A stretch of 64,000 nucleotides of DNA from positions 3,135,748-3,199,747 of the forward strand of contig OZ240229.1 in NCBI GenBank assembly GCA_965197805.1. Direction: 5' to 3'. Origin of the DNA: Dehalococcoidia bacterium (GTDB lineage Bacteria; Chloroflexota; Dehalococcoidia; Lucifugimonadales; JAAXIE01). A program made the position numbers and the translations under genes. Shown here piece by piece: positions 1 through 64,000 of the stretch (positions are counted from its first letter, which is position 1; every line of letters begins with the position of its first letter). The notes beneath the pieces are model-generated. The model was not told where the DNA came from, did no database searches, and saw only the letters and a program-made list of their open reading frames with translations.

Positions 1-1046
1 CACTTGAAGTTGGGCACGTTATAGGGACCCAGCATGATGGAGGCAACGCCCGAGGTCACCAGTGCTCCGTGGGTGCGGACGTATGCGCCAATGCTACCCA
101 TGATGGTGGCGCGAAACCCAGTGATAGTGCCATCGCGCTTGGCGGCGATCTCAAGCTCGCAGGTGTGCTCCCGCGACTGATTGGCTGACACCAAGTGCTC
201 TCGCCTGTCTTCGATCCACTTGACCGGTCGACCCAGCTTCATGGAGGCGAAGGGAATCAGGAAGTCCTCGGGATAGAACTCTCCGGTAATACCGAAGCCA
301 CCGCCCACGTCGCCCTCGATGAAGTGGATGCGATGCTCCGCCATTTGGAGCAGGTTGGCCAAAACGCCACGGTTGAAGTGGGGCACCTTGGTCTCGCCCC
401 ATACCGTCATCTCGTCGCGGCCGGAGTCGTAGGAGGCCAGCAAGCCACGGGTTTCCATGGGATTCCCAGTGTGCCGATGGGAGACGAACACCTCCTTGCG
501 GGTGTACTCCGCCTCTTGGAAAGCAGCATCAGCATCGCCGAGGGCCATGGTGTAGTCAACGGCGGTGTTGGTGCCGTGCTGTTCGTGTAGCAGAACCTCG
601 TCCTTCATTGCGTCTTCCATCTCGACCACCACCGGCAGGGGCTCATAGCGAACGTCCATGGCGTCGGCCCCGTCCTCCGCGAGGTAGCGGCTGTCGGCCA
701 CGATTACGGCCACCGGCTCGCCTACATGGCGCACCTTGTGGTCAATGGCCAGCGGGTGTTGCAGGAAGCGCTCCAAACCCTCCATGGGGACAAGCCGCAT
801 GGGTATCGGCTGCGGCTCGACGCTATCGACGATGTCCTGAGCGGTGAACACGGCCACCACACCAGGAATCGCCAGCGCCCGGCTCGTATCGATGGAGGTT
901 ATGCGGGCGTGAGCGTGGGGACTACGCAGTATGGAAGCATGCAGTAGGTGTTGCTGTTTGAAGTCGTCGGTGTATGTGGCGCGCCCGGTGAGAAACCGGA
1001 CGTCCTCTTTGCGAGTCAATGGTGCGCCGATGTATGTTTGGGCCAT
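1..1046 (-). CDS. Xanthine dehydrogenase/CoxL-family molybdopterin-binding large subunit (partial, runs off window start)
   Basis: Manual translation from ATG 1046: MAQTYIGAPLTRKEDVRFLTGRATYTDD...ILRSPHAHARI; later GGGFG and KWIEDRRE motifs; GGAGG RBS upstream. Confidence 0.9.
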   Translation of the reverse strand, partial: MAQTYIGAPLTRKEDVRFLTGRATYTDDFKQQHLLHASILRSPHAHARITSIDTSRALAIPGVVAVFTAQDIVDSVEPQPIPMRLVPMEGLERFLQHPLAIDHKVRHVGEPVAVIVADSRYLAEDGADAMDVRYEPLPVVVEMEDAMKDEVLLHEQHGTNTAVDYTMALGDADAAFQEAEYTRKEVFVSHRHTGNPMETRGLLASYDSGRDEMTVWGETKVPHFNRGVLANLLQMAEHRIHFIEGDVGGGFGITGEFYPEDFLIPFASMKLGRPVKWIEDRREHLVSANQSREHTCELEIAAKRDGTITGFRATIMGSIGAYVRTHGALVTSGVASIMLGPYNVPNFK

Positions 1047-1188
1047 GAGTCCTCCGCGAGAGTTGTCTGTTAGGTGTCGCCGATAAATGGCGAATGTAGC
1101 TAGGGGTCACACTAAAGGCGGCGGGTTGCCTTGTCAACCAATCCAGCCAGCAGGTAGAGTGGGGTGCGAATACGCCCCGGGAGTTGGT

Positions 1189-1551
1189 ATGGGTACGTTC
1201 GCGGTAACTATCGGCGTCGGGCACATGATCTACGGGGACACGGTGGAAGTATTGGCGTTGGTCGATACAGGGGCTACCGATACCGTCCTTCCAGAGTCCT
1301 TGTTGGAACAGTTGCAGGTACAACCCGATAACAAGGTATTGTCGGTCCTCGGCAATGGTGACATAGAAGAGCTGGACGCTGGGCAGGTTCGAGTAGCCTA
1401 TAACGGCCTTGAAAGGGTCTGCCCAGTCGTCTTCGGTGCCGAAGGCATCCACCTGTTGGGAGCAACCACCCTGGAGATATTCAGGCTGATTGTCGACCCA
1501 GTGAACCAAGTCTTGGCGCCAGCCCCGCCGATGCGAGCCCGGCCCTTCTGA
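1189..1551 (+). CDS. Clan AA (retropepsin-like) aspartyl protease
   Basis: LVDTGA catalytic motif, LLGATTLE C-terminal motif; GGAG RBS before ATG 1189. Confidence 0.85.
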   Translation: MGTFAVTIGVGHMIYGDTVEVLALVDTGATDTVLPESLLEQLQVQPDNKVLSVLGNGDIEELDAGQVRVAYNGLERVCPVVFGAEGIHLLGATTLEIFRLIVDPVNQVLAPAPPMRARPF

Positions 1552-1786
1552 CCAAGGCTACCCCTTGCTCCTCGTCCGCGTCGCGCCTTCCCTAGACACC
1601 CCCCTATGCCATGCCTCCGTGCTGCCTTCTGTACAACCCCGTCATACCGGCGAAATCCCACATGCAACTGCTAGGCAGATTTTGCTGCGGACATGTCGCA
1701 CCTATCCCAACCTTATTCCTCGAGGGGCAAGAGGCCATCCAGGGGTCTCCTTCGGTCGCAATGGCAACGACTGAAGAAGAATGCGC

Positions 1787-3088
1787 CTAGGGGTACTCCA
1801 TTGTGATGTGCCCCTCAGCGGTCAGCGCATCATATTCTTCGCCTGAGTAGCCGAGGACCGTCTTGTAGACGTACTCGTTGTGCTCGCCTAGGCGCACGGG
1901 GCCACTGCGTATGTTGGGGTCGGTCTCCGACATGCGGAATGGGGCGCTGGGGTAGAGGTGGGTCCCGCAGTCCTGTTGGTAGGCTGGTTGGAAGAAGCCT
2001 CGGTCCTGCAGGTGAGGGTCTGCGTAGGCACCAGCTTGGTCTAGAATTGCGCCCGCAGGCACACCCGCTTCCTGTAGCAGATGCATCGCGGTCTCGGGGT
2101 CGTGCTGCCGCGCCCACTGGGCGATGTGCTCGTCCAGTGCGCCGTGATACTGGCGACGATCTTCGTGGGTGGCGAACTGAGGCTCGGCTGCCCACGAAGG
2201 GTGCCCAAGGACGCCACAGAAGGCCTGCCATTGCGCCTCGTCGAATATGCTGATGTTCACCCACTTGTCGTCGCCACGGCAGGGGTAGCAGCCCTGCAGG
2301 GCGTAGGGGTGACGATTACCCAGAGTCTCACCGACGCGCTCGTTCATGAAGTAGTCCATGAAATACTCGCCGAGATAAGGCAGGAAATTCTCCGACTGCG
2401 ATACCTCGATGTACTGGCCCTGACCGGTGCGGCGAGCATGGTGAAGAGCTGCCATGGCGGCGAAGGCGGCTGAGGCTCCGGCGGCAGCGTCTGCGGAGAA
2501 GATGGGGCTTAATGCCGAGGCATCCATGTCGGTGTAGCCACGTAGGGAGTTATGTCCGGCCACTCCCTCGTTGTTCACACCCAAAGCGCGGTAGTTCCTG
2601 TAGGGGCCTGTGGTGCCGAAGGCCGGCATGCTGATCATCACGATGCCGGGATTGGCCGTCGATACGTGGTCGTAGGTCAGTTGCAGCTTCTCCAGCGTCT
2701 CAGGGACGTTGTTCTCGATGAATACGTCGCTGGCCTGCAACAGCCTCTGGGCTATTTCCTGGCCTGATGGAAGAGTGAGGTCTACCGTCATGCCCAGCTT
2801 GTTACGGGCGTGGGCGTTGAACAGAGGCCAACGGTTCCACGGACGTTCCCCCACCAGCCGGTCCGGCATCGCGCCGCCCCAGCCTCCCAAGGCATCGATG
2901 TACCCTTGGGAGGGTCGCGGAGTGGGGCCGCGTGTGAGGTAGGGTGAGTAGTTGGGCGATTCCATACGAATGATCTCGGCACCCAAGTCGCTGAGCAGCG
3001 CCGTGGCATAGGGCCCAGCCCACACGACTGTGAGGGCTGCCACGCGCACACCCTGTAGCGGAAGAGGCCGAAGTGTTGGGGCACTCAA
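1787..3088 (-). CDS. Family III CoA-transferase (CaiB/BaiF), catalytic-Asp-bearing subunit
   Basis: WAGPYATALLSDLGAEII, NARNK-like motif, IFSADAAAG; TTG start overlaps stop of upstream paralogue. Confidence 0.9.
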   Translation of the reverse strand: MSAPTLRPLPLQGVRVAALTVVWAGPYATALLSDLGAEIIRMESPNYSPYLTRGPTPRPSQGYIDALGGWGGAMPDRLVGERPWNRWPLFNAHARNKLGMTVDLTLPSGQEIAQRLLQASDVFIENNVPETLEKLQLTYDHVSTANPGIVMISMPAFGTTGPYRNYRALGVNNEGVAGHNSLRGYTDMDASALSPIFSADAAAGASAAFAAMAALHHARRTGQGQYIEVSQSENFLPYLGEYFMDYFMNERVGETLGNRHPYALQGCYPCRGDDKWVNISIFDEAQWQAFCGVLGHPSWAAEPQFATHEDRRQYHGALDEHIAQWARQHDPETAMHLLQEAGVPAGAILDQAGAYADPHLQDRGFFQPAYQQDCGTHLYPSAPFRMSETDPNIRSGPVRLGEHNEYVYKTVLGYSGEEYDALTAEGHITMEYP

Positions 3089-4290
3089 ATTGCGCCCTCG
3101 CTGCGCAGACGCTCCATGTCTGCGGGGCTGTACCCCAAGCCGGACAACACCTCCCCGGTATGCTGGCCAAGCCGCGGAGCGGGCTTCTCCAGACGCCACG
3201 GCGTGCTGCCCATGATGAAGGGTCGGGCCAGCATCCTCACGGAGCTTCCGTCGACCAACGGCATTTCAGAGAAGCAACCTCGTTCCTCGAAGACCGTGTC
3301 TTGAGCCAAGTCCTCCACGTTGTTCAGGGGACCGCTCACCACACGATAGGATTGGGCAATCTGCCATATATCCTGCTTGGTGTGGTCCATGCACCATGCT
3401 AGGAAGTGGGCATCGAATTCATCGCGCAGGTCAGGGTCGGCAGGGCCGTCGGGACCGTGCCAGCGGGGGTCTTCCATGAAGTCGGGGTAATCCAGCATGG
3501 CCCGGAAGGACTGGAACCGTCCTACCGGCGAGGCGAAGTCGTAGTAGCCATCCTGGCAGGGATAGACGCCCTGTGGGTAGTGGGTCGTTCCGGCGACGGT
3601 GCGTTTGGTGTTGATGCCAGCGTAGGCGTAGCCCACAAGGGCGGGCATACGGCGGTCTTGGCTGCCAGCTTGGGTCTCCATGATGGAAACGTCCACATGC
3701 TGGCCTACGCCTTGGTAGCGGGCTCCGAAGAAGGCCCCCATCGTTGCCACGGCAGCGATGGCGCCTGCTTGGTAGAGGCCCACCTTGCCTCCCAGCTTCA
3801 GAGGCTCGCGGTCGGGCAGGCCCGTGCTGCACATTTCCCCGCCCATGCCGTAGAAGATAATCTCGGAGCCTTTGTAGTCGCGGTACGGCCCCGACTGCCC
3901 GAAATTGGAGATGGAGGTCAGCACGACATTGGGGTTGGCAGCCTTGAGGGACGCATAGCCCAAGCCAAGGGAGTCCATGACGCCGGGGCGAAAGTTCTCC
4001 ACCACGAGGTCCACTTGTTGAGCCAGGGTCAGGGCAATGTCACGACCTTGGGGATGTTTCAGGTTGAGTGCAATCCCACGCTTGTTGGTGTTGAGGTGGA
4101 GGAAGAGGCCGCTCTTCTCCGGATCGGGTCGGTCTTGGGAGAAGGGGCCGAGGCGTCGCGATGCCTCGCCCTGCAAGGGCTCCACCTTGATGACGTCGGC
4201 CCCGTAGTCAGCCAGCAGCTTGGTGCAATAAGGGCCCGCGGTGTAGTGGGTGAAGTCCAACACCCTCACGTCGCCCAAGGCGGTCTCCAT
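3085..4290 (-). CDS. Family III CoA-transferase (CaiB/BaiF), subunit lacking the catalytic Asp
   Basis: AGPYCTKLLADYGADVIKVE, LNTNKRGI, ENFRPG, APRLGQHT. Confidence 0.92.
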   Translation of the reverse strand: METALGDVRVLDFTHYTAGPYCTKLLADYGADVIKVEPLQGEASRRLGPFSQDRPDPEKSGLFLHLNTNKRGIALNLKHPQGRDIALTLAQQVDLVVENFRPGVMDSLGLGYASLKAANPNVVLTSISNFGQSGPYRDYKGSEIIFYGMGGEMCSTGLPDREPLKLGGKVGLYQAGAIAAVATMGAFFGARYQGVGQHVDVSIMETQAGSQDRRMPALVGYAYAGINTKRTVAGTTHYPQGVYPCQDGYYDFASPVGRFQSFRAMLDYPDFMEDPRWHGPDGPADPDLRDEFDAHFLAWCMDHTKQDIWQIAQSYRVVSGPLNNVEDLAQDTVFEERGCFSEMPLVDGSSVRMLARPFIMGSTPWRLEKPAPRLGQHTGEVLSGLGYSPADMERLRSEGAI

Positions 4291-4298
4291 GGCAGGAC

Positions 4299-4715
4299 CT
4301 ACCGGATCATGCCGTATACGTGCTCTGGGCGCACCACGACCACCGCGCGACGCTCATCTCGCATCACGCGGTCATACTCCTCATAGTCGGGGTGGTCGCC
4401 GCCACAGGCTTGGAAGCATTCGCGTAGCATGACCCGAAGTTCCTCGTGGTCGGTGTTGTCCCAACCGTGTATCTCAGCATCGCCCTCGACCACGACATAG
4501 CTGGACCAGTTGGGGTTTAGAGTAAGGACGGTGCAGCGGGGATTGCGCTTGAGGTTGGCGATCTTGGCGGTGCTGCCCCGGGCCACGAATGCTGCGCCTC
4601 CACGATAGGGCCCGCTAGATAAGATGCTCATCTGGCCTGCGCCGTTCTTTTTGGTGGTGGTCACCACCCCACGGTGGAAGGTCTGCATGAAGCGTGCTGC
4701 TTCTTCAAAGTCCAT
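4299..4715 (-). CDS. PPOX-class (pyridoxamine 5'-phosphate oxidase-like) F420-dependent oxidoreductase
   Basis: KIANLKRNPRCTV, YVVVEG, ERRAVVVVRP motifs; 138 aa. Confidence 0.85.
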   Translation of the reverse strand: MDFEEAARFMQTFHRGVVTTTKKNGAGQMSILSSGPYRGGAAFVARGSTAKIANLKRNPRCTVLTLNPNWSSYVVVEGDAEIHGWDNTDHEELRVMLRECFQACGGDHPDYEEYDRVMRDERRAVVVVRPEHVYGMIR

Positions 4716-4870
4716 GGCTCTCCTTATGTCCGAGTGTCCGGCAAAGACGATGATGCGGGGTATGCCGGCTTATGTGTCACGGAGGGAGGGACGGATTTTC
4801 AACCTCTGCCACCCCCCTGAGGGGAAGGACGTATGCAACGCTTTCCTTGGGGCAGGAAGGGGGTTAGCGA

Positions 4871-5857
4871 CTACATGAAGTGGGGTATCACTTCTTCTAC
4901 CACACGCTTGAACTGGCCCTTCTGGTCCCAGGAGGGGAGGCGCAGGGTGATGTCGGTGGCCCCTAGGTCGACGAATCCTTGGATGCGGTCGATGCACTGC
5001 TGCGGGCTGCCCAGCGCCACCCAGTTCTCAATCTGGGCAGGGGTGTAGTCGGTGGTGTAATAGAGGTCGAGGTACTTCTTGGACTCGTTGAAGGCCGCTT
5101 CCCGGTCTTCGTTCACGTTGATGTTGAAGTAGAGGACGCAGGGCAGGTCTTCGAAGGAGCGTCCGAACTCACCAGCGTAGGAGCAGATGCGGTTCCTTAC
5201 CTCGCCGAACTCCTCCTCGGAGGTGAAGGTGGTCATCCAGCCGTCGGCCATCTTGGCGACACGCTTCAGGGCCCGCTCGATGATGTGGGGTTTGCCGGTG
5301 CGCAGGCGTGGGTTGCTGACAATCCAGATGGGCGGAGGCTGCTGCACCGGCTTGGGCTGAATGAAAGCGCCTTCCAGATGGTGGAACTCGCCGTCAAAGT
5401 CGACGCTCTCTTCACTCCAGAGACGGCGCAGTATCTCGATGCTCTCCTCCATGCGTCGCGACCGATCGAGGGCCTTCATGCCCATGTTGCGGTACTCGAT
5501 ACGATGGTCCTGCTGGTCGAGGCTGCCTCCCATACAGGCGGCCATGATCATGCGTCCTTCGGATATCAGGTCGAGGCTGGCCCACTGGTGGGCCATCACG
5601 ATGGGATTGCGGGAGGGGAATGTGGCCATGCAGGCAGGGCCAATGCGAACTTTTTTGGTGCGGGCTGCGATGGCCCCCATAAGCGTCATGGCCTCCAAGC
5701 GTGGCTTGGCCATAATGGAGTCGCCCACCCACACGTGCTCGAAAACCTCAGCAGCTTCGGCAGCCTCAGCCATGTTCAGAAGCTCGCTGGGCTGGGTCAG
5801 CCCCAGCAACACCCCGCGATTGGAAAGGGTCAACCCGAACCGGACTTTCTGCGTCAT
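4871..5857 (-). CDS. Luciferase-like (LLM) flavin-dependent oxidoreductase
   Basis: VWVGDS, AIAARTKKVRIG, RNPIVMA..WASLDLISEGR, PKPVQQP. Confidence 0.92.
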   Translation of the reverse strand: MTQKVRFGLTLSNRGVLLGLTQPSELLNMAEAAEAAEVFEHVWVGDSIMAKPRLEAMTLMGAIAARTKKVRIGPACMATFPSRNPIVMAHQWASLDLISEGRMIMAACMGGSLDQQDHRIEYRNMGMKALDRSRRMEESIEILRRLWSEESVDFDGEFHHLEGAFIQPKPVQQPPPIWIVSNPRLRTGKPHIIERALKRVAKMADGWMTTFTSEEEFGEVRNRICSYAGEFGRSFEDLPCVLYFNINVNEDREAAFNESKKYLDLYYTTDYTPAQIENWVALGSPQQCIDRIQGFVDLGATDITLRLPSWDQKGQFKRVVEEVIPHFM

Positions 5858-6011
5858 GATCACCTCGCAACCAGCTGTTGGCTACCCCCGTCCGAGGGTG
5901 TGCGTCCACGGTTGACCAATGTTATCACATCAGCAGATTATTCCACTCTAGGCCACATGTAAGCCACATGTTATCGTGGGCAGCCTGCTGAATGAGGCCA
6001 GATGTGAAACG

Positions 6012-6075
6012 AGCCGCTTTTATAGCGTTGGATGCGGCATCGGTTGTATCTGGCGTTGAAGTCTTTATAGCTGTA
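6012..6075 (-). repeat. Dispersed intergenic repeat, copy A (CAGCTA-N15-CAGATAC family)
   Basis: Reverse complement cagctataaagacttcaacgccagatacaacc...catcca aligns with 21029-21080, with the same 21-nt spacing between motifs. Confidence 0.5.
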
Positions 6076-6353
6076 CCCCGCCGCGTTTGCCGCGTGGTTG
6101 CTCCGAGTCCAGCTTGACTCAGATAGACCGTTCCCTGCCGCAACCCGCCGCTTGTGGGCACGCCACTGGCTTCAAACCCATCGGTACATTGCGTCGTTTC
6201 CGTTTTGGCGGCTTCCAAGCTAGAACGCAGACTGGAACAGGAGCTATCTCTGCAATCTATATGTTGCAAGAGTCCCTGCGAAAATATGGGACTTGGGTGA
6301 CCTGTTGGAGTCGGGGTCCAGTACACGGGATGAGAATAGCACAAATGTACGGT

Positions 6354-7124
6354 TTAATCAAATGAGAATATCCCGATTCCACCCTCCTGCAGGAAGGCCT
6401 TGAGCATAGCTTGGGTCTGGCGCTGGTAGACAGGCCAGTAGGTGCGGAACTCCCGCAGGTGCCTGTCAGCTTCGTCCTCGGCATTGAACCGCCCTCCCAT
6501 GAGGCGGTAGTCGTCCATCATTTCGCGGTTCCAGACCTGCAGCTCTTCGGGGGTGAGTTGGGGCTCGAACTGAAAGCCATAGCTGGTGCCATGGCGGTAG
6601 GCCATGGAGATGCGACGGTAGCCACCGTCCCGTAGCAGAATATCGCCCTCGGCTAGGCCCGTGCCCCCCGGCGGAACTGCAAAACAGTCGCCGTGGCAGG
6701 TGGGGACGAGCGGGACTTCCAGATTCCTAAAGACCGGGTCTTGGCCGCCTGTCGCGTTTATGTGTATCTTCCGCAGCCCGAACTGGTACCCGCCGGTAGC
6801 CTCCACAACACCGCCCAAAGTCTTGGACAGGAGTTGAGCGCCGAGGCAGACGGCGAAAATGGGGACGCCAGCGCCATGGGCCTCCGCCAGAAAGCGTTCC
6901 TCGGCCCGCAGGGCTGGATAGGGGTCGTTGGCCGAAGCTGGCCCGCCCAGCAGTATTAGGAGCTCAACCTCCCTGGGCGACGGGAGGGGTGGCTGGGCAT
7001 CATGCAGTGCTTCGCCGTATAGCCCTAGCCCGCGAAAGCTGAAGCCTGCTTCTCGCAGGACCGCGCCGAAACTGCTCCCCAGCGTCTCGATGGGGGAGTG
7101 TTGGACGACCAGTGCGCGCTTCAA
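6354..7124 (-). CDS. Type 1 glutamine amidotransferase-like protein (non-canonical triad)
   Basis: LGGP, VCLGAQLL nucleophile elbow; QFEPQ where QFHPE is expected. Confidence 0.85.
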   Translation of the reverse strand: MKRALVVQHSPIETLGSSFGAVLREAGFSFRGLGLYGEALHDAQPPLPSPREVELLILLGGPASANDPYPALRAEERFLAEAHGAGVPIFAVCLGAQLLSKTLGGVVEATGGYQFGLRKIHINATGGQDPVFRNLEVPLVPTCHGDCFAVPPGGTGLAEGDILLRDGGYRRISMAYRHGTSYGFQFEPQLTPEELQVWNREMMDDYRLMGGRFNAEDEADRHLREFRTYWPVYQRQTQAMLKAFLQEGGIGIFSFD

Positions 7125-7254
7125 GGTCGTAGCCTCGCCTTTCGCCTCGCCCTCAGACGTCCCCGCACAAGGGAAGTCGCCTCCCCGTCAGCGGTGGGTT
7201 GGGACGGAGATGGGAGGGCTTCAACACAAGCGGCCTCCCAGCATGCATAGTCCA

Positions 7255-7282
7255 CTGGATACCGGCTTTCGCCGGTATGACG
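7255..7282. repeat. REP-like palindrome (type A)
   Basis: ctggATACCGGC-tttc-GCCGGTATgacg; identical 16-bp half copy at 1640-1655; degenerate relative near 55229-55256. Confidence 0.7.
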
Positions 7283-7313
7283 ATGGTTGGGTTCTCCCCC
7301 ATTTCTGGTCCTT

Positions 7314-8423
7314 CTACTCTTGGAAGATGGCTTCCGGGAGGAAGGCGGAGACCACGAAGTTGGGGGTGTCCACGAGGTTGCTGATTTTCAGGTCGACGGC
7401 CACGCTGCAGATGATGTACGCCTGCTGGCGCGTGAAGCCGCGCTCTTGGAGTACGTCGATCATCTGGGCGAGGGCGTTGTGGGCGGCTAGGTTCAGGTCG
7501 CCGCTCTCGTTGGTGCCGTCGTCCCGTATGGGCATGCCCATGGTTGCGGTGAACTGCTGGGGGACGGCCCACACCGGGTTGAGGAAGTAGTCGCTGTGAC
7601 TGAAGCGGGGGAAGCGGATGTTGCGTTCAGCAGCGACGCCCTCGTGCACCTTGAAGCGGACGGCAACAGTTGCGCCCATCTCAATGGCGGTGATGCAAGC
7701 CTCGCCGTCGCCTTGGGCGAAGTGACCGTCGCCCGCGGAGTAGAGACCGCCCTCCACTGCCACTGGGACGAACAGCTTGGACCGCTTCGTCAACTGCTTG
7801 ACGTCGGCGTTGCCACAATTCTCGCGGGGAGGCTGGGTGCGCAGTCCCTCGGTAGCGGCCAGACCTGTGCCGGGCACCGCACCGTCGGGGTTGGGCAGAG
7901 AAGCCTCGCCGCCACGGGCTACCAAGTCTGCCTCTCGCTGGTTCCACTGGCGCACCTGTTCCTCTGAAGGGGCGAGGCCAGCAGTCCCCATGAACGGACC
8001 GCCGGGGATGCGTACCCCGGGCACTTGGGGCGAGGTTGCCCAGCCATCTTTGATCTCCCAGTGGGCAAGGAAGGTCTCCTCGAACAGATCTCTGAGATAG
8101 CCCCTGCCCGGCGTGAACCGGGTGAAGCCATACGCCTGGGGCAGAATATCGAGGTACTCAATCTCCAGCAGATCGCCGGGCTTGGCCCCCTTGACGTAGA
8201 CCGGACCGGTAAGCGGATGCACCGCACCACGGTCCATAGTGGCCATGTCCTCGATGGTGCTGGCCCAAGTGGTCTGCCCGTCGGAGGCATCCCGGGTTTC
8301 CAGGACAACCTCCTCGCCTTCCTCAACCTCCACCACCGGGGTGAGGTCGTAGTGCCAGCGGTTGTGCCCCTTGTGGGGCTCCTCTTTGAGTCTCTTGGAG
8401 CGGTCAATCTCGATGCTCTGCAT
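7314..8423 (-). CDS. Acetamidase/formamidase family protein
   Basis: GHNRWH, HPLTGPVYVKGAKPGDLL, PRENCGNAD, GDGHFAQGDGE; AAGGAGG RBS before ATG 8423. Confidence 0.93.
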   Translation of the reverse strand: MQSIEIDRSKRLKEEPHKGHNRWHYDLTPVVEVEEGEEVVLETRDASDGQTTWASTIEDMATMDRGAVHPLTGPVYVKGAKPGDLLEIEYLDILPQAYGFTRFTPGRGYLRDLFEETFLAHWEIKDGWATSPQVPGVRIPGGPFMGTAGLAPSEEQVRQWNQREADLVARGGEASLPNPDGAVPGTGLAATEGLRTQPPRENCGNADVKQLTKRSKLFVPVAVEGGLYSAGDGHFAQGDGEACITAIEMGATVAVRFKVHEGVAAERNIRFPRFSHSDYFLNPVWAVPQQFTATMGMPIRDDGTNESGDLNLAAHNALAQMIDVLQERGFTRQQAYIICSVAVDLKISNLVDTPNFVVSAFLPEAIFQE

Positions 8424-8568
8424 GATCGCCTCCTTGTCAGTGGAAGGCAAATTATATCCTATCCCGCGGAATACTATGTGGAGACCACAGTGACTGTGTC
8501 GGAAGTAGGGCACTGGGGGGGAGATTGTGTTAACTGTTTGGTCGAGATACTATTAAGTCACGTTGACC

Positions 8569-8590
8569 AATTGGACCAATTGGTCCAATT
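8569..8590. promoter_or_regulatory. Perfect 22-bp palindrome, putative TA autorepression operator
   Basis: AATTGGACCAATTGGTCCAATT is its own reverse complement; lies about 26 bp upstream of the antitoxin start. Confidence 0.7.
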
Positions 8591-8616
8591 AGTCGGCGGA
8601 GTTGGAGGTGTGACCA

Positions 8617-8919
8617 ATGACCAAGAGAGTGAGCGCAGCACAGGCCAAGGCGCAACTTTCGGCGTTGTCAGCGGAGGTGGCCCATGGAGGTCAGCCCGTG
8701 GTGATTGAACGCCGTGGTAAGCCATTGGTGGCGTTGGTCAGCATGGCGGACTTGGAGTTCTTGGGACAAGACCGCACCACTTCAGCACGGCCCCAAGGAG
8801 CCCTTGCCCTAGTTGGGGCTTGGCGAGAAGTGCACGATGAGGAATTGGAATCCCTGATTAAGAATATCTATGCCTGCCGGGAGAACGACGCAGGGCGCCC
8901 GGTAGAACTTGAAGTCTGA
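8617..8919 (+). CDS. Phd/YefM-family antitoxin
   Basis: VSAAQAKAQLSAL...PVVIERRGKPLVALVS; GGAGG RBS; TGATG coupling to toxin. Confidence 0.9.
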   Translation: MTKRVSAAQAKAQLSALSAEVAHGGQPVVIERRGKPLVALVSMADLEFLGQDRTTSARPQGALALVGAWREVHDEELESLIKNIYACRENDAGRPVELEV

Positions 8920-9329
8920 TGTACCTTCTCGACACCGATATCCTGAGCAACCTTCTGAAAAGGGCTCCGTCTACAACCTTGATTGCCAAGCTGGCGTCAG
9001 TACCGCCGGAACTCCAGTTTACATCCAGCATCACTCTAGGGGAGTTGATGTACGGCGCCTACAAGCTGCGAACAGGCTCAGAACTCCTCCTTGAACGGCT
9101 ACACGGGAGGCTCCTGCCAAATCTCCCGGTGCTTCCCTTTGACGAGGCTGCTGCACGCCGATACGGCGAGGTGAGAGCCGAGCTGGAACGCCAAGGCACG
9201 CCGCTAGGGGATGCCGACCTCCGGATCGGTGCTATAGCACTGGCACGCGGTCTTACGGTAGTCACAGGAAACGTCCGGCACTTCCGGAGAATCCCCCAGC
9301 TACCGATAGAGAATTGGCTGCAAGAGTGA
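8919..9329 (+). CDS. vapC: VapC PIN-domain toxin
   Basis: YLLDTDIL, ITLGEL, DLRIGAIAL, VTGNVRHF. Confidence 0.93.
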   Translation: MYLLDTDILSNLLKRAPSTTLIAKLASVPPELQFTSSITLGELMYGAYKLRTGSELLLERLHGRLLPNLPVLPFDEAAARRYGEVRAELERQGTPLGDADLRIGAIALARGLTVVTGNVRHFRRIPQLPIENWLQE

Positions 9330-9402
9330 CGTTCACCTTGGGACCGACAGGGTAGTTGTGAGCTGGTTCCCTCTCTCCATTAGCTAGGCGATTAGGCAGT
9401 GC

Positions 9403-10749
9403 CTAGAACTCCGGCGCAAGGCTCACACCCAGAGTCGCCTCGCACCAAGCCGCCACCGCAAACATCCGCTTTTCTTCCAGCGAACCCGTTGCTAGGGTGA
9501 CCCCCAAGGGCAGCCCATTGGCGCTCAAGCCTGACGGCACGTTGATGGTGGGCATTCCGGCAAAGGTCCAAGGCACTTGCAACACTGGGTCGCCGGTGGT
9601 GGAAGTGTCTGGGGCTTCCGATGGGGCCGTGGGAACTATCAGAGCGTCGTAACGGGCTGCAACTTCGTTCAGCTCACGAGAGACAACGCGACGGAGGCGC
9701 GAGGCCTGCAGGTAGCGCGGGCCAGGCACCAGCATACCCATTTCGATGTTGGCCCGGATGTTGGGGCTGTAGTCGTCCTTGTGGTCGCGGAAGACCTCCT
9801 CATGGTACGCCGCGCACTCAGTGTTGCTTAGGACGCGGTGTGCGCCGGAGACATAGCTGAAGCTGGGCGGAGCCTCGACTTCCTCGATGGTTGCCCCAGC
9901 CGAGGCCAACTTCTGCACCGCGGAATCAGTGTGGGCCCGCACCTCGTCGTCGCAATGCTCGTAGAAGTACTGGCGCATCAGGCCCAGTCGCGGTGGAGTT
10001 TGCTGGCGCGACAAGGCTGCCATGTAGTCAGGCACAGGGGCGAGGGAGGAGCTGGGGTCGTCGGGGTCGTATCCGGCCAGGACCCCCAGCATGAGGGCGG
10101 CATCGCGCACGGTGCGCACCAAGACACCCACATGGTCCAGCGACCACGCCACCGGAATCACGCCTGCGCGGCTTATGCGTCCGTAGGTCGCCTTGAGACC
10201 GACGATGCCGTTGTAAGCGGCAGGGCGCACTGTCGATCCCGCAGTCTGCGAACCCAAGGCTACGGCGCACATGCGGGAGGCCACGGCCACGCAGGAGCCG
10301 CTGCTGGAGCCTCCAGCTGTATGGTCGGGGTGGTAGGGATTGACGGCAATGGATGGGTCGGAAGTGGCGAACTCGGTGGTCATGGCCTTGCCGAGAACGA
10401 TGCCCCCCGCTTCCTTCATCTTGCGGACGCTGGTGGCGTCGAAATCGGGGACGAAATCGGCGTACACCTTGGAGTTGGCCGTGGTCTTCATGCCTGCGGT
10501 GTAGTAGATATCCTTCAGACCCACGGGGACGCCGTGCATTGGACCCAGTATGTGACCTTGGGTCACCTCTTCTTCCCTCTGACGGGCGTGCAGCAGCACG
10601 TCCTCGCGGTCGATGGTGATCCATGCGTTCAGGCGCTCGAGGGAGTCGATTCGTTCCAGCAGGGACTGGGCCAAGGCCACTGGCGAGAGGCTGCCATTGC
10701 GCACCTGCTCTGCTGCTTCTGCTACGTCAAGTTCAAATGGTTCAGGCAA
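9403..10749 (-). CDS. Amidase signature family protein
   Basis: GVPVGLKD, GGSSSGS, GSQTAGSTVRPA. Confidence 0.93.
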   Translation of the reverse strand: MPEPFELDVAEAAEQVRNGSLSPVALAQSLLERIDSLERLNAWITIDREDVLLHARQREEEVTQGHILGPMHGVPVGLKDIYYTAGMKTTANSKVYADFVPDFDATSVRKMKEAGGIVLGKAMTTEFATSDPSIAVNPYHPDHTAGGSSSGSCVAVASRMCAVALGSQTAGSTVRPAAYNGIVGLKATYGRISRAGVIPVAWSLDHVGVLVRTVRDAALMLGVLAGYDPDDPSSSLAPVPDYMAALSRQQTPPRLGLMRQYFYEHCDDEVRAHTDSAVQKLASAGATIEEVEAPPSFSYVSGAHRVLSNTECAAYHEEVFRDHKDDYSPNIRANIEMGMLVPGPRYLQASRLRRVVSRELNEVAARYDALIVPTAPSEAPDTSTTGDPVLQVPWTFAGMPTINVPSGLSANGLPLGVTLATGSLEEKRMFAVAAWCEATLGVSLAPEF

Positions 10750-10934
10750 TGCTCACCCCCGTTATCGTCCGTTCATTGACGCCGGTCGTTGAAGTTGTGC
10801 ATGTGGCGGCCATTATAGCTGCCGAGCCACCCGTGTCATACCTGCGCCTTGCCACCACACTTGGCTACAGGTATCCTTGGAATGCACCTTGCAGCCTTAC
10901 TGTGAGGCATCTACGCCAACGAGGAATAGCGGAT

Positions 10935-11300
10935 TTGCGGGTCGTCAGGATATACACTGGGAGCGACGGCGAAAGCCATATCGAGGACCTGGACCCGGAC
11001 GTTGCGCCGGATTTCCAGTCGCCCAGAGTGGCCACCAAGGTCTCACTGACCCGTATGCCCCAAGGTCGGTATCTGGACTTCCACCCTGCTCCGGAACGCC
11101 GTTGGTCGGTGAACATAGCGGGCGAGGTGGAGATCGGCTTGGGCGACGGGAGCTTTCACCGCTTCGGGGTCGGCGATTTACGACTGATGGAAGACACCAC
11201 AGGACGCGGCCATAACACCCGTGCCCTGCAGGACACCGCATGGCTGATGGTGACGGTGGACCCCGAACTGATAGTTGACGGGCCTGAGAGATTAGCCTAG
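10935..11300 (+). CDS. Small cupin-domain protein, array copy 1
   Basis: YTGSDGESH...FHPAP..RW...GLGDG...GD..LMEDTTGRGH; TTG start with GAGGA RBS. Confidence 0.85.
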   Translation: MRVVRIYTGSDGESHIEDLDPDVAPDFQSPRVATKVSLTRMPQGRYLDFHPAPERRWSVNIAGEVEIGLGDGSFHRFGVGDLRLMEDTTGRGHNTRALQDTAWLMVTVDPELIVDGPERLA

Positions 11301-11444
11301 CTCCTATATTCGGGCATCCTAGAGCGTGACCGGTTATGCTCTAAGGCCCGAGTCACTGTGGGAATAGACGAGGACACCCCGGCGGGCGAAAGCCTCACGG
11401 AATAAGACAACAAGACCATCGAGAAAAAAATAAGGAGACGACAC

Positions 11445-11777
11445 GTGGGCATACACCGCATGTACACCGGAAGCGACGGCGAGACCCATATTGAGGAGTT
11501 GCCGCTGGAGTCCCATCCAGAGTTCGGCAACCTGCAGAACGTCAAGGGGATGCGCATCCAGCGCACCGAAGGCGGACGGTTCATCGATTGGCATCCCGCT
11601 CCCGACAAGCGTTGGCTGATAATACTTTCGGGAGACATGGAGATCGGCTTGGGCGACGGCACCACGCACCAGTTCCATGCTGGCGACATCCGGCTCATCG
11701 AAGACGTTACAGGTCACGGCCATACCACCCGTTACCTCACCACGAATATCTCGGCGGTCATGCCTCTGGCCGACTAA
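11445..11777 (+). CDS. Small cupin-domain protein, array copy 2
   Basis: YTGSDGETH...WHPAP...GLGDG...EDVTGHGH; GTG start, AAGGAG RBS. Confidence 0.88.
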   Translation: MGIHRMYTGSDGETHIEELPLESHPEFGNLQNVKGMRIQRTEGGRFIDWHPAPDKRWLIILSGDMEIGLGDGTTHQFHAGDIRLIEDVTGHGHTTRYLTTNISAVMPLAD

Positions 11778-11852
11778 GGCTCCGACGGACCAGTTGACGA
11801 CAGAAGTCAGTACAGCAGAGTTCAACAACACGGACCATTGAAGGGGGAGACG

Positions 11853-12206
11853 TTGGGCATTTACAGGTGTTATAGCGGAAACGATGGAGAGAGCCATCTG
11901 GAGCAGCTGGATTTCGACAGCAATGCTGCGCTCCAAGAGTTACAGAAGTCGGAAGGCCTGAGCTTTCGGAGGCCGGGAGTGGGCGGACCTGCGCCGGGCA
12001 TCGTGAATGACGCCGACGGGTTCCACTGCGCTCCCACGCCCCGCTGGAGCGTCATCCTGCAGGGTAGCGCCGTAGTCGGCTTGGGCGATGGCAGCAAGCA
12101 CGACTTTGGCGTCGGCGACATCATCCTGTTCGAGGACCTCACGGGCCACGGCCACCAGTCCACTTGGAATGATGTGATTCTGGCAACGAACGTCATGGAC
12201 GCGTAG
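11853..12206 (+). CDS. Small cupin-domain protein, array copy 3
   Basis: YSGNDGESH...FHCAP...GLGDG...EDLTGHGH; TTG start aligned to paralogues. Confidence 0.85.
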   Translation: MGIYRCYSGNDGESHLEQLDFDSNAALQELQKSEGLSFRRPGVGGPAPGIVNDADGFHCAPTPRWSVILQGSAVVGLGDGSKHDFGVGDIILFEDLTGHGHQSTWNDVILATNVMDA

Positions 12207-12278
12207 CGGAATCTCCATAGCAAACTCAGCATACAACCGCAGGGGCAGCCAGCGTGGCTGCGCCTCACGGAGGGCGAT

Positions 12279-12629
12279 TTGGGAATCTACAGGACTTACG
12301 CCGGAGACGACGGCGAGAGCCATATCGAAGAACTGGAATTCTCGCAACACCCCGAGCTGGGAGACCTGCAACTGCTACAGGGGTTGCGATTGAGGCAACC
12401 CCAGGCGCAGCAGCACCCGCCGGGAGACCCGCGCGCCTTTCACAACGCCCCCCAACGCCAGTGGGTTGTCATCGTGGAGGGACGGGCCACGGTTGGGCTG
12501 GGCGACGGCAACACCCACGACTTCCAGAAGGGCGACATGGTCCTCTTTGAGGACGTGACGGGCCACGGCCACACCATCAATTGGCCCGACCCATCCATGC
12601 TGTGTGTGATGCCCCTACTGAACCAGTAG
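12279..12629 (+). CDS. Small cupin-domain protein, array copy 4
   Basis: YAGDDGESH...FHNAP...GLGDG...EDVTGHGH; TTG start, GGAGG RBS. Confidence 0.88.
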   Translation: MGIYRTYAGDDGESHIEELEFSQHPELGDLQLLQGLRLRQPQAQQHPPGDPRAFHNAPQRQWVVIVEGRATVGLGDGNTHDFQKGDMVLFEDVTGHGHTINWPDPSMLCVMPLLNQ

Positions 12630-12726
12630 CGACCAACATATCCTTGCCCCATGGAGGGATCGAACAAGACTCTCTCCCATCGGAGGGGACGGAACTGCCT
12701 TCCCTATAGATGGGGACGTAACCAAT

Positions 12727-12766
12727 CCCTTCCCCCTTGAGGGGGGGAAGGTTAGGATGGGGGTGA
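12727..12766. repeat. REP-like hairpin (type B)
   Basis: CCTTCCCCC-N6-GGGGGAAGG followed by ttaggatgggggtga; degenerate relatives at ~4810-4870, 24238-24276 and 55287-55325. Confidence 0.65.
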
Positions 12767-12770
12767 CATC

Positions 12771-13121
12771 TTGGGAAATTACCGCGTTTACGCCGGAGAT
12801 GACGGTCAGAGCCATCTCGCAGAGTTCAATCTCTCAGAACGCCCGGACCTGACCAACACTGACCAGATTCGCGGGCTGCAGATACGTCCGCCCAGCTCAC
12901 GCAACGCACAGGAGGCCGCTGGCCTAGCCGAGTTCCACAACGCACCGAACCGGCGCCTCGCCACATGGCTCGCAGGCCACACCGAGGTCGGCCTAGGCGA
13001 CGGGAGCACCCACCGCTTCGGCCCCGGCGATTTGGTGATATTCGAGGACACCACCGGCCAAGGCCACACCACGAGGGTGAGCGAGGATACGATCACGGTG
13101 TTTGTTTTGTTGCCGGATTAG
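12771..13121 (+). CDS. Small cupin-domain protein, array copy 5
   Basis: YAGDDGQSH...FHNAP...GLGDG...EDTTGQGH; TTG start. Confidence 0.88.
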   Translation: MGNYRVYAGDDGQSHLAEFNLSERPDLTNTDQIRGLQIRPPSSRNAQEAAGLAEFHNAPNRRLATWLAGHTEVGLGDGSTHRFGPGDLVIFEDTTGQGHTTRVSEDTITVFVLLPD

Positions 13122-13248
13122 GCGTCCGAACGCCTCACCGCCATCATCCTCCTCCCTAGTTCGACATGAAGGGTGGTCTGGGGCCGGATGGCCGACACTC
13201 CGAACTAGCCTGAGCTACGGTATCTGAACACTTGACCTGGCCGAACGA

Positions 13249-14385
13249 TCAGAAATACTTCTGGCGAACCAGTTCGTTCACAGGCCCTTGAAGCTCCGCC
13301 AAAAGACTCTCATCAATGGTGTCGGTCCACCAGTGAGCAATGTCATTCCTGTAGTTGGTCAATTCCTGCAGGGTCTTCTTCCCCGCCACGATTACGGTGT
13401 CGCGCTCGATATCTCCTTGGTAACCAAGACACTTCCGCGCCGAATCCTGTAAAGCTTGCCAAAGCTGCAAGTAATGAAGTCGCTGGTAAGCATCATCCTT
13501 GTACTCATCTCTGTACATGGAGTTGACCAAGAGGGCCATGTGCGGAGTACCGATATCTGGTGTCATAGCTGCAATTGCTTGCTTTATATCAGCTACCCTG
13601 TTTCTGTATGCCAAGACATCCATGGGTCGCCCTACCTTTAATCTTGCCGAAAATGTGACCCGGGACATCATTACCCACTGGCCGTCATCGGTCACTAGAC
13701 AACTCTGATCCACGTACCTAGGTATCGGATCCGTTACCCGCTGACTAGCTCGGACGCCCGCCAAGACCAAATTCACTTCTAGCTGATTGTTGGGTATTTC
13801 GGGCCACGCTCCATCAATGGTGGCCTCAGCGATTATGAACTTCTCCCCTACCCTACCGCCCACGAGCATTGGTACCTCTTCACCATCTTCGAAGATTACT
13901 TCGTCTACCAGGCAACATTCGCCATTGACCATCGCCACAGGTGTCAACTGGCTGGACTCCTCGATGACCAAGAACACAGGAGCTTGGCCGTTTTGTTGCA
14001 GTGTAATCTTCTCATAAGTTTCTCTGCCTGCATGTCGCAAGCTGATGCTTATGGCGTAGTGATTACTGTAGGTAGAACTTTCGAAGTAGGACGTCAAATC
14101 TGAAACTACACATGCGCGGACCGAAGCAGACGCATAGACCTCATAGTGCGTCTCATCACGATCAGGATGGAAATCAATCGGAAACTCGAAAATCTGTGTA
14201 TGACAATAGCCACTGATTGTGCAACGGAACTCTCTACCCCCTAAACCCGAGTACATGCCCTGCACTCCGGATAGCGTAATGTGTGTTTCCGAAGAACTGG
14301 GTTCTAGAGACTTCTGCCGATCCGCTACCGTCCGACCCGCTCTGGTTGGTCGATTCCTTCCGGCCTTTCGTTTCTTCCTGCCCAT
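13249..14385 (-). CDS. Hypothetical protein with C-terminal HEPN-like RxxxxH motif (MauJ/ApeA-like)
   Basis: YLQLWQAL helix then YRNDIAH; visibly lower GC than flanks; ATG at 14385. Confidence 0.6.
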   Translation of the reverse strand: MGRKKRKAGRNRPTRAGRTVADRQKSLEPSSSETHITLSGVQGMYSGLGGREFRCTISGYCHTQIFEFPIDFHPDRDETHYEVYASASVRACVVSDLTSYFESSTYSNHYAISISLRHAGRETYEKITLQQNGQAPVFLVIEESSQLTPVAMVNGECCLVDEVIFEDGEEVPMLVGGRVGEKFIIAEATIDGAWPEIPNNQLEVNLVLAGVRASQRVTDPIPRYVDQSCLVTDDGQWVMMSRVTFSARLKVGRPMDVLAYRNRVADIKQAIAAMTPDIGTPHMALLVNSMYRDEYKDDAYQRLHYLQLWQALQDSARKCLGYQGDIERDTVIVAGKKTLQELTNYRNDIAHWWTDTIDESLLAELQGPVNELVRQKYF

Positions 14386-14462
14386 TGTGAATTCACTCTT
14401 CTTGGAATTGCCATTCTGGTTTTGCCTCCGGTGACTCAAAGACAATAAGCACCGCCTACCAA

Positions 14463-15389
14463 CTATCCCAGCAGCGGCAACACTTCCCGGTGCAGTCTTT
14501 CCAACTGCGACACGTCGGGGTGGGGGAAGCCCAGGAGCACCAGGTTGACCCCACTTTCGACGTAGGTGTTGATGTAGTCGGCGCATTCTTGGGGGGTGCC
14601 CATGGCGCAGAGGTTGTCTACGTCGTATTGGGGGCCGTAGTAGCCGGTGAGGGTGGGGAATAGGCGCTCACGTGAGCGCTCTCGGTTGTCGTCTATCGAG
14701 GTGTAGATGATTTTCCCGAGAGGACGGTCGTTCCAGTCGCGGCCTGCATCGGCGGCATAGCCAACAATGGTCTCGCACCGCTGGCGCATTTCATCCGGCG
14801 ATCCGGCCCCGCCGTTGATCCAGCCATCGGATTGCACGCCCGCGCGGCGCAGGGCGGCGTCCGACGTGCCAGCCAGCAGCAGCGGAATACCTCCCGCTTG
14901 CACCGGACGCATCGCCAGCGACACGTTCTCCAACTGGAAATGACGGCCTTGGTGCGAGACCGAGTCCTCGGTCCACAAGCGTGGTAGCAGGCTCAACGTC
15001 TCCTCGTAGCGTCCCATTCGCCTGCCCATGGGGATGCCCATGGCTTCGAATTCCGCTGGCTGTCCTCCAAGGGAGAGGCCGAAGTTCATCCGCCCACCTG
15101 ACAGGTAGTCGACACTGGCCACGTCGTTGGCCAGCGCGACGGGGTGGCGCAGCGAAGCAAGCACCACTGCCGTGCCTAGGCGAATGCGAGTGGTGGCCGC
15201 CGCCGCAGTCGCCAGCATGGTGAAGGGCTGCACCACTCTCACGCGGTGCAGCACTCGTTCCGTCGCCCAAATCGAGTGGAAGCCCATCTCATCGGCTGCG
15301 CGGAAGAAACTGGTGAACTCGTCAGGGCGTGGGAGGTCGCCCGGAAAGGCGCTGGGTACAAGAAGACCCACGTTGGGAGCTGCGGCCAT
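14463..15389 (-). CDS. Luciferase-like (LLM) flavin-dependent oxidoreductase
   Basis: GFHSIWATE, AAATTRIRLGTAV, RHPVALA..ASVDYLSGGR. Confidence 0.92.
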   Translation of the reverse strand: MAAAPNVGLLVPSAFPGDLPRPDEFTSFFRAADEMGFHSIWATERVLHRVRVVQPFTMLATAAAATTRIRLGTAVVLASLRHPVALANDVASVDYLSGGRMNFGLSLGGQPAEFEAMGIPMGRRMGRYEETLSLLPRLWTEDSVSHQGRHFQLENVSLAMRPVQAGGIPLLLAGTSDAALRRAGVQSDGWINGGAGSPDEMRQRCETIVGYAADAGRDWNDRPLGKIIYTSIDDNRERSRERLFPTLTGYYGPQYDVDNLCAMGTPQECADYINTYVESGVNLVLLGFPHPDVSQLERLHREVLPLLG

Positions 15390-15562
15390 TGGTATCCTCC
15401 ATCTTATGGCGAGTGTTCATGGTAAGCGGTCAGGCCATTATACCCGGTGTCTCAGTTGACCCATTCCCCAGCATGTGTCGATAATGCACGGGCCGTTTCA
15501 CAAGCCATCCAAACGTGGCTGCCATTCGCGGCGGCACTAACTCAGTCACAGGAGAAATATCG

Positions 15563-17242
15563 ATGACCAGTTCGGGAAAGATCACCGGAAGTCACCTCAT
15601 CGCCCAAGCCCTCAAGCTGGAGGGCGTGCACAACGTCTTCACTCTAGCTGGCGACCACATTCTGCCGGTGCTGGACGTGATGAGCGATCTGGACTTCCGG
15701 TTCATCGACACCCGCCACGAGCAGGCCGCAGTACACATGGCCGACTCTTGGGGGCGGATCACACGTCAGCCCGGTGTCTGCATGTACACCACACCTGGGT
15801 TCGCCAACGCCATTCCGGGGCTGGCCCACGCCATGCATAGCGAGAGCCCGGTGATATCCATCGCCGGTTCCGCCGAGTTCAGCCAGTTGGGCAAGGGGGC
15901 CATGCAGGAGATACCCCAAGTGGAGATGGCGGCCCCTGTCACCAAGGCCTCTTGGATGGTACAGGATGCCCGGCGTATTCCTGAGTTCATCGCCCGTGCC
16001 ATGCGCACCGCTTATAGCGGGCGTCGCGGGCCTGTTCACCTGACCATACCCATGGACATCCAAGAGCAGGAGGTGGACGAGGAGGATATCGTCGTCTACA
16101 ACCCCCGCGAGTACCGCGCCGACGAGGACGTTTACGCCAACCCGGAACTGGTGCGTCGGGCCATCGGCCTGCTGCGCCAAGCCCAGCGACCCTTGGTGGT
16201 TGCCTCCGGTCCGGCAACCCACCGTGGCTCAGGGTCATTTCTTGAGAAGTTTATCGAAACCACCCGCCTGCCCCTCATGACCGAGGAGCACGCGCGTGGA
16301 CTGGTCTCCGACGACCATCCCTATTGCTATGGGTTCTTCGACCAAGGCCTGAATGACGCGGCCCGCCTGCTGCGTGAGGCCGACGTCGTCGTGATGCTGG
16401 GCCGAAAGCAGGACTACAGCATCCGATACGCCCAGCCACCCACCATCGCCGCCAATGCATCCATCATCCAAATCGACCCCTCGGCCGCGGAAATCGGACG
16501 CAACCGAGGCGTGGCAGTGGGCATCGTGGGAGATGTCGCCAGTGTCGTTGACCAGATGACCGAGGAGGCCTCCAAGCACACTTGGACCGACCTGCCTTGG
16601 CTGGGCCGTCTCAAGGAGGCGCAGGATGCCCAAGCCGAGCGCGTCAACAGCATGGCTGTGGAGGCCACGCCGATGCATGCCACCTACGTCCACAAGACGG
16701 TGGGCCCCATGCTCAGCCCCGACGACATTCTGGTGTTCGATGGTGGCGACTTCTGCCACTGGGGCCGCGCCTATCATCCTGCCAAGCGGGATGCTGGCTG
16801 GCTTTACATCCCGTCCTTAGGCATGCTGGGCTCGGCGATACCCACGGCCCTCGCCGCCAAGGTGGCCTTCCCTGATAGCCGGGTGGTCTGTTTCAACGGC
16901 GACGGCTCCTTCGGCTTCAACGCCATGGAGATTGACACCGCGGTGCGTCACCAGATAGCGGTGAAGATGATATTGGGCAACGACGCTGCATGGGGCATCG
17001 ACCGCCAGATACAAATCGGCCTCTATGGTCGCCCCGTGGCCACAGACCTGCTGCCCCAGCGCTACGACCTGATTGCCCAAGGCTTGGGCGCACACAGCGA
17101 GATCGTGGAGCGCCCCGAGGACTTGGTGCCCGCAGTGCAACGGGCCTTCGACGCCCCCGGCCCAGCACTGGTCAACGTGATGGTGGACCGGGCCATCAGC
17201 CCACGAGCGCAGGCGGCGATCAACCGACGACGAGCGGGGTAG
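15563..17242 (+). CDS. Thiamine diphosphate-dependent enzyme (acetolactate synthase/2-hydroxyacyl-CoA lyase-like)
   Basis: RHEQAAVHMAD, DGGDF, GDGSFGF...GND ThDP motif; AGGAG RBS. Confidence 0.92.
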   Translation: MTSSGKITGSHLIAQALKLEGVHNVFTLAGDHILPVLDVMSDLDFRFIDTRHEQAAVHMADSWGRITRQPGVCMYTTPGFANAIPGLAHAMHSESPVISIAGSAEFSQLGKGAMQEIPQVEMAAPVTKASWMVQDARRIPEFIARAMRTAYSGRRGPVHLTIPMDIQEQEVDEEDIVVYNPREYRADEDVYANPELVRRAIGLLRQAQRPLVVASGPATHRGSGSFLEKFIETTRLPLMTEEHARGLVSDDHPYCYGFFDQGLNDAARLLREADVVVMLGRKQDYSIRYAQPPTIAANASIIQIDPSAAEIGRNRGVAVGIVGDVASVVDQMTEEASKHTWTDLPWLGRLKEAQDAQAERVNSMAVEATPMHATYVHKTVGPMLSPDDILVFDGGDFCHWGRAYHPAKRDAGWLYIPSLGMLGSAIPTALAAKVAFPDSRVVCFNGDGSFGFNAMEIDTAVRHQIAVKMILGNDAAWGIDRQIQIGLYGRPVATDLLPQRYDLIAQGLGAHSEIVERPEDLVPAVQRAFDAPGPALVNVMVDRAISPRAQAAINRRRAG

Positions 17243-17256
17243 GCGTGTCTGAGGCC

Positions 17257-17586
17257 ATGACAATCGCGGTAACCGAAGATACGCTTACTGCCGAGTTGTC
17301 GGATGGAAGAACCATCTCGGTCCCGTTGGCTTGGTATCCCCGTCTGGTGTACGCAACGCCTCAGGAGAGGAGCAATTGGGATCTGATTGGAGGCGGGCAA
17401 GGGATTCACTGGCCCAATTTGGACGAGGACATCAGCATAGAGGGCTTGCTCGCAGGTCAAAAGTCGGGGGAAAGCCACCGGTCTTTCCAGCAATGGCTTG
17501 AGGCGAAAAAGGCGAGGCGGGGGCTCACGCTGAACGAACTCACCGACTACGAAGAGAAACGACAACGGGGGTCTGATGGCCAGTAG
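17257..17586 (+). CDS. DUF2442 domain protein (orphan TA-type component)
   Basis: LSDGRTISVPLAWYPRL..ATP.ER.NW..IG.G.GIHWP.LDEDISIEGLL. Confidence 0.85.
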   Translation: MTIAVTEDTLTAELSDGRTISVPLAWYPRLVYATPQERSNWDLIGGGQGIHWPNLDEDISIEGLLAGQKSGESHRSFQQWLEAKKARRGLTLNELTDYEEKRQRGSDGQ

Positions 17587-17696
17587 GCGTAAAGCACCCG
17601 AAGGCTGGAAGCTGGTGTGTTAGGGAAAGTGTTGGGCAACGACGCTGCGAGATATAGACCGACCTCTGGGGCCGTTGGATCAGCAGTTTCTGCGAT

Positions 17697-18344
17697 TCAC
17701 TCGGGGGCTGGTGTTCGCTCTTCGAGTGAGTGCCAGTAAACGGCCCCGGATTCCACGGCTTCCTCCGCCTCTCTGTCGTTTCTCATGCTGGCCATTGCCG
17801 CCTGCGCCGTCTTCCCGGTGAATCGGGTAATGAGTTCCGCGTTGCGGATGGCTCTGACCAGTTCCCTCCGGTCTGCCGTATAGGAAATCTCCATGACAAC
17901 GTACTTGGTGTCCGTCCCGTCTCTGGCCTCAATCACCAAGTCGGCGTTTCGGAAGCTCCGGAGAGTGCCTCTGTCCAGATTGCCTCCCGCCATCTGACTC
18001 AGGTCCTCTCTGGAGAGGGTGCGGATGTAATCCAACCCTATGTCGGAGGCAATTCCGATGGCATCCTGAATGGTTCGCACCCTAGCATACTCTACCTGGA
18101 GGGCGCCCATGTCGCCTTCCATACGATCGAAACGGGCGTCAACACGGTCGAAACGGGCGTCAACATTCTTGTTCCAAGCCTTTTGCCCCTCATTGAAAGC
18201 CGCCTGTAGTTGAGTGAACGCTTCAAACTTAACCGGGAGCTCAAGCAGCTCGTCGCTCAGAATGCGGGCACGGACAGCCTCTCGCCACGAGGAATTGGCG
18301 TCCAAGGCTTTGAGAAAGTCGTCTAGAGAGTTGATAGTCGTCAC
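17697..18344 (-). CDS. Coiled-coil plus PD-(D/E)XK-like hypothetical protein
   Basis: VDARFDR x2 heptad repeat, ADLVIEA...VVMEISYT nuclease-like motif; GTG start 6 nt after TATAAT. Confidence 0.7.
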   Translation of the reverse strand: MTTINSLDDFLKALDANSSWREAVRARILSDELLELPVKFEAFTQLQAAFNEGQKAWNKNVDARFDRVDARFDRMEGDMGALQVEYARVRTIQDAIGIASDIGLDYIRTLSREDLSQMAGGNLDRGTLRSFRNADLVIEARDGTDTKYVVMEISYTADRRELVRAIRNAELITRFTGKTAQAAMASMRNDREAEEAVESGAVYWHSLEERTPAPE

Positions 18345-18489
18345 GAGGGAATTATACTCTTTCCCCTGGCTTGTCGCTGGCTGGCTTTCGTGACGCCCCA
18401 TGCCCCGCATTGGGCACCGTGATGGTGGGCCGCGCCGTCAGCCCACCTGCAGAGGCGGCGATTAACAGGCGCCTGGTGGGGTGGGTAGA

Positions 18490-19077
18490 CTAAACGACTT
18501 CCATCACTCTGACGTCCGAGACGACGTAATCATACCGCTCGAAGAAGGTTGACCACTTGTCTGGATTCTCGTTGTAGCTTCGTATCCAACTTACGATTCC
18601 GTTGGGCAATACATCCAAGAGGAAGAGCGCACTATGAAAGCTCTTACCTGTTTCATCATCGAAGGGCAAGCCGTCGTTGACTGGAGCGACGTAAGGGAAC
18701 AGCCTTTTGGCTTTACCAGATGATACTTTTCGCGATTCCAGATTCGTCATATGGACAAGGGAGTTCCGCAACTCCCACAATTCTTGGGACGTGGCCCCCA
18801 ATTTATCAAGGTCACAATATCTGTCTAACCATTTGGTGAACGAGTCTCTGTCATTGCCCGAGTCGATATAGGCGAGTGAATCGACCATGCAGAATAACAG
18901 CTTAAGCGCAGAGACGTATTTCTTTGCATTCCAGAGTATCTTGATGGCATCAAGAAAATCATCCCTAAGTAGTCTGTTAAGATCAAGTCCGCCCTCGGCC
19001 ATATAGGTCTCCAAGTAGTCGAGTCCATGCGACGACATCACGCTCCCATTCTTGATGGTCATTGCCCTCTTGGACAC
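18490..19077 (-). CDS. Hypothetical protein with HEPN-like RxxxxH motif
   Basis: LWELRNSLVH; LKLLFCMVDSLA helix; lower GC; start uncertain. Confidence 0.6.
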   Translation of the reverse strand: MSKRAMTIKNGSVMSSHGLDYLETYMAEGGLDLNRLLRDDFLDAIKILWNAKKYVSALKLLFCMVDSLAYIDSGNDRDSFTKWLDRYCDLDKLGATSQELWELRNSLVHMTNLESRKVSSGKAKRLFPYVAPVNDGLPFDDETGKSFHSALFLLDVLPNGIVSWIRSYNENPDKWSTFFERYDYVVSDVRVMEVV

Positions 19078-19142
19078 CCATCCATAGCATGTCTCTTAGA
19101 ATAGCAGGTCACGCATTTCGTAAGTAGTCGCGTTAGAAACGC

Positions 19143-19931
19143 CTACCCCTCCGCCACGACCTGATTCCGCAACACCCCAATATCACTGATCTCCACCTCA
19201 ATCACATCGCCCGGCACCATGTCGCCGTCGGCGCCTTGGGTGCCCATCCATATGACGTCGCCTGGGTAGAGGGTCATGTACTTGGTGAGCTCGTGTATCC
19301 AAGTGGCGGCGTCCCATATCTGCTCGGAGGAAGAGAAGTCCTCCAGCACCTCGCCGTTGTGGCGCACGATGATGCGGAATTTGGTGGGGTCGAGGTCGGT
19401 GACAATCCAGGGGCCTAGCGGTTTGAAGGTGTCGGCGTTCTTGCAGCGCCACAGGGTGCGGTCGGTCTGTTGCCATACGCGCTGGCTTACGTCGTTGCCA
19501 ATGGTGTAGCCGAACACGTAATCAAGGGCCTCCTCTTTGGAGATGCGCTTGGCCTGCCTGCCTATGACCACTGCCAATTGGCCCTCGGGCTGCACCGCAC
19601 CAGAGGAGTCCTTGGGGATGACGATGTTGTCGCCATGGCCGATGAGGGCGTTGACCGCCCGTTGGTTGGGCGAAGGGGCAACGGGGTACCGCGGCTCCTC
19701 GCCACGCCGCGCCGCCATACCCTCCACATGGCCCCGGTGGTTGGGGCCGGCCGCCCAGAAGTTGGCGGGAACCACGGGCGGCAGAAGCTTCACCGCGTCC
19801 AGCCTGTGGGTCACGCCGGTACCGGCATTCTCGCCCCACGGTGTACCCGACACCTCGATGACTGTGTCGCTCTCGACGATGCCGTGGGAGACTGTCTCAC
19901 CCGCTTGGAAACGACACCACTTTACGCTCAT
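19143..19931 (-). CDS. Fumarylacetoacetate hydrolase (FAH) family protein
   Basis: PEGQLAVVIG, GYTIGNDVSQR, KNADTFKPLGPWI, PGDVIWMGT. Confidence 0.92.
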   Translation of the reverse strand: MSVKWCRFQAGETVSHGIVESDTVIEVSGTPWGENAGTGVTHRLDAVKLLPPVVPANFWAAGPNHRGHVEGMAARRGEEPRYPVAPSPNQRAVNALIGHGDNIVIPKDSSGAVQPEGQLAVVIGRQAKRISKEEALDYVFGYTIGNDVSQRVWQQTDRTLWRCKNADTFKPLGPWIVTDLDPTKFRIIVRHNGEVLEDFSSSEQIWDAATWIHELTKYMTLYPGDVIWMGTQGADGDMVPGDVIEVEISDIGVLRNQVVAEG

Positions 19932-19934
19932 GTG

Positions 19935-20717
19935 TTACTCCTCACGTACTATCGGGTTACGCAGGATGCCGATGTTGGAGATTTCGACCTCCACTGTATC
20001 GCCACCCTTGATGTTCTCGGGGATGCCGTCGGTGCCAAGCCACATGATGTCGCCCGCTTGGATAGTGTTGTACTTGCTGACCTCGCTGATGAAGGTGGGC
20101 GCGTCGAAAATCATGTTGCCGGTGGCGAAGTCCTCGGTGACTCGCCCGTTGACTCGGACGACGGTCCGTAGCTGATCGGGGACCAAGCCGGTGACGATCC
20201 AAGGGCCCATGGGTTTGAAGGTGTCGGAGTTCTTGGCGCGCCACAGGGTGCGGTCGTTGCGCTGCCAGACACGCTCGCTGATGTCGTTGCCAATGGTCCA
20301 GCCGAACACGTAGTCCAAGGCATCTTCGGGGGATACATTGCGACACGTCTTGCCGAACACCGCCACCAGTTCGCCCTCGTACTGCACCTCATCATGGGCA
20401 TCCTTGGGGATGACGATGGTCTCTTCGTGGGCAATCAGGGCGTTGTTGGCCCGGTAGCCGATGTCGGCCCGTGGCGGGAAGGAGGGCTCACGGTTGAGCA
20501 GGGCGGCCATCTTGAGGACATGGTCGCGGTAGTTAACGCCTGCGCAGTAGAAGGTCTCCGGTATCACCGGGACCAGCAGCTTCACATCGTCGAGCTTGCG
20601 GGTATTGCCAGTGCGAGCATGTTCCTGCCATGGTATGCCTGACACCTCTATGACCGTATCGTCTTCGACTATGCCGTAGGAAATCGTCTCGCCTGCTTGG
20701 AAGCGGCACCAGATCAT
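19935..20717 (-). CDS. Fumarylacetoacetate hydrolase (FAH) family protein
   Basis: YEGELVAV, GWTIGNDISER, KNSDTFKPMGPWI; tandem paralogue of the previous gene. Confidence 0.93.
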   Translation of the reverse strand: MIWCRFQAGETISYGIVEDDTVIEVSGIPWQEHARTGNTRKLDDVKLLVPVIPETFYCAGVNYRDHVLKMAALLNREPSFPPRADIGYRANNALIAHEETIVIPKDAHDEVQYEGELVAVFGKTCRNVSPEDALDYVFGWTIGNDISERVWQRNDRTLWRAKNSDTFKPMGPWIVTGLVPDQLRTVVRVNGRVTEDFATGNMIFDAPTFISEVSKYNTIQAGDIMWLGTDGIPENIKGGDTVEVEISNIGILRNPIVREE

Positions 20718-20976
20718 GATTCCTCCTCGTTATGTTCAATCTGTTATGTTCAGTGGTATCGGTTGGGGTCAGCGGGCGCATTCTGGCATCAGCCCTGTAA
20801 GGGGTCAAGCGACACATCACTGACATTCTCGTCTTGCCCATCCGCCCTCCCGCTGCTAGGCTGAGGCATGTCCAACCAACGCCCCGGCCCAACGCCGATA
20901 GAAGGCAGACACATGATGGTCGGCGCTGGAAAACCCGCGAGGGGGGCTGCTTCGCAGCCGAAGACCGGGGATGGCA

Positions 20977-21115
20977 CAGTGTGCCAGCTACGAGCCAGCT
21001 ACGACGATGTCACAAATGTCACACATCTCAGCTACGAAGAACACTTTTCCAGATACGACCAGTGTGCCATCCAGCTACGAGGCCGCCTCACATGTGCACC
21101 GCCTCAGCTACAAAT
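20977..21115 (+). repeat. Dispersed intergenic repeat, copy B, with six CAG(C/A)TAC(G/A)A 9-mers
   Basis: 9-mers start at 20985, 20996, 21029, 21050, 21072 and 21105; includes ATGTCACAAATGTCAC. Confidence 0.65.
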
Positions 21116-21163
21116 CCCCCCGAACCCAGCACACGAGTGTGCTACTAGGCGGAGCCCCTCTGA

Positions 21164-21227
21164 CTGCTGCCCGCCCTGGCTGCTGCCCGCCCTGGCTGCT
21201 GCCCGCCCTGGCTGCTGCCGGCCCTGA
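21164..21227 (+). repeat. Tandem 16-bp repeat x4 (CTGCTGCCCGCCCTGG)
   Basis: Three exact copies plus one with 2 mismatches. Confidence 0.9.
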
Positions 21228-21261
21228 CTGCGTTATGACTAACCGGAATACGGCCAATTCT

Positions 21262-22458
21262 ATGGACGAACAACTGCTCAGCGGCATACGGGTTTTGGAC
21301 CTGAGCCAGGGTATCGCTGGGCCGTATATGACCCGGCTGATGGCTGGTCTAGGGGCCGACGTGGTAAAAGTGGAACCCCCTTCAGGCGACCCATCGCGAC
21401 GGGCTGGGCCGTTCCCTGATCACATCCCCCACCGCGAGAAGAGCGCTCTCTATCTCTACCTCAACACCTCCAAGCAGGGCGTCACACTCGACATCGGAAC
21501 GACCACCGGACGCGACCTGCTGCTGCACTTGGCGAAGGGCGTTGACTTGGTGGTGGAGACCTACCGGCCCGGCACTTTAGACGAGTTGGGGTTGGGCTAC
21601 GACGGTCTGGCTGAGGTCAACCCGCGCGTGGTACTCACCTCCATCACGCCCTTCGGTCAGAACGGCCCCTATAGCCAGCTTCCCGCAGAAGAACTGACTC
21701 TCTATGCCATGTCCGGACTGATGTACCTGACTGGGGAGCCAGATGAGGAACCTCTGAAGGAGGGCCCGGCCGTCACGCAGTACGGGGCCGGACAGATGGC
21801 GCTCGTCGGCACGCTGGCGGCCTTGTGGCAAGCCGACGCGACCGGCGAGGGGCAGCATGTGGACGTCTCCATGGCCGAGAACAACACCGCCATACTGGAG
21901 AATGCCGTGGCCGCCTACAGCTACACCGGACGCGTCGTGCCCCGCACCGGCAATCGCGGCTACGGTCGGGCGGCTTGGGGCATCTACCCCTGCCGCGACG
22001 GCTACGTGGGTGTCATCGCCGGGCCTGACAGACGCTGGCCTGCCATGGTGGACCTGACGGGCATCCCGGAGTTGGGAGACCCACGCTTTGCCAGTCGCCG
22101 CGGGCGCTTGGACTACGCTGACGAGATTGACGCCTACCTGATGCCGTGGATGCTGGACCACGACAAGGAAGACATCTTCACCCGCGCCCAAGAGTTGGGG
22201 CTGGCGTTCTCGTACGTTGCAACACCCCAAGACCTGCTGCACAACGTGCAACTGGAGGCCCGAAACTACTTCAGCAACGTGGAACACCCCGAAGCTGGGG
22301 ATTACACATACCCCGGCCTTCCCTTTCGTGTCAGCGACTCCTCGTGGGAGCTACGCTCTGCCCCCACTCTCGGACAGCACAATCACGAGGTATTCTGCGA
22401 GGGTTTGGGGTTATCAGACGCCGAGTTGGTGCAACTTCGCGCCAGCGGGGTCATATAG
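21262..22458 (+). CDS. Family III CoA-transferase, subunit lacking the catalytic Asp
   Basis: IAGPYMTRLMAGLGADVVKVEP, LNTSKQG, APTLGQHN; start 21262 or 21235. Confidence 0.9.
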   Translation: MDEQLLSGIRVLDLSQGIAGPYMTRLMAGLGADVVKVEPPSGDPSRRAGPFPDHIPHREKSALYLYLNTSKQGVTLDIGTTTGRDLLLHLAKGVDLVVETYRPGTLDELGLGYDGLAEVNPRVVLTSITPFGQNGPYSQLPAEELTLYAMSGLMYLTGEPDEEPLKEGPAVTQYGAGQMALVGTLAALWQADATGEGQHVDVSMAENNTAILENAVAAYSYTGRVVPRTGNRGYGRAAWGIYPCRDGYVGVIAGPDRRWPAMVDLTGIPELGDPRFASRRGRLDYADEIDAYLMPWMLDHDKEDIFTRAQELGLAFSYVATPQDLLHNVQLEARNYFSNVEHPEAGDYTYPGLPFRVSDSSWELRSAPTLGQHNHEVFCEGLGLSDAELVQLRASGVI

Positions 22459-23759
22459 TGGCAGCGCGGATGAGGCCACCGCTGGAAGGCGTCCGTATCC
22501 TGGACCTGTCCGTCATTTGGGCGGGGCCGTATGCCACGAGGCTACTAGCTGACCTCGGCGCAGAGGTCATCAAGGTGGAGGCCCTGAGCTTTTACGACAT
22601 CCAGAGGGGCCCGGTGGCTCCGACCCGTGGTCATATCAACCTGAATTACCCCGACGGCGACCCCGGCGACGAGCCGTGGAACCGCAGCGCATGGTTCAAC
22701 ACCCTGCACATCAACAAGCTGGATGTCACCCTCGACTTGGTGGAGGAAACGGGGCGCGACCTGCTGATGCGCATAGCCACGGTCAGCGATGTGGTCATCG
22801 AGAACTTCCGCTATGGCATACGCGAGAAGAGGCTGGGCCTCAGCTATGAGAGGCTACAAGAGGCGCGGCCTGACATTATACTTGTCTCCATGCCAGCGTT
22901 CGGCAACTCCGGCCCGTGGCGTGGCTATGCCCAGTACGGGATCGGGCAGGAAATGCTGGCGGGCTTCCCCTCCATGACAGGCCACTCGCCGGACCAACCT
23001 GCCAAGTCGGGGATCAATCACGGCGACCCCATCACTGGCACCCATGCCGCGAGCGCCATTTTGGCTGCTCTGCTACGACGCCGACGCACCGGTCGGGGTG
23101 CGTTCATCGACCTCTCGCAGCAGGAATCGACCATCAACTTCGTGGGCGAGCACCTGTTGGGGTACCAGATGACTGGCGAAAACCCTCAGCCGATGGGCAA
23201 CAGCCATCCGGCCATTGCTCCCCACGGGGTTTTCCCCTGCCGGGGTGATGACCGCTGGGTGGCCATAGCAGCCAGCAACGACACACAGTGGAAGGCCCTC
23301 TGCGACTGCATGGGCCAACCCGAACTGGCCCAGCAGCCCGACTACGCAGACGCTCCCAGCCGCTGGGACAACCGCGAGGCACTGGCATCAATCATCAGCG
23401 CGTGGACCCGGGAGCACGACGCCCAAGAATTGGCGTCCCGACTGCAGGCCACCGGTGCACCCGCTGCGCCGGTCAACTCACCACGGGAGTTGTTCCAAGA
23501 CCCCCACTACCAGGCCCGCGAGTTCTTTGAATCAGTGGACCACCCTGCCACCGGCCCCCGCGACTACCCCGGCTTCCCGTTCCGCCTCTCGAAGAGCGAG
23601 ATGGAGGTGCGAAGGCCAGCCCCGACTCTAGGAGAGCACAACCGCGAGGTGCTGGGCGGACTGCTGGGGCTGACCGATGAAGCGCTGAGAGAGCTGGAGG
23701 AGGCGGGTATAATTGGCACCAAGCCATACGAGACCGAGCGGTCCCGGTCTCTGGGATAG
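22458..23759 (+). CDS. Family III CoA-transferase, catalytic-Asp-bearing subunit
   Basis: WAGPYATRLLADLGAEVIKVE, NHGDPITG; GTG start overlaps upstream TAG (or ATG 22470). Confidence 0.9.
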   Translation: MAARMRPPLEGVRILDLSVIWAGPYATRLLADLGAEVIKVEALSFYDIQRGPVAPTRGHINLNYPDGDPGDEPWNRSAWFNTLHINKLDVTLDLVEETGRDLLMRIATVSDVVIENFRYGIREKRLGLSYERLQEARPDIILVSMPAFGNSGPWRGYAQYGIGQEMLAGFPSMTGHSPDQPAKSGINHGDPITGTHAASAILAALLRRRRTGRGAFIDLSQQESTINFVGEHLLGYQMTGENPQPMGNSHPAIAPHGVFPCRGDDRWVAIAASNDTQWKALCDCMGQPELAQQPDYADAPSRWDNREALASIISAWTREHDAQELASRLQATGAPAAPVNSPRELFQDPHYQAREFFESVDHPATGPRDYPGFPFRLSKSEMEVRRPAPTLGEHNREVLGGLLGLTDEALRELEEAGIIGTKPYETERSRSLG

Positions 23760-23842
23760 AATAACGGCCCTTAGTCCCTCCCTGATGCTTCCTTTAGGAC
23801 GACGGACCACAGAATTCTAGAATCGCCGCCAGAGGGAGCACT

Positions 23843-24220
23843 ATGACTACAGTGACGACATATAGGGAAGCGAGTCACGAGCTTATCGCACTCGCGCAAG
23901 CCGAGTTCCAGGCTGGCGACCTACGCCAAGCCTCGGAGAAGGGGTGGGGCGCAGCCGCACAAATCGTGAAGGCTGTAGGCCAATACCGGGGATGGGACCA
24001 CGGGGGCCATGGATTGTTGTACGGCATCGTCGGCAACATTGTGAGAGAGACGGGCGACCGCCAAGTACGCGATCTCTTCCACATCGCCGGCAATCTGCAC
24101 CAGAACTTCTATGAGATGTGGCTTCACAGGGAGGACGTGGAAGCCGCCCTCGAAAACGTGCGCATATTCATCTCCAAGATGGACGCCAGCCTTCCCCAAA
24201 AAGAAACCGCCGCGGAGTGA
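23843..24220 (+). CDS. PaREP1-family (HEPN-like) protein
   Basis: GDLRQASEKGWGAAA...LHQNFYE. Confidence 0.85.
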   Translation: MTTVTTYREASHELIALAQAEFQAGDLRQASEKGWGAAAQIVKAVGQYRGWDHGGHGLLYGIVGNIVRETGDRQVRDLFHIAGNLHQNFYEMWLHREDVEAALENVRIFISKMDASLPQKETAAE

Positions 24221-24306
24221 ACCCACGAGTCCCACCTTCACTCCCAAGTCAACCTTCCCCCTGAGGGAAGAGGGACAATTTGTACTTGTCAGGATAAAGG
24301 AGTGCA

Positions 24307-25062
24307 ATGTCGACAGTCGACTACGAAGTCAAGAACAAAATCGGCTACATCACGCTGAGCCGCCCGGACAAGCTGAATGCCATCAACGTGGAGATGCGCC
24401 AGGAACTTGGGGTCATCTTCGACGATGTGCGGGACAACCCAGATGTGTGGCTGGCCATCATCACTGGCAAGGGCCGGGCCTTCTGCACTGGGCACGACCT
24501 GACGGATATGGCGGAAGGGGCGCATGTGAAGCCCACCAGCGACGAGCTGTATCTGATGGAGTCGCGCATCTGGAAGCCCATACTGGCGGCGGTGAACGGG
24601 GTGTGCCTAGCCCAAGGGTGCGGGCTGGCCTTGAGCGCCGATCTGCGGGTCGCTTCGAGCGAGGCCCGCTTCGGCTGGCCTCAAGCCAAGCGGGGCATCT
24701 CTTCAGTCAGCGGGCCTACCCTGCTGGCCCACCGCGTGCCTCAAGGCATCGCCTTGGAACTGCTGTTCACAGGGCGTTTCCTCTCTGCTGAGGAAGCCCT
24801 CGGCTTGGGGTTGGTGAATCGGCTGGTGCCACCGGAAAGGGTGATGGAGGAGACCGAGGCTTTGGCCCACGAGATCCTGGCCAATGCTCCCCTAGCGGTG
24901 CGCACCATGAAGGAGGTCACCATCCGTGGTCTGGAGATGACTATGGAAGACCGCCTGAAGTACGCCGCCGACCATACCAGCAGCATACGTGAGACTGCCG
25001 ACGCCCAAGAGGGGCTGGCCGCATTCCGCGAGAAGCGCGCGCCTGTCTGGCGGGCCGAGTAG
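24307..25062 (+). CDS. Enoyl-CoA hydratase/isomerase family protein
   Basis: LSRPDKLNAI, AFCTGHDL, KPILAAVNG, AFREKRAP. Confidence 0.93.
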   Translation: MSTVDYEVKNKIGYITLSRPDKLNAINVEMRQELGVIFDDVRDNPDVWLAIITGKGRAFCTGHDLTDMAEGAHVKPTSDELYLMESRIWKPILAAVNGVCLAQGCGLALSADLRVASSEARFGWPQAKRGISSVSGPTLLAHRVPQGIALELLFTGRFLSAEEALGLGLVNRLVPPERVMEETEALAHEILANAPLAVRTMKEVTIRGLEMTMEDRLKYAADHTSSIRETADAQEGLAAFREKRAPVWRAE

Positions 25063-25069
25063 GCCCGCC

Positions 25070-25846
25070 ATGACGACGCAAGGGAAATTACAAGGCAGGG
25101 CGGCCCTCATCACCGGAAGCAGCCGCAATATCGGCCGGGCCATCGCCGTTACGTTCGCCCGGGAAGGAGCGAACTTGGTGCTCAACACGCGCTCCAACGC
25201 AGAAGAGTTGGAAGACGCGGCGGAAGAATGCCGCTCCTACGGCGTCAAGGCTGCCACCTGTCTGGCCGATGTGTCGCAGCACGAGGAGGCGTCCCGTTTG
25301 GTGCAGGAAGTCCTGGGGCAGATGGGGCAGGTCGACATACTGGTGCACAACGCCGCCATCCGCCCCCATCGCCCAGTGGTCGAGGTGCCGGTGGAGGAGT
25401 GGAGGCAGGTCATGCCGGTGAACCTGGACGCCTGCTTCTATCTCTGCCAAGCCGCCATACCTGGGATGATGGAGCGGAAGCAGGGCAGCATCATCGCCCT
25501 CGGCGGGCAGGCCAACATGGCAGGGCGTATCGGCACGGGCAGCGTCACTGCTTCGAAGATGGGACTGCAGGGGCTGATGCGCGTCTTGGCCATGGAACTG
25601 GCCCCCTACGGCGTCCGCGCCAACATGGTCATGCCTGGGGCCATCGACACTGAACGTCGCCACCCGCAGTGGTACCCCGAAGGACTTCCTACGGTCAGCG
25701 ACACCCATGGGCAGCCGTCCATTCCCCTAGGCCGCCAAGGCACTCCACAGGACGTGGCCAACGCCTGCCTGTTTCTGGCGTCGGACGATTCGGCATACGT
25801 CACCGGCGACCGCATATTGGTCATGGGTGGGCGTTATGTAAGTTAA
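25070..25846 (+). CDS. Short-chain dehydrogenase/reductase (atypical active site)
   Basis: TGSSRNIG, VHNAA, PGAIDT; VTASK in place of YxxxK. Confidence 0.9.
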   Translation: MTTQGKLQGRAALITGSSRNIGRAIAVTFAREGANLVLNTRSNAEELEDAAEECRSYGVKAATCLADVSQHEEASRLVQEVLGQMGQVDILVHNAAIRPHRPVVEVPVEEWRQVMPVNLDACFYLCQAAIPGMMERKQGSIIALGGQANMAGRIGTGSVTASKMGLQGLMRVLAMELAPYGVRANMVMPGAIDTERRHPQWYPEGLPTVSDTHGQPSIPLGRQGTPQDVANACLFLASDDSAYVTGDRILVMGGRYVS

Positions 25847-26126
25847 GGGCACAATGAGCTATCCGAGACCCTGGGTACACTTTCCTATTGCTGATGCCCC
25901 AGCTTCATGCCAACCGCAAGACTCATGTGCCGTTGACTAGGATATGAATGCACTGTAGCCTAGCCGGGCGATGTATGGGTAATAGCCTAAAAAAGGGGGG
26001 TATCCTTCCGGGCGTAGGTGCGAACTACAAGTCCCGCAAAGCGCCCCAGTGATGCAATTTCACGACCAATCAACCACTCGGATTGTTTCCCAAGTTTGAT
26101 GTGGCCCTTTCTGAGAGGAGTGTAGT

Positions 26127-26675
26127 ATGCGACTCGCCGCTCTGATATTTGGGATCATAGGAGTCCTATCCCACCTCATAGGCGCCATAATCGCGATGCT
26201 TATCGGCATAGCCAAAGACTCTGAAAGCCGAGGCTATGTCGACTTCGTCCAGGAGCTCATAGAGGGGATGGGTGGGGTCCTCGAAACATTCACAGAGGGT
26301 GACCTAAATCGGCTCCTGGTGATGGGTGCACTCTCCCTGATTGCCGCCATAGTTGGCATCGTGGGGGTGAGCTTCGCGATGTTCAAACCACGCGTGGCGA
26401 TGTGGCTGCTGGCCATACCATCCGTCGTTGGCCTGCTGGCCATAATAGTTGCATATCACTCCGCCCCCGGCCTCATCATCCTCGCATCGTTTGCCATGGT
26501 GTTGTTCCTCTGGGCGGCAGCGCTGGAGTACCAGTGCACCAAGCCGGCGGCTGGCAGCAGCCCCGTGGCGTCCGACAGCACAGCGGCCTCCGACAGCACA
26601 GTGGAGGAAAGTGACGCTGAAGCGGTTGAAGGAACCGGCGACGGGCCAGAAGAGGCGGCTACTCAAGGGGCCTAA
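26127..26675 (+). CDS. Hypothetical membrane protein (about 4 TM, acidic tail)
   Basis: Hydrophobic helices; GAGGAG RBS. Confidence 0.75.
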   Translation: MRLAALIFGIIGVLSHLIGAIIAMLIGIAKDSESRGYVDFVQELIEGMGGVLETFTEGDLNRLLVMGALSLIAAIVGIVGVSFAMFKPRVAMWLLAIPSVVGLLAIIVAYHSAPGLIILASFAMVLFLWAAALEYQCTKPAAGSSPVASDSTAASDSTVEESDAEAVEGTGDGPEEAATQGA

Positions 26676-26735
26676 AGCTATCGCGGATAGCGAGTAGCGG
26701 ACAGCGCAACGGGCAGCGCCTGGGTGGTCAGATCA

Positions 26736-27731
26736 TCAAGGATAGGCGCTGAGTGAGCTGATGGTGTCCCATACCAGCGCGGCAGCTCCCAGCAGACCTG
26801 CGTCGTCGCCCAGAGGGCTGATAGCAACCTTGAAACTATCACGGAAGTGGGCGTTCATGGCGTGGTCAGACACATGGGCTTCCACCACAGGCACCAGCAC
26901 ATGCCACTGCTGTGACACCGAACCGCCAATCACTATCAGGTCTGGGTCGAGCAGTTGCAGGACGTTCAGCAGACCGACTCCCAAGCCTCGTGCCGCGCGG
27001 TCCACGATGTCCAGCGCCAAACGGTCCTGCCGGGCAGCGGCGGCGAATACATGGATAGCGTCGATGGCGTCGATGGGCGACACCTCCGCAGCAAGGAGGG
27101 ACGCCTCTCCACGGGAGATGCGTGTGCGTGCTTGGCGAGCGATACCTGTGCCCGAAGCCACTGCCTCCAAGCACCCCCTGCTGCCACATCCACATTCCGG
27201 GCCGTTGCTTTCGACGCGGGTGTGGCCAATCTCTCCGGCGAAGCCTGAGGCCCCTTCGAATAGATGTCCGTCTACAACGATGCCACCGCCTATGCCGGTG
27301 CTCAGGGTGATGTAGACCAAGGTGTGGCATCCCTGACCTGCCCCGTAGTGGTGCTCCCCCAAGGCAGCGAGGGTAGCGTCGTTGCCCACCAACACTGGGG
27401 CGCCCATGGAATCACCCCATCGCTGCGTCAGGGAGACGCCGTCCATCTCCATCAGATTCGGCGGGGCGAACAGGACACCGGTGCGGGGGTTGAGCGGGCC
27501 CGCCATGGCCAAGCCGATGCCTCGAACTATGGACGGAGCAGCGATGTCGCGGGCTTGGCGCACCGACTGAGCGAGCTGCTCCACCAAGGCCTCGGTGCCT
27601 TGCCCCTTGAGGGTGGCTTCGCGATTGCGCCATATCACATCGCCGGAGTCGTTCACCAGCGCGGTACGAGTCCACGTACCTCCGACGTCAAGGGTGACGG
27701 CTACTTCCTCTTGCATCGCTGGCCGCATCAT
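26736..27731 (-). CDS. ROK family kinase (glucokinase-like)
   Basis: DVGGT, NDATLAALGE, STGIGGG, GEIGH...CGCGSRGCLE. Confidence 0.92.
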   Translation of the reverse strand: MMRPAMQEEVAVTLDVGGTWTRTALVNDSGDVIWRNREATLKGQGTEALVEQLAQSVRQARDIAAPSIVRGIGLAMAGPLNPRTGVLFAPPNLMEMDGVSLTQRWGDSMGAPVLVGNDATLAALGEHHYGAGQGCHTLVYITLSTGIGGGIVVDGHLFEGASGFAGEIGHTRVESNGPECGCGSRGCLEAVASGTGIARQARTRISRGEASLLAAEVSPIDAIDAIHVFAAAARQDRLALDIVDRAARGLGVGLLNVLQLLDPDLIVIGGSVSQQWHVLVPVVEAHVSDHAMNAHFRDSFKVAISPLGDDAGLLGAAALVWDTISSLSAYP

Positions 27732-28336
27732 GACTCTAGGAGTTCGTCCAACTGTTGACGCAACGTGGCGGGTGAACTGGGACCGATAAACTTTCGGGCG
27801 ATGTTGCCCGCCCGGTCGATGAAGAACTTCTCCGGCGTAGCCACAACGCCATACTCGATGGCCACGGTGCCCGTCTGGTCGAGGGCGTTCGGATAAGTGA
27901 GTCCGAACTCATCTATGTACCCGTTGAGATCATCGGGGAAGTCCCAGACGGCCACGCCGATGAATTCTACACCGCGGGGTTGGTACTCTTCGTACAGTTC
28001 CACCAAATGGGCGGCCTCCTCGCGGCAACTGGGGCACCATGAGGCCCAGAAGTCCACCATCACCACTTTGCCACGGGTGTCGGACAACTGCACCATTCCC
28101 CCGTCCAAGCCCTCCAGAGAGAAATCTGGGGCCTCTCGTCCTCGGAGGTCCAATGCCGAGGAGTCGATATTGCTGCCGCCACTGGGGCCGGTGACGGGGT
28201 TCGTGATAGCCCAGCCCAAGAGACCGAGCAGCATGGCAGCGGGTACAAGGGCAGCGACCACCAGCAGGCGGCGCGACAGCCACCAGCGCGGTCGTTCGGT
28301 CTCGGGGACCGCCTCGGGTCGTTCTGGGTCGCTCAA
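27728..28336 (-). CDS. TlpA/ResA/CcmG-like membrane-anchored thiol-disulfide oxidoreductase
   Basis: N-terminal TM, FWASWCPSCREE, ATPEKFFID. Confidence 0.9.
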   Translation of the reverse strand: MSDPERPEAVPETERPRWWLSRRLLVVAALVPAAMLLGLLGWAITNPVTGPSGGSNIDSSALDLRGREAPDFSLEGLDGGMVQLSDTRGKVVMVDFWASWCPSCREEAAHLVELYEEYQPRGVEFIGVAVWDFPDDLNGYIDEFGLTYPNALDQTGTVAIEYGVVATPEKFFIDRAGNIARKFIGPSSPATLRQQLDELLES

Positions 28337-29565
28337 CGTGAGCCCTCCGATGCCCAAGCCTGCAGCAGGTCGGCCTTCAATGCTTCTCGCCGGTCATGGT
28401 AGTCTTCGGGGTCCACTTCGCCTTGCTCCAGTGCGTCGTCCAACTCTGCCAGTTGACGCAGACACTGTTCCGACTGGGTGGTGGACGGCTGAGCGTTAGG
28501 GGCCGCGCCAACCGATGGGGCCGTAACCGCTGGTCTGGGGGCAGACGGCACAGCCTGGAGCAGACTGTATAACAGCGCTCCCACCAAGGCCAAGCCAAGC
28601 AGTGACGCTAGGAACAGTTGTGGTGCTGAACCCTCCAGCACTACGTCGGCGAGCCTCTCGTGCCATGGAGGCTGGGGCAGACCTGTGAACTCCATCCGCA
28701 CCTTCTGCGATGCCGCCAGCGGGCCGGCCCGCCATGCCTCAAAGAGGTTGTCGCCCAACTGCACCCGGTCCGCGCTGGGCCGGAGCGAGTCGGTTTGCAC
28801 TTGGGCCAGCTCGCTGGGCAACAGGAGGTGGAAGTCGGCTGTGGACATATGGGCTGTACGGGTGAACTCCAGCGTCTCCCCCTTGTAGGGCGCCAAGTAG
28901 GAGAAGCTCACTAGGTGGTCGCCGGGAGGCACGGAGGCAGTAAGAGCGAAGCCCGGCCCGACGTCTATGATATCCCCACCCGCCAAGTCCGACTCCAAGC
29001 GCAGGCTCGTGGCGCCTGGTGGGAGGCTGAAACGCATGAAGTTCATCTGGCCCATGGCTGGACCCGTCAAGTCAGGTATAAAGGTGCGGTCACTGGTGTT
29101 GACCAAGCTCACCACCTCGGAGCCAGTCAGCATACCATCGACATCGGGTTCGGACCGTAGCACAAGGGCAGCTGAATTCACTTCCAGCACCGACAGATCG
29201 CTCGTGCTCTCATATACTGTGATGTCCACGGGCTCGTCCAACCGGGCCTCGTCCAATGGCGTCCCGTATACCGCACCTTCATAGCTCAGCGATAACACGT
29301 AGCCGGTTATGTTGTCCACCATGGGGACTTCAACGCGGAAGGCGCCGGACTCGTCGGTTACTGCCACATTGGTTTCGACGCTGGACGTTGGCTGCACCGC
29401 GTGGAGGGTGACTTCCACACCCGACGGTACTGGGCCGTCTGCAGTGCCGTTGGTCAGCTTTCCTTCCACCACCGTTGGCCCTTGCGAACGGACCGCTGCT
29501 GGCAGTGCCATCAGTAGCAACAGAAGGAGAGCCAAGACCATCAGCATGAGAAGGCAGGAACGCAT
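28333..29565 (-). CDS. Cytochrome c maturation-associated membrane protein (signal peptide, beta-rich periplasmic domain, C-terminal CcmI-like helix)
   Basis: Signal peptide, one TM, LAELDDALEQGEVDPEDY; context within ccm cluster. Confidence 0.6.
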   Translation of the reverse strand: MRSCLLMLMVLALLLLLLMALPAAVRSQGPTVVEGKLTNGTADGPVPSGVEVTLHAVQPTSSVETNVAVTDESGAFRVEVPMVDNITGYVLSLSYEGAVYGTPLDEARLDEPVDITVYESTSDLSVLEVNSAALVLRSEPDVDGMLTGSEVVSLVNTSDRTFIPDLTGPAMGQMNFMRFSLPPGATSLRLESDLAGGDIIDVGPGFALTASVPPGDHLVSFSYLAPYKGETLEFTRTAHMSTADFHLLLPSELAQVQTDSLRPSADRVQLGDNLFEAWRAGPLAASQKVRMEFTGLPQPPWHERLADVVLEGSAPQLFLASLLGLALVGALLYSLLQAVPSAPRPAVTAPSVGAAPNAQPSTTQSEQCLRQLAELDDALEQGEVDPEDYHDRREALKADLLQAWASEGSR

Positions 29566-29567
29566 CG

Positions 29568-30011
29568 CTACGAAAGCCCCGCTTCCTCACGACAGTGGGA
29601 GCACTGCTCATCGGCGTCGTCAGCATCATCAAGCGGCTGACCGCAACCGGAACAGAGGCTGGGGGACGTTCCGTTCCGTTGATCAGCCTTCCAGCGAGCG
29701 AGTTCCCGGCTGATGGCCTCCTCAACTTCAGCATCGGCGGATTCCAACAGCTCTTGGTCGCGGAAGGTGGCAGCAGCGGCCAATCGAAAGTCGCGGGAGC
29801 GTTCTTGGTATTCTGTCTCGTCCACATCGCCCAAGCCACGTTCCACGTCCAGCGTCTCCAAGTCGGAATAGATAGCCCGGCGCCTCTCCACCAACTCCCG
29901 AATGGAAAGCGAGGAGTCAGAGGGCGACGACGTTGTCCGCGACTTCACGAAAGGATAAAGCGCCACTGCAATACAGGAGACCACGAGGAGAAGCCCGACC
30001 ACGACAGCCAT
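29568..30011 (-). CDS. CcmI-N-like protein with C-terminal zinc ribbon
   Basis: TM + LETLDVERGLGDVDETEY; CSGC...CSHC. Confidence 0.7.
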   Translation of the reverse strand: MAVVVGLLLVVSCIAVALYPFVKSRTTSSPSDSSLSIRELVERRRAIYSDLETLDVERGLGDVDETEYQERSRDFRLAAAATFRDQELLESADAEVEEAISRELARWKADQRNGTSPSLCSGCGQPLDDADDADEQCSHCREEAGLS

Positions 30012-30029
30012 TGAGCGCCTCGGCCGCCC

Positions 30030-32024
30030 TCAGTCGGACCCAACCGGCGTTGGCACAGAACGTCCGGGGAATACGCGGACTGTACTGGTGGCTGGCACAC
30101 GTTGTGGCCACAAGGCAATGACTGTGCCCAGCACCATCACCGGCCCGGCTATCCATATCCACCATATCATCGGGTTCACGAATATGCGAAACCCCGCGCT
30201 ACCGTCCTCCTGGAGGCTGCTGGGCACCACGTACAGGTCCTCCACCGGAGTCGACCGTATCGCAGCCTGAGTGGAGGACATCTCGAATGAGGGGTAGAAA
30301 TCGCGTCTCGCCTGCAAGCCGGTCAACTCTGCCCCGTCACGGTAAGCAGCGAGGAAGAACCGGCTCTCTGACCTGTCCGAGAAGAATTGGGACGTCGTGG
30401 TGACGAACTCCACCTCGTAGTCACCGATGGATGTACGCTCCCCGGGAGCCAGCACCACATCTTTCTGCACTCCGTAGAAGGAGGAGCCGACTATCCCCAA
30501 GGCAACAAGGACGATGGACAGGTGCACCACATAGCCACCATAGCGGGGCCGGTTACCGATGATGAGACGTCCGAAAGCCCTCGCCGGATTGTCGCCCGAC
30601 CTCATGCGGGCGCTAGTGCCCCTTGCCCACTCGAGAAGGATGCCCAAGGCTACAAACGCACACAGCCCGAACCCCGCCAACGCGTAGGGCTTGGTGACGC
30701 CGAGCAGTGCCAACACGAGCACCACGATCAGCGAAACCGCCGCCGGACCCGCGACATTGCGGGCCACGTTTCGGAGTGAAGCTCGCCTCCACGGCAGGAA
30801 AGGGCCGACCCCCATGAGGAAGATGAGGGCCAGCAGCATGGGGCCGTTCACCTGGTTGTAGAAGGGCGCTCCCACGGTGATGGTCTGTCCTTGAAATATC
30901 TCCGAAATTAGCGGGAAGATGACCCCCCACATGGTGACGAAGGCAATCCCCAGCAGCATCAGGTTGTTCACTAGGAAGGCAGCTTCCCGAGACAGGCTGC
31001 TCTCTAGGTTCTGGGCGCTCTTGAGACTGCTGTAACGCCACAGGAAGAGACCAAAGGGAGCGACCACGCCGATGCCGAGGAACACGAGGAACACGAGCCC
31101 CAAGTCCGACGCACCGAACGAGTGTACCGAGGGCACCGGGCCGCCACGGTTGATAAACATGCCGAACAGAGACAGAGCGAAGCTGATGTTGATCAACGCG
31201 AGGTTCCACATACGGAACATGCCGCGACGCTTCTGCACCATGATGGAATGGATGAAGGCAGTCAGGCCAAGCCATGGCATCAAGGCAGCGTTTTCAACCG
31301 GGTCCCATGCCCAGTAGCCACCCCAACCCAAGATGGTGTACGCCCACCAAGAACCCAGCAGAAGCCCAACACCCAGCACGGCCCACGAGGCGATGCCCCA
31401 GACACGACCACCGTCCACCCATTCGTCAGCGGACTTGCCGGCCAGCAGGGCCCCCGCGCCCAGCGAGAAGGGGATGGTGACGGCCACCAAGCCCGACATC
31501 AGCATGGGTGGGTGGATGAACATGCCAAAGTGCACCAAGAGTGGATTGATGCCCTGCCCATCGGGAGGGACGAAATCCAGTCGTTCGAAGGGATTGGCCA
31601 TTACCGTGGTGACGGCTAAGAAGAAGGTCAGCACCAGCATCATCACTGCTGTGGCATGGGGCATGCTGTCCTTGAGCTTGAACGGAGCCCAAGCAACTGC
31701 CGCCGAACACAGCAACGCCAACACCGTTGCGATGAAGAGAAGCGAGCCTTCGTTCCCAGCGTAGAAGGCCACCCAAGTGTATATCCGAGGCATGGCTAGG
31801 TTGCTGTGCTGGGCAACGTAGGAAACCTCGAAATCGTGGGCTAGGAAGGCACCCACCAGCCCCGCTGTGGCCACCGCTAATGATAGGGCTGCCAAGTAGA
31901 CCGCGTGACGCGCGCTCTCTATGAGCTGAGGCATCTGTCGCCAGACGCCCAACAGGGAGCCTACAACCGAATAGGACGACAGCGCGAGGGCAGCGAGCAG
32001 GGCTATAGAACCAAGGTCTGCCAC
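30030..32024 (-). CDS. ccmF: Cytochrome c heme lyase CcmF
   Basis: WGGYWAWDPVENAALMPW (WWD motif), HPP, SVHSF. Confidence 0.96.
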   Translation of the reverse strand: MADLGSIALLAALALSSYSVVGSLLGVWRQMPQLIESARHAVYLAALSLAVATAGLVGAFLAHDFEVSYVAQHSNLAMPRIYTWVAFYAGNEGSLLFIATVLALLCSAAVAWAPFKLKDSMPHATAVMMLVLTFFLAVTTVMANPFERLDFVPPDGQGINPLLVHFGMFIHPPMLMSGLVAVTIPFSLGAGALLAGKSADEWVDGGRVWGIASWAVLGVGLLLGSWWAYTILGWGGYWAWDPVENAALMPWLGLTAFIHSIMVQKRRGMFRMWNLALINISFALSLFGMFINRGGPVPSVHSFGASDLGLVFLVFLGIGVVAPFGLFLWRYSSLKSAQNLESSLSREAAFLVNNLMLLGIAFVTMWGVIFPLISEIFQGQTITVGAPFYNQVNGPMLLALIFLMGVGPFLPWRRASLRNVARNVAGPAAVSLIVVLVLALLGVTKPYALAGFGLCAFVALGILLEWARGTSARMRSGDNPARAFGRLIIGNRPRYGGYVVHLSIVLVALGIVGSSFYGVQKDVVLAPGERTSIGDYEVEFVTTTSQFFSDRSESRFFLAAYRDGAELTGLQARRDFYPSFEMSSTQAAIRSTPVEDLYVVPSSLQEDGSAGFRIFVNPMIWWIWIAGPVMVLGTVIALWPQRVPATSTVRVFPGRSVPTPVGSD

Positions 32025-32027
32025 GGT

Positions 32028-32582
32028 CTATACGTCTCCACTGTCGGCCGACCGAGTCCCAGGCGTACCGCCCGATTGCATGGACGAGCGCCCCAAGTCG
32101 CGGTCTACGCGTTCCAAGTAGTCATCCAGCTCCGGGTCGGGGGCTTGTTGTTGAGGTCTGCCACTCATGGCCCTTACTACGAAGAATACTACGGTGGCAC
32201 CGCCCAGCACTCCTGCCAGCGGCAGCAGCCATGCCAGCAGCGTGAAGCCCTGCTTGGGCGGTTCGGCCAGCACACCCTCGTACCGTTCGGCGAAATAGTC
32301 CAGTATCTGCTGGCGACTCCAGCCCTCGGCCAGTTTTTGCCGTACCAGAAGTCTCATCTGGGCGGCCTGCGTCACTTGGGCTTGACCGATAGTCTTCCCA
32401 GGACAGGACGGACAGATGAGACTTTCGTCGATGGATTGGGCCTCCGCCTCCAGCTGCTCTGAAGTGAGGAAGGGACCACCGCTCTCCTCTGTAGAGGTGC
32501 AAGCGAGACTAACGGCAAGGAGGGCAATCAGTAGGAGCAACAGATAGCTGAAACCCTTAACTGAGGCACAACACTGCATCAC
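32028..32582 (-). CDS. ccmH: Cytochrome c biogenesis protein CcmH
   Basis: LICPSC, ILDYFAERY..VLAEPP, LAWLLP. Confidence 0.9.
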   Translation of the reverse strand: MMQCCASVKGFSYLLLLLIALLAVSLACTSTEESGGPFLTSEQLEAEAQSIDESLICPSCPGKTIGQAQVTQAAQMRLLVRQKLAEGWSRQQILDYFAERYEGVLAEPPKQGFTLLAWLLPLAGVLGGATVVFFVVRAMSGRPQQQAPDPELDDYLERVDRDLGRSSMQSGGTPGTRSADSGDV

Positions 32583-32669
32583 GGCCGTTTCCAGTAGGTT
32601 AGAGTTGACCTAACCCTATACTGCGCATAGGAGGGGGATCTGTCCAGCAGTACGCATGCGCCCGGAGGG

Positions 32670-33491
32670 CTACTCCGTGCTCAGAAGCAATTCGACCAAC
32701 TCTTCAAATTCCTCTTCCGCCATGGTGCCACTGATATCAAGCGGCATCAGAGTTGGTATACCGCAGGGGCCAGTGGGGCAATCGGGCGCTATGAAGGCGT
32801 TGGGATCAAGTATCGACTCCCTGATATACTCCTCCGCGCTCTGCCCTGGCACACGCGTGGCCGCGACCGTTGCGATGTTGCTCAGGTCAGGACCAATGTT
32901 GCCGACCGCACCTTCCTCGCCCTCCAGGGTATGGCACGCACCACAGCCCTTGATGATGAACGGGCCCGAATCCGGGGGTACGATGGGTTCCATCGTCCGG
33001 ACATGACCTATTATCAGGTCAATTTCGTGGGGGCTGAGGAGCTTCCGGAACGAGGGCATGACCGTGACCTGACCCTCTACCTGGATGCCGTCGGTGACGT
33101 AGCTCAATATAGTGGCGTCATCCAAGCTGCTTTGGATCGTGGTCAGGTCTGGCGGAACTTTGGGTTCGTAGTTGTAGCGGGTCTCCATGATGCGCAGCAC
33201 GTTGCCGTTCCCTTGGCCTTGCAAGCCATGACACATGGAACAGTTGGTGGCAAACAACTGCGCACCATCTCCCAGCGGTACGATGGGATCAAACCATGCC
33301 ACAGCGCTTTCCGGCGGGGAGAGGCGTGGAGGCTCTTGTGAAGCAAAGGAGTCTTGGTAGTGCATCTCGTAGAATATGTCCACCGGATACGCACCTGACG
33401 CGCAGCCGAAGAAGGCAAGAGTCAGCACAACGGCTCCGGCGGCAAGCAGCCGCACTCCACGCAAGCGCATGCGCAACACCCGTTCGATCAC
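32670..33491 (-). CDS. actE: Alternative complex III ActE-like lipoprotein cytochrome c with an extra C-terminal heme domain
   Basis: Lipobox FFGC, EMHYQ..PPESAV, two CxxCH motifs (CSMCH, CGACH). Confidence 0.8.
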   Translation of the reverse strand: MIERVLRMRLRGVRLLAAGAVVLTLAFFGCASGAYPVDIFYEMHYQDSFASQEPPRLSPPESAVAWFDPIVPLGDGAQLFATNCSMCHGLQGQGNGNVLRIMETRYNYEPKVPPDLTTIQSSLDDATILSYVTDGIQVEGQVTVMPSFRKLLSPHEIDLIIGHVRTMEPIVPPDSGPFIIKGCGACHTLEGEEGAVGNIGPDLSNIATVAATRVPGQSAEEYIRESILDPNAFIAPDCPTGPCGIPTLMPLDISGTMAEEEFEELVELLLSTE

Positions 33492-34021
33492 CGGTTGCTA
33501 CCCCCGGCTCCGGGGTCTTCACGTTTAACGTCTACGGCCCCAGCCTGAGTGAGGGCCTGCTCGACTCTGGTCACCTGCTCCTCCTCGCACTCCACCAGCA
33601 CGCCAATCAGACCCTCGGTGATGCGATTGTCGTACAGGCCCAGCCTGAGCCGGGGCAGGCGAGACTCGAAGATTATGCCGATGACGGTGAACAGTATGGC
33701 TCCAAGCAACGTGGCTTCGTAGCTGATGATGGCCATCGGAGGCAAGGCCAAGATAGGCTTGCCTCCCGTCACCAGCGGATAGGCCATCTGGGTCATGGAG
33801 GTCAAGAGGATCCCGGCAGTAAGGCCACATATAGCGCCCGCCAAGGGAAACACGTAGAGGCGGTGCCTGCTGTGCCGTTCACCAAAGGCGCCTTCCGGGT
33901 ACGGTGAACCCGTAAGGAAGTCGAACTCCTCATTGCTGAGGCCCGCCTCCTTAAGGGAATCGCCCGCCTCGGCGGCGTAGTTGGCATCCTCGTACAGGCC
34001 TAATACTGCTTGCTTTGCCAT
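33488..34021 (-). CDS. actD: Alternative complex III subunit D (DUF3341)
   Basis: SPYP, YPLVTGGKP, ISYEATLL; operon context. Confidence 0.85.
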   Translation of the reverse strand: MAKQAVLGLYEDANYAAEAGDSLKEAGLSNEEFDFLTGSPYPEGAFGERHSRHRLYVFPLAGAICGLTAGILLTSMTQMAYPLVTGGKPILALPPMAIISYEATLLGAILFTVIGIIFESRLPRLRLGLYDNRITEGLIGVLVECEEEQVTRVEQALTQAGAVDVKREDPGAGGSNR

Positions 34022-34066
34022 CTTTCTAACTCCCTAGAGCGCACTGGGCTTGAGCGCGTTGGGCCT

Positions 34067-35443
34067 TCACTCCTCGCGGACCACGGCCGGGACTGACCGC
34101 CGCCCGATCTGAATATGGTCTCTCAGGACCTCTCCCTCTTTTATGTCGTACAGGGGTATCAGAGGGAATATCTTGGCGAAAATCAGCATCAACATGGACA
34201 CCAAGGCAAAGGTGCCGCCGATAATGATGATCTCGATCGCGCTGGGCGCGTAGTCGGTCCAGTTGAATGACAACGTTTGCTTGCGTGCCAAGCCTGGGAC
34301 AATGATGACCAGTCTCTCCAGCCACATGCCGATGTTGACCAACACGCAGGTGAACAACATCAACCATGGGTTACGCCTAACGCCTCTGATGAGCCACATG
34401 CCCACTGGCACGAAGTAGGTCGTCACGATGAATATCAGGAACAGGTGGAACCAAGGCCACTCACTCGCCAACATGTGCTTGATGGCGATTTCGTCCGATT
34501 CCTGGCCGTACAGGCCGAAGACGAACTCCAGGGTGAAGAAGAAGAACCAGCCGGTGGCCACCACTATCAGCAGGCGAGCCAGAGAGTCGAAATGCTCCGG
34601 CCTGATGTACTCCCTCCAGTCGAACAGCCATCGCATGACGATCATGACAATCACCACTGCAGAGACACCAGAATGCACCGCGCCAATCACGAAGTAGGGG
34701 GCGAACACAGTGGAGTGCCAACTTGTCACCGACATGGCCATGCCGAAGTCCCAAGACACGATGCTGTGGACTGACACGAAAACCGGGAGAATCAGGGCCG
34801 ACAGCAGGAACCCTGCGATTATCTGAAGCTTCCACTGGCGTGGGTTGCCTCTCCATCCGAGGGACAGAATCGAGTAAATCTTGCGGCGGGTCCCAGTACT
34901 GCGGTCGCGTATGACCGCCAAGTCAGGGATGAGGGCCACATAGACGAACATTGTGCTGCAGCTCAGGTAGGTCAACACGGCCGCGGGGTCCCACACCAGA
35001 GGAGACCGGATGTTGGGGTAGATGCCGCGGGCGAAGTCATACGGGAATGCCCAGTACAGGATGCGCCATGGGCGACCTGTATGGATGAGCGGCATCATCA
35101 ACGCCGTCATCAGCGAGAAGATGGTAAGCACCTCAGCGGCCCTAGTGGCAGGACGACGCCACTCCGCCTTGGACAGCCTCAAGATGGCCGACAGCATCAC
35201 ACCTGCGTGGCTGATGCCTATCCAGAAGACGAAGTTGGTGATGAAGAAGCCCCACATCACAGGCCGGTTCAGACCAGTGGTGCCCAAGCCTTCCCAGAAC
35301 ATATAGCCTGTGGCCGCGCAGGCAAACAGAACGATGAGTGCGAGCACCCCCACCAGGCCCCAATAGCGCATGTTGTGTTCAAACAGGGGGCGCAGCAGGT
35401 CCCTGTTTATCTGCGGATCGCTAAGGGGTCGCCCTTCTTGCAT
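34067..35443 (-). CDS. actC: Alternative complex III subunit C (NrfD family quinol oxidase)
   Basis: WGFFITNFVFWIGISHAG, RAAE, HTGRPW, RSPLVWD, VSVHSIVSWDF. Confidence 0.93.
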   Translation of the reverse strand: MQEGRPLSDPQINRDLLRPLFEHNMRYWGLVGVLALIVLFACAATGYMFWEGLGTTGLNRPVMWGFFITNFVFWIGISHAGVMLSAILRLSKAEWRRPATRAAEVLTIFSLMTALMMPLIHTGRPWRILYWAFPYDFARGIYPNIRSPLVWDPAAVLTYLSCSTMFVYVALIPDLAVIRDRSTGTRRKIYSILSLGWRGNPRQWKLQIIAGFLLSALILPVFVSVHSIVSWDFGMAMSVTSWHSTVFAPYFVIGAVHSGVSAVVIVMIVMRWLFDWREYIRPEHFDSLARLLIVVATGWFFFFTLEFVFGLYGQESDEIAIKHMLASEWPWFHLFLIFIVTTYFVPVGMWLIRGVRRNPWLMLFTCVLVNIGMWLERLVIIVPGLARKQTLSFNWTDYAPSAIEIIIIGGTFALVSMLMLIFAKIFPLIPLYDIKEGEVLRDHIQIGRRSVPAVVREE

Positions 35444-35469
35444 TCTCTCCTACCTGTCTCCCCGGCTCT

Positions 35470-36897
35470 CTATTCGGGCTTCCCAAGCACAAGATAGCGG
35501 CCGCGGATGAGAGGGCGCATCACCTGATAGAGCAACCCCTCCTTGATCTCCCATACTGACAGCACCGGCAGCAATCGTGTCCCCAGCAGGAATATAAACA
35601 GGGCCCCGGAGATGCCGCCGAGGATGAACAGGATATCCAGTCCACCCGGCCAGATGGGAGCCAGTTGTTCGGGGTGAGCCTCCGCAGTCTGAACGATAGA
35701 ATGGACTCCCAAGTCCTCGATGGAGGAAGCGGGGACATAGAAACGTATCATCATGAATAGCGTGCCCACCAGAATGAAGCAAGAGGCGATGGTAGGTCCG
35801 ATGATACAGCGCCGCACATGATTCCATATCAACATACCGAAGGGTATGAGGAAGTTTCCGAACATATTCATGTAGAAGGGGAAAGCATAGGCCTCGACCA
35901 TCAGGAAATTGATGTTTGCCTGCTCTTCAGGCTTGCGCCCATACCAGAATGTGTTGAACTCGGCGAACCAGAAGTAGCCCCATAGTAGCGACATCGCAAG
36001 CAGCAGCTTGCTGCATGACCAGAAGAAGTCCCGCCCTATGTACTCTTTGTACCCGCCGAATGTCCGTAGAAGGAAGGCCGCCACGACCACCGCGGCCAAG
36101 CCGGACTGAAGCCCGGCCAAGGCATGATGAGCAGGCATTATGGAGTCGATCCACCCCGGAACCATGGCCAAGGAGAAGTCGGCCGAAACCAGCAGGTGGA
36201 CGAAAATCAGCATCATGAAATAGAGAGCTCCGAGGATGGCGATGAGCCCCTTATGGATCGCCCATTGTCGTTCGGTGCCACGCCAGTGTTTTACCAAGGG
36301 CGTATAGAGGAGCCCACGGATAGTGCCAGCGCCACGTTCTCTCACTGCTGCCATATCAGGCAGCGCAGATATGTAGAGCAGGCCCAGCCCGCAGACCACC
36401 AGCACAATGACAGCCGCAAAGTCGCTGTACCCCGGCAAAGAGCCGTGGAAAGGCACCTCGAACCAGATGGAACGCCGGCCCTCGAAGGAGGGTAGCATGG
36501 CGATCATGGGGATGAACATAAGGACGCTCAGAACCCCCACCAAGGAGAACATCTCCGAGGCCCGAGACGCAGCGCGGCGGAAATGGTTCCTCGTGATGCG
36601 GAACGCAATGGCCACTATCGGCGCAGAGCCAAACACGGTGATAAGGAAGGAGAAAGTGGCTATGTAGTAGCCCCAATTCGAGCGATCCTCGAACCCGTCG
36701 CCGGCCTTCACTATGAAGGCCACGATGCCGAGCACGAAGAGGACACCCAACACTAACATTGTCAGCATGAAGGCGGGAGACGTGGTGAATACACGGCCCA
36801 CCAGTTCTTGGGTGACCCCCTGCTCAGTAGCCTCGCCTCCTATGGCACCATAGCCGTGGGGGGCATTGTGGCCGTTGCTATGGCCGTTACTAGCCAT
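35470..36897 (-). CDS. actF: Alternative complex III subunit F-like NrfD paralogue
   Basis: About 10 TM, RASE, DFSLAMVPGW; lacks the ActC HxGRPW motif. Confidence 0.75.
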   Translation of the reverse strand: MASNGHSNGHNAPHGYGAIGGEATEQGVTQELVGRVFTTSPAFMLTMLVLGVLFVLGIVAFIVKAGDGFEDRSNWGYYIATFSFLITVFGSAPIVAIAFRITRNHFRRAASRASEMFSLVGVLSVLMFIPMIAMLPSFEGRRSIWFEVPFHGSLPGYSDFAAVIVLVVCGLGLLYISALPDMAAVRERGAGTIRGLLYTPLVKHWRGTERQWAIHKGLIAILGALYFMMLIFVHLLVSADFSLAMVPGWIDSIMPAHHALAGLQSGLAAVVVAAFLLRTFGGYKEYIGRDFFWSCSKLLLAMSLLWGYFWFAEFNTFWYGRKPEEQANINFLMVEAYAFPFYMNMFGNFLIPFGMLIWNHVRRCIIGPTIASCFILVGTLFMMIRFYVPASSIEDLGVHSIVQTAEAHPEQLAPIWPGGLDILFILGGISGALFIFLLGTRLLPVLSVWEIKEGLLYQVMRPLIRGRYLVLGKPE

Positions 36898-37678
36898 GCC
36901 CGTCGGCGCCCTTCCCTTCAGCGTGTGAGTCCACCTTCTTCAGGTAGTACAGGCTGGGCTCGGTGCCCAACTGCTCCAGAAGCCGGTAGTGACGGTCATC
37001 GTTCTTCAGGCGTGATACCTTGCTGCCACCATCGTTCATGTCCCCGAACACCAAAGCGTCGGTGGGGCAGGCGGTGACACATGCTGGGGCTAGGTTGCTA
37101 TCGGCCAGATTCTCGTCGCTGATCTGTCCGCCTTCGCGGTCCTCGATCTTGCGCTGGGCCCGGCGTATGCGCTGCACACAGAAGGTGCACTTCTCCATCA
37201 CGCCTCTGAACCGTACAGTCACGTCAGGGTTCAGCTGGTTCCGCAGGCTCTCCGGCCATTCCGGCTTCCAGTAGTTGAAGAAGCGGACGCTGTAGGGGCA
37301 GTTGTTGGCGCAATAACGGGTGCCCACACAACGGTTGTAGACCTGGACGTTCAGGCCTTGGTCGTTGTGGTAGGTGGCATACACCGGACACACCGGCTCG
37401 CAGGGAGCATTGTCACAGTGATGGCACAGTATGGGTATGAACCGTGCCTTCATTTCGTCGAAGGGAGCTTCCTCTGGATTGTCGGCGTACTTGGTGGGTA
37501 CTTCCCAGTACCGTTCGATGCGTATCCACTCATGGGCGCGACGCTCGATGTACATTTCCTCATCGTTGATGGGGAGATTGTTTTCCGACTGGCAAGCGAT
37601 GACACAGGCCTGACACCCTGTGCACTTATCCAGGTCTACGACCATTCCCCACTTGTGGTCCTTCTTCGTCGTTACCAT
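36890..37678 (-). CDS. actB: Alternative complex III ActB2 iron-sulfur subunit
   Basis: CTGCQACVIAC, CHHCDNAPCEPVCP, CVGTRYCANNCPY, CTFC..ACVTACP. Confidence 0.92.
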   Translation of the reverse strand: MVTTKKDHKWGMVVDLDKCTGCQACVIACQSENNLPINDEEMYIERRAHEWIRIERYWEVPTKYADNPEEAPFDEMKARFIPILCHHCDNAPCEPVCPVYATYHNDQGLNVQVYNRCVGTRYCANNCPYSVRFFNYWKPEWPESLRNQLNPDVTVRFRGVMEKCTFCVQRIRRAQRKIEDREGGQISDENLADSNLAPACVTACPTDALVFGDMNDGGSKVSRLKNDDRHYRLLEQLGTEPSLYYLKKVDSHAEGKGADGHG

Positions 37679-37707
37679 AGGCTATACCTCTCCGGCAGGC
37701 ATCGCGC

Positions 37708-40047
37708 CTAGCCTTCGGTGGTGACCCCCACGATACGGTGGTAGGCGCTTTGATAAGTACCGTCATTGCCCTCGAATTTGGTGATACGCATCCGCTCGCC
37801 CTGCTTCCTGATGCGCACCCGGTTGGACGCCCATGCTAGGGCTTGGGTCTCTCCCTCGTGGACAAGGGGCAACACCGATAGCAGGTTTGCCCCCTTGTGT
37901 TGGGAGTATTGCAATGGCGAGGTATGGCCCTGACCCAATGGGATTGCAACTGTGCCGGGCGGTATGGCCGGATGCGGGTACGCCAATGCTTCCATTGTGC
38001 CGCTCTCGGCCCCCACCACGCTCACTTCCACCACATCTCCCAGCCGCAGGTCCTCCCGCTGCGCATCACTTAGGTTAATCTCAATCCAGGTCTGCCAAGT
38101 AACGGTAGTCAGAGGATCGGGCAGTGCCTGCAGCCAAGGAAGGTGGGCATCGCGGCCTTCCAACAGGGCGTTTGAGGAAAAGGGCACCAAGTTGTACACA
38201 TGGTCGTGCCCAACGACGCCCATAGCCCCAGGGGCTAGGGCAGCGCCTTGGTCACGCACCAACGCGGCCAGATTGGGCGGTTGAGGCGCCGACGCCCTAG
38301 ACGTCGCTCGCGTGTCCCACCAGCCACCTTGGCGCAACAAAGCCCGCCAGAACTCGTCAGGAGTCGCGGCATCGGCTTGTGTGATGGAGCCCCGGTTCAT
38401 CTCGAACAGCCTGTCGGAGCTTGCCCGCAACATGGATTGGAAATTGTGATGAGGCAGGTTGCGGTCCACCCCCACCTCTTGGGCTAGTGTCAGCATCAGA
38501 TCGCCGAACCCGCGCGGGTCCACCCCAGGCAGCGGATTTACCACCGGTTGGCGCATGCCAATCACTTGGTAGCCGGTCCCAGGCTCAGGGATGTCGTCGC
38601 CCCAGTCCTCCATGGAGGAACGGTCAGGCAGGACGATGTCTGCCATCTCCGTAGTCTCGTCCATGAAGCTGGAGAAGCTCACGATGAACAGGTCGTCGCG
38701 ATTGATGGCATCACGGAACCCCAGTTGGGCTGGCAGGCCGTGCACCGGGTTAGCTCCGCGCAGCATGAGCAGCTTGGTGCTTCCGTTCCGAAGACTGGCG
38801 GTGGCACTTTGCCATTCGACGATGGTCGCAGGAGCCGGGGCCTCCATGTACCCTTCAAGAGGGGGAGCCGGATTGAAGCTGACGCCGCCCTCCGGGCGAT
38901 TCACCGCCCCAACCAGGTGGTTCAGGGCCAGTATGGCCCTGAGGTTAAAAGCACCGTTGGTGTGTGCCCCGGCAGTTCCACCGCCGATGGCCAAGCTGGC
39001 CTCGGAGGTCGCGAACTCGTGGGCGATACGCCTTATGGCATCGGGCGCCGGCTCTCCGCGCAGGGGATTGGGCAAGCCTTCCGACAGTGCCCCTCCCGGC
39101 CCGGCCACTACGTCCGGGGCAAAATTGGCCAAAGCCTCGTACCCAGCCCCACCGGTCATCTGTTGCACGGTGCCAGCATCCACGCCCCAAGTCTCGGCAT
39201 TACGCATGATCTCGTAAGCGATACTGAGGGCTAGGATACCCTCGGTGCCGGGGCTCACCGGAAGCCATTCATCGGAGTTGGCGGCTGTCATGGAGTAGCG
39301 CGAGTCGGCGTGCACGAAGTAGCCGCGGTCATGCCCGGACCCACTGCGGAAGTGGCCATACGCCCGCCCGAAGTGGGTGGGGGATAGCCAGGTGGAAAGG
39401 AAATCAGCGCCAAACGACAGGAGGTAGCGGGCGTTGGCAATGTCGAAGGCTGGCAGCATGTCCTGTCCGAAGAGATCCTTCACTGCAAGACGCAGCGCAG
39501 CGTTGTCCATGGCCTCGAAGGTCAGATGACGCCCACCGTATTCTCTGGTGAAGCGGGAGGCAATGGTCCCCAATTGCCCTCTGAGGGGCTCGGTGACCAT
39601 CAGCATGTTGTCTTCGTCATTGGCTGCTCGTCGGACTAGGAGGTGGTCCTTCACTCTGTTGAGGGCGTCAGCCCAACTGATGGTGCCCCACATCCCGTCG
39701 CCACGCGAACCTATGCGCACCAAGGGGGCGCGTATGCGATCCGGGTGGTACAGGCGTTGCAGTCCAGCCTCGCACCGTGGGCCCTGTTTACCTGTGTTGC
39801 TGGGGTAAACGGGGTTGCCTTGGACTTTCTTGGCACGGCCTTGGAACACCCTTACCAGTATCCCTTCCTGTTCGGGGCACTGGCCACACAGGGTGGCATA
39901 CCAATTGTCATCGCCGCTGACCAAGTCTTCAGGCAGGCGCGCAGGGCTCTGGATGTCGAACTCCCGCTCGGGGAAGACACCGCAGGCCACCGCCCCTACT
40001 GCCGAGAGGCTGGCCCAACGCAGGAAGTCTCGCCGTGTCAGGTTCAT
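37708..40047 (-). CDS. actB: Alternative complex III ActB1 (molybdopterin-oxidoreductase-like, Tat-exported)
   Basis: TRRDFL Tat signal, LYHPDRI, SFGADFLSTW, LPDPLTTVTW. Confidence 0.88.
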   Translation of the reverse strand: MNLTRRDFLRWASLSAVGAVACGVFPEREFDIQSPARLPEDLVSGDDNWYATLCGQCPEQEGILVRVFQGRAKKVQGNPVYPSNTGKQGPRCEAGLQRLYHPDRIRAPLVRIGSRGDGMWGTISWADALNRVKDHLLVRRAANDEDNMLMVTEPLRGQLGTIASRFTREYGGRHLTFEAMDNAALRLAVKDLFGQDMLPAFDIANARYLLSFGADFLSTWLSPTHFGRAYGHFRSGSGHDRGYFVHADSRYSMTAANSDEWLPVSPGTEGILALSIAYEIMRNAETWGVDAGTVQQMTGGAGYEALANFAPDVVAGPGGALSEGLPNPLRGEPAPDAIRRIAHEFATSEASLAIGGGTAGAHTNGAFNLRAILALNHLVGAVNRPEGGVSFNPAPPLEGYMEAPAPATIVEWQSATASLRNGSTKLLMLRGANPVHGLPAQLGFRDAINRDDLFIVSFSSFMDETTEMADIVLPDRSSMEDWGDDIPEPGTGYQVIGMRQPVVNPLPGVDPRGFGDLMLTLAQEVGVDRNLPHHNFQSMLRASSDRLFEMNRGSITQADAATPDEFWRALLRQGGWWDTRATSRASAPQPPNLAALVRDQGAALAPGAMGVVGHDHVYNLVPFSSNALLEGRDAHLPWLQALPDPLTTVTWQTWIEINLSDAQREDLRLGDVVEVSVVGAESGTMEALAYPHPAIPPGTVAIPLGQGHTSPLQYSQHKGANLLSVLPLVHEGETQALAWASNRVRIRKQGERMRITKFEGNDGTYQSAYHRIVGVTTEG

Positions 40048-40143
40048 CTAATTACGCCCTTGTCCGTTGCCCATGCTCTTAGAGATGACACTTTCCCAAG
40101 CTGACACGTTATTGCTGATGCAGTTCCTAGTCTGAGGCAATTC

Positions 40144-40725
40144 TTAGTAATGACAGGCCACGCAGTCCGTGGGCGCATCGTTCTGCTTGTGGCAGTCCAC
40201 GCAGTCGCCCATCTTGAGACCTCTGACCTGCCTCACCTGTTCCATGCCGCCCACATCGCCGTGGCACGTGGCGCACACCTGCCCCACCGGGATGCCCTCG
40301 GCTTGGGTGAAGTGGCGGATGTGGGGCTCGTGGGCGAACTGGACGTGATCAGGCATCCGGTGCACCCTGTTCCAGTCTACCGGCTGTCCGGCGTTGGCAT
40401 AGGCCAGCAGCACACTGATCTCCGGCTTCTGCGAATCGTCGATTACATCGTGGCAGATGAGGCACTGCTCCACCGCAGGCACCGTGGCCGCCTCGCCCTT
40501 GGCCACGTTGCGATGACAGAACTCGCACTCTATCCCTGCCTCCTGCGCATGCACTGTGTGGGGGAAATTGATGGGCTGGGTCGGGTTGTTCTCCATGCTG
40601 AGGACCGGAAAGGGGTCGGTGAACCATGCCCGGATGAGGAAGACCAACACCAACACCAGAAGAGCCGTTAGGCACAAGCCTACCATAGCCCAAGGCAGCA
40701 TTTTCATGCTGGGTCTTATTGGCAT
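40144..40725 (-). CDS. actA: Alternative complex III ActA pentaheme cytochrome c
   Basis: TM anchor, QPINFPH..HA, five CxxCH motifs, ends CVACHY. Confidence 0.93.
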   Translation of the reverse strand: MPIRPSMKMLPWAMVGLCLTALLVLVLVFLIRAWFTDPFPVLSMENNPTQPINFPHTVHAQEAGIECEFCHRNVAKGEAATVPAVEQCLICHDVIDDSQKPEISVLLAYANAGQPVDWNRVHRMPDHVQFAHEPHIRHFTQAEGIPVGQVCATCHGDVGGMEQVRQVRGLKMGDCVDCHKQNDAPTDCVACHY

Positions 40726-40768
40726 CCAGCCTCACCCAACTGGCCACCACAAGTTAGCGTCGTCAAGG

Positions 40769-41062
40769 CTAGAAAAACCACCGGGGAAAGAAATCGTCCA
40801 CTCTCTGATAACCTACCACCACGAGTGCCATGAAGACGCCTGCGCCAATCAAGGCAATCACACCGAATGCCACTGCCACCGGAAGGAGCTTCATCGCTGA
40901 TCGTGGCAGGTGGCCTGTCGATACCAGTGAAGGTATAAAGGCCACGCCCACCAAGATGCTAGCGGCGAAGGTGGCTATGAGGACTATGTAGATGCCTAGG
41001 AAGAGCAGAACGCTGTTAATGTCCGCCCAGACCGACATGCTAATTGGGTCAGGGTCGAGCAT
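40769..41062 (-). CDS. Small 2-TM membrane protein heading the ACIII operon
   Basis: GGAG RBS, two hydrophobic helices, first gene after promoter. Confidence 0.7.
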   Translation of the reverse strand: MLDPDPISMSVWADINSVLLFLGIYIVLIATFAASILVGVAFIPSLVSTGHLPRSAMKLLPVAVAFGVIALIGAGVFMALVVVGYQRVDDFFPRWFF

Positions 41063-41116
41063 GTTCGGAACAACTCCGCTGTTCGGAATAGCTAGGGAAG
41101 GTACCAGTGCTAAGGT

Positions 41117-41152
41117 TAGTGAAAACTATCACAGCCGTTTCTAGGGTGTCAA
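41117..41152 (-). promoter_or_regulatory. Sigma70-type promoter of ACIII operon with overlapping Rex/CRP-like box
   Basis: Minus strand TTGACA(41152-41147)-N18-TAGTTT with extended TG; TAGTGAAAACTATCACAG at 41117-41134. Confidence 0.6.
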
Positions 41153-41334
41153 GGGGAGTCCATAGCCGCTTGGATACGTCCGGGCGGTGGCGAAGGGGTC
41201 GTTCAGGGACATCCCGCCGGTTTGCAGAAAAGCCGCCAGACGTCGTATAGTGGCAGGCAATATGAGCCCGTAGTGGGTAGACAGTGCTCGTCCCCGAGCA
41301 GCTATGGAGACGGAGCGCATGTTGAGGAGACAGG

Positions 41335-41571
41335 ATGGCCGACCAGGTATCGCAGACAGGTTCCAAGGTTAGCCGGAGGCGCTTTCTGGTGGTGGCCTCT
41401 CTAGGACTGGGAGCCGCTGCTGCTTTGTTCGGTCCGCTGAGAGGGTTGTTCGGGGGCGGGAACGGGCCCGTCCCTATGGCCTCAAGCGACCTCCCGGGTG
41501 AAGACTCCATCTTCCACCCACGGCGCGATGCCCGCCTCGAAGACTACGAGCGCCGCTCCCGCGGCGTCTAG
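41335..41571 (+). CDS. Small protein with twin-arginine signal-like N-terminus
   Basis: GAGGAG RBS; SRRRFLVVASLGLGAAAALFG. Confidence 0.7.
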   Translation: MADQVSQTGSKVSRRRFLVVASLGLGAAAALFGPLRGLFGGGNGPVPMASSDLPGEDSIFHPRRDARLEDYERRSRGV

Positions 41572-43313
41572 CGTCTGCCGAACTCCCGCTCCAGATTGTG
41601 CGCGCTCAGGTGCACCATTGTCGGTCTCCCGTGCGGGCAGGTGTGAGGGTTGTCGGCTTCCTCCAGCTGATTCACCAACTCTTCCATCTCGCGCTGGGTG
41701 AGGCTCTGGCCAGCCCTTACGGCGCTATGGCAAGCGATGGACGCGGTCAGCGCGTCCTCTCTCTCCGTCACCCCTCCCTGATAGGCCACCAGATCCAGGA
41801 CCTCCACCAACGCCTTCCCTGCATCAGCCCCAGCGGCGACTTCCGGCACTGCTCGCACCAAGTAGCTTCGATCACCGAAGGGTTCGACGATAAACCCGTA
41901 TTGTGTCAGCAGGTCGCCGTTGGCGCGCACCATCTCCTCCTGCGAGGCTGTCAGCTCCGCGGGTTGCGGTTGGAGGAGTGGGCGTGGCTGGCGGCCAGCG
42001 CCTGAGCGGGCCATCAGCCGGTCATACACCACCCGCTCGTGGGCAGCATGCTGGTCCAGCAGGTAGAGGCCGTCGGGACCCTCGGCCACTACGTAGGTGT
42101 CCTGAATCTGACCAACAACCCTTAACAGCGGCAGACGTGCCCGCATATCCCGCGACTTAGGTCCGCCCGGTTCAGTTTCACCTCGGGACTCGCCCGTACC
42201 TGCTCCCGTGACACCGAATCCTGTAGGACCCAAGCCAGCCGTGGGGAAAAAGGCCATGGCCCGTGCAGCATCGGCGGAGGAGGGTGTCAGAAGGTTTTCG
42301 AACCGCACCTCGGGTATAGGAGACGAGCCTACCAGCGCCTCGCGCACGGCCCTTTGCACCAAGGTGAACGCGCGACCCTCATGTGTGAACCGCACCTCCC
42401 GCTTGGCCGGATGCACGTTTACATCGACCTGAGAGGGAGGAACCTGTAGGGACAGAACTGCCAAGGGGTATCGACGCTGGGGCAGGAAGCCTTGGTAAGC
42501 CTCCTCCAAAGCAAAGGAGAGGGTGCGGCTCTGCACCAACCGCCGATTGACAAGGAAGGTCATGTAGGTGCGGTTGGCCCGGTGGAGCGACGGGGCGGAT
42601 ATGTAGCCGCTGATGGCGTATCCCTCGCTGTCAAGTTGCCAAGAGGCAGGCAGCATTCTTTCAGCCACTTGGGCCCCATACACCGCGAGCAAGGCATCGC
42701 TACCGTTGCCACTGCCGGGTGACACCAGCGTTTCTCGCCCATCCTGGCGGAGGCGGAATTGGACTTCCGGAAAAGCCAGCGCCATGCGAGAGACCAAGTC
42801 GCCGATGCGGGACGCCTCGGCTCCGACGCTTCTCAGATACTTGCGTCGCGCCGGAACGTTGTCGAACAGGTCGCGCACCGTGATGGTGGTGCCCACCGGG
42901 CCGCCTGCGGGCGTCAGAGGGCTTGTCTCGCCCCATCGGGCCTGAAGTTCGTACCCCGTGTCGGTGTCCCCGGTGTGACTGTAGAGGCTGACGCGGGATA
43001 CCGAGGCGATGCTTGGCAGGGCCTCTCCACGGAAGCCCAAGCTGGTCACCGACTCCAAGTCGTCGAAATCGCTGATCTTGCTGGTGGCATGACGCTGGAA
43101 GGCCAAGGCCATCTCGCCAGCGGCGATGCCGTGGCCGTCGTCGCTGACTCGCACCATGCCCACGCCGCCTGCCTCAACTTCTATGGTGATGTGAGAGGCA
43201 TGGGCATCGATGGCGTTTTCAACAAGTTCCTTCACCACCGACGCAGGTCTTTCCACAACCTCGCCTGCGGCGATCTTGGCTACTACATGGGGTTCCAGCA
43301 CCCTGATGGGCAT
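41568..43313 (-). CDS. mutL: DNA mismatch repair endonuclease MutL
   Basis: IAAGEVVERPASVVKELVEN, GFRGEAL, DQHAAHER, CPHGRP. Confidence 0.97.
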   Translation of the reverse strand: MPIRVLEPHVVAKIAAGEVVERPASVVKELVENAIDAHASHITIEVEAGGVGMVRVSDDGHGIAAGEMALAFQRHATSKISDFDDLESVTSLGFRGEALPSIASVSRVSLYSHTGDTDTGYELQARWGETSPLTPAGGPVGTTITVRDLFDNVPARRKYLRSVGAEASRIGDLVSRMALAFPEVQFRLRQDGRETLVSPGSGNGSDALLAVYGAQVAERMLPASWQLDSEGYAISGYISAPSLHRANRTYMTFLVNRRLVQSRTLSFALEEAYQGFLPQRRYPLAVLSLQVPPSQVDVNVHPAKREVRFTHEGRAFTLVQRAVREALVGSSPIPEVRFENLLTPSSADAARAMAFFPTAGLGPTGFGVTGAGTGESRGETEPGGPKSRDMRARLPLLRVVGQIQDTYVVAEGPDGLYLLDQHAAHERVVYDRLMARSGAGRQPRPLLQPQPAELTASQEEMVRANGDLLTQYGFIVEPFGDRSYLVRAVPEVAAGADAGKALVEVLDLVAYQGGVTEREDALTASIACHSAVRAGQSLTQREMEELVNQLEEADNPHTCPHGRPTMVHLSAHNLEREFGRR

Positions 43314-43322
43314 GGCTCCTCG

Positions 43323-43760
43323 TTAGAAGAGAGGGACTTTGGTGCCCTTGGCACGGAACTGACGGTCCTCGGACGTGCCGGTGCGGGCGAATTCGTTGAT
43401 GATTTGGTGGGCGTGCTGGATTTGCTGATCGTGGTCGTCCTTGAAGAAATAGGGACGTATCCACATTCCGCCAAAGGCGGCTGTGATCTCCGGGTAGTCG
43501 TCGATAATGAAGTCGGGCACCACGGGCACACCCAAGCCTTCCAGCCTGTTGTGGAAGTCGGACAAGGGCTTTTCGTAGACGCCGCTTATGAGGGGTTCCA
43601 GATCGAACTTACGGACAACCTCCCAGCGTTCACCCTGTCCCGACCAGATGTATACCAAGTGGCCTTCATCCACCAGCATCTGGAACACTTCCTTGGTATC
43701 CGGGCGTAAGGAATTGTCCAGCCCGAGGATGGTGTAGTCCACGTCGAAAAAGATATTCAT
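43323..43760 (-). CDS. HAD-superfamily hydrolase (cap-less type)
   Basis: IFFDVDYT, YIWS, KP, IIDD; AAGGAG RBS before ATG 43760. Confidence 0.8.
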   Translation of the reverse strand: MNIFFDVDYTILGLDNSLRPDTKEVFQMLVDEGHLVYIWSGQGERWEVVRKFDLEPLISGVYEKPLSDFHNRLEGLGVPVVPDFIIDDYPEITAAFGGMWIRPYFFKDDHDQQIQHAHQIINEFARTGTSEDRQFRAKGTKVPLF

Positions 43761-43857
43761 ACAGCCAGTGCGCTCCTTGTACCAAGTCGTGCCAGCAGGC
43801 AAGACGGCCCTTGGCAGAACGGGATTTAGCGGGACGGATTAAACTGGGCCTCATTTT

Positions 43858-44178
43858 CTAGTGGGCATGGTCGGCAGACAGAGCAGCTTGAGCAGCCATA
43901 CTGAAGGGGCCAGCGCCCAGCACCTGGTGCGCTTCCCAATCCAGCATCTCGTACTTGCGTACGCCCTCAGCGTGGAAGGGGTCCTCATCGGCGATCGCCA
44001 TCGCTTTCTGTCGCGAGCCAGCCTTGATTACGATGATGCCCACGCTGCGGTCCGGCGTGGGGCCGGAAAAGAGGATATTCCCCGCGGTGTGCTGCTTGTT
44101 CTGATAGGCCAGATGAGCGTCCAAGTAGGGCATGCCGTCCTTTTCGCCGGTGGGCCTACTCAACACCAGATACCACAT
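43858..44178 (-). CDS. YciI family protein
   Basis: HLAY, FSGP, EDPF motifs; AAGGAG RBS. Confidence 0.88.
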   Translation of the reverse strand: MWYLVLSRPTGEKDGMPYLDAHLAYQNKQHTAGNILFSGPTPDRSVGIIVIKAGSRQKAMAIADEDPFHAEGVRKYEMLDWEAHQVLGAGPFSMAAQAALSADHAH

Positions 44179-44235
44179 ATGCTTGCTCCTTCGTTACGTC
44201 CGCAGATGACGGGAATAGCCTACGCCCTGACTGGA

Positions 44236-44586
44236 CTAGCCCAAGGCTTGCTGCAAGTCGGCCTCGCGGGAACCCACCACCAGCTTGTCGCCCACCTTGG
44301 TAAGAGGGCGGCGGATGAGGCGGGGCTCCTCCAGCATGAGGCGCACCATCTCGTCCTCCGGGAGGTCGGCGGGACTAACACCCAGCTTCTTGGCACTCGG
44401 GCTACGTGAGGCGAAGATATCGACGATAGGCCGGTCACCCACCAACTCTCGCAGCTCAGCCTCGGTGAAGCGGTCTTTGAAGAAGTCTCTGTCCTGGATT
44501 TCAGCGCCCCCCTGCGAGAGAAACTCTCTCGCCTTGCGGCAGCTGGTTCAACGGGGCCAAGTATAGTAAGTCACTTGCAGGGCCAT
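44236..44586 (-). CDS. ArsC/Spx/YffB-family thioredoxin-fold protein, predicted selenoprotein (UxxC)
   Basis: AAGGAGG RBS, ATG 44586: MALQVTYYTWPR-TGA(44550-44548)-TSCRKAREFL...RDFFKD...PRLIRRPL...VVG; SECIS-like hairpin just downstream of the UGA. Confidence 0.85.
44502..44545 (-). promoter_or_regulatory. Putative bacterial SECIS element
   Basis: GCGAGAGA-GUU-UCUCUCGC 8-bp stem, loop G 23 nt after UGA; lower stem CAGC(U)GCC/GGCGCUG. Confidence 0.7.
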
Positions 44587-44637
44587 GGAATACCCTCCTT
44601 GCACGACATGGGGAGAGAGGTTCGAGGTCGTCGCCTA

Positions 44638-47256
44638 TTATGCCATATCCTGGGCCAGACCTTGGGCGGCCTGCTGCAGGGCATACAGCTTATTCAATGC
44701 CTCCAGTGGGGTCATGCTGGACAAGTCCATGTCCAGCAGCTCTTGCGAAAAGTCGGCTGTAAACACGCTGGACATCAGGGAAAGCTGTTCCCCTTGTGAC
44801 TTGGTGGAGCGGCGCTTACGTCCGACCTGCTTGGGGCTGGTTTGATTGAGTCCCTGTCCGCTAGGCTGATGCGACTCCAGTTCGGTCAGTATCTCCCAAG
44901 CCCGGTTGGTCACCGCGGGAGGAAGTCCTGCCAAGCGCGCCACCTGTACCCCGTAGCTGCGGTCAGCGCTGCCCGGCAGAATGCGGTGGAGGAAGACCAC
45001 GCGGCCATCCTCCTCGGAGACGGCCACGCAGTGATTACGAACGCCAGGCAGCGACGAGGCCAACTGAGTAAGCTCGTGGTAGTGGGTGGCGAACAGGGAG
45101 CGGCACCCCAGACGGGGATGACTGTGCAAGTACTCCGTCACAGCCCGGGCGATGGACATGCCGTCGTAGGTGCTGGTGCCTCGCCCGATCTCGTCCAGCA
45201 CTACCAGAGACCGTGGCGTGGCTTGGTTGAGGATAGCCGCCGTCTCCACCATCTCTACCATGAAAGTGGACTGTCCTGTGGCGAGGTCGTCCTGTAGACC
45301 AACACGGGTGAATATGCGATCGACCAAGCCGATAGTGGCGGAGGAGGCAGGCACGTAGCTGCCGATCTGGGCCATGAGGGTGATGATGGCCACATGCCGG
45401 ATGTAGGTGGACTTGCCTGACATGTTGGGACCGGTGAGGAGCACAAGACGCTGGTCGCCGGTGTCGAGATGGGTGTCATTGGGAACGTATGTACCCGTTG
45501 GGACGACACGCTCCACCACAGGATGGCGCCCGTCCTTGATTTCGATGCGCTGTTCTTCAGTCAGCTCTGGACGCACGTAGCCGTGTCGGGCTGCAATCTC
45601 AGCTAGGGATGCGCAGACGTCCAAGTGGGCCACTGCTGATGCCAAGGCGGTCAGGGACACGCCTGCGGCCGCCACTTGCGCGCAAAGCTGATGGTAAAGC
45701 TCTTTCTCCAGCTCCGCCGCTTCTTCCCGTGCGTTCAGCACCAGCGATTCGTATTCTTTGAGTTCGGGAGTGATGTACCGCTCGGCCCCTACCAGCGTCT
45801 GGCGTCGCTGGTAGCTCTCCGGCACCTGTCCAGTATGGGAGTTGCTGACCTCTATGTAGTACCCAAAGACGCGGTTGTAACCGACCTTGAGGTTGCGTAT
45901 TCCGGTGCTCTCCCGCTCGTGGGACTCCACTCGGGCAATATACTGGCGCGCATCGCTGGCGGCAGAGCGGGCTTGGTCCAGCCTCTCTGAGAGTCCTACC
46001 CGCACGATCCCTCCATCGCCCACCAAGCCGCTGGGCTCCGTCTCGATGGCCCGCTCGATGAGAGATGCCACATCAGAGCAAGGATGGAACCCTGCCGGAA
46101 GCCAGTCAGGTGGTCCTCCGGGAGACTCCTGAACAAGCTGGACGAGTTCGGCAGCGGCGTACAGGCTCGTCTTGAGGCCCACCAGCTCACGGGGCTGGGC
46201 GTTGCCCAAGCGTATCCGCGTCAACACCCGCTCCATGTCTATGATGCGCGACATGGAGGAACGGGTCTTATCTCGCAGCAACATGTCGTCACAGAACCAG
46301 CCCACTGCATCCTGCCTCCGGACCAATTGTGGCAGGTCAAGGAGGGGCTGGCTGAGCCAGCGACGGAACAGACGCGCTCCCATGGGGGTGCGAGTCACAT
46401 CCAAGGAACTCAGCAACGACAGGCCTCGGTCGCCCCAACGACCTCCCTCGAAGATTTCCAGGTTGCGCCGCGTCTGCTGGTCCAGCGTCATGAAGGTGGC
46501 AGTGGAGTAGCAGTTGAGCCCATTCAGCTCTTTGACAGCCCCCTTCTGGGTCTCGGTCAAGTATTCGATGATGGCTCCGGCGGCCCCGGTGGCTAGCGGC
46601 AGACCCTCACATCCGAAAGCCTCCAAGCTGACCACGCCAAAGTGGTCCAGCAGGGTGCGCCGCGCCACGGCGTGGCTAAAGCTGGAGGGCGCGAGCGGGG
46701 TGGCCACCGCGGCTCCGGGCAATTGCGCGGAGTCCTGGTCGCGGGGGACTACAACCTCAGCCGGGGAGATGCGTTCCAGTTCGAAAGGAAGGGCGTCCAG
46801 GGGCAGTTGAGTGGCGGCGAACTCGCCAGTGGAAACGTCGACATAGGCCAGTCCAGCGCTATCGCCAGATATGGTGAGGGCAGCCAGGTAGTTGTTAGAG
46901 GTTTGGTCCAGCAGGGATGATTCCACCACCGTGCCGGGCGTGACCACTCGCACCACGTCCCGGTCCACCAGTCCGCGAGATGCAGCCGGGTCGGACAACT
47001 GCTCGCAGATGGCCACTTTGTAGCCTGCCTTGATGAGCTTACCCAAGTAGCTCTCCAAGGCATGGGCTGGGATTCCGGCCATGGGAATCTTGTTGTCCTT
47101 GCCCATGCTCCGGGAAGTGAGGACGATGTCCAAGACCTCCGACGCGATATGGGAGTCTTCGTCGAAGGTCTCGTAGAAGTCGCCCAGCCGGAACAGCAGC
47201 AGGGTGTCGGGATAGCGTTGTTTGATCTTCAGGTACTGACGGCGTATGGGGGTCAA
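44638..47256 (-). CDS. mutS: DNA mismatch repair protein MutS
   Basis: TP..QY..IK, GDFYE, TGPNMSGKSTY, STFMVEM, DEIGRGTST. Confidence 0.98.
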   Translation of the reverse strand: MTPIRRQYLKIKQRYPDTLLLFRLGDFYETFDEDSHIASEVLDIVLTSRSMGKDNKIPMAGIPAHALESYLGKLIKAGYKVAICEQLSDPAASRGLVDRDVVRVVTPGTVVESSLLDQTSNNYLAALTISGDSAGLAYVDVSTGEFAATQLPLDALPFELERISPAEVVVPRDQDSAQLPGAAVATPLAPSSFSHAVARRTLLDHFGVVSLEAFGCEGLPLATGAAGAIIEYLTETQKGAVKELNGLNCYSTATFMTLDQQTRRNLEIFEGGRWGDRGLSLLSSLDVTRTPMGARLFRRWLSQPLLDLPQLVRRQDAVGWFCDDMLLRDKTRSSMSRIIDMERVLTRIRLGNAQPRELVGLKTSLYAAAELVQLVQESPGGPPDWLPAGFHPCSDVASLIERAIETEPSGLVGDGGIVRVGLSERLDQARSAASDARQYIARVESHERESTGIRNLKVGYNRVFGYYIEVSNSHTGQVPESYQRRQTLVGAERYITPELKEYESLVLNAREEAAELEKELYHQLCAQVAAAGVSLTALASAVAHLDVCASLAEIAARHGYVRPELTEEQRIEIKDGRHPVVERVVPTGTYVPNDTHLDTGDQRLVLLTGPNMSGKSTYIRHVAIITLMAQIGSYVPASSATIGLVDRIFTRVGLQDDLATGQSTFMVEMVETAAILNQATPRSLVVLDEIGRGTSTYDGMSIARAVTEYLHSHPRLGCRSLFATHYHELTQLASSLPGVRNHCVAVSEEDGRVVFLHRILPGSADRSYGVQVARLAGLPPAVTNRAWEILTELESHQPSGQGLNQTSPKQVGRKRRSTKSQGEQLSLMSSVFTADFSQELLDMDLSSMTPLEALNKLYALQQAAQGLAQDMA

Positions 47257-47404
47257 TACGGCCTCAAGGGTCGCGATGGGTGTGGCCTATTCTAACCCAG
47301 CCCGCGGCCTTGGGGAACTCGCTCTTGGCAGTGGGTATGACATCGGCCCCTTGCCTCCGCTTGGGTCGGCGGGGTAGGTTGGTCTCCGATGCCATAGCTA
47401 GCGA

Positions 47405-47413
47405 TGCTATAAT
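47405..47413 (+). promoter_or_regulatory. Extended -10 promoter element
   Basis: TGCTATAAT about 24 nt upstream of ORF 47438. Confidence 0.5.
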
Positions 47414-47437
47414 AGGCTGTCCGCTGAAAGGCTGGAC

Positions 47438-47821
47438 TTGGACGACCATCGAGAGACAATATGGGGCATAAGCCCAAGAGACCGGCAATGGTTCCAAGTG
47501 CTGACATTGATTGGCGGGATCACCGGGTCGGTCATCCTTACTCAGCTGGAAGCCGTCCACGGGACCGTTGCCCCGAACGAGTCTGGCCGGAACATACTGC
47601 TGGGCATCGGAGCGAGCTTCGTCGCTTCAGGCTTCCTCGCTTGGGGGACCCTACAGGTCAAGGAGTTGGTGATGTCCATCGCCGATTGGCTCAAGACAAT
47701 TAACGAGAAGAATCGGGAAAAGTGGAGGCAGGAAGGTTACAAAATGGGCTACAAGGACGCCAGCGAAGGGAAGCCCTTGAAACCGTCCACACCACCGACC
47801 GAAGCGAGCAAGAAGGAATGA
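47438..47821 (+). CDS. Hypothetical 2-TM protein with Rpn-like MSIA...EG C-terminal tail
   Basis: Two hydrophobic helices; internal AAGGAG-N6-ATG at 47672. Confidence 0.7.
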   Translation: MDDHRETIWGISPRDRQWFQVLTLIGGITGSVILTQLEAVHGTVAPNESGRNILLGIGASFVASGFLAWGTLQVKELVMSIADWLKTINEKNREKWRQEGYKMGYKDASEGKPLKPSTPPTEASKKE

Positions 47822-47920
47822 GGACCTTGCCACGGGACTTGTATTCGACAAACGGACAGGGCGTTCTTCGCCCCGCGGGTCTTCTCTGCTTGGACAATCC
47901 CACAAATCCAGGAGTCCTTG

Positions 47921-48109
47921 ATGTCCATCGCCGATTGGCTCAAGACAATTAACGAGAAGAACCGAGAACGATTGCGCAAAGAGGGCATTCAGACAGGCCT
48001 GCAGCAGGGTTATAAGCTAGGATACAGGGACGCGCGTGAAGGAAACCCATGCAACCGCCCGCCAGGACCACAACTGAGAGCATTGAGGAATGATAGCCCT
48101 GGAACATAG
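47921..48109 (+). CDS. Stand-alone paralogue of the C-terminal tail of 47438..47821 (small ORF or relic)
   Basis: 43-bp exact repeat (47670-47712 = 47919-47961); AGGAG RBS. Confidence 0.55.
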   Translation: MSIADWLKTINEKNRERLRKEGIQTGLQQGYKLGYRDAREGNPCNRPPGPQLRALRNDSPGT

Positions 48110-48208
48110 GATGAACAAAGGGCTTGGATTGACAAACACGGCGAGCCGATGCTCAGAATAGCGCCGGTGCGGTGCGCCGCCAACCGTCTGCAGTGGAGCG
48201 TGTGACGT

Positions 48209-48793
48209 ATGGAGATGGCGTTTCTGTTTATACTGCCCGCCGCCCTATGGGCGCACGCTTGGCAAATGCTCGGACGCTACGGCAGCCCACGCTCTCTGGG
48301 CGTAGTCGGGGCTGGTGTGGGCATCATCCTTCTGGCACTGGTGGCCATGTGGCGAGACTCCGCCATCATCATCGGCTCGGACAACGCCTTGTCAGCACTG
48401 GTGCTCGCTTGGGCCATGTATGGCGGGCTGCTGGCAGCCGTGGCCATGCGGGGCTACGACCAGCGAACACTGGGCTACTACGGCCTGTTTCTCGCGCTGG
48501 TGTCTGTGGTGTTCGTGCTTTACTACTTCCTCGGCGACGCGGTGCTCTCCTCCCAGGACGCTAGCCCCACAGGGTTCCTAGGTCAGGGCTTGGGAGTCAT
48601 CAGCTACATCATGGGGGCCTACGCGGCAATACTGGCCGTGCTGGGAGGGCTGCTGTTCCTGCACCTTGCCATACCCATAAGAGGTCTGCGCTTGGTGGCG
48701 GGATGGAGTTTCCTGCTCGGGGCTATAGCCTCGTTGACGCTGGCTGCTCTGGTGGTGCTGGGCCTGTCCCTGCCCGCCTTCGAGATAGTGTAG
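48209..48793 (+). CDS. AmiS/UreI-like membrane channel
   Basis: About 6 TM, GYDQRTLGYYGLFLA motif resembling the AmiS D.R.LGW..LF motif. Confidence 0.65.
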   Translation: MEMAFLFILPAALWAHAWQMLGRYGSPRSLGVVGAGVGIILLALVAMWRDSAIIIGSDNALSALVLAWAMYGGLLAAVAMRGYDQRTLGYYGLFLALVSVVFVLYYFLGDAVLSSQDASPTGFLGQGLGVISYIMGAYAAILAVLGGLLFLHLAIPIRGLRLVAGWSFLLGAIASLTLAALVVLGLSLPAFEIV

Positions 48794-48836
48794 TGGTGAG
48801 GAAGGTCAACTAGGGGACTGGGATTGAAGCAAGGGC

Positions 48837-49649
48837 CTACTGTTTCCAGAAGCGCTCTTCTTTCACCCGGTACCCCTGAGGTTCGAGGCGCTCTCTCAGA
48901 TCTTCAATCATGCCGGGGTGGCCACAGGCGTAGACCAGCAAGTCCTCGTGCCCGAGTCCCCAGCGTTCGATCCACTCTTCCACAATGGTGTTGACCCTCC
49001 CCTTGGCCCCATCCCAGCCAGCATTGCGCTCCTCATTGGGCCGGCTGACAGTGGGAACGTAGGTAACCAACTCGGGGTGCACCCGAGCTATTTCTTCCAA
49101 CTCATCACGGTAGGTGAACTCGTCCTCGTAGCTGGCCCCCTGCAGGATGTAGAAATGGTGTTGTTCTTCACCTTCAGATTGTGCATCCGCGGGACGGTTG
49201 AGATAACTGCGAACGATGCCAACGTAGGGGGACACACCTGTCACTGTGGCCACCATCACATGCTTGTGGACCCGCTGGTCAAGCGTGAAGATGCCCTTGG
49301 CCCGTGGGCGGATGGACATGGTGTCGCCCACCTTCATATCCCACATAATCGGCGTCAGCACACCGTCGGGCAGGGGGACCAGTTCCACGAAGACTTCCAG
49401 CAATTCCTCTTCAGGGGCTGATGCCAGAGAATAAGCCCGCTCGACGCCCTGTCGCCCCAAAGTGCAATACTGGCCCGCCTTGTAAGCGTATGGGACAGCG
49501 GGTTTGAGCTTGAGCACCATCAGGTCTTCAGTTATGTCGATCCGGTGCACCACTTCAGCCCTAGGCAGCCGGGGACGCGCTGCGCTGGGGGCTGACTCCG
49601 TACGGACCTGTTCCGCCAAGGGTCCTCCTAGAGAAGATTCGTCTGGCAT
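48837..49649 (-). CDS. Ferredoxin/flavodoxin-NADP+ reductase (Fpr-type)
   Basis: RAYSLAS, ATVTGVSPY, YACGHPGM, C-terminal ERFW. Confidence 0.9.
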   Translation of the reverse strand: MPDESSLGGPLAEQVRTESAPSAARPRLPRAEVVHRIDITEDLMVLKLKPAVPYAYKAGQYCTLGRQGVERAYSLASAPEEELLEVFVELVPLPDGVLTPIMWDMKVGDTMSIRPRAKGIFTLDQRVHKHVMVATVTGVSPYVGIVRSYLNRPADAQSEGEEQHHFYILQGASYEDEFTYRDELEEIARVHPELVTYVPTVSRPNEERNAGWDGAKGRVNTIVEEWIERWGLGHEDLLVYACGHPGMIEDLRERLEPQGYRVKEERFWKQ

Positions 49650-49655
49650 TCCACC

Positions 49656-52544
49656 CTATCCGGTTTCGCCGCCGTCGGCGAGCTTCTCGATCCTTGCGGG
49701 CACGATGTGGAGGCCTGGAGCAGCGGCGACCGCCCGGGGGTTATCGCTTGCCTGCACTTCTGTCATCACTTGGCCGAAAAGCGCAGTGTGATTGAGGACC
49801 CCTTGGGGCGTCTCCACCCTCACCTGCGCATGAGCCGACATCCGGCCGCTGGCTGTGACTACTTCTATTGAATCGCCATCTTCAATGCCCAAGGCCGCGG
49901 CATCGGCCTGCGAGACCGAGACCAACTCCTCGCGTGTGATATGGTTCTGGCGGCCCTCTTCGATTTCGATGTCTCGCTCGGTTTGCAGCAGTACCCGGCC
50001 CGGTACCAGGAGAAGTGGGAACGCTTCCGAGCTCGGCGGGGTCTCCTTGATAAAGTCAATGGAGGCGACGCTGGCGCGCCACCCCTCGTCGGTGAAGAGG
50101 ACGCCGGTCCCAGGCTGGCCTGCTGACGGGCAGGGCCATTGCAGGCCGAGATACTCTTTGTCGGAGTAGAGGACTTGCGTCGGGCCGGGGCTGGAGGGGT
50201 CAGGCCTGGCTACCCATCGTCCCTCCTTAATCAGTCGCGAATGGGACACACCGCCGTAGAAGGGGCTAACAGCCGATATTTCATCCATGACCTGAGAAAT
50301 TCCCTCATGGCCGAAACCGGCTACTCCCAGTCGTTGGGCAAGCTGGGACAGCACCCAGCTTTCGGGGCGTGGACCGTCCCCAGAATCGCTCGAAGGGGTG
50401 TCCATCGCTGGTCGTAAGAGCTGGACACGCCTCTCCAAGTTGGTGTAGGTGCCCGTTTTCTCCGCAAATACGGCCCGTGGAAGAACCACGTCTGCCCGAG
50501 AGACGACTTCTCCCAAGAACGCGTCTTGGACCACCAGGAACTCTGCCTGGAACGGAGCCTCCGCATCTTCCTCAGACAGGGGGGGAAGGCCCGAAAGCGC
50601 TGAAAGGAAGGCGGGAGGCTCGCCGATCACCATCAAGGCCTTGATGTCGCCGCTTCTGATTTTCTGTGGCAGATCGCGCAGTGGGACACCCTCTTGGGAC
50701 GGAAGGGGACTGGCCCAACGTTGTTGCAATCGGTCACGGGCATCGTCGTCCGACACCGATCGGTAACCTGGCAGCATGTGTGGGACACAGCCGATATCCC
50801 AGCCTCCCTGAACGTTGGCTCCAGCACGCAGAGGATAGAGACCGGTCCCCTCGGAACCGAGGTTGCCGGTGAAGAGAGCGAGGTTGATGAGGACCTGAAT
50901 GCAGCCCGTTGACAATACAGGGCTGATGTTGTCCAAGCTGAATATGATGGCGGTCTTGTCCGCTTGGGAGAAGGTGCGCGCCGCCTCTTCGATGGCCGTC
51001 CACGGGACACCGGTCTCTTGGGCGACAATGTCGGGGTCAACGGCGTGGGCTATGGCGAGAAGGGCTCCAGGGTCCTCACAGTGCGTAGCGAGTTGCTGCC
51101 ACTTGTGTTGCGCCAGCCCGCCGTCCACCACAGCCTTCAGCAACCCGCCCAGTAACAGGAGCTCAGTTCCGGGTACGGGACGCAGGTTGGCAGAAGCGAA
51201 GCGGGTCAGTTCCACCTCCCGGGGGTCCACCACGATCAACTTGGCGCCTGACTTGGTGGCCTTCTTGATTGGCAGGGCCAACACGTTATGCTCTTCGGTG
51301 ATGTTCGCAGCGAAAACCAGCACACAGTCGGACTGCTCCAAGTCCCAGACGGAGCCGGTGGCTGCGGCCATTCCCAGTGAGGCGAGCATCGTATCGGCTA
51401 TCTCAGGGTGATCGTTGCACGTCATGTCCACGTTGTTGCTGCCCATGGCCACGCGGGCGAACTTCTGGGCTAGGTAGTGCTCCTCGTTAGTGGAGTCGCC
51501 TGAAGACAGTAGCGCAAAAGAAGGCCCGTCACAGGCGCGCAACCTGTTGGTGATGAGGTCCAAAGCCTCATCCCAAGTTGCTTCAACCAGTTCGCCTTCG
51601 CGCCGCACCAGCGGGGTACGCAGTCGCTGGCGATGGTTCACATACTCTAAGCCGAATTTGCCCCGGAAGCAGGCTTGGCCCCGATTGGCGGGTGAATGCA
51701 GCTCGGGGATGGAGCGTATGAGGTTGCCCTTGGAGTTGATTTCCAAGTTTAGCTGACACCCCACCGGGCAATGGGGGCAGATGGTGCGCACCACACGGGC
51801 GGCCTTCTCCCACTTGTGGTCCCGCTCCACCAATGCGCCCACGGGGCAAACGTCGAGACATGCTCCGCAGAACTCGCATCCTGACTCCAGCAGCGATGTC
51901 CCGTGGGAGGTGCCCACGAGTGCTTTGCCCGCCCGCTCCACAAAGGTGATGGCGTTGTCGCCACGTATTTCGTCGCAGGCGCGAACGCAGCGGCCGCACA
52001 CGATACACAGGTTGTAGTCGCGGTCGTAGAAAGGGTCGGCGGTATGGATGGGCAGGTCGCGGTACTTATAGTCGAGGGGTGACTCTATGGGAACGCCCAC
52101 GTACCGGGTGGTGTCCTTGAGTTCGCACCTCTCGTTCTTGGGGCACGTCACGCAGCGGTCATTGACGGCCACATGCCTCAGGCAAACGTCCTGTGGTCCA
52201 CACAGGTCAACACGGTGGCAGGTGAGGCAGCCATGGGGGTGCTCGGCGGTGAGCATCTCCATGATCTCCTTGCGCACCGCGCGAACCCCCGGCGAATCGG
52301 TGCGCACCACCATGCCTTCCTGCACAGGCAGGGTGCAGGAAGCGGGAAGCCCACGGCCGCCCTCCACCTCCACGACGCACATGCGACAGGCGGCAAACGG
52401 CTTCATGCCGGGGTGGTAGCAGAGGTACGGGACGTAGACGCCAGCTTGATTCGCAGCTTCCAGAACCATCTGGCCCGGCTGGCAGGTCACCTCGGCACCG
52501 TCAATGTTGAGACTAACGGGGGTCAGACTAACAGGGTCGGCCAC
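49656..52544 (-). CDS. NuoG/FdhF-like Fe-S subunit
   Basis: CYHP..CRMC..C, HxxxCxxC, CIVCGRC, CEFCGAC, CPHCPVGC..C; no Cys/Sec-His in the FDH Mo-ligand loop. Confidence 0.88.
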   Translation of the reverse strand: MADPVSLTPVSLNIDGAEVTCQPGQMVLEAANQAGVYVPYLCYHPGMKPFAACRMCVVEVEGGRGLPASCTLPVQEGMVVRTDSPGVRAVRKEIMEMLTAEHPHGCLTCHRVDLCGPQDVCLRHVAVNDRCVTCPKNERCELKDTTRYVGVPIESPLDYKYRDLPIHTADPFYDRDYNLCIVCGRCVRACDEIRGDNAITFVERAGKALVGTSHGTSLLESGCEFCGACLDVCPVGALVERDHKWEKAARVVRTICPHCPVGCQLNLEINSKGNLIRSIPELHSPANRGQACFRGKFGLEYVNHRQRLRTPLVRREGELVEATWDEALDLITNRLRACDGPSFALLSSGDSTNEEHYLAQKFARVAMGSNNVDMTCNDHPEIADTMLASLGMAAATGSVWDLEQSDCVLVFAANITEEHNVLALPIKKATKSGAKLIVVDPREVELTRFASANLRPVPGTELLLLGGLLKAVVDGGLAQHKWQQLATHCEDPGALLAIAHAVDPDIVAQETGVPWTAIEEAARTFSQADKTAIIFSLDNISPVLSTGCIQVLINLALFTGNLGSEGTGLYPLRAGANVQGGWDIGCVPHMLPGYRSVSDDDARDRLQQRWASPLPSQEGVPLRDLPQKIRSGDIKALMVIGEPPAFLSALSGLPPLSEEDAEAPFQAEFLVVQDAFLGEVVSRADVVLPRAVFAEKTGTYTNLERRVQLLRPAMDTPSSDSGDGPRPESWVLSQLAQRLGVAGFGHEGISQVMDEISAVSPFYGGVSHSRLIKEGRWVARPDPSSPGPTQVLYSDKEYLGLQWPCPSAGQPGTGVLFTDEGWRASVASIDFIKETPPSSEAFPLLLVPGRVLLQTERDIEIEEGRQNHITREELVSVSQADAAALGIEDGDSIEVVTASGRMSAHAQVRVETPQGVLNHTALFGQVMTEVQASDNPRAVAAAPGLHIVPARIEKLADGGETG

Positions 52545-52545
52545 A

Positions 52546-54258
52546 CTACCTCCGGGTACGCTCGGGGAAGGTTCTCTTTTCGGGGCAGAATCCGGCGGGG
52601 CACCGCCTATGTACCATGTGCTCTAGGAACTCGTCCTCGAAGTGGCGCAGGGCCGATGATACTGGGTTGAAGCCCAGCTGGCCATGACCGCAGAGGGAGC
52701 CGGCCTGCATCTGCTGGCCCACGTTGCGCATCAGTTCCAAGTCTCCTGGGCGCGCCTCCAAGGCACAGATGCGCTCGAGCACCTCCAGAAGGTGGGTCAT
52801 GCCGAGCCGGCAGGGGAAGCACTTGCCACAGGACTCGTACTGGCAGAAGGCAATCAGGGCGCGGGTAAGGTCTACTACGCAGGTGTCCTCATCCGCCACG
52901 ACAATGCCCCCGGACCCAAGGATGGCACCCGCTTGGGACATGGCCTCAAAGTCCAGGGGTATGTCCAAGCTGTCGGCTCCGAGAACGCCTCCCAAAGGGC
53001 CACCTGTCTGTAGCAGCTTGAGCCGCTTGCCGCCAGGTATGCCTCCGCCTATATCCTCAATCACCTGCCTCAGGGTTACACCCAGAGGCACCTCGACCAT
53101 TCCGGTGAAGTTGATGTTGCCCGACAGACAGAGGATGGCAGTGCCCTTGGAGCGTTCCTGCCCGATGTCGGCGAACCACTGCCCGCCGTGACGCACGATT
53201 TCAGGCACGTAGGACAGCGTCTTGGCGTTGTTGATGTTGGAGGGCTTGCCGAACACACCGACCTGCGCTGGGAAAGGCGGCCGGTAGCGTGGCATGGCCC
53301 GCTTGCCTTCGATGGACTCCATCAACGCGGTCTCTTCGCCTGCGACGTAAGAATCGCCGGTGAGGGACACCTCGACGTGGAAACTGAAATCGGTGCCTAG
53401 GATGTTGTCGCCCAACAAGCCTTGTTCCGTGGCCTGTTGCAGCGCACGACGGGCGCGGGTGATGGGTCCAACGTGCCCCGAGCGGATGAAGATGTAGCCT
53501 CGAGGGGCCCCAGTGGCGTAGCCAGCCAGTATCATCCCCTCCAGAAGCGTATGGGGGTCTGACTCTAGGATGGCCTTGTCGTTAAAGGCGCCTGGGTCCC
53601 CCTCTTCGCAGTTGCAGAGGATGTATCGGTCTGGCTCACTGGAACCGGCTAGGAAGCGCCACTTGGTAGCCGTGGGGAAGGCGGCGCCGCCACGGCCACG
53701 GAGCCCCGAGACGTTCACTTCTTCCAGTACCTCGGCAGGGGTCATGGAGGTGACGGCCTTGTGCAGGGCTTCGTAACCACCGTTGGCGACATATTGGAAG
53801 ATGTCCATGGGGTCGATGGTGCCTGCATTGCGCAGGGCGATCCGCAACTGACCCTGAATCATGGGATGGTCGCCCAAGTCGGTCCCCACTGCCCCGATAT
53901 GGCCCTCCAAGTGCCCCAAGGCCAGCTCGGGGCGGGATCTGCGGGCGATGATGTGGGACGCGACGATCTCTTCGGCGAGATCAGGGGTCACATGGCCGTA
54001 GACCAACCGGGTGGTGCCGGGGGCCATGACATCCACTAAGGGTTCCGCATGGCATAGACCCATGCAGCCTACCTCGCTGACGTGGGCAGCGACACCTTCG
54101 CGCTCAAGCCGTGCCTTGATGGCTGCCACGACTTGTCTGGAGCCAGCGGCCTCGCCGCACAACGCAGTGCCAACCCTAATCCAAGGTGTGTCGGCCTCGG
54201 TGAATGCGTCCCACCGTGCCCGGGAGTAGGCTAGGATGTCGCTGTATTCTCTAGCCAT
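52546..54258 (-). CDS. nuoF: NuoF/HoxF-like FMN/NAD(P)H-binding subunit with N-terminal thioredoxin-like domain
   Basis: SGLRGRGGAAFPT, EGDPG, GEETAL, ESCGKCFPCR..CGHG. Confidence 0.9.
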   Translation of the reverse strand: MAREYSDILAYSRARWDAFTEADTPWIRVGTALCGEAAGSRQVVAAIKARLEREGVAAHVSEVGCMGLCHAEPLVDVMAPGTTRLVYGHVTPDLAEEIVASHIIARRSRPELALGHLEGHIGAVGTDLGDHPMIQGQLRIALRNAGTIDPMDIFQYVANGGYEALHKAVTSMTPAEVLEEVNVSGLRGRGGAAFPTATKWRFLAGSSEPDRYILCNCEEGDPGAFNDKAILESDPHTLLEGMILAGYATGAPRGYIFIRSGHVGPITRARRALQQATEQGLLGDNILGTDFSFHVEVSLTGDSYVAGEETALMESIEGKRAMPRYRPPFPAQVGVFGKPSNINNAKTLSYVPEIVRHGGQWFADIGQERSKGTAILCLSGNINFTGMVEVPLGVTLRQVIEDIGGGIPGGKRLKLLQTGGPLGGVLGADSLDIPLDFEAMSQAGAILGSGGIVVADEDTCVVDLTRALIAFCQYESCGKCFPCRLGMTHLLEVLERICALEARPGDLELMRNVGQQMQAGSLCGHGQLGFNPVSSALRHFEDEFLEHMVHRRCPAGFCPEKRTFPERTRR

Positions 54259-54748
54259 GAGCTCGCCCGGCAGACCCTCTTCTGATGTCGCGGAGCAGCT
54301 GCTCAGTCCGGGGTGGGGTCAGCCTGCCCCTGAGCTCATGTGCGACGCTGGCCACCGGGGCTTGGGCGCATGCTCCGAGGCAGGTGTTGAAGCGGAGGCC
54401 GAACTCGCCGTCAGGGGTGTCGCCCTCGGCTTGGAGGCCGAGGGCCCGCATGGCGGCTTGGGCGATGCGTGAGGCGCCCATGATGTGACATGACGTGCCC
54501 CAGCAGACCTCCACCTGTATACGGCTGGGCGGGGTGAAGCGGAAGTTAGGGTAGAAGGAGGCGACACCCCAAACGTCGTTGATGGTGGAATGGGTGAATT
54601 CGGCGACGGCTTCCACAGCCTCTTTGGGGATATACCCCAGTTCCTCTTCCACGGCCAAAAGGGAGGACAAGACGGTTACGGTAGGTTGGCTCTGAGAGGC
54701 GATGGCCAGGGCGGCCCTCGCCCTAAGCTCGTTAGGGTCTGGGGTCAA
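54251..54748 (-). CDS. nuoE: NuoE-like [2Fe-2S] subunit
   Basis: GVASFY, CWGTSC, CLGAC. Confidence 0.9.
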   Translation of the reverse strand: MTPDPNELRARAALAIASQSQPTVTVLSSLLAVEEELGYIPKEAVEAVAEFTHSTINDVWGVASFYPNFRFTPPSRIQVEVCWGTSCHIMGASRIAQAAMRALGLQAEGDTPDGEFGLRFNTCLGACAQAPVASVAHELRGRLTPPRTEQLLRDIRRGSAGRAHG

Positions 54749-54974
54749 AGAGGCTCCCTGCGACCTAGTCTATTCCGCAACTGGGTGAACGCTTCATCCT
54801 AGCACAAGGCCCGTTCCGCCTACAAGAAGGCTTTCGCAGCACATCCCCAAAGTCATCTGCTTGCCCATCGGTCACCCATCCGTCGGGGCGCTTACTGAGA
54901 CTGATGCCATAAAGTCGCATAAATTGGCCATTTATGCCAATTTCTCTGGCCTAGATGTGCTGCATTATAGCTAC

Positions 54975-55070
54975 GAAAATGGCGTCCATGCCAGAGTAGT
55001 TGTATCTGCGAAAAATTCTTTTCTGAATGCTCTGGCATTTGTGGCATTTCTTGGTTTTTCGTATCTGTTT
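54975..55070 (-). repeat. Dispersed intergenic repeat, copy C
   Basis: Reverse complement cagatacga...atgccacaaatgcca...cagatacaactactctggcat aligns with 20996-21070. Confidence 0.55.
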
Positions 55071-55474
55071 TCCAGTCTCAATTGTGCCAGAGTCTGGCAT
55101 TCGGGAGGAGCGGGCGTCGCGCGGCATGGATGGCAAAGCTTGGCGTCGATGGAGCTGCCTCAGTATACATGGAGGGTATAGGGGGACTGGCAATGGGCTC
55201 TTGTCATAGCCGCAGGGCAGGGCTGAGGAGGCATTCTTCCGCAGGCGGGAATCCACGGCGCTGATTTTCCTATGCCTCTTCCTCTTCCCCCTCACCATAG
55301 CCCTCTCCCGCCGGGGGAGAGGGGATATTTAGGCACCGCCTCGCCTGGGGGGCAGGGAACAGCTATCAGCCACATCCCGTTTCCCAATAACCACAAACAT
55401 TTGGGGTATTCGTGGTCGGCGGATCTGTAGGCTATCGACTGTTCCGGCGGTTCGAGTCCAGTGGGGTGGCAGGT

Positions 55475-56515
55475 CTAATTAGCGTCTGCGGTGGGAGGCA
55501 CGGCCAGATGCTGCCGGACGCAATCTACAAGCCGCCGGGCTTGGCCTTTGACGCCAGCTTTGTTGTGGTGGTCAAAGTAGAAACTATAGGGTTCGATTGT
55601 ACTGCCCTGGAACTCGACGCCGGAGGTGATCATCCCATCGTTGTATTCCACGTCGTCGATGCGGTCGTAGGGCAGTTCTATTTCTCTCGAGCCAAGCGCA
55701 CCACTCCGCAACAGGAAGACGCGGCGGTCTGTAGCGACTGCGATACCCTCGTGGCCTGTCCTGTTGCTCCCAGGCCCACCCATCGGGGCGAATGCGAAAT
55801 CGTTGGGCAAACCCCAGCGGCCTCCCAGCCAGTACTCAATGTTTTCGTCGTCATCAAGGATCTCGTGGAGCTTCTTGCGTTCGCCTTCGTAATTCTTGAG
55901 ATTGGCGCCCGACGCGTTGCTCCGAAGGCGGGCGAGAAATCCGGGATTCGTTCGGCCGGCCATGGCGGAGCGGTCCTGCCACTGGGCGTCAATGCGTTCA
56001 GTTTTGCTCATTCCGAAGTGTTGACCGGCGGAGGGGGGAGCGACAGTTGAGCGAGGCGCGGTCTGGAGCTGCTGCACCAGTTCGGCGAAGCGGTGGCCCA
56101 ATTCGCCGTGGATATCCCGGAGTTGGAAGGGGTCGTCTTGCCCCATCCCGGCCCAATTGTGGATACCGTTGCCGGCCAAGGTCACTACTCCGCTAGTGTG
56201 TTCCACTGCCGTGATGCTGGGCAATGGCATCTGAGTCACAAGTTTATTGAGACCCTTGTGGGCGACGAAGTGGACGCTGAGGTCGGTGACGACGGCGGCG
56301 CCCTTGAGCCTTTGTTGCCGGATTATAAGTCCCGCGCCCTCGGCGAATGCCGACTCGGGACCCCAAGTACAGCCCACCAGCCCCATGATGTTTTCATCTT
56401 GGTCCAGATAGTCATAAATCAGCTTGCGCTCGCGGTCGTGATTTTCCTGACTCCATGAGAAAGCCTGCTGTCCCCACTGGGCATCAACGCGGTCGCGCAG
56501 TTCTTTCGTCGCCAT
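55475..56515 (-). CDS. Tandem bacterial PH-domain (bPH_3-like) protein
   Basis: Internal duplication: RVDAQW..ERKLIYDYLDQDENI..VVTD versus RIDAQW..ERKKLHEILDDDENI..VATDRRV; AGGAGG RBS. Confidence 0.75.
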   Translation of the reverse strand: MATKELRDRVDAQWGQQAFSWSQENHDRERKLIYDYLDQDENIMGLVGCTWGPESAFAEGAGLIIRQQRLKGAAVVTDLSVHFVAHKGLNKLVTQMPLPSITAVEHTSGVVTLAGNGIHNWAGMGQDDPFQLRDIHGELGHRFAELVQQLQTAPRSTVAPPSAGQHFGMSKTERIDAQWQDRSAMAGRTNPGFLARLRSNASGANLKNYEGERKKLHEILDDDENIEYWLGGRWGLPNDFAFAPMGGPGSNRTGHEGIAVATDRRVFLLRSGALGSREIELPYDRIDDVEYNDGMITSGVEFQGSTIEPYSFYFDHHNKAGVKGQARRLVDCVRQHLAVPPTADAN

Positions 56516-56721
56516 GGTTTAACCTCCTTGCTGGTTGCTCCGTGGCTTGGACCTATTCTTGAAGGTCCAAGGATGTGTGAGGGCTCAGCAGTCCGGCACG
56601 TTGTTGATACCGCCGACCCAGCCCTTTAGGGAACTCGGTGCGCGCTCGAACTCGTTGGAGTAGAGTTTCACAGATCCTGAGCTCCCACCAACGTCGGCCA
56701 ACCAAGCTGGTGCCTTCCCGC

Positions 56722-57978
56722 TCAACAGTTGGCCCGTTGCCTGATATATAGGTGGCGCCCCCCACCCGTTAGACACGGGAACTGATTGCCATGGATCTCA
56801 ATCTCGACTTCCCGCTCAAGCATGTTCCACACCTCGGAAGGTATCTCCCCGCTTAGCTGGTTTTCGTGTAGAGTCAGACTCTTCAGGTTATCGAGGTTAC
56901 CCAACTCGGAAGGTATCTCCCCGCTCAACTGGTTCCCATTGAGGTTCAGGCTTGTCAGGGTTTCATAGTTACCCAACTCTGGGGGTATCTCTCCACTCAG
57001 CTGGTTCCCACTGAGGTTGATGCTTTCCAATCTGTGGTAGTCGCCCCAGTTAATAGCCAGATCTGGCGGTATTGTCCCGCTCAGCTGGTTCCCACTGAGG
57101 TATAGCTGGAGCATGTTGGAATTCGCCAACCCTGACGGTATCTCCCCGCTCAATTGGTTCCCAGCGAGGTTTAGAATGCTCACGGTCACTGTGAAATTCG
57201 CCAACCCTGTGACATTCGCCAACCCTGACGGTATCTCTCCGCTCAACTGGTTCCCAGCGAGGTTCAACTCGTACAGGTTGGACCTATTCGCCAGTTCCAC
57301 CAGTTCCGGCGGAATTTCACCGCTCACCTGGGTCCCCGTAATCCGCAGGTGTTGAAGGCTGGAGAGGTTGCCCAGCTCCGGGGGAATCCCCCCGGTCAAC
57401 CCGTCTCCTCGGATTGACAAATCCCTCAGGTTGGAAAGGTTGCCCAGCTCCGGGGGAATCTCCCCCGTTAATCCGTCACCACCGAGGGACAGGTTTTCCA
57501 AGTTGGGGAAGTTGCCAAATTCAGGTGGAATCTCCCCCCTTAAACCGCCGCTATAGTCGTTGAGGCCCAGTAGTTTCAAGGCTCCGAGGTCAATCAGATC
57601 TAGGGGTATCTCCCCGCTCAACTCCTGTCTAGTCCCTGTCCCCCCCATGTGCAAATAAGTCACGCGGCCGTTGTCGTCGGTTGTGACTCCAGACCATTCG
57701 CCCAACGGAGCGTCGCTCAGCCAGTTCCCGCTCTCCTCCCAGTTTGGTCCGTCCAAGGCATTGTAGAAGGTGACCAAGATTTCCCTGTCCATTGCAGGCG
57801 AGCCCGGTGCAGGCGCACGGACTCTGTCGGTCGCCTCCGTGGCAGGCACCTCGGTGTCAGCATCGTCTCCAGGCACTGCATCCCCGCCACAGGCGGCGAC
57901 CAGGGCGACCAGAATCAGCGCAAAGGCCCAAAGGCTTAGGGGAGTGCGCCGAGTCGTCCCATGGAACATGTTGGTCAC
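56722..57978 (-). CDS. Plant-type leucine-rich-repeat lipoprotein (eukaryotic-like protein); C-terminus probably frameshifted
   Basis: LVAAC lipobox, DREILVTFYNA..GPNW..NWLSDAPLGEWSGV cap, about 11 LxLxxNQLSGEIP repeats. Confidence 0.9.
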   Translation of the reverse strand: MTNMFHGTTRRTPLSLWAFALILVALVAACGGDAVPGDDADTEVPATEATDRVRAPAPGSPAMDREILVTFYNALDGPNWEESGNWLSDAPLGEWSGVTTDDNGRVTYLHMGGTGTRQELSGEIPLDLIDLGALKLLGLNDYSGGLRGEIPPEFGNFPNLENLSLGGDGLTGEIPPELGNLSNLRDLSIRGDGLTGGIPPELGNLSSLQHLRITGTQVSGEIPPELVELANRSNLYELNLAGNQLSGEIPSGLANVTGLANFTVTVSILNLAGNQLSGEIPSGLANSNMLQLYLSGNQLSGTIPPDLAINWGDYHRLESINLSGNQLSGEIPPELGNYETLTSLNLNGNQLSGEIPSELGNLDNLKSLTLHENQLSGEIPSEVWNMLEREVEIEIHGNQFPCLTGGGRHLYIRQRANC

Positions 57979-58939
57979 CTCCGATTACTTAACGAGGACA
58001 GACAGGCCTACCACTATAACCGATTAGGCACATTTTCAGAATCCCGCTGTGCGTATTCTCCGGGTCTGTCCAGAATCAGCGTGTAGGTGGAACCACGAGT
58101 GACTGACGCCAGAGTCACTGTTGCTCCGCCTGTGAGTGGCTCCTCGGAAAGCGAGACGAGGAGACTCTCCAGAGTAGACCGCTACGTCTCTCAGCAGACT
58201 CAACACCGTGCCACTGCCGTGGTTGCGCCTCAACGTGATGGTTCGGCGCCTTGACCCAATCCGTCCGTACTAGTTGGCCCTCGCCCAAATAGCAAGCCCC
58301 AGCGTCTGCTACAACACCAAGGTGAACCGGGTCATGAAAGTTCTTGATTTTGTCCAGTGTGGTGGTCGGGGGCGTACTGTATGCGAACTTTCACTGGGAC
58401 GTCCGTATATTGAGAGCAGGTCAGACGCCTTTGGCTAAACCTTGACGAGCCTTCGACCTGTCTGGTTGGAAGCTCCTCAATTCCTTCGGGTCGGTAACGC
58501 CGCGCACTATGAGACATGTAAGGCGCGTCTGACTTACATCATAACGCTCGCCATTATGGAGACAAGACCGGTCCATGGCTTCATCGGCAGTCCGCACAGC
58601 CCGATGGGTCTCCATATGGGACAGGACGCAAGGTTCCTTGTAGGTAGGGAGCTGTGTGGAAGCAACCACAACCTCAGATTTCGCATGGGGATTGTATCGC
58701 TTAACGACCACCGGTAGGCCACCATGGTTGATAGTGCTATAATTGGCGACCTCCCGCCCGAAAACACACTTCCCGGCATGCTTTGTACAAGGCGAGCTGT
58801 GCTCTACTGAAACGGTGTAAAGCGAAAACGCCAGAACGAAGCACACACCGAAGTAGGTGATCAACACGCTCAGAGAGGCTGAGGTCGCGATAACCGAGGT
58901 AGGTCGAAGGCTGGGCTTCCGCTGCGGTCGGATAACATA

Positions 58940-60214
58940 GTGGGTGGTACAAACATCGACGGCAGGTCAATAGAACACGACACCGCCAATCATTCCGGAC
59001 TGTCCGGTGAATCCGGCGTGGACGCCGGCTCAAGACTCGTGTGCCGAAACCTGTGGAAGGTGTTTGGGGATGGTGCCCCGGATCTTGCAGACTCCATCGA
59101 CCCTGCCCTATCCAGGGAAGAGGTGTTGTCCCAGACCGGATGCGTGCTCGCCGTCAGGGATGTCTCTTTCTACGTACGCGAAGGAGAGACCTTCGTCATC
59201 ATGGGCCTCTCCGGCAGCGGCAAGTCGACGCTTGTCCGATGTGTCGGCCGTCTCATCGAACCGACGCGCGGAGAGGTCCACATAGACGGCGAGGACATGC
59301 TCGCGATGAACAAGCATCAGTTACGGGACATTCGGCGCCATAAGATGGGCATGGTCTTCCAGCACTTCGGCAACTTTCCCCACAAGCGGGTCTTGGAGAA
59401 CGTGGTCTACGGTCTGCAGGTCCAGGGCATTGACAAGACCACCCAACGGAGGCGCGCCGCCGAAGTCATTGATCTGGTGGGACTGTCGGGATGGGAGGAG
59501 CGGTACCCGCACGAGTTGAGCGGCGGAATGCAACAGCGTGTTGGGCTGGCCCGTGCCCTCGCCGTCGACCCGCAGATCCTCCTCTTCGACGAGCCCTTCA
59601 GCGCTCTCGATCCCCTCATCCGACGAGAGATGCAGGACCAGTTGATTGGACTCCAGCAACTGGTCCAGAAGACGATGGTCTTCATAACCCACGATTTCCT
59701 AGAGGCCCTCAAGGTCGGGAACCGGGTGGCCATAATGAAAGACGGAGAATTTGTTCAGGTAGGCACACCGGAGGAGTTGGTTTCGAACCCTATCAACGAC
59801 TACGTGCGGGACTTTACGCGGGATGTGCCTCGGTCTAAGGTGCTGACCGCACGTTCTGTCATGATCCCATCCCGAGTCTACGTCACCGCAGATGAGGGGC
59901 TAGCCGAGATGATGAACAAGTTGGCCGCCCAGGAATGCGAAAGCGCAGTGGTGGTCGACGGGCAGGATCGCTTCATCGGAACTGCGCATTTGGCAGACGT
60001 ACCCATTAGTGGGGTAGTGCACTCCAGCGTCGCCTCCATCATGCGAGACGCCTGTCCTGTGGCGGAGCCGGGTACCCGCCTGGAACGGCTCATTCCCCTC
60101 GCTATCACCGGCGATGCCCCTATCGCTGTCTTGGATAGCGGCCGATGCATCGGCACCATCAGCCGGGAGGCGGCAGTGGCCGCCCTAGTGAGCGACGAGG
60201 GTGTGGCGACGTGA
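58940..60214 (+). CDS. Quaternary-amine (betaine/choline/TMAO-type) ABC transporter ATP-binding subunit with CBS domains
   Basis: GLSGSGKST, LSGGMQQRVGLARAL, DEPFSALDPLIR; start may be downstream (~59018). Confidence 0.93.
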   Translation: MGGTNIDGRSIEHDTANHSGLSGESGVDAGSRLVCRNLWKVFGDGAPDLADSIDPALSREEVLSQTGCVLAVRDVSFYVREGETFVIMGLSGSGKSTLVRCVGRLIEPTRGEVHIDGEDMLAMNKHQLRDIRRHKMGMVFQHFGNFPHKRVLENVVYGLQVQGIDKTTQRRRAAEVIDLVGLSGWEERYPHELSGGMQQRVGLARALAVDPQILLFDEPFSALDPLIRREMQDQLIGLQQLVQKTMVFITHDFLEALKVGNRVAIMKDGEFVQVGTPEELVSNPINDYVRDFTRDVPRSKVLTARSVMIPSRVYVTADEGLAEMMNKLAAQECESAVVVDGQDRFIGTAHLADVPISGVVHSSVASIMRDACPVAEPGTRLERLIPLAITGDAPIAVLDSGRCIGTISREAAVAALVSDEGVAT

Positions 60215-62190
60215 TCCGCACGGAAGCTCTCCAGATTCGCTTTCTTCGGGAACGCCGGTACCAGGTCATTCTGTGGGCAGCCATTGCCGCCGCCGCGTAC
60301 CTCTGGGCCTATTCACTGGCGGCCACCAATGCGGGCACCAACGTCGCAGACTGGCCGAGAAACTGGGAGCTTCCCATTCAGGAGCCGATCGACGACTTCT
60401 TTGAGTGGATCAGCGACACCTTCGCCTGGTTTTTCAATCCAATCTCCGAAGTCTTAGACACGGGCCTCGCTGGGATAGACACATTCCTGCTTTGGCTCCC
60501 TTGGCCTTTCGTCGTGGCGGCGGTATCGATGTTGGGGCTCAGGCTCGGTGGCATGTGGCTGGGCCTGTTCTGCGGCGCCGCTACACTGTTCATCGGTCTC
60601 AACGGGTTCTGGGACTCAACGATGCTGACTTTGAGTGTAGTGGGAGTTTCAGTGATCATCGCCGTCGGACTCGGCGTACCGATCGGCATATTCGCTGCCT
60701 CCAGCAACCGCTTGGAAGCAGTCGTCCGACCGATTCTCGACACCATGCAGGTCCTGCCCGCCTTTGTATACCTCATCCCCGCCCTGGTCCTATTCGGAGT
60801 GAGCGGCACCCAGGGGATATTCCTTACGGTGATCTACTCCATTCCGCCCGTCATCAGGCTCACCAACCTAGGCATCCGCCAGGTCCCCCTGGCCGCTATA
60901 GAGACAGCTCACTCGCACGGATCCACGGCGTCCCAAACCCTGTTTCAGGTGCAACTGCCATTGGCAAAGAACTCGATCATGATGGGCGTCAACCAGACAA
61001 TAATGTTGGCAGTTTCCATGGTGATCATAACTGCACTGGTGGGAGTGGAGGGACTGGGCAGGGACGTATGGCTCTCGCTGAGGGAGGTGGACGCGGGGAA
61101 AGGTCTGGAGAGCGGCATCGCCATCGTGCTCTTGGCCGTAGTCCTAGACAGGTTTAGCTACGCGTTTGTAAAGTCCGGTCCCAACTCCTCTGCATCCGCA
61201 CTGGCCATCAGTCCGCGGGCCAAGGACAGGGTCGGCCAAGGCCTGGCTACCCGCAGCGCTCTTTCTATTACGGGCGTGGGTCTGATAGTCGTCCTGCTGA
61301 TCCTTGGTGGCTTGGTCGGGCCGCTAAGAGACTTCCCGGACGAGCTGACTTTCTCGATGGCGGACCCGGTCAACCGCGCCTTCGATTGGATGGCGGTCAA
61401 TCTCCACTTCATCACAAGTTGGGTACGGGACAGCCTGTTCAGGGAGCTTGGCTACTCACCCATTCACACGCTACTCCTCTGGCTCCCCTGGCCGTCGTTG
61501 ATGGCCATCGCGGCCATCCTAGCGTACTTCACTGCGGGATGGCGCGTGGCGTTTCTCGCGTTGGTAGGGCTGGCCTTCGCAGGTATCGGTGGGGTTTGGG
61601 ACGTGACCATGGACACTCTGAGCCAGGTGCTTACCGCAGGGGTGTTCACGGTGATAGTGGGTATCGCGTTGGGCGTTCTCGCTGCCCAGAGCAAGGTCTT
61701 CGAGTCGGTCCTGAGGCCTATCCTGGACACCATGCAGACCATGCCGATCTTCGTTTACCTGATTCCGGTCATAATGCTCTGGGGTATCGGGCCGCTGGTC
61801 GGCATCATAGCCACCTCGGTCTACGCTCTGCCTCCGGTGATCCGCATGACCAGCCTCGGTATCAAGGAAGTACCGGCACCGGTGATCGAGACGGCCCAGT
61901 CCCACGGCTCGACTGGCCTTCAGACCATGCTCCATGTCAAGATACCTCTAGCATTCCCGACGATAATGATGGGCGTCAACCAGACCATTATCATGGTGTT
62001 GGCCATGGTAATCATCGCGGGACTTGTGGGCGGCGGCGGCCTGGGACAGGAAGTCTTCATAAACTCTATCTGGCTCAGGATGGGCGATGGCCTGATTGCC
62101 GGAATGACCATCGTCTTCATGGCGATGGTGCTGGACCGCATGACCCAAGGGAAACACGGCTATGCAATACCATTTGTCGCATCGAGGTAG
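60211..62190 (+). CDS. Quaternary-amine ABC transporter permease, two fused ProW-like domains
   Basis: RPILDTMQ..P.FVYLIP and GVNQTIM each occur twice; GTGA coupling to ATPase. Confidence 0.92.
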   Translation: MIRTEALQIRFLRERRYQVILWAAIAAAAYLWAYSLAATNAGTNVADWPRNWELPIQEPIDDFFEWISDTFAWFFNPISEVLDTGLAGIDTFLLWLPWPFVVAAVSMLGLRLGGMWLGLFCGAATLFIGLNGFWDSTMLTLSVVGVSVIIAVGLGVPIGIFAASSNRLEAVVRPILDTMQVLPAFVYLIPALVLFGVSGTQGIFLTVIYSIPPVIRLTNLGIRQVPLAAIETAHSHGSTASQTLFQVQLPLAKNSIMMGVNQTIMLAVSMVIITALVGVEGLGRDVWLSLREVDAGKGLESGIAIVLLAVVLDRFSYAFVKSGPNSSASALAISPRAKDRVGQGLATRSALSITGVGLIVVLLILGGLVGPLRDFPDELTFSMADPVNRAFDWMAVNLHFITSWVRDSLFRELGYSPIHTLLLWLPWPSLMAIAAILAYFTAGWRVAFLALVGLAFAGIGGVWDVTMDTLSQVLTAGVFTVIVGIALGVLAAQSKVFESVLRPILDTMQTMPIFVYLIPVIMLWGIGPLVGIIATSVYALPPVIRMTSLGIKEVPAPVIETAQSHGSTGLQTMLHVKIPLAFPTIMMGVNQTIIMVLAMVIIAGLVGGGGLGQEVFINSIWLRMGDGLIAGMTIVFMAMVLDRMTQGKHGYAIPFVASR

Positions 62191-62311
62191 CGAGAATCCG
62201 GCCCAAGGCTCGGCGGGCCCCGCAAAGGGGGATTCCTAATGAGACGATAGCGCATGCGGCAATCTGCCAAGTTTGCCGAATACAACTCCCAGCGCAGAGA
62301 GGAAAAAGAAA

Positions 62312-63307
62312 ATGAAAACAGTGAAGAATAGGTGGATTGGTTTCTCGATGATCGTGGTGCTGGTCATGGGTCTTGCAGTGGGGTTGGCCTGTGGCGGAGG
62401 CACCGATGAGTCGGAGACTAGGGGCACCCTGTATCTCGTCGACCAAGACTGGAACGGCCAGTTGGTCACGACGGCTGTAGCACAGATCCTGTTGGAGCAA
62501 GAGATGGACCACACTGTCGCGACCAAGTTCGCCCCCGCCGACTCGGCGCCACTCTTCATCGGCCTCGAAAGGGGCGACTTCCATTTCGTTTGCTGCAACT
62601 GGCCTTCCTACAGTGCTGCCCTCCTCGAGGAATACGTGGACGCCGAAGGCGGCGGCACGGTGGAGCGCATAGGGCCGGTAGGCATCACCGGTGAGACGGG
62701 TTGGTACGTTCCTTCCTACGTTATCCATGGCGATGGCGAACGCAGCATCGACGCCGTCGCACCGGATCTCGGCACCGTTAAGGACCTGAACAAATACAAG
62801 TCCATCTTCGCCTCGAGCGACACCGGCACCAAGGGCAGACTTTTAGAGTTCACAGCGGCTTGGGACACGAGGCCCGAGGAACGGCTGGAAGCTTTCGGCG
62901 CGGACTTCCAGGCAGTGTTCGCCGGATCCGAGGGCGCAGCCTTGGCTCAAGTCGACGCTGCCTTCCAAAGGGGAGAGCCTATCCTCACATACCTCTGGGA
63001 GCCCCACTGGGCCCACGCCAAGTACAACCTGGTGCAGATCGAAATGCCCGAGTGGACTTCGGATTGCTATCCCGACGGTGGCAGTTACAACTGTGGTTTC
63101 CCAACCGACGCCGTAGCCAAGCTCTCTTGGCCTGGCCTCAAGGACGAGTTTCCGGAGGCATATGAGTTCCTCTCCATATTCCAAATGACCAACGAGCAGC
63201 AGAACGAAATTGTCCTCAACCTCACCGAGAATGACCTAACCGTGCGCCAAGCCGCGCAAGAGTGGGTTGATGCCAACGAGGCAGTCTGGAGCGCTTGGGT
63301 CCCCTAG
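62312..63307 (+). CDS. Quaternary-amine ABC transporter substrate-binding lipoprotein (ProX/OpuAC fold)
   Basis: LAC lipobox, GWYVP, YLWEPHW, AAQEWV..N..VW..W. Confidence 0.9.
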   Translation: MKTVKNRWIGFSMIVVLVMGLAVGLACGGGTDESETRGTLYLVDQDWNGQLVTTAVAQILLEQEMDHTVATKFAPADSAPLFIGLERGDFHFVCCNWPSYSAALLEEYVDAEGGGTVERIGPVGITGETGWYVPSYVIHGDGERSIDAVAPDLGTVKDLNKYKSIFASSDTGTKGRLLEFTAAWDTRPEERLEAFGADFQAVFAGSEGAALAQVDAAFQRGEPILTYLWEPHWAHAKYNLVQIEMPEWTSDCYPDGGSYNCGFPTDAVAKLSWPGLKDEFPEAYEFLSIFQMTNEQQNEIVLNLTENDLTVRQAAQEWVDANEAVWSAWVP

Positions 63308-63512
63308 AGAGAAGGCATACCTTCGGGTTAGGCTCCGGAGCAGGGACCCGAGGGATCGGGGATTGACGGCTAAGACAAGGAGGTGCGTCCCTATCCGCAG
63401 ACCACGCGCCACGGCACCTTCTCAATCTCTGTGACCCGGTTCCTGTCAAGCCCGAAGACACACAACCCAGCCCGGAACTGTACAGAGGGGGGAACCGCGA
63501 ACTGAAGGAGAG

Positions 63513-63740
63513 ATGACCGATCTCAGCCTGGCCGAGCGTAGGCAACGACGCAAGGCCCGTTGGCTACGCAACTGCGTCAGCAACAACATGCCTGATTGGG
63601 CGCTGGGACCGCGCACGATGTATCATGCGAAGAGCCTGACCGAAATGAACCCCTGTGAGCACTGTCTGGAGAGAAAAGCTCATACGAAAACAGCGGAATC
63701 AACCGCTACGGCAGGTATTGATCGTGTAAATTCTTATTGA
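63513..63740 (+). CDS. Small hypothetical protein (C/H/CxxC possible Zn ligands)
   Basis: GAAGGAGAG RBS before ATG; CEHC motif. Confidence 0.5.
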   Translation: MTDLSLAERRQRRKARWLRNCVSNNMPDWALGPRTMYHAKSLTEMNPCEHCLERKAHTKTAESTATAGIDRVNSY

Positions 63741-63913
63741 AGTGGCACGGGCTTGTGCCCAGCCTTATCTATGAGGAGCAACTCGTGCTTGCCTCCCGCC
63801 AGACACCAACCGAACGAAAGGAACCGAGTAAGATTCTCTTCGACAAGGTGGGGATGAGTTTTCTGTCCTCCGAGAGATGGTTCGTCCCCGCGCCCACAAA
63901 TGCCGTTCCGACC

Positions 63914-64000
63914 CTAATTCAGTTGACCCACGTCGTAGAGGCACGTACCGACGACGCCAAAGAAGTGCATTGCCTCTTGGTACAGTTCATGTGCAACACC
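63914..64000 (-). CDS. Possible 3' end of a gene entering from beyond the window
   Basis: Open frame GVAHELYQEAMHFFGVVGTCLYDVGQLN-stop; no family recognised. Confidence 0.25.
   Translation of the reverse strand, partial: GVAHELYQEAMHFFGVVGTCLYDVGQLN

What the first reader, a model, noticed from the sequence alone, without database searches (positions are those of the whole stretch)
44236..44600. Hidden selenoprotein: ArsC/Spx-family UxxC gene with a SECIS-like hairpin
Seen: AAGGAGG RBS, ATG at 44586, then MALQVTYYTWPR-TGA-TSCRKAREFL, in frame with the 69-aa ORF-track fragment (PRLIRRPL..VVG). The UGA sits exactly where the first Cys of the ArsC/Spx CxxC..KA motif belongs. An 8-bp perfect stem with a GUU loop lies 23 nt downstream, with a further lower stem. 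Known: bacterial SECIS elements lie just 3' of the UGA with a G early in the apical loop, and ArsC-like Sec proteins are known mainly from environmental sequences. Inference: a 116-aa selenoprotein that standard gene callers truncate or call a pseudogene.
Basis: partly seen in the sequence, partly recalled or inferred. Interest (0 to 1): 0.85.

Follow-up and report, generated by a model that had tools for sequence, protein, structure and literature searches.

The report
Selenocysteine gene of ArsC/Spx family
This is a real but ordinary hidden selenoprotein gene: a small Spx-like, thioredoxin-fold protein whose active-site cysteine is replaced by selenocysteine, which gene callers cut short at the UGA codon.

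Summary
The observation and the reading both hold. A 116-codon frame (44236-44586, minus strand) has an RBS and ATG. Its codon 13 is an in-frame TGA, in the motif U-x-x-C of an ArsC/Spx-family protein (Pfam PF03960, 63 bits).

- **Machinery:** the genome has selA, selB, selD (itself with Sec) and tRNA-Sec.
- **Conservation:** 38 of 61 related genomes have a homologue, and 37 of those carry one in-frame TGA. In 29 of 30 fetched loci it sits at the same codon.
- **The exception:** the one Cys-form genome lacks selA, selB and tRNA-Sec.
- **SECIS:** an 8-bp hairpin with a G-U loop starts 15 nt after the UGA. Six of its 8 pairs show compensatory changes. It is missing in 21 Cys-form homologues.
- **Not an error:** independent DNA contigs and RNA-library contigs carry the same TGA.

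The closest structures are Bacillus Spx (TM 0.84-0.85), but Spx's RNA-polymerase-binding features are missing. A selenol/thiol oxidoreductase is therefore the most likely function; this is inferred, not shown.

ArsC-like UxxC selenoproteins have been listed since 2006-2008, and Dehalococcoidia are known to be rich in selenoproteins. This is a new member of a known kind. Its main value is correcting annotation.

The parts
44594..44600 (-). Shine-Dalgarno AAGGAGG, 7 nt before the ATG
   Evidence: GGAGG-type sites sit in the same place in the four same-genus loci.
44236..44586 (-). Coding sequence of the 116-aa ArsC/Spx-family selenoprotein: ATG 44584-44586, TAG stop 44236-44238
   Evidence: Pfam PF03960 63.4 bits. 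AF2 model pLDDT 83.9. Best fold matches are Spx, TM 0.84-0.85.
44548..44550 (-). In-frame TGA, codon 13, read as selenocysteine (U of UxxC)
   Evidence: The same codon is TGA in 29 of 30 fetched loci. It is unchanged in contigs of 4 other runs.
44539..44541 (-). TGC, Cys16, the likely resolving cysteine of UxxC
   Evidence: Invariant column in alignment A2.
44514..44532 (-). SECIS upper stem-loop: 8-bp stem with GUU loop. The stem starts 15 nt after the UGA and the loop 23 nt after.
   Evidence: 93.1% of 232 cells are paired and 6 of 8 pairs have compensatory changes. The first loop base G is invariant. The hairpin is absent in Cys forms.
44502..44545 (-). Span of a possible lower stem (arms 44538-44545 and 44502-44508) enclosing the upper stem-loop; weakly supported
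   Evidence: It forms in the fold of this sequence. Across 29 sequences it is 65.5% paired, and it is not in the RNAalifold consensus.
44638..47256 (-). Context only: mutS, ending 51 nt upstream of the ATG
   Evidence: No promoter-like site was found in the gap.
43858..44178 (-). Context only: YCII-domain gene, 57 nt downstream on the same strand

Best explanation
This is a genuine selenoprotein gene. SelB carrying Sec-tRNA(Sec) recognises the hairpin that starts 15 nt after UGA codon 13 and inserts selenocysteine. The result is a 116-aa protein of the ArsC/Spx family with a thioredoxin-like fold and the motif U13-x-x-C16 at the start of helix 1.

**Shown here:**
- the in-frame TGA and its conservation at one codon across an order;
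- its exchange with Cys in homologues;
- a covarying hairpin found only in the TGA forms;
- the Sec machinery in the genome;
- family and fold.

**Inferred (about 0.65):** the protein cycles between a selenol/thiol form and a selenenylsulfide. In that way it would act as a small redox enzyme that reduces disulfides or another oxidised substrate. Its substrate and its reductant are unknown.
For: **Gene structure.** RBS, ATG, TGA at codon 13 and an open frame to TAG. Pfam ArsC scores 63.4 bits against a cut-off of 24.

**Machinery in the own genome (one 3.68-Mb contig).**
- selB: 348.2 bits over positions 2-580 of 581.
- selA: 544.3 bits.
- selD: 390.6 bits with one in-frame TGA. Read through, it gives ..SHCAGUAAKI...
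- tRNA-Sec: 70.3 bits, anticodon TCA.

**Conservation.**
- 61 genomes were searched and 38 have a homologue. Of those, 37 have exactly one TGA inside the match.
- In the 30 loci fetched, 29 read U-x-x-C at the same aligned codon and one reads C-x-x-C.
- The 12 codons before the TGA are conserved in frame; Y8 and W10 are nearly invariant.
- 10 of the 30 genes end in TGA as their true stop. So TGA is not reassigned genome-wide.

**SECIS.**
- Among 29 TGA forms, 93.1% of 232 cells in the 8-bp stem are paired. Slid registers give 35-63%.
- 6 of 8 pairs show compensatory changes, and 0 of 500 shuffles reach the score.
- The first loop base G is invariant and the second is T in 28 of 29.
- Control: in the same register, the 29 TGA forms average 7.4 of 8 pairs and the 21 Cys forms average 2.4 of 8.

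**Natural experiment.**
- G049, the one Cys-form genome in the order (97% complete), has no selA, selB or tRNA-Sec above cut-off.
- 34 of the 37 TGA-form genomes have selA above cut-off.
- The other three (G036, G045, G060) have selB at 318-347 bits and tRNA-Sec at 66-73 bits.

**Reads.** The TGA is unchanged in DNA contigs of two other studies. It is also unchanged in two contigs from RNA libraries that span it, one with 0 differences over 44137-44623.

**Fold.** AF2 gives pLDDT 83.9, with strand 4-9 followed by helix 14-25, so U13 sits at the helix N-terminus.
Against: - No experiment shows selenium in this protein.
- Folded alone, the hairpin region is no more stable than shuffles (z = -0.67).
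- No Rfam family matches it.
- selA was not found in 3 of the 37 TGA-form genomes, including one that is 96% complete.
- Two TGA forms (L045, L047) have only 4 of 8 pairs in the common register. By my reading of their sequences they need a shifted stem with a bulge.
- The enzymatic function is inferred only from fold and motif. The nearest solved relatives are a transcription regulator, not an enzyme.
- Gene neighbourhood gives no consistent functional hint.
Confidence: 0.88

Rival explanations
1. It is a Spx-like redox-sensing regulator. The U-x-x-C pair would be a selenium-based switch that controls binding to the RNA polymerase alpha C-terminal domain and so controls transcription. It would not be an enzyme.
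For: The best sequence and fold matches among solved structures are B. subtilis Spx: E 7e-14, and TM 0.84-0.85 at 32% identity. The best NCBIfam hit is Spx/MgsR TIGR01617. The motif around the redox pair is nearly the same as in Spx (alignment). The R-P motif is invariant.
Against: - TIGR01617 scores 65.9, below its cut-off of 75.05. The Spx models NF002459, NF009885 and NF009210 fall far below theirs.
- The residue aligned to Spx G52, essential for alpha-CTD binding (PMC8501982 and PMC2801614, passages), is Pro53 here. By my reading of the A2 rows, that column varies across the family.
- The protein ends at residue 116. It therefore lacks the helix formed by Spx residues 119-131, which contacts sigma-A (PMC8501982, passages).
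- The own alpha-CTD reads ..PRTLNCLKR... Spaced like R261, N264, K267 and R268 of the paper, this puts Leu where Y263 stands. [quoted passage not shown]
Confidence: 0.1
2. It is a glutaredoxin-coupled arsenate reductase of the ArsC type, using Sec instead of the catalytic Cys.
For: It belongs to Pfam ArsC. Sec13 falls where Cys12 of E. coli ArsC aligns: query 4-102 matches chain 3-105. The literature names related selenoproteins 'arsenate reductase'.
Against: The equivalog model TIGR00014 scores 40.9 against a cut-off of 106.05, and NF007456 scores 23.8 against 242. E. coli ArsC is a poorer fold match than Spx, TM 0.76 at 18-21% identity. Of the arginines expected near the active site, only R93 is invariant. 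By my reading of the A2 rows, the position near ArsC R60 varies among R, K, N and S. No ars genes lie next to it.
Confidence: 0.07
3. The TGA is a plain stop. The locus would be a pseudogene, or would encode only a shorter product that starts after the TGA. Alternatively the TGA is an assembly error.
For: Public gene calls treat it this way: the own product on record is 69 aa, and most relatives are 68-105 aa. Single-sequence folding is not significant.
Against: - The TGA is kept at one codon in 29 of 30 loci that share 45-92% protein identity, with a conserved frame on both sides.
- The hairpin covaries.
- The only Cys form in the order occurs in the genome without Sec machinery.
- The same TGA is present in contigs of other studies.
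- The first in-frame start after the TGA here is codon 48. Starting there would remove strand 1, helix 1 and strand 2 of the fold.
Confidence: 0.02

Closest known systems
'Arsenate reductase 2' (cd03032, UxxC) and other ArsC-like selenoproteins of Zhang and Gladyshev (GOS 2008, PMC2398784; bacteria 2006, PMC1794560; 2022 review, PMC9312934; BSepDB 2026, PMC13326102)
   Same: An ArsC-family thioredoxin-fold protein with Sec as the first residue of UxxC, with Cys-containing homologues, found mainly in environmental sequence. The GOS table lists 42 Sec and 238 Cys sequences for this family. The review lists an 'arsenate reductase-like protein, COG1393, UxxC'.
   Different: I could not compare sequences directly. 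So it is not shown that this Dehalococcoidia clade is the same subfamily. That cd03032 is the Spx subfamily of ArsC is recalled, not taken from a call.
NCBIfam NF041106, 'ArsC family (seleno)protein'
   Same: The same Pfam family, and the same idea: a model that allows Sec at the active site.
   Different: The score is 34.3 bits against a cut-off of 85. This protein is therefore outside that subfamily, and that model would not rescue it during annotation.
Spx of Bacillus subtilis (PDB 1z3e, 3gfk, 7f75)
   Same: Closest solved structure and sequence. The redox pair sits at the same place, and the R-P motif is shared.
   Different: Sec replaces Cys10. The G52 equivalent is missing, as is the C-terminal helix. 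The cognate alpha-CTD has no Tyr at position 263. The family cut-offs are not reached.
E. coli R773 ArsC arsenate reductase (PDB 1i9d)
   Same: Same fold, with the nucleophile at the same position.
   Different: 18-21% identity and TM 0.76. The equivalog model is far below its cut-off. The arginines around the site are not all conserved.

Membership tests
Bacterial SelB/SECIS-dependent selenoprotein gene | In-frame UGA at a position where homologues have Cys | tested here: met
   U-x-x-C in 29 of 30 loci and C-x-x-C in L035. 21 Cys forms in other Dehalococcoidia. Full-length CxxC proteins in the database.
Bacterial SelB/SECIS-dependent selenoprotein gene | Stem-loop just 3' of the UGA with a G early in the apical loop | tested here: met
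   An 8-bp stem 15 nt after the UGA. The first loop base G is invariant in 29 of 29. The conserved G of the apical loop is mentioned in PMC1794560. The numeric limits of the bSECISearch model are recalled only.
Bacterial SelB/SECIS-dependent selenoprotein gene | Hairpin kept by compensatory change and tied to the UGA | tested here: met
   6 of 8 pairs are compensatory and 0 of 500 shuffles reach the score. Mean 7.4 of 8 pairs in TGA forms against 2.4 of 8 in Cys forms.
Bacterial SelB/SECIS-dependent selenoprotein gene | selA, selB, selC and selD in the genome | tested here: met
   All are over their curated cut-offs.
Bacterial SelB/SECIS-dependent selenoprotein gene | Selenium actually incorporated into the protein | not testable with these tools
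   Needs 75Se labelling or mass spectrometry.
ArsC family (Pfam PF03960) | Score over the gathering cut-off, and the fold | tested here: met
   63.4 bits against 24. The Foldseek top 26 matches are all ArsC/Spx-family chains.
Spx/MgsR regulators (TIGR01617, NF002459) | Score over the curated cut-off | tested here: not met
   65.9 against 75.05, and 59.1 against 123.
Spx/MgsR regulators (TIGR01617, NF002459) | CXXC redox switch and RPI motif | tested here: met
   UxxC, and an invariant R93-P94 followed by L, I, M or V. Both features are shared by the wider ArsC family, so they discriminate little.
Spx/MgsR regulators (TIGR01617, NF002459) | G52 for alpha-CTD contact, the C-terminal helix 119-131, and Y263 in the cognate alpha-CTD | tested here: not met
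   Pro53 aligns to G52, and by my reading of the A2 rows that column varies. The protein ends at 116. The own alpha-CTD has Leu at the Y263 place (with residue spacing from PMC8501982).
Glutaredoxin-dependent arsenate reductase ArsC (TIGR00014) | Score over the equivalog cut-off | tested here: not met
   40.9 against 106.05.
Glutaredoxin-dependent arsenate reductase ArsC (TIGR00014) | Arginine triad around the catalytic Cys12 | tested here: inconclusive
   Only R93 is invariant. By my reading of the A2 rows, the position near R60 varies. No residue-level alignment to ArsC was printed. The triad numbering is recalled; PDB titles name the C12 and R60 mutants.
NCBIfam NF041106 ArsC family (seleno)protein | Score over the curated cut-off | tested here: not met
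   34.3 against 85.

The most novel reading that the evidence does not exclude
The protein is not an enzyme but a selenium-based redox switch of the Spx type. It would be a small regulator that senses oxidants through a selenenylsulfide and acts on the transcription machinery, or on another partner, in Dehalococcoidia. In this genus it sits inside a mutS-mutL gene cluster, so it could tie oxidative stress to DNA repair. Nearly all known selenoproteins are enzymes (recalled, not from a call), so a Sec-containing regulator would be a new use of selenocysteine.
Probability: 0.08. Interest if true: 0.75.

Novelty: new member of a known kind. Interest (0 to 1): 0.3.

Why it matters
The main value is correct annotation. 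In the public protein collection this gene and most of its relatives are recorded as N-terminally cut fragments of 68-105 aa without the active site. The selenoprotein-aware NCBI model for ArsC-like proteins does not reach this clade.

The family is a clean comparative example:
- one codon held as UGA across an order;
- a covarying SECIS inside conserved coding sequence;
- one lineage that lost the Sec machinery and switched to Cys.

It also supplies a Spx-like scaffold with Sec at the sensing position. That could be used to ask what selenium adds to a CxxC redox pair. None of this would surprise a selenoprotein specialist.

Tried and rejected
- **Rfam.** An E-value search of 44200-44900 gave no SECIS and no tRNA match, only three chance-level hits. 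Few bacterial SECIS models exist there, so this says nothing either way.
- **Single-sequence folding.** z = -0.67, not informative in this GC-rich coding sequence.
- **Lower stem.** 65.5% paired and absent from the RNAalifold consensus. I do not count it as a conserved part.
- **Gene neighbourhood.** The mutS or mutL neighbours recur only in the four same-genus loci and, wholly or partly, in L029, L033, L039 and L032. The flanks of those loci were only 1.5 kb, so absence is weak evidence.
- **All-against-all ORF clustering.** It was dominated by antisense ORFs and by the close synteny of the Cys-form clade. It gave no functional hint.
- **Promoter and terminator scan, 43200-44800.** No promoter-like site. 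One terminator-like site, inside the 159-aa ORF. Nothing usable.
- **Crude scan of the window for other redox-motif TGA frames.** It gave 46 motif matches. By eye only this gene looks like a real protein, and it has the most stable downstream fold (-22.7 kcal/mol). None of the others was followed up.
- **Reads.** Parts of the stretch without RNA-library contigs (for X9, beyond 44613) are no evidence of anything. Contigs cannot show transcript ends or levels. DNA carried over into an RNA library is not excluded.
- **Complex prediction.** The complex prediction test of binding to the alpha-CTD could not be run (see below), so it gives no verdict.
- **Supplementary files.** The GOS and BSepDB supplements or databases may already list this very gene or clade, which bears on novelty.
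- **Rows dropped.** L022, nearly identical to L021, was left out of A2 (29 of 30 loci used). L035 (Cys) was left out of A1. L069, L071 and L072 were not picked up by my pattern and are missing from that count and from the tree (50 of 53 loci used). Eight matching genomes had no locus fetched, so only their '1 TGA' tally is known.

Full report
**What is there.**
On the minus strand, AAGGAGG (44594-44600) lies 7 nt before an ATG (44584-44586). The frame runs 12 codons to a TGA (44548-44550). It then continues open for 103 more codons to a TAG at 44236-44238. Reading TGA as U gives a 116-aa protein, MALQVTYYTWPRUTSCRKAREFL.... A table-11 reading leaves only a 69-aa ORF starting at a TTG at codon 48. 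That fragment is the form on record in the public protein collection (P0002). One detail differs: the 8-bp stem starts 15 nt after the UGA, and it is the loop that starts 23 nt after.

**Family and fold.**
The protein matches Pfam ArsC (PF03960) at 63.4 bits against a cut-off of 24. In NCBIfam the best hit is Spx/MgsR TIGR01617, at 65.9 bits against a cut-off of 75.05. The arsenate-reductase equivalog TIGR00014 scores 40.9 against 106.05. The 'ArsC family (seleno)protein' model NF041106 scores 34.3 against 85. So it reaches no curated subfamily. An AlphaFold2 model built on 29 family sequences has mean pLDDT 83.9. In it, strand 4-9 is followed by helix 14-25, which puts U13 and C16 at the helix N-terminus, the usual place of a CxxC redox pair. 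Foldseek against the PDB ranks B. subtilis Spx first (3gfk and 1z3e, TM 0.84-0.85, 32% identity). Uncharacterised ArsC-family proteins and YffB come next, and E. coli ArsC follows at TM 0.76. A sequence search of the PDB agrees: Spx at E 7e-14.

**Sec machinery.**
The window's genome is one contig of 3.68 Mb, 97% complete. It encodes:
- selB, 348.2 bits over positions 2-580 of 581;
- selA, 544.3 bits;
- selD, 390.6 bits;
- a tRNA-Sec, 70.3 bits, which ARAGORN calls tRNA-SeC with anticodon TCA.

selD itself holds an in-frame TGA. Read through, it gives ..SHCAGUAAKI.. near the N-terminus. The organism therefore already uses Sec elsewhere.

**Conservation of the TGA.**
The protein was searched in the own genome and 60 relatives: 4 of the same genus and 56 of other families in the same order. 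38 of the 61 have a homologue at E <= 0.001, and 37 of those 38 have exactly one TGA inside the match. Loci were fetched for 30 of the 38. In 29 of them the TGA is at the same aligned codon and is followed by x-x-C. The thirtieth (L035, genome G049) reads C-T-T-C. Protein identity to the window's copy ranges from 45% to 92%. The residues before the TGA are conserved in frame; Y8 and W10 are nearly invariant. Ten of the 30 genes end in TGA as their real stop. TGA is therefore read two ways within one gene, which is the signature of context-dependent recoding and not of a changed genetic code.

**The hairpin.**
In an ungapped alignment of the 29 TGA forms (A1), RNAalifold predicts one helix: columns 31-38 paired with 42-49.
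- 93.1% of 232 cells form standard pairs. When the 3' arm is slid by 1-3 columns the figure is 35-63%.
- 6 of 8 pairs show changes on both sides that keep the pair.
- None of 500 column shuffles reaches the observed pairing or covariation score.
- The first loop base G is invariant, and the second is T in 28 of 29.

The stem lies inside the codons for the conserved helix 1. Protein constraint alone might therefore be suspected. The control argues against that. In 21 Cys-form homologues with much the same helix, the same register averages 2.4 of 8 pairs (maximum 6). The 29 TGA forms average 7.4 of 8 (minimum 4). The two TGA forms with only 4 pairs (L045, L047) seem, from my reading of their sequences, to form a shifted stem with one bulged base; this was not tested formally. 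Folded alone, the region is not more stable than shuffles (z = -0.67). The evidence for the SECIS is thus comparative, not thermodynamic. No Rfam family matches it.

**A natural experiment.**
selA is over its cut-off in 51 of the 61 genomes, and in 34 of the 37 TGA-form genomes. The three exceptions are G036, G045 and G060, at 81%, 96% and 89% completeness. All three have selB (318-347 bits) and tRNA-Sec (66-73 bits), so selA is probably just unassembled or missed. G049 is the single genome of the order with Cys at this codon and is 97% complete. It has no selA, selB or tRNA-Sec above cut-off.

On a maximum-likelihood tree of 50 family members, the TGA forms make one clade of 31 rows (support 100/99). 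L035 and one further Cys form, L050, lie inside it. A separate clade holds 19 Cys forms from other Dehalococcoidia, including a SAR202 bin. The root is a midpoint only and inner branches are weak. The direction of change is therefore likely Sec to Cys in those two rows, but this is not proven.

**Not an assembly artefact.**
Sixteen public runs hold this stretch or a part of it. I laid four of them on 43900-44900. No difference is listed at 44548-44550.
- DNA contigs from two other studies span the codon: X3 record 11 (44008-44837) and X12 record 4 (44324-44900, with 15 other differences elsewhere).
- Contigs of two metatranscriptome libraries labelled sponge metagenome also span it: X5 record 19 (44137-44623, 0 differences) and X9 record 24 (44393-44595).

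The RNA-library contigs fit transcription, but contigs cannot prove it.

**Taxon.**
The named homologues found by pattern search are nearly all from Dehalococcoidia (Chloroflexota), with two from Dormibacteraeota. One named Dehalococcoidia Cys form lies inside the TGA clade. The window's organism is thus most likely a member of the Dehalococcoidia. This is inferred from neighbours, not from its own markers.

**Function.**
What is shown is a thioredoxin-like fold with a Sec-x-x-Cys pair. The most likely mechanism (about 0.65) is a selenol/thiol oxidoreductase that cycles through a selenenylsulfide, as in other UxxC selenoproteins.

The Spx-like regulator reading is the main rival, because Spx is the nearest solved relative. 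However, the features that the Spx literature treats as essential are missing (PMC8501982 and PMC2801614, passages read):
- The residue aligned to G52 is Pro53, and by my reading of the A2 rows that column is variable.
- The protein stops before the helix of Spx residues 119-131 that contacts sigma-A.
- The organism's own alpha-CTD reads ..PRTLNCLKR.., which puts Leu at the place of Y263.
- The family cut-offs are not met.

The arsenate-reductase reading fails its equivalog cut-off. Only one of the expected arginines is conserved.

Gene context is not consistent. In this genus the gene lies between mutS and a YCII-domain gene. An unassigned 159-aa ORF and mutL follow, all on one strand, with no promoter-like site in the 51-nt gap after mutS. 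That arrangement recurs in only a few other families.

**Comparison with what is known.**
- PMC1794560 (tables seen as passages) lists ArsC-like selenoproteins in Desulfotalea and Desulfuromonas.
- PMC9312934 (table passage) lists an 'arsenate reductase-like protein, COG1393, UxxC'.
- PMC13326102 (passages) describes a 2026 database of bacterial selenoproteins. In it two Dehalococcoidia genomes carry 46 and 49 selenoproteins, and an arsenate reductase-like family is used as the worked example.

A search for Spx together with selenocysteine, UxxC and ArsC returned six papers. Three of them are the selenoprotein papers above, and in the search listing none of those three uses the word Spx. I did not open the other three papers. 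So I found no statement that links these selenoproteins to Spx, within the limits of that one search.

**Verdict.**
It is a new, or perhaps already catalogued, member of the ArsC-like UxxC selenoproteins. The supporting comparative evidence is unusually clean. Interest is 0.3.

Noticed in passing
window 44797-44889 (+): ARAGORN calls a 93-nt tRNA-Pro (TGG) on the strand opposite mutS. The Rfam E-value search of 44200-44900 finds no tRNA there, so it is probably a false call.
   Followed up: partly
L008 (own genome, G000:C1:1229919-1230839, minus strand): selD of this genome has an in-frame TGA. Read through, it gives ..SHCAGUAAKI.., so SelD is itself a selenoprotein here.
   Followed up: partly
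window 44512-44559: In all four runs laid, extra contigs match only this 48-nt piece (UGA plus SECIS core) with 4-5 differences, then run on into unlike sequence. Some have high depth, for example 51.8 in X12. Other members of the same communities seem to share this core at the nucleotide level more closely than the rest of the gene.
   Followed up: no
window 41568-47256 (-): A same-strand cluster: mutS, the selenoprotein gene, a YCII-domain gene, a 159-aa ORF and mutL. It is kept in the four same-genus genomes, and in part in L029, L032, L033 and L039.
   Followed up: partly
window 43323-43802 (-): A 159-aa ORF with no Pfam match. It is nevertheless conserved at 48-64% identity in L029, L032, L033 and L039, next to mutL in three of them. 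It is a conserved protein of unknown family.
   Followed up: no
genome G049 (locus L035): This is the only relative with Cys at the Sec codon. It also has no selA, selB or tRNA-Sec above cut-off, at 97% completeness. It looks like a lineage that lost Sec decoding and converted this gene to Cys.
   Followed up: yes
L073 730-1971 (+), own genome: rpoA is 413 aa long, with a highly acidic tail of about 90 residues after the alpha-CTD. By my recollection that is unusually long for a bacterial alpha subunit.
   Followed up: no
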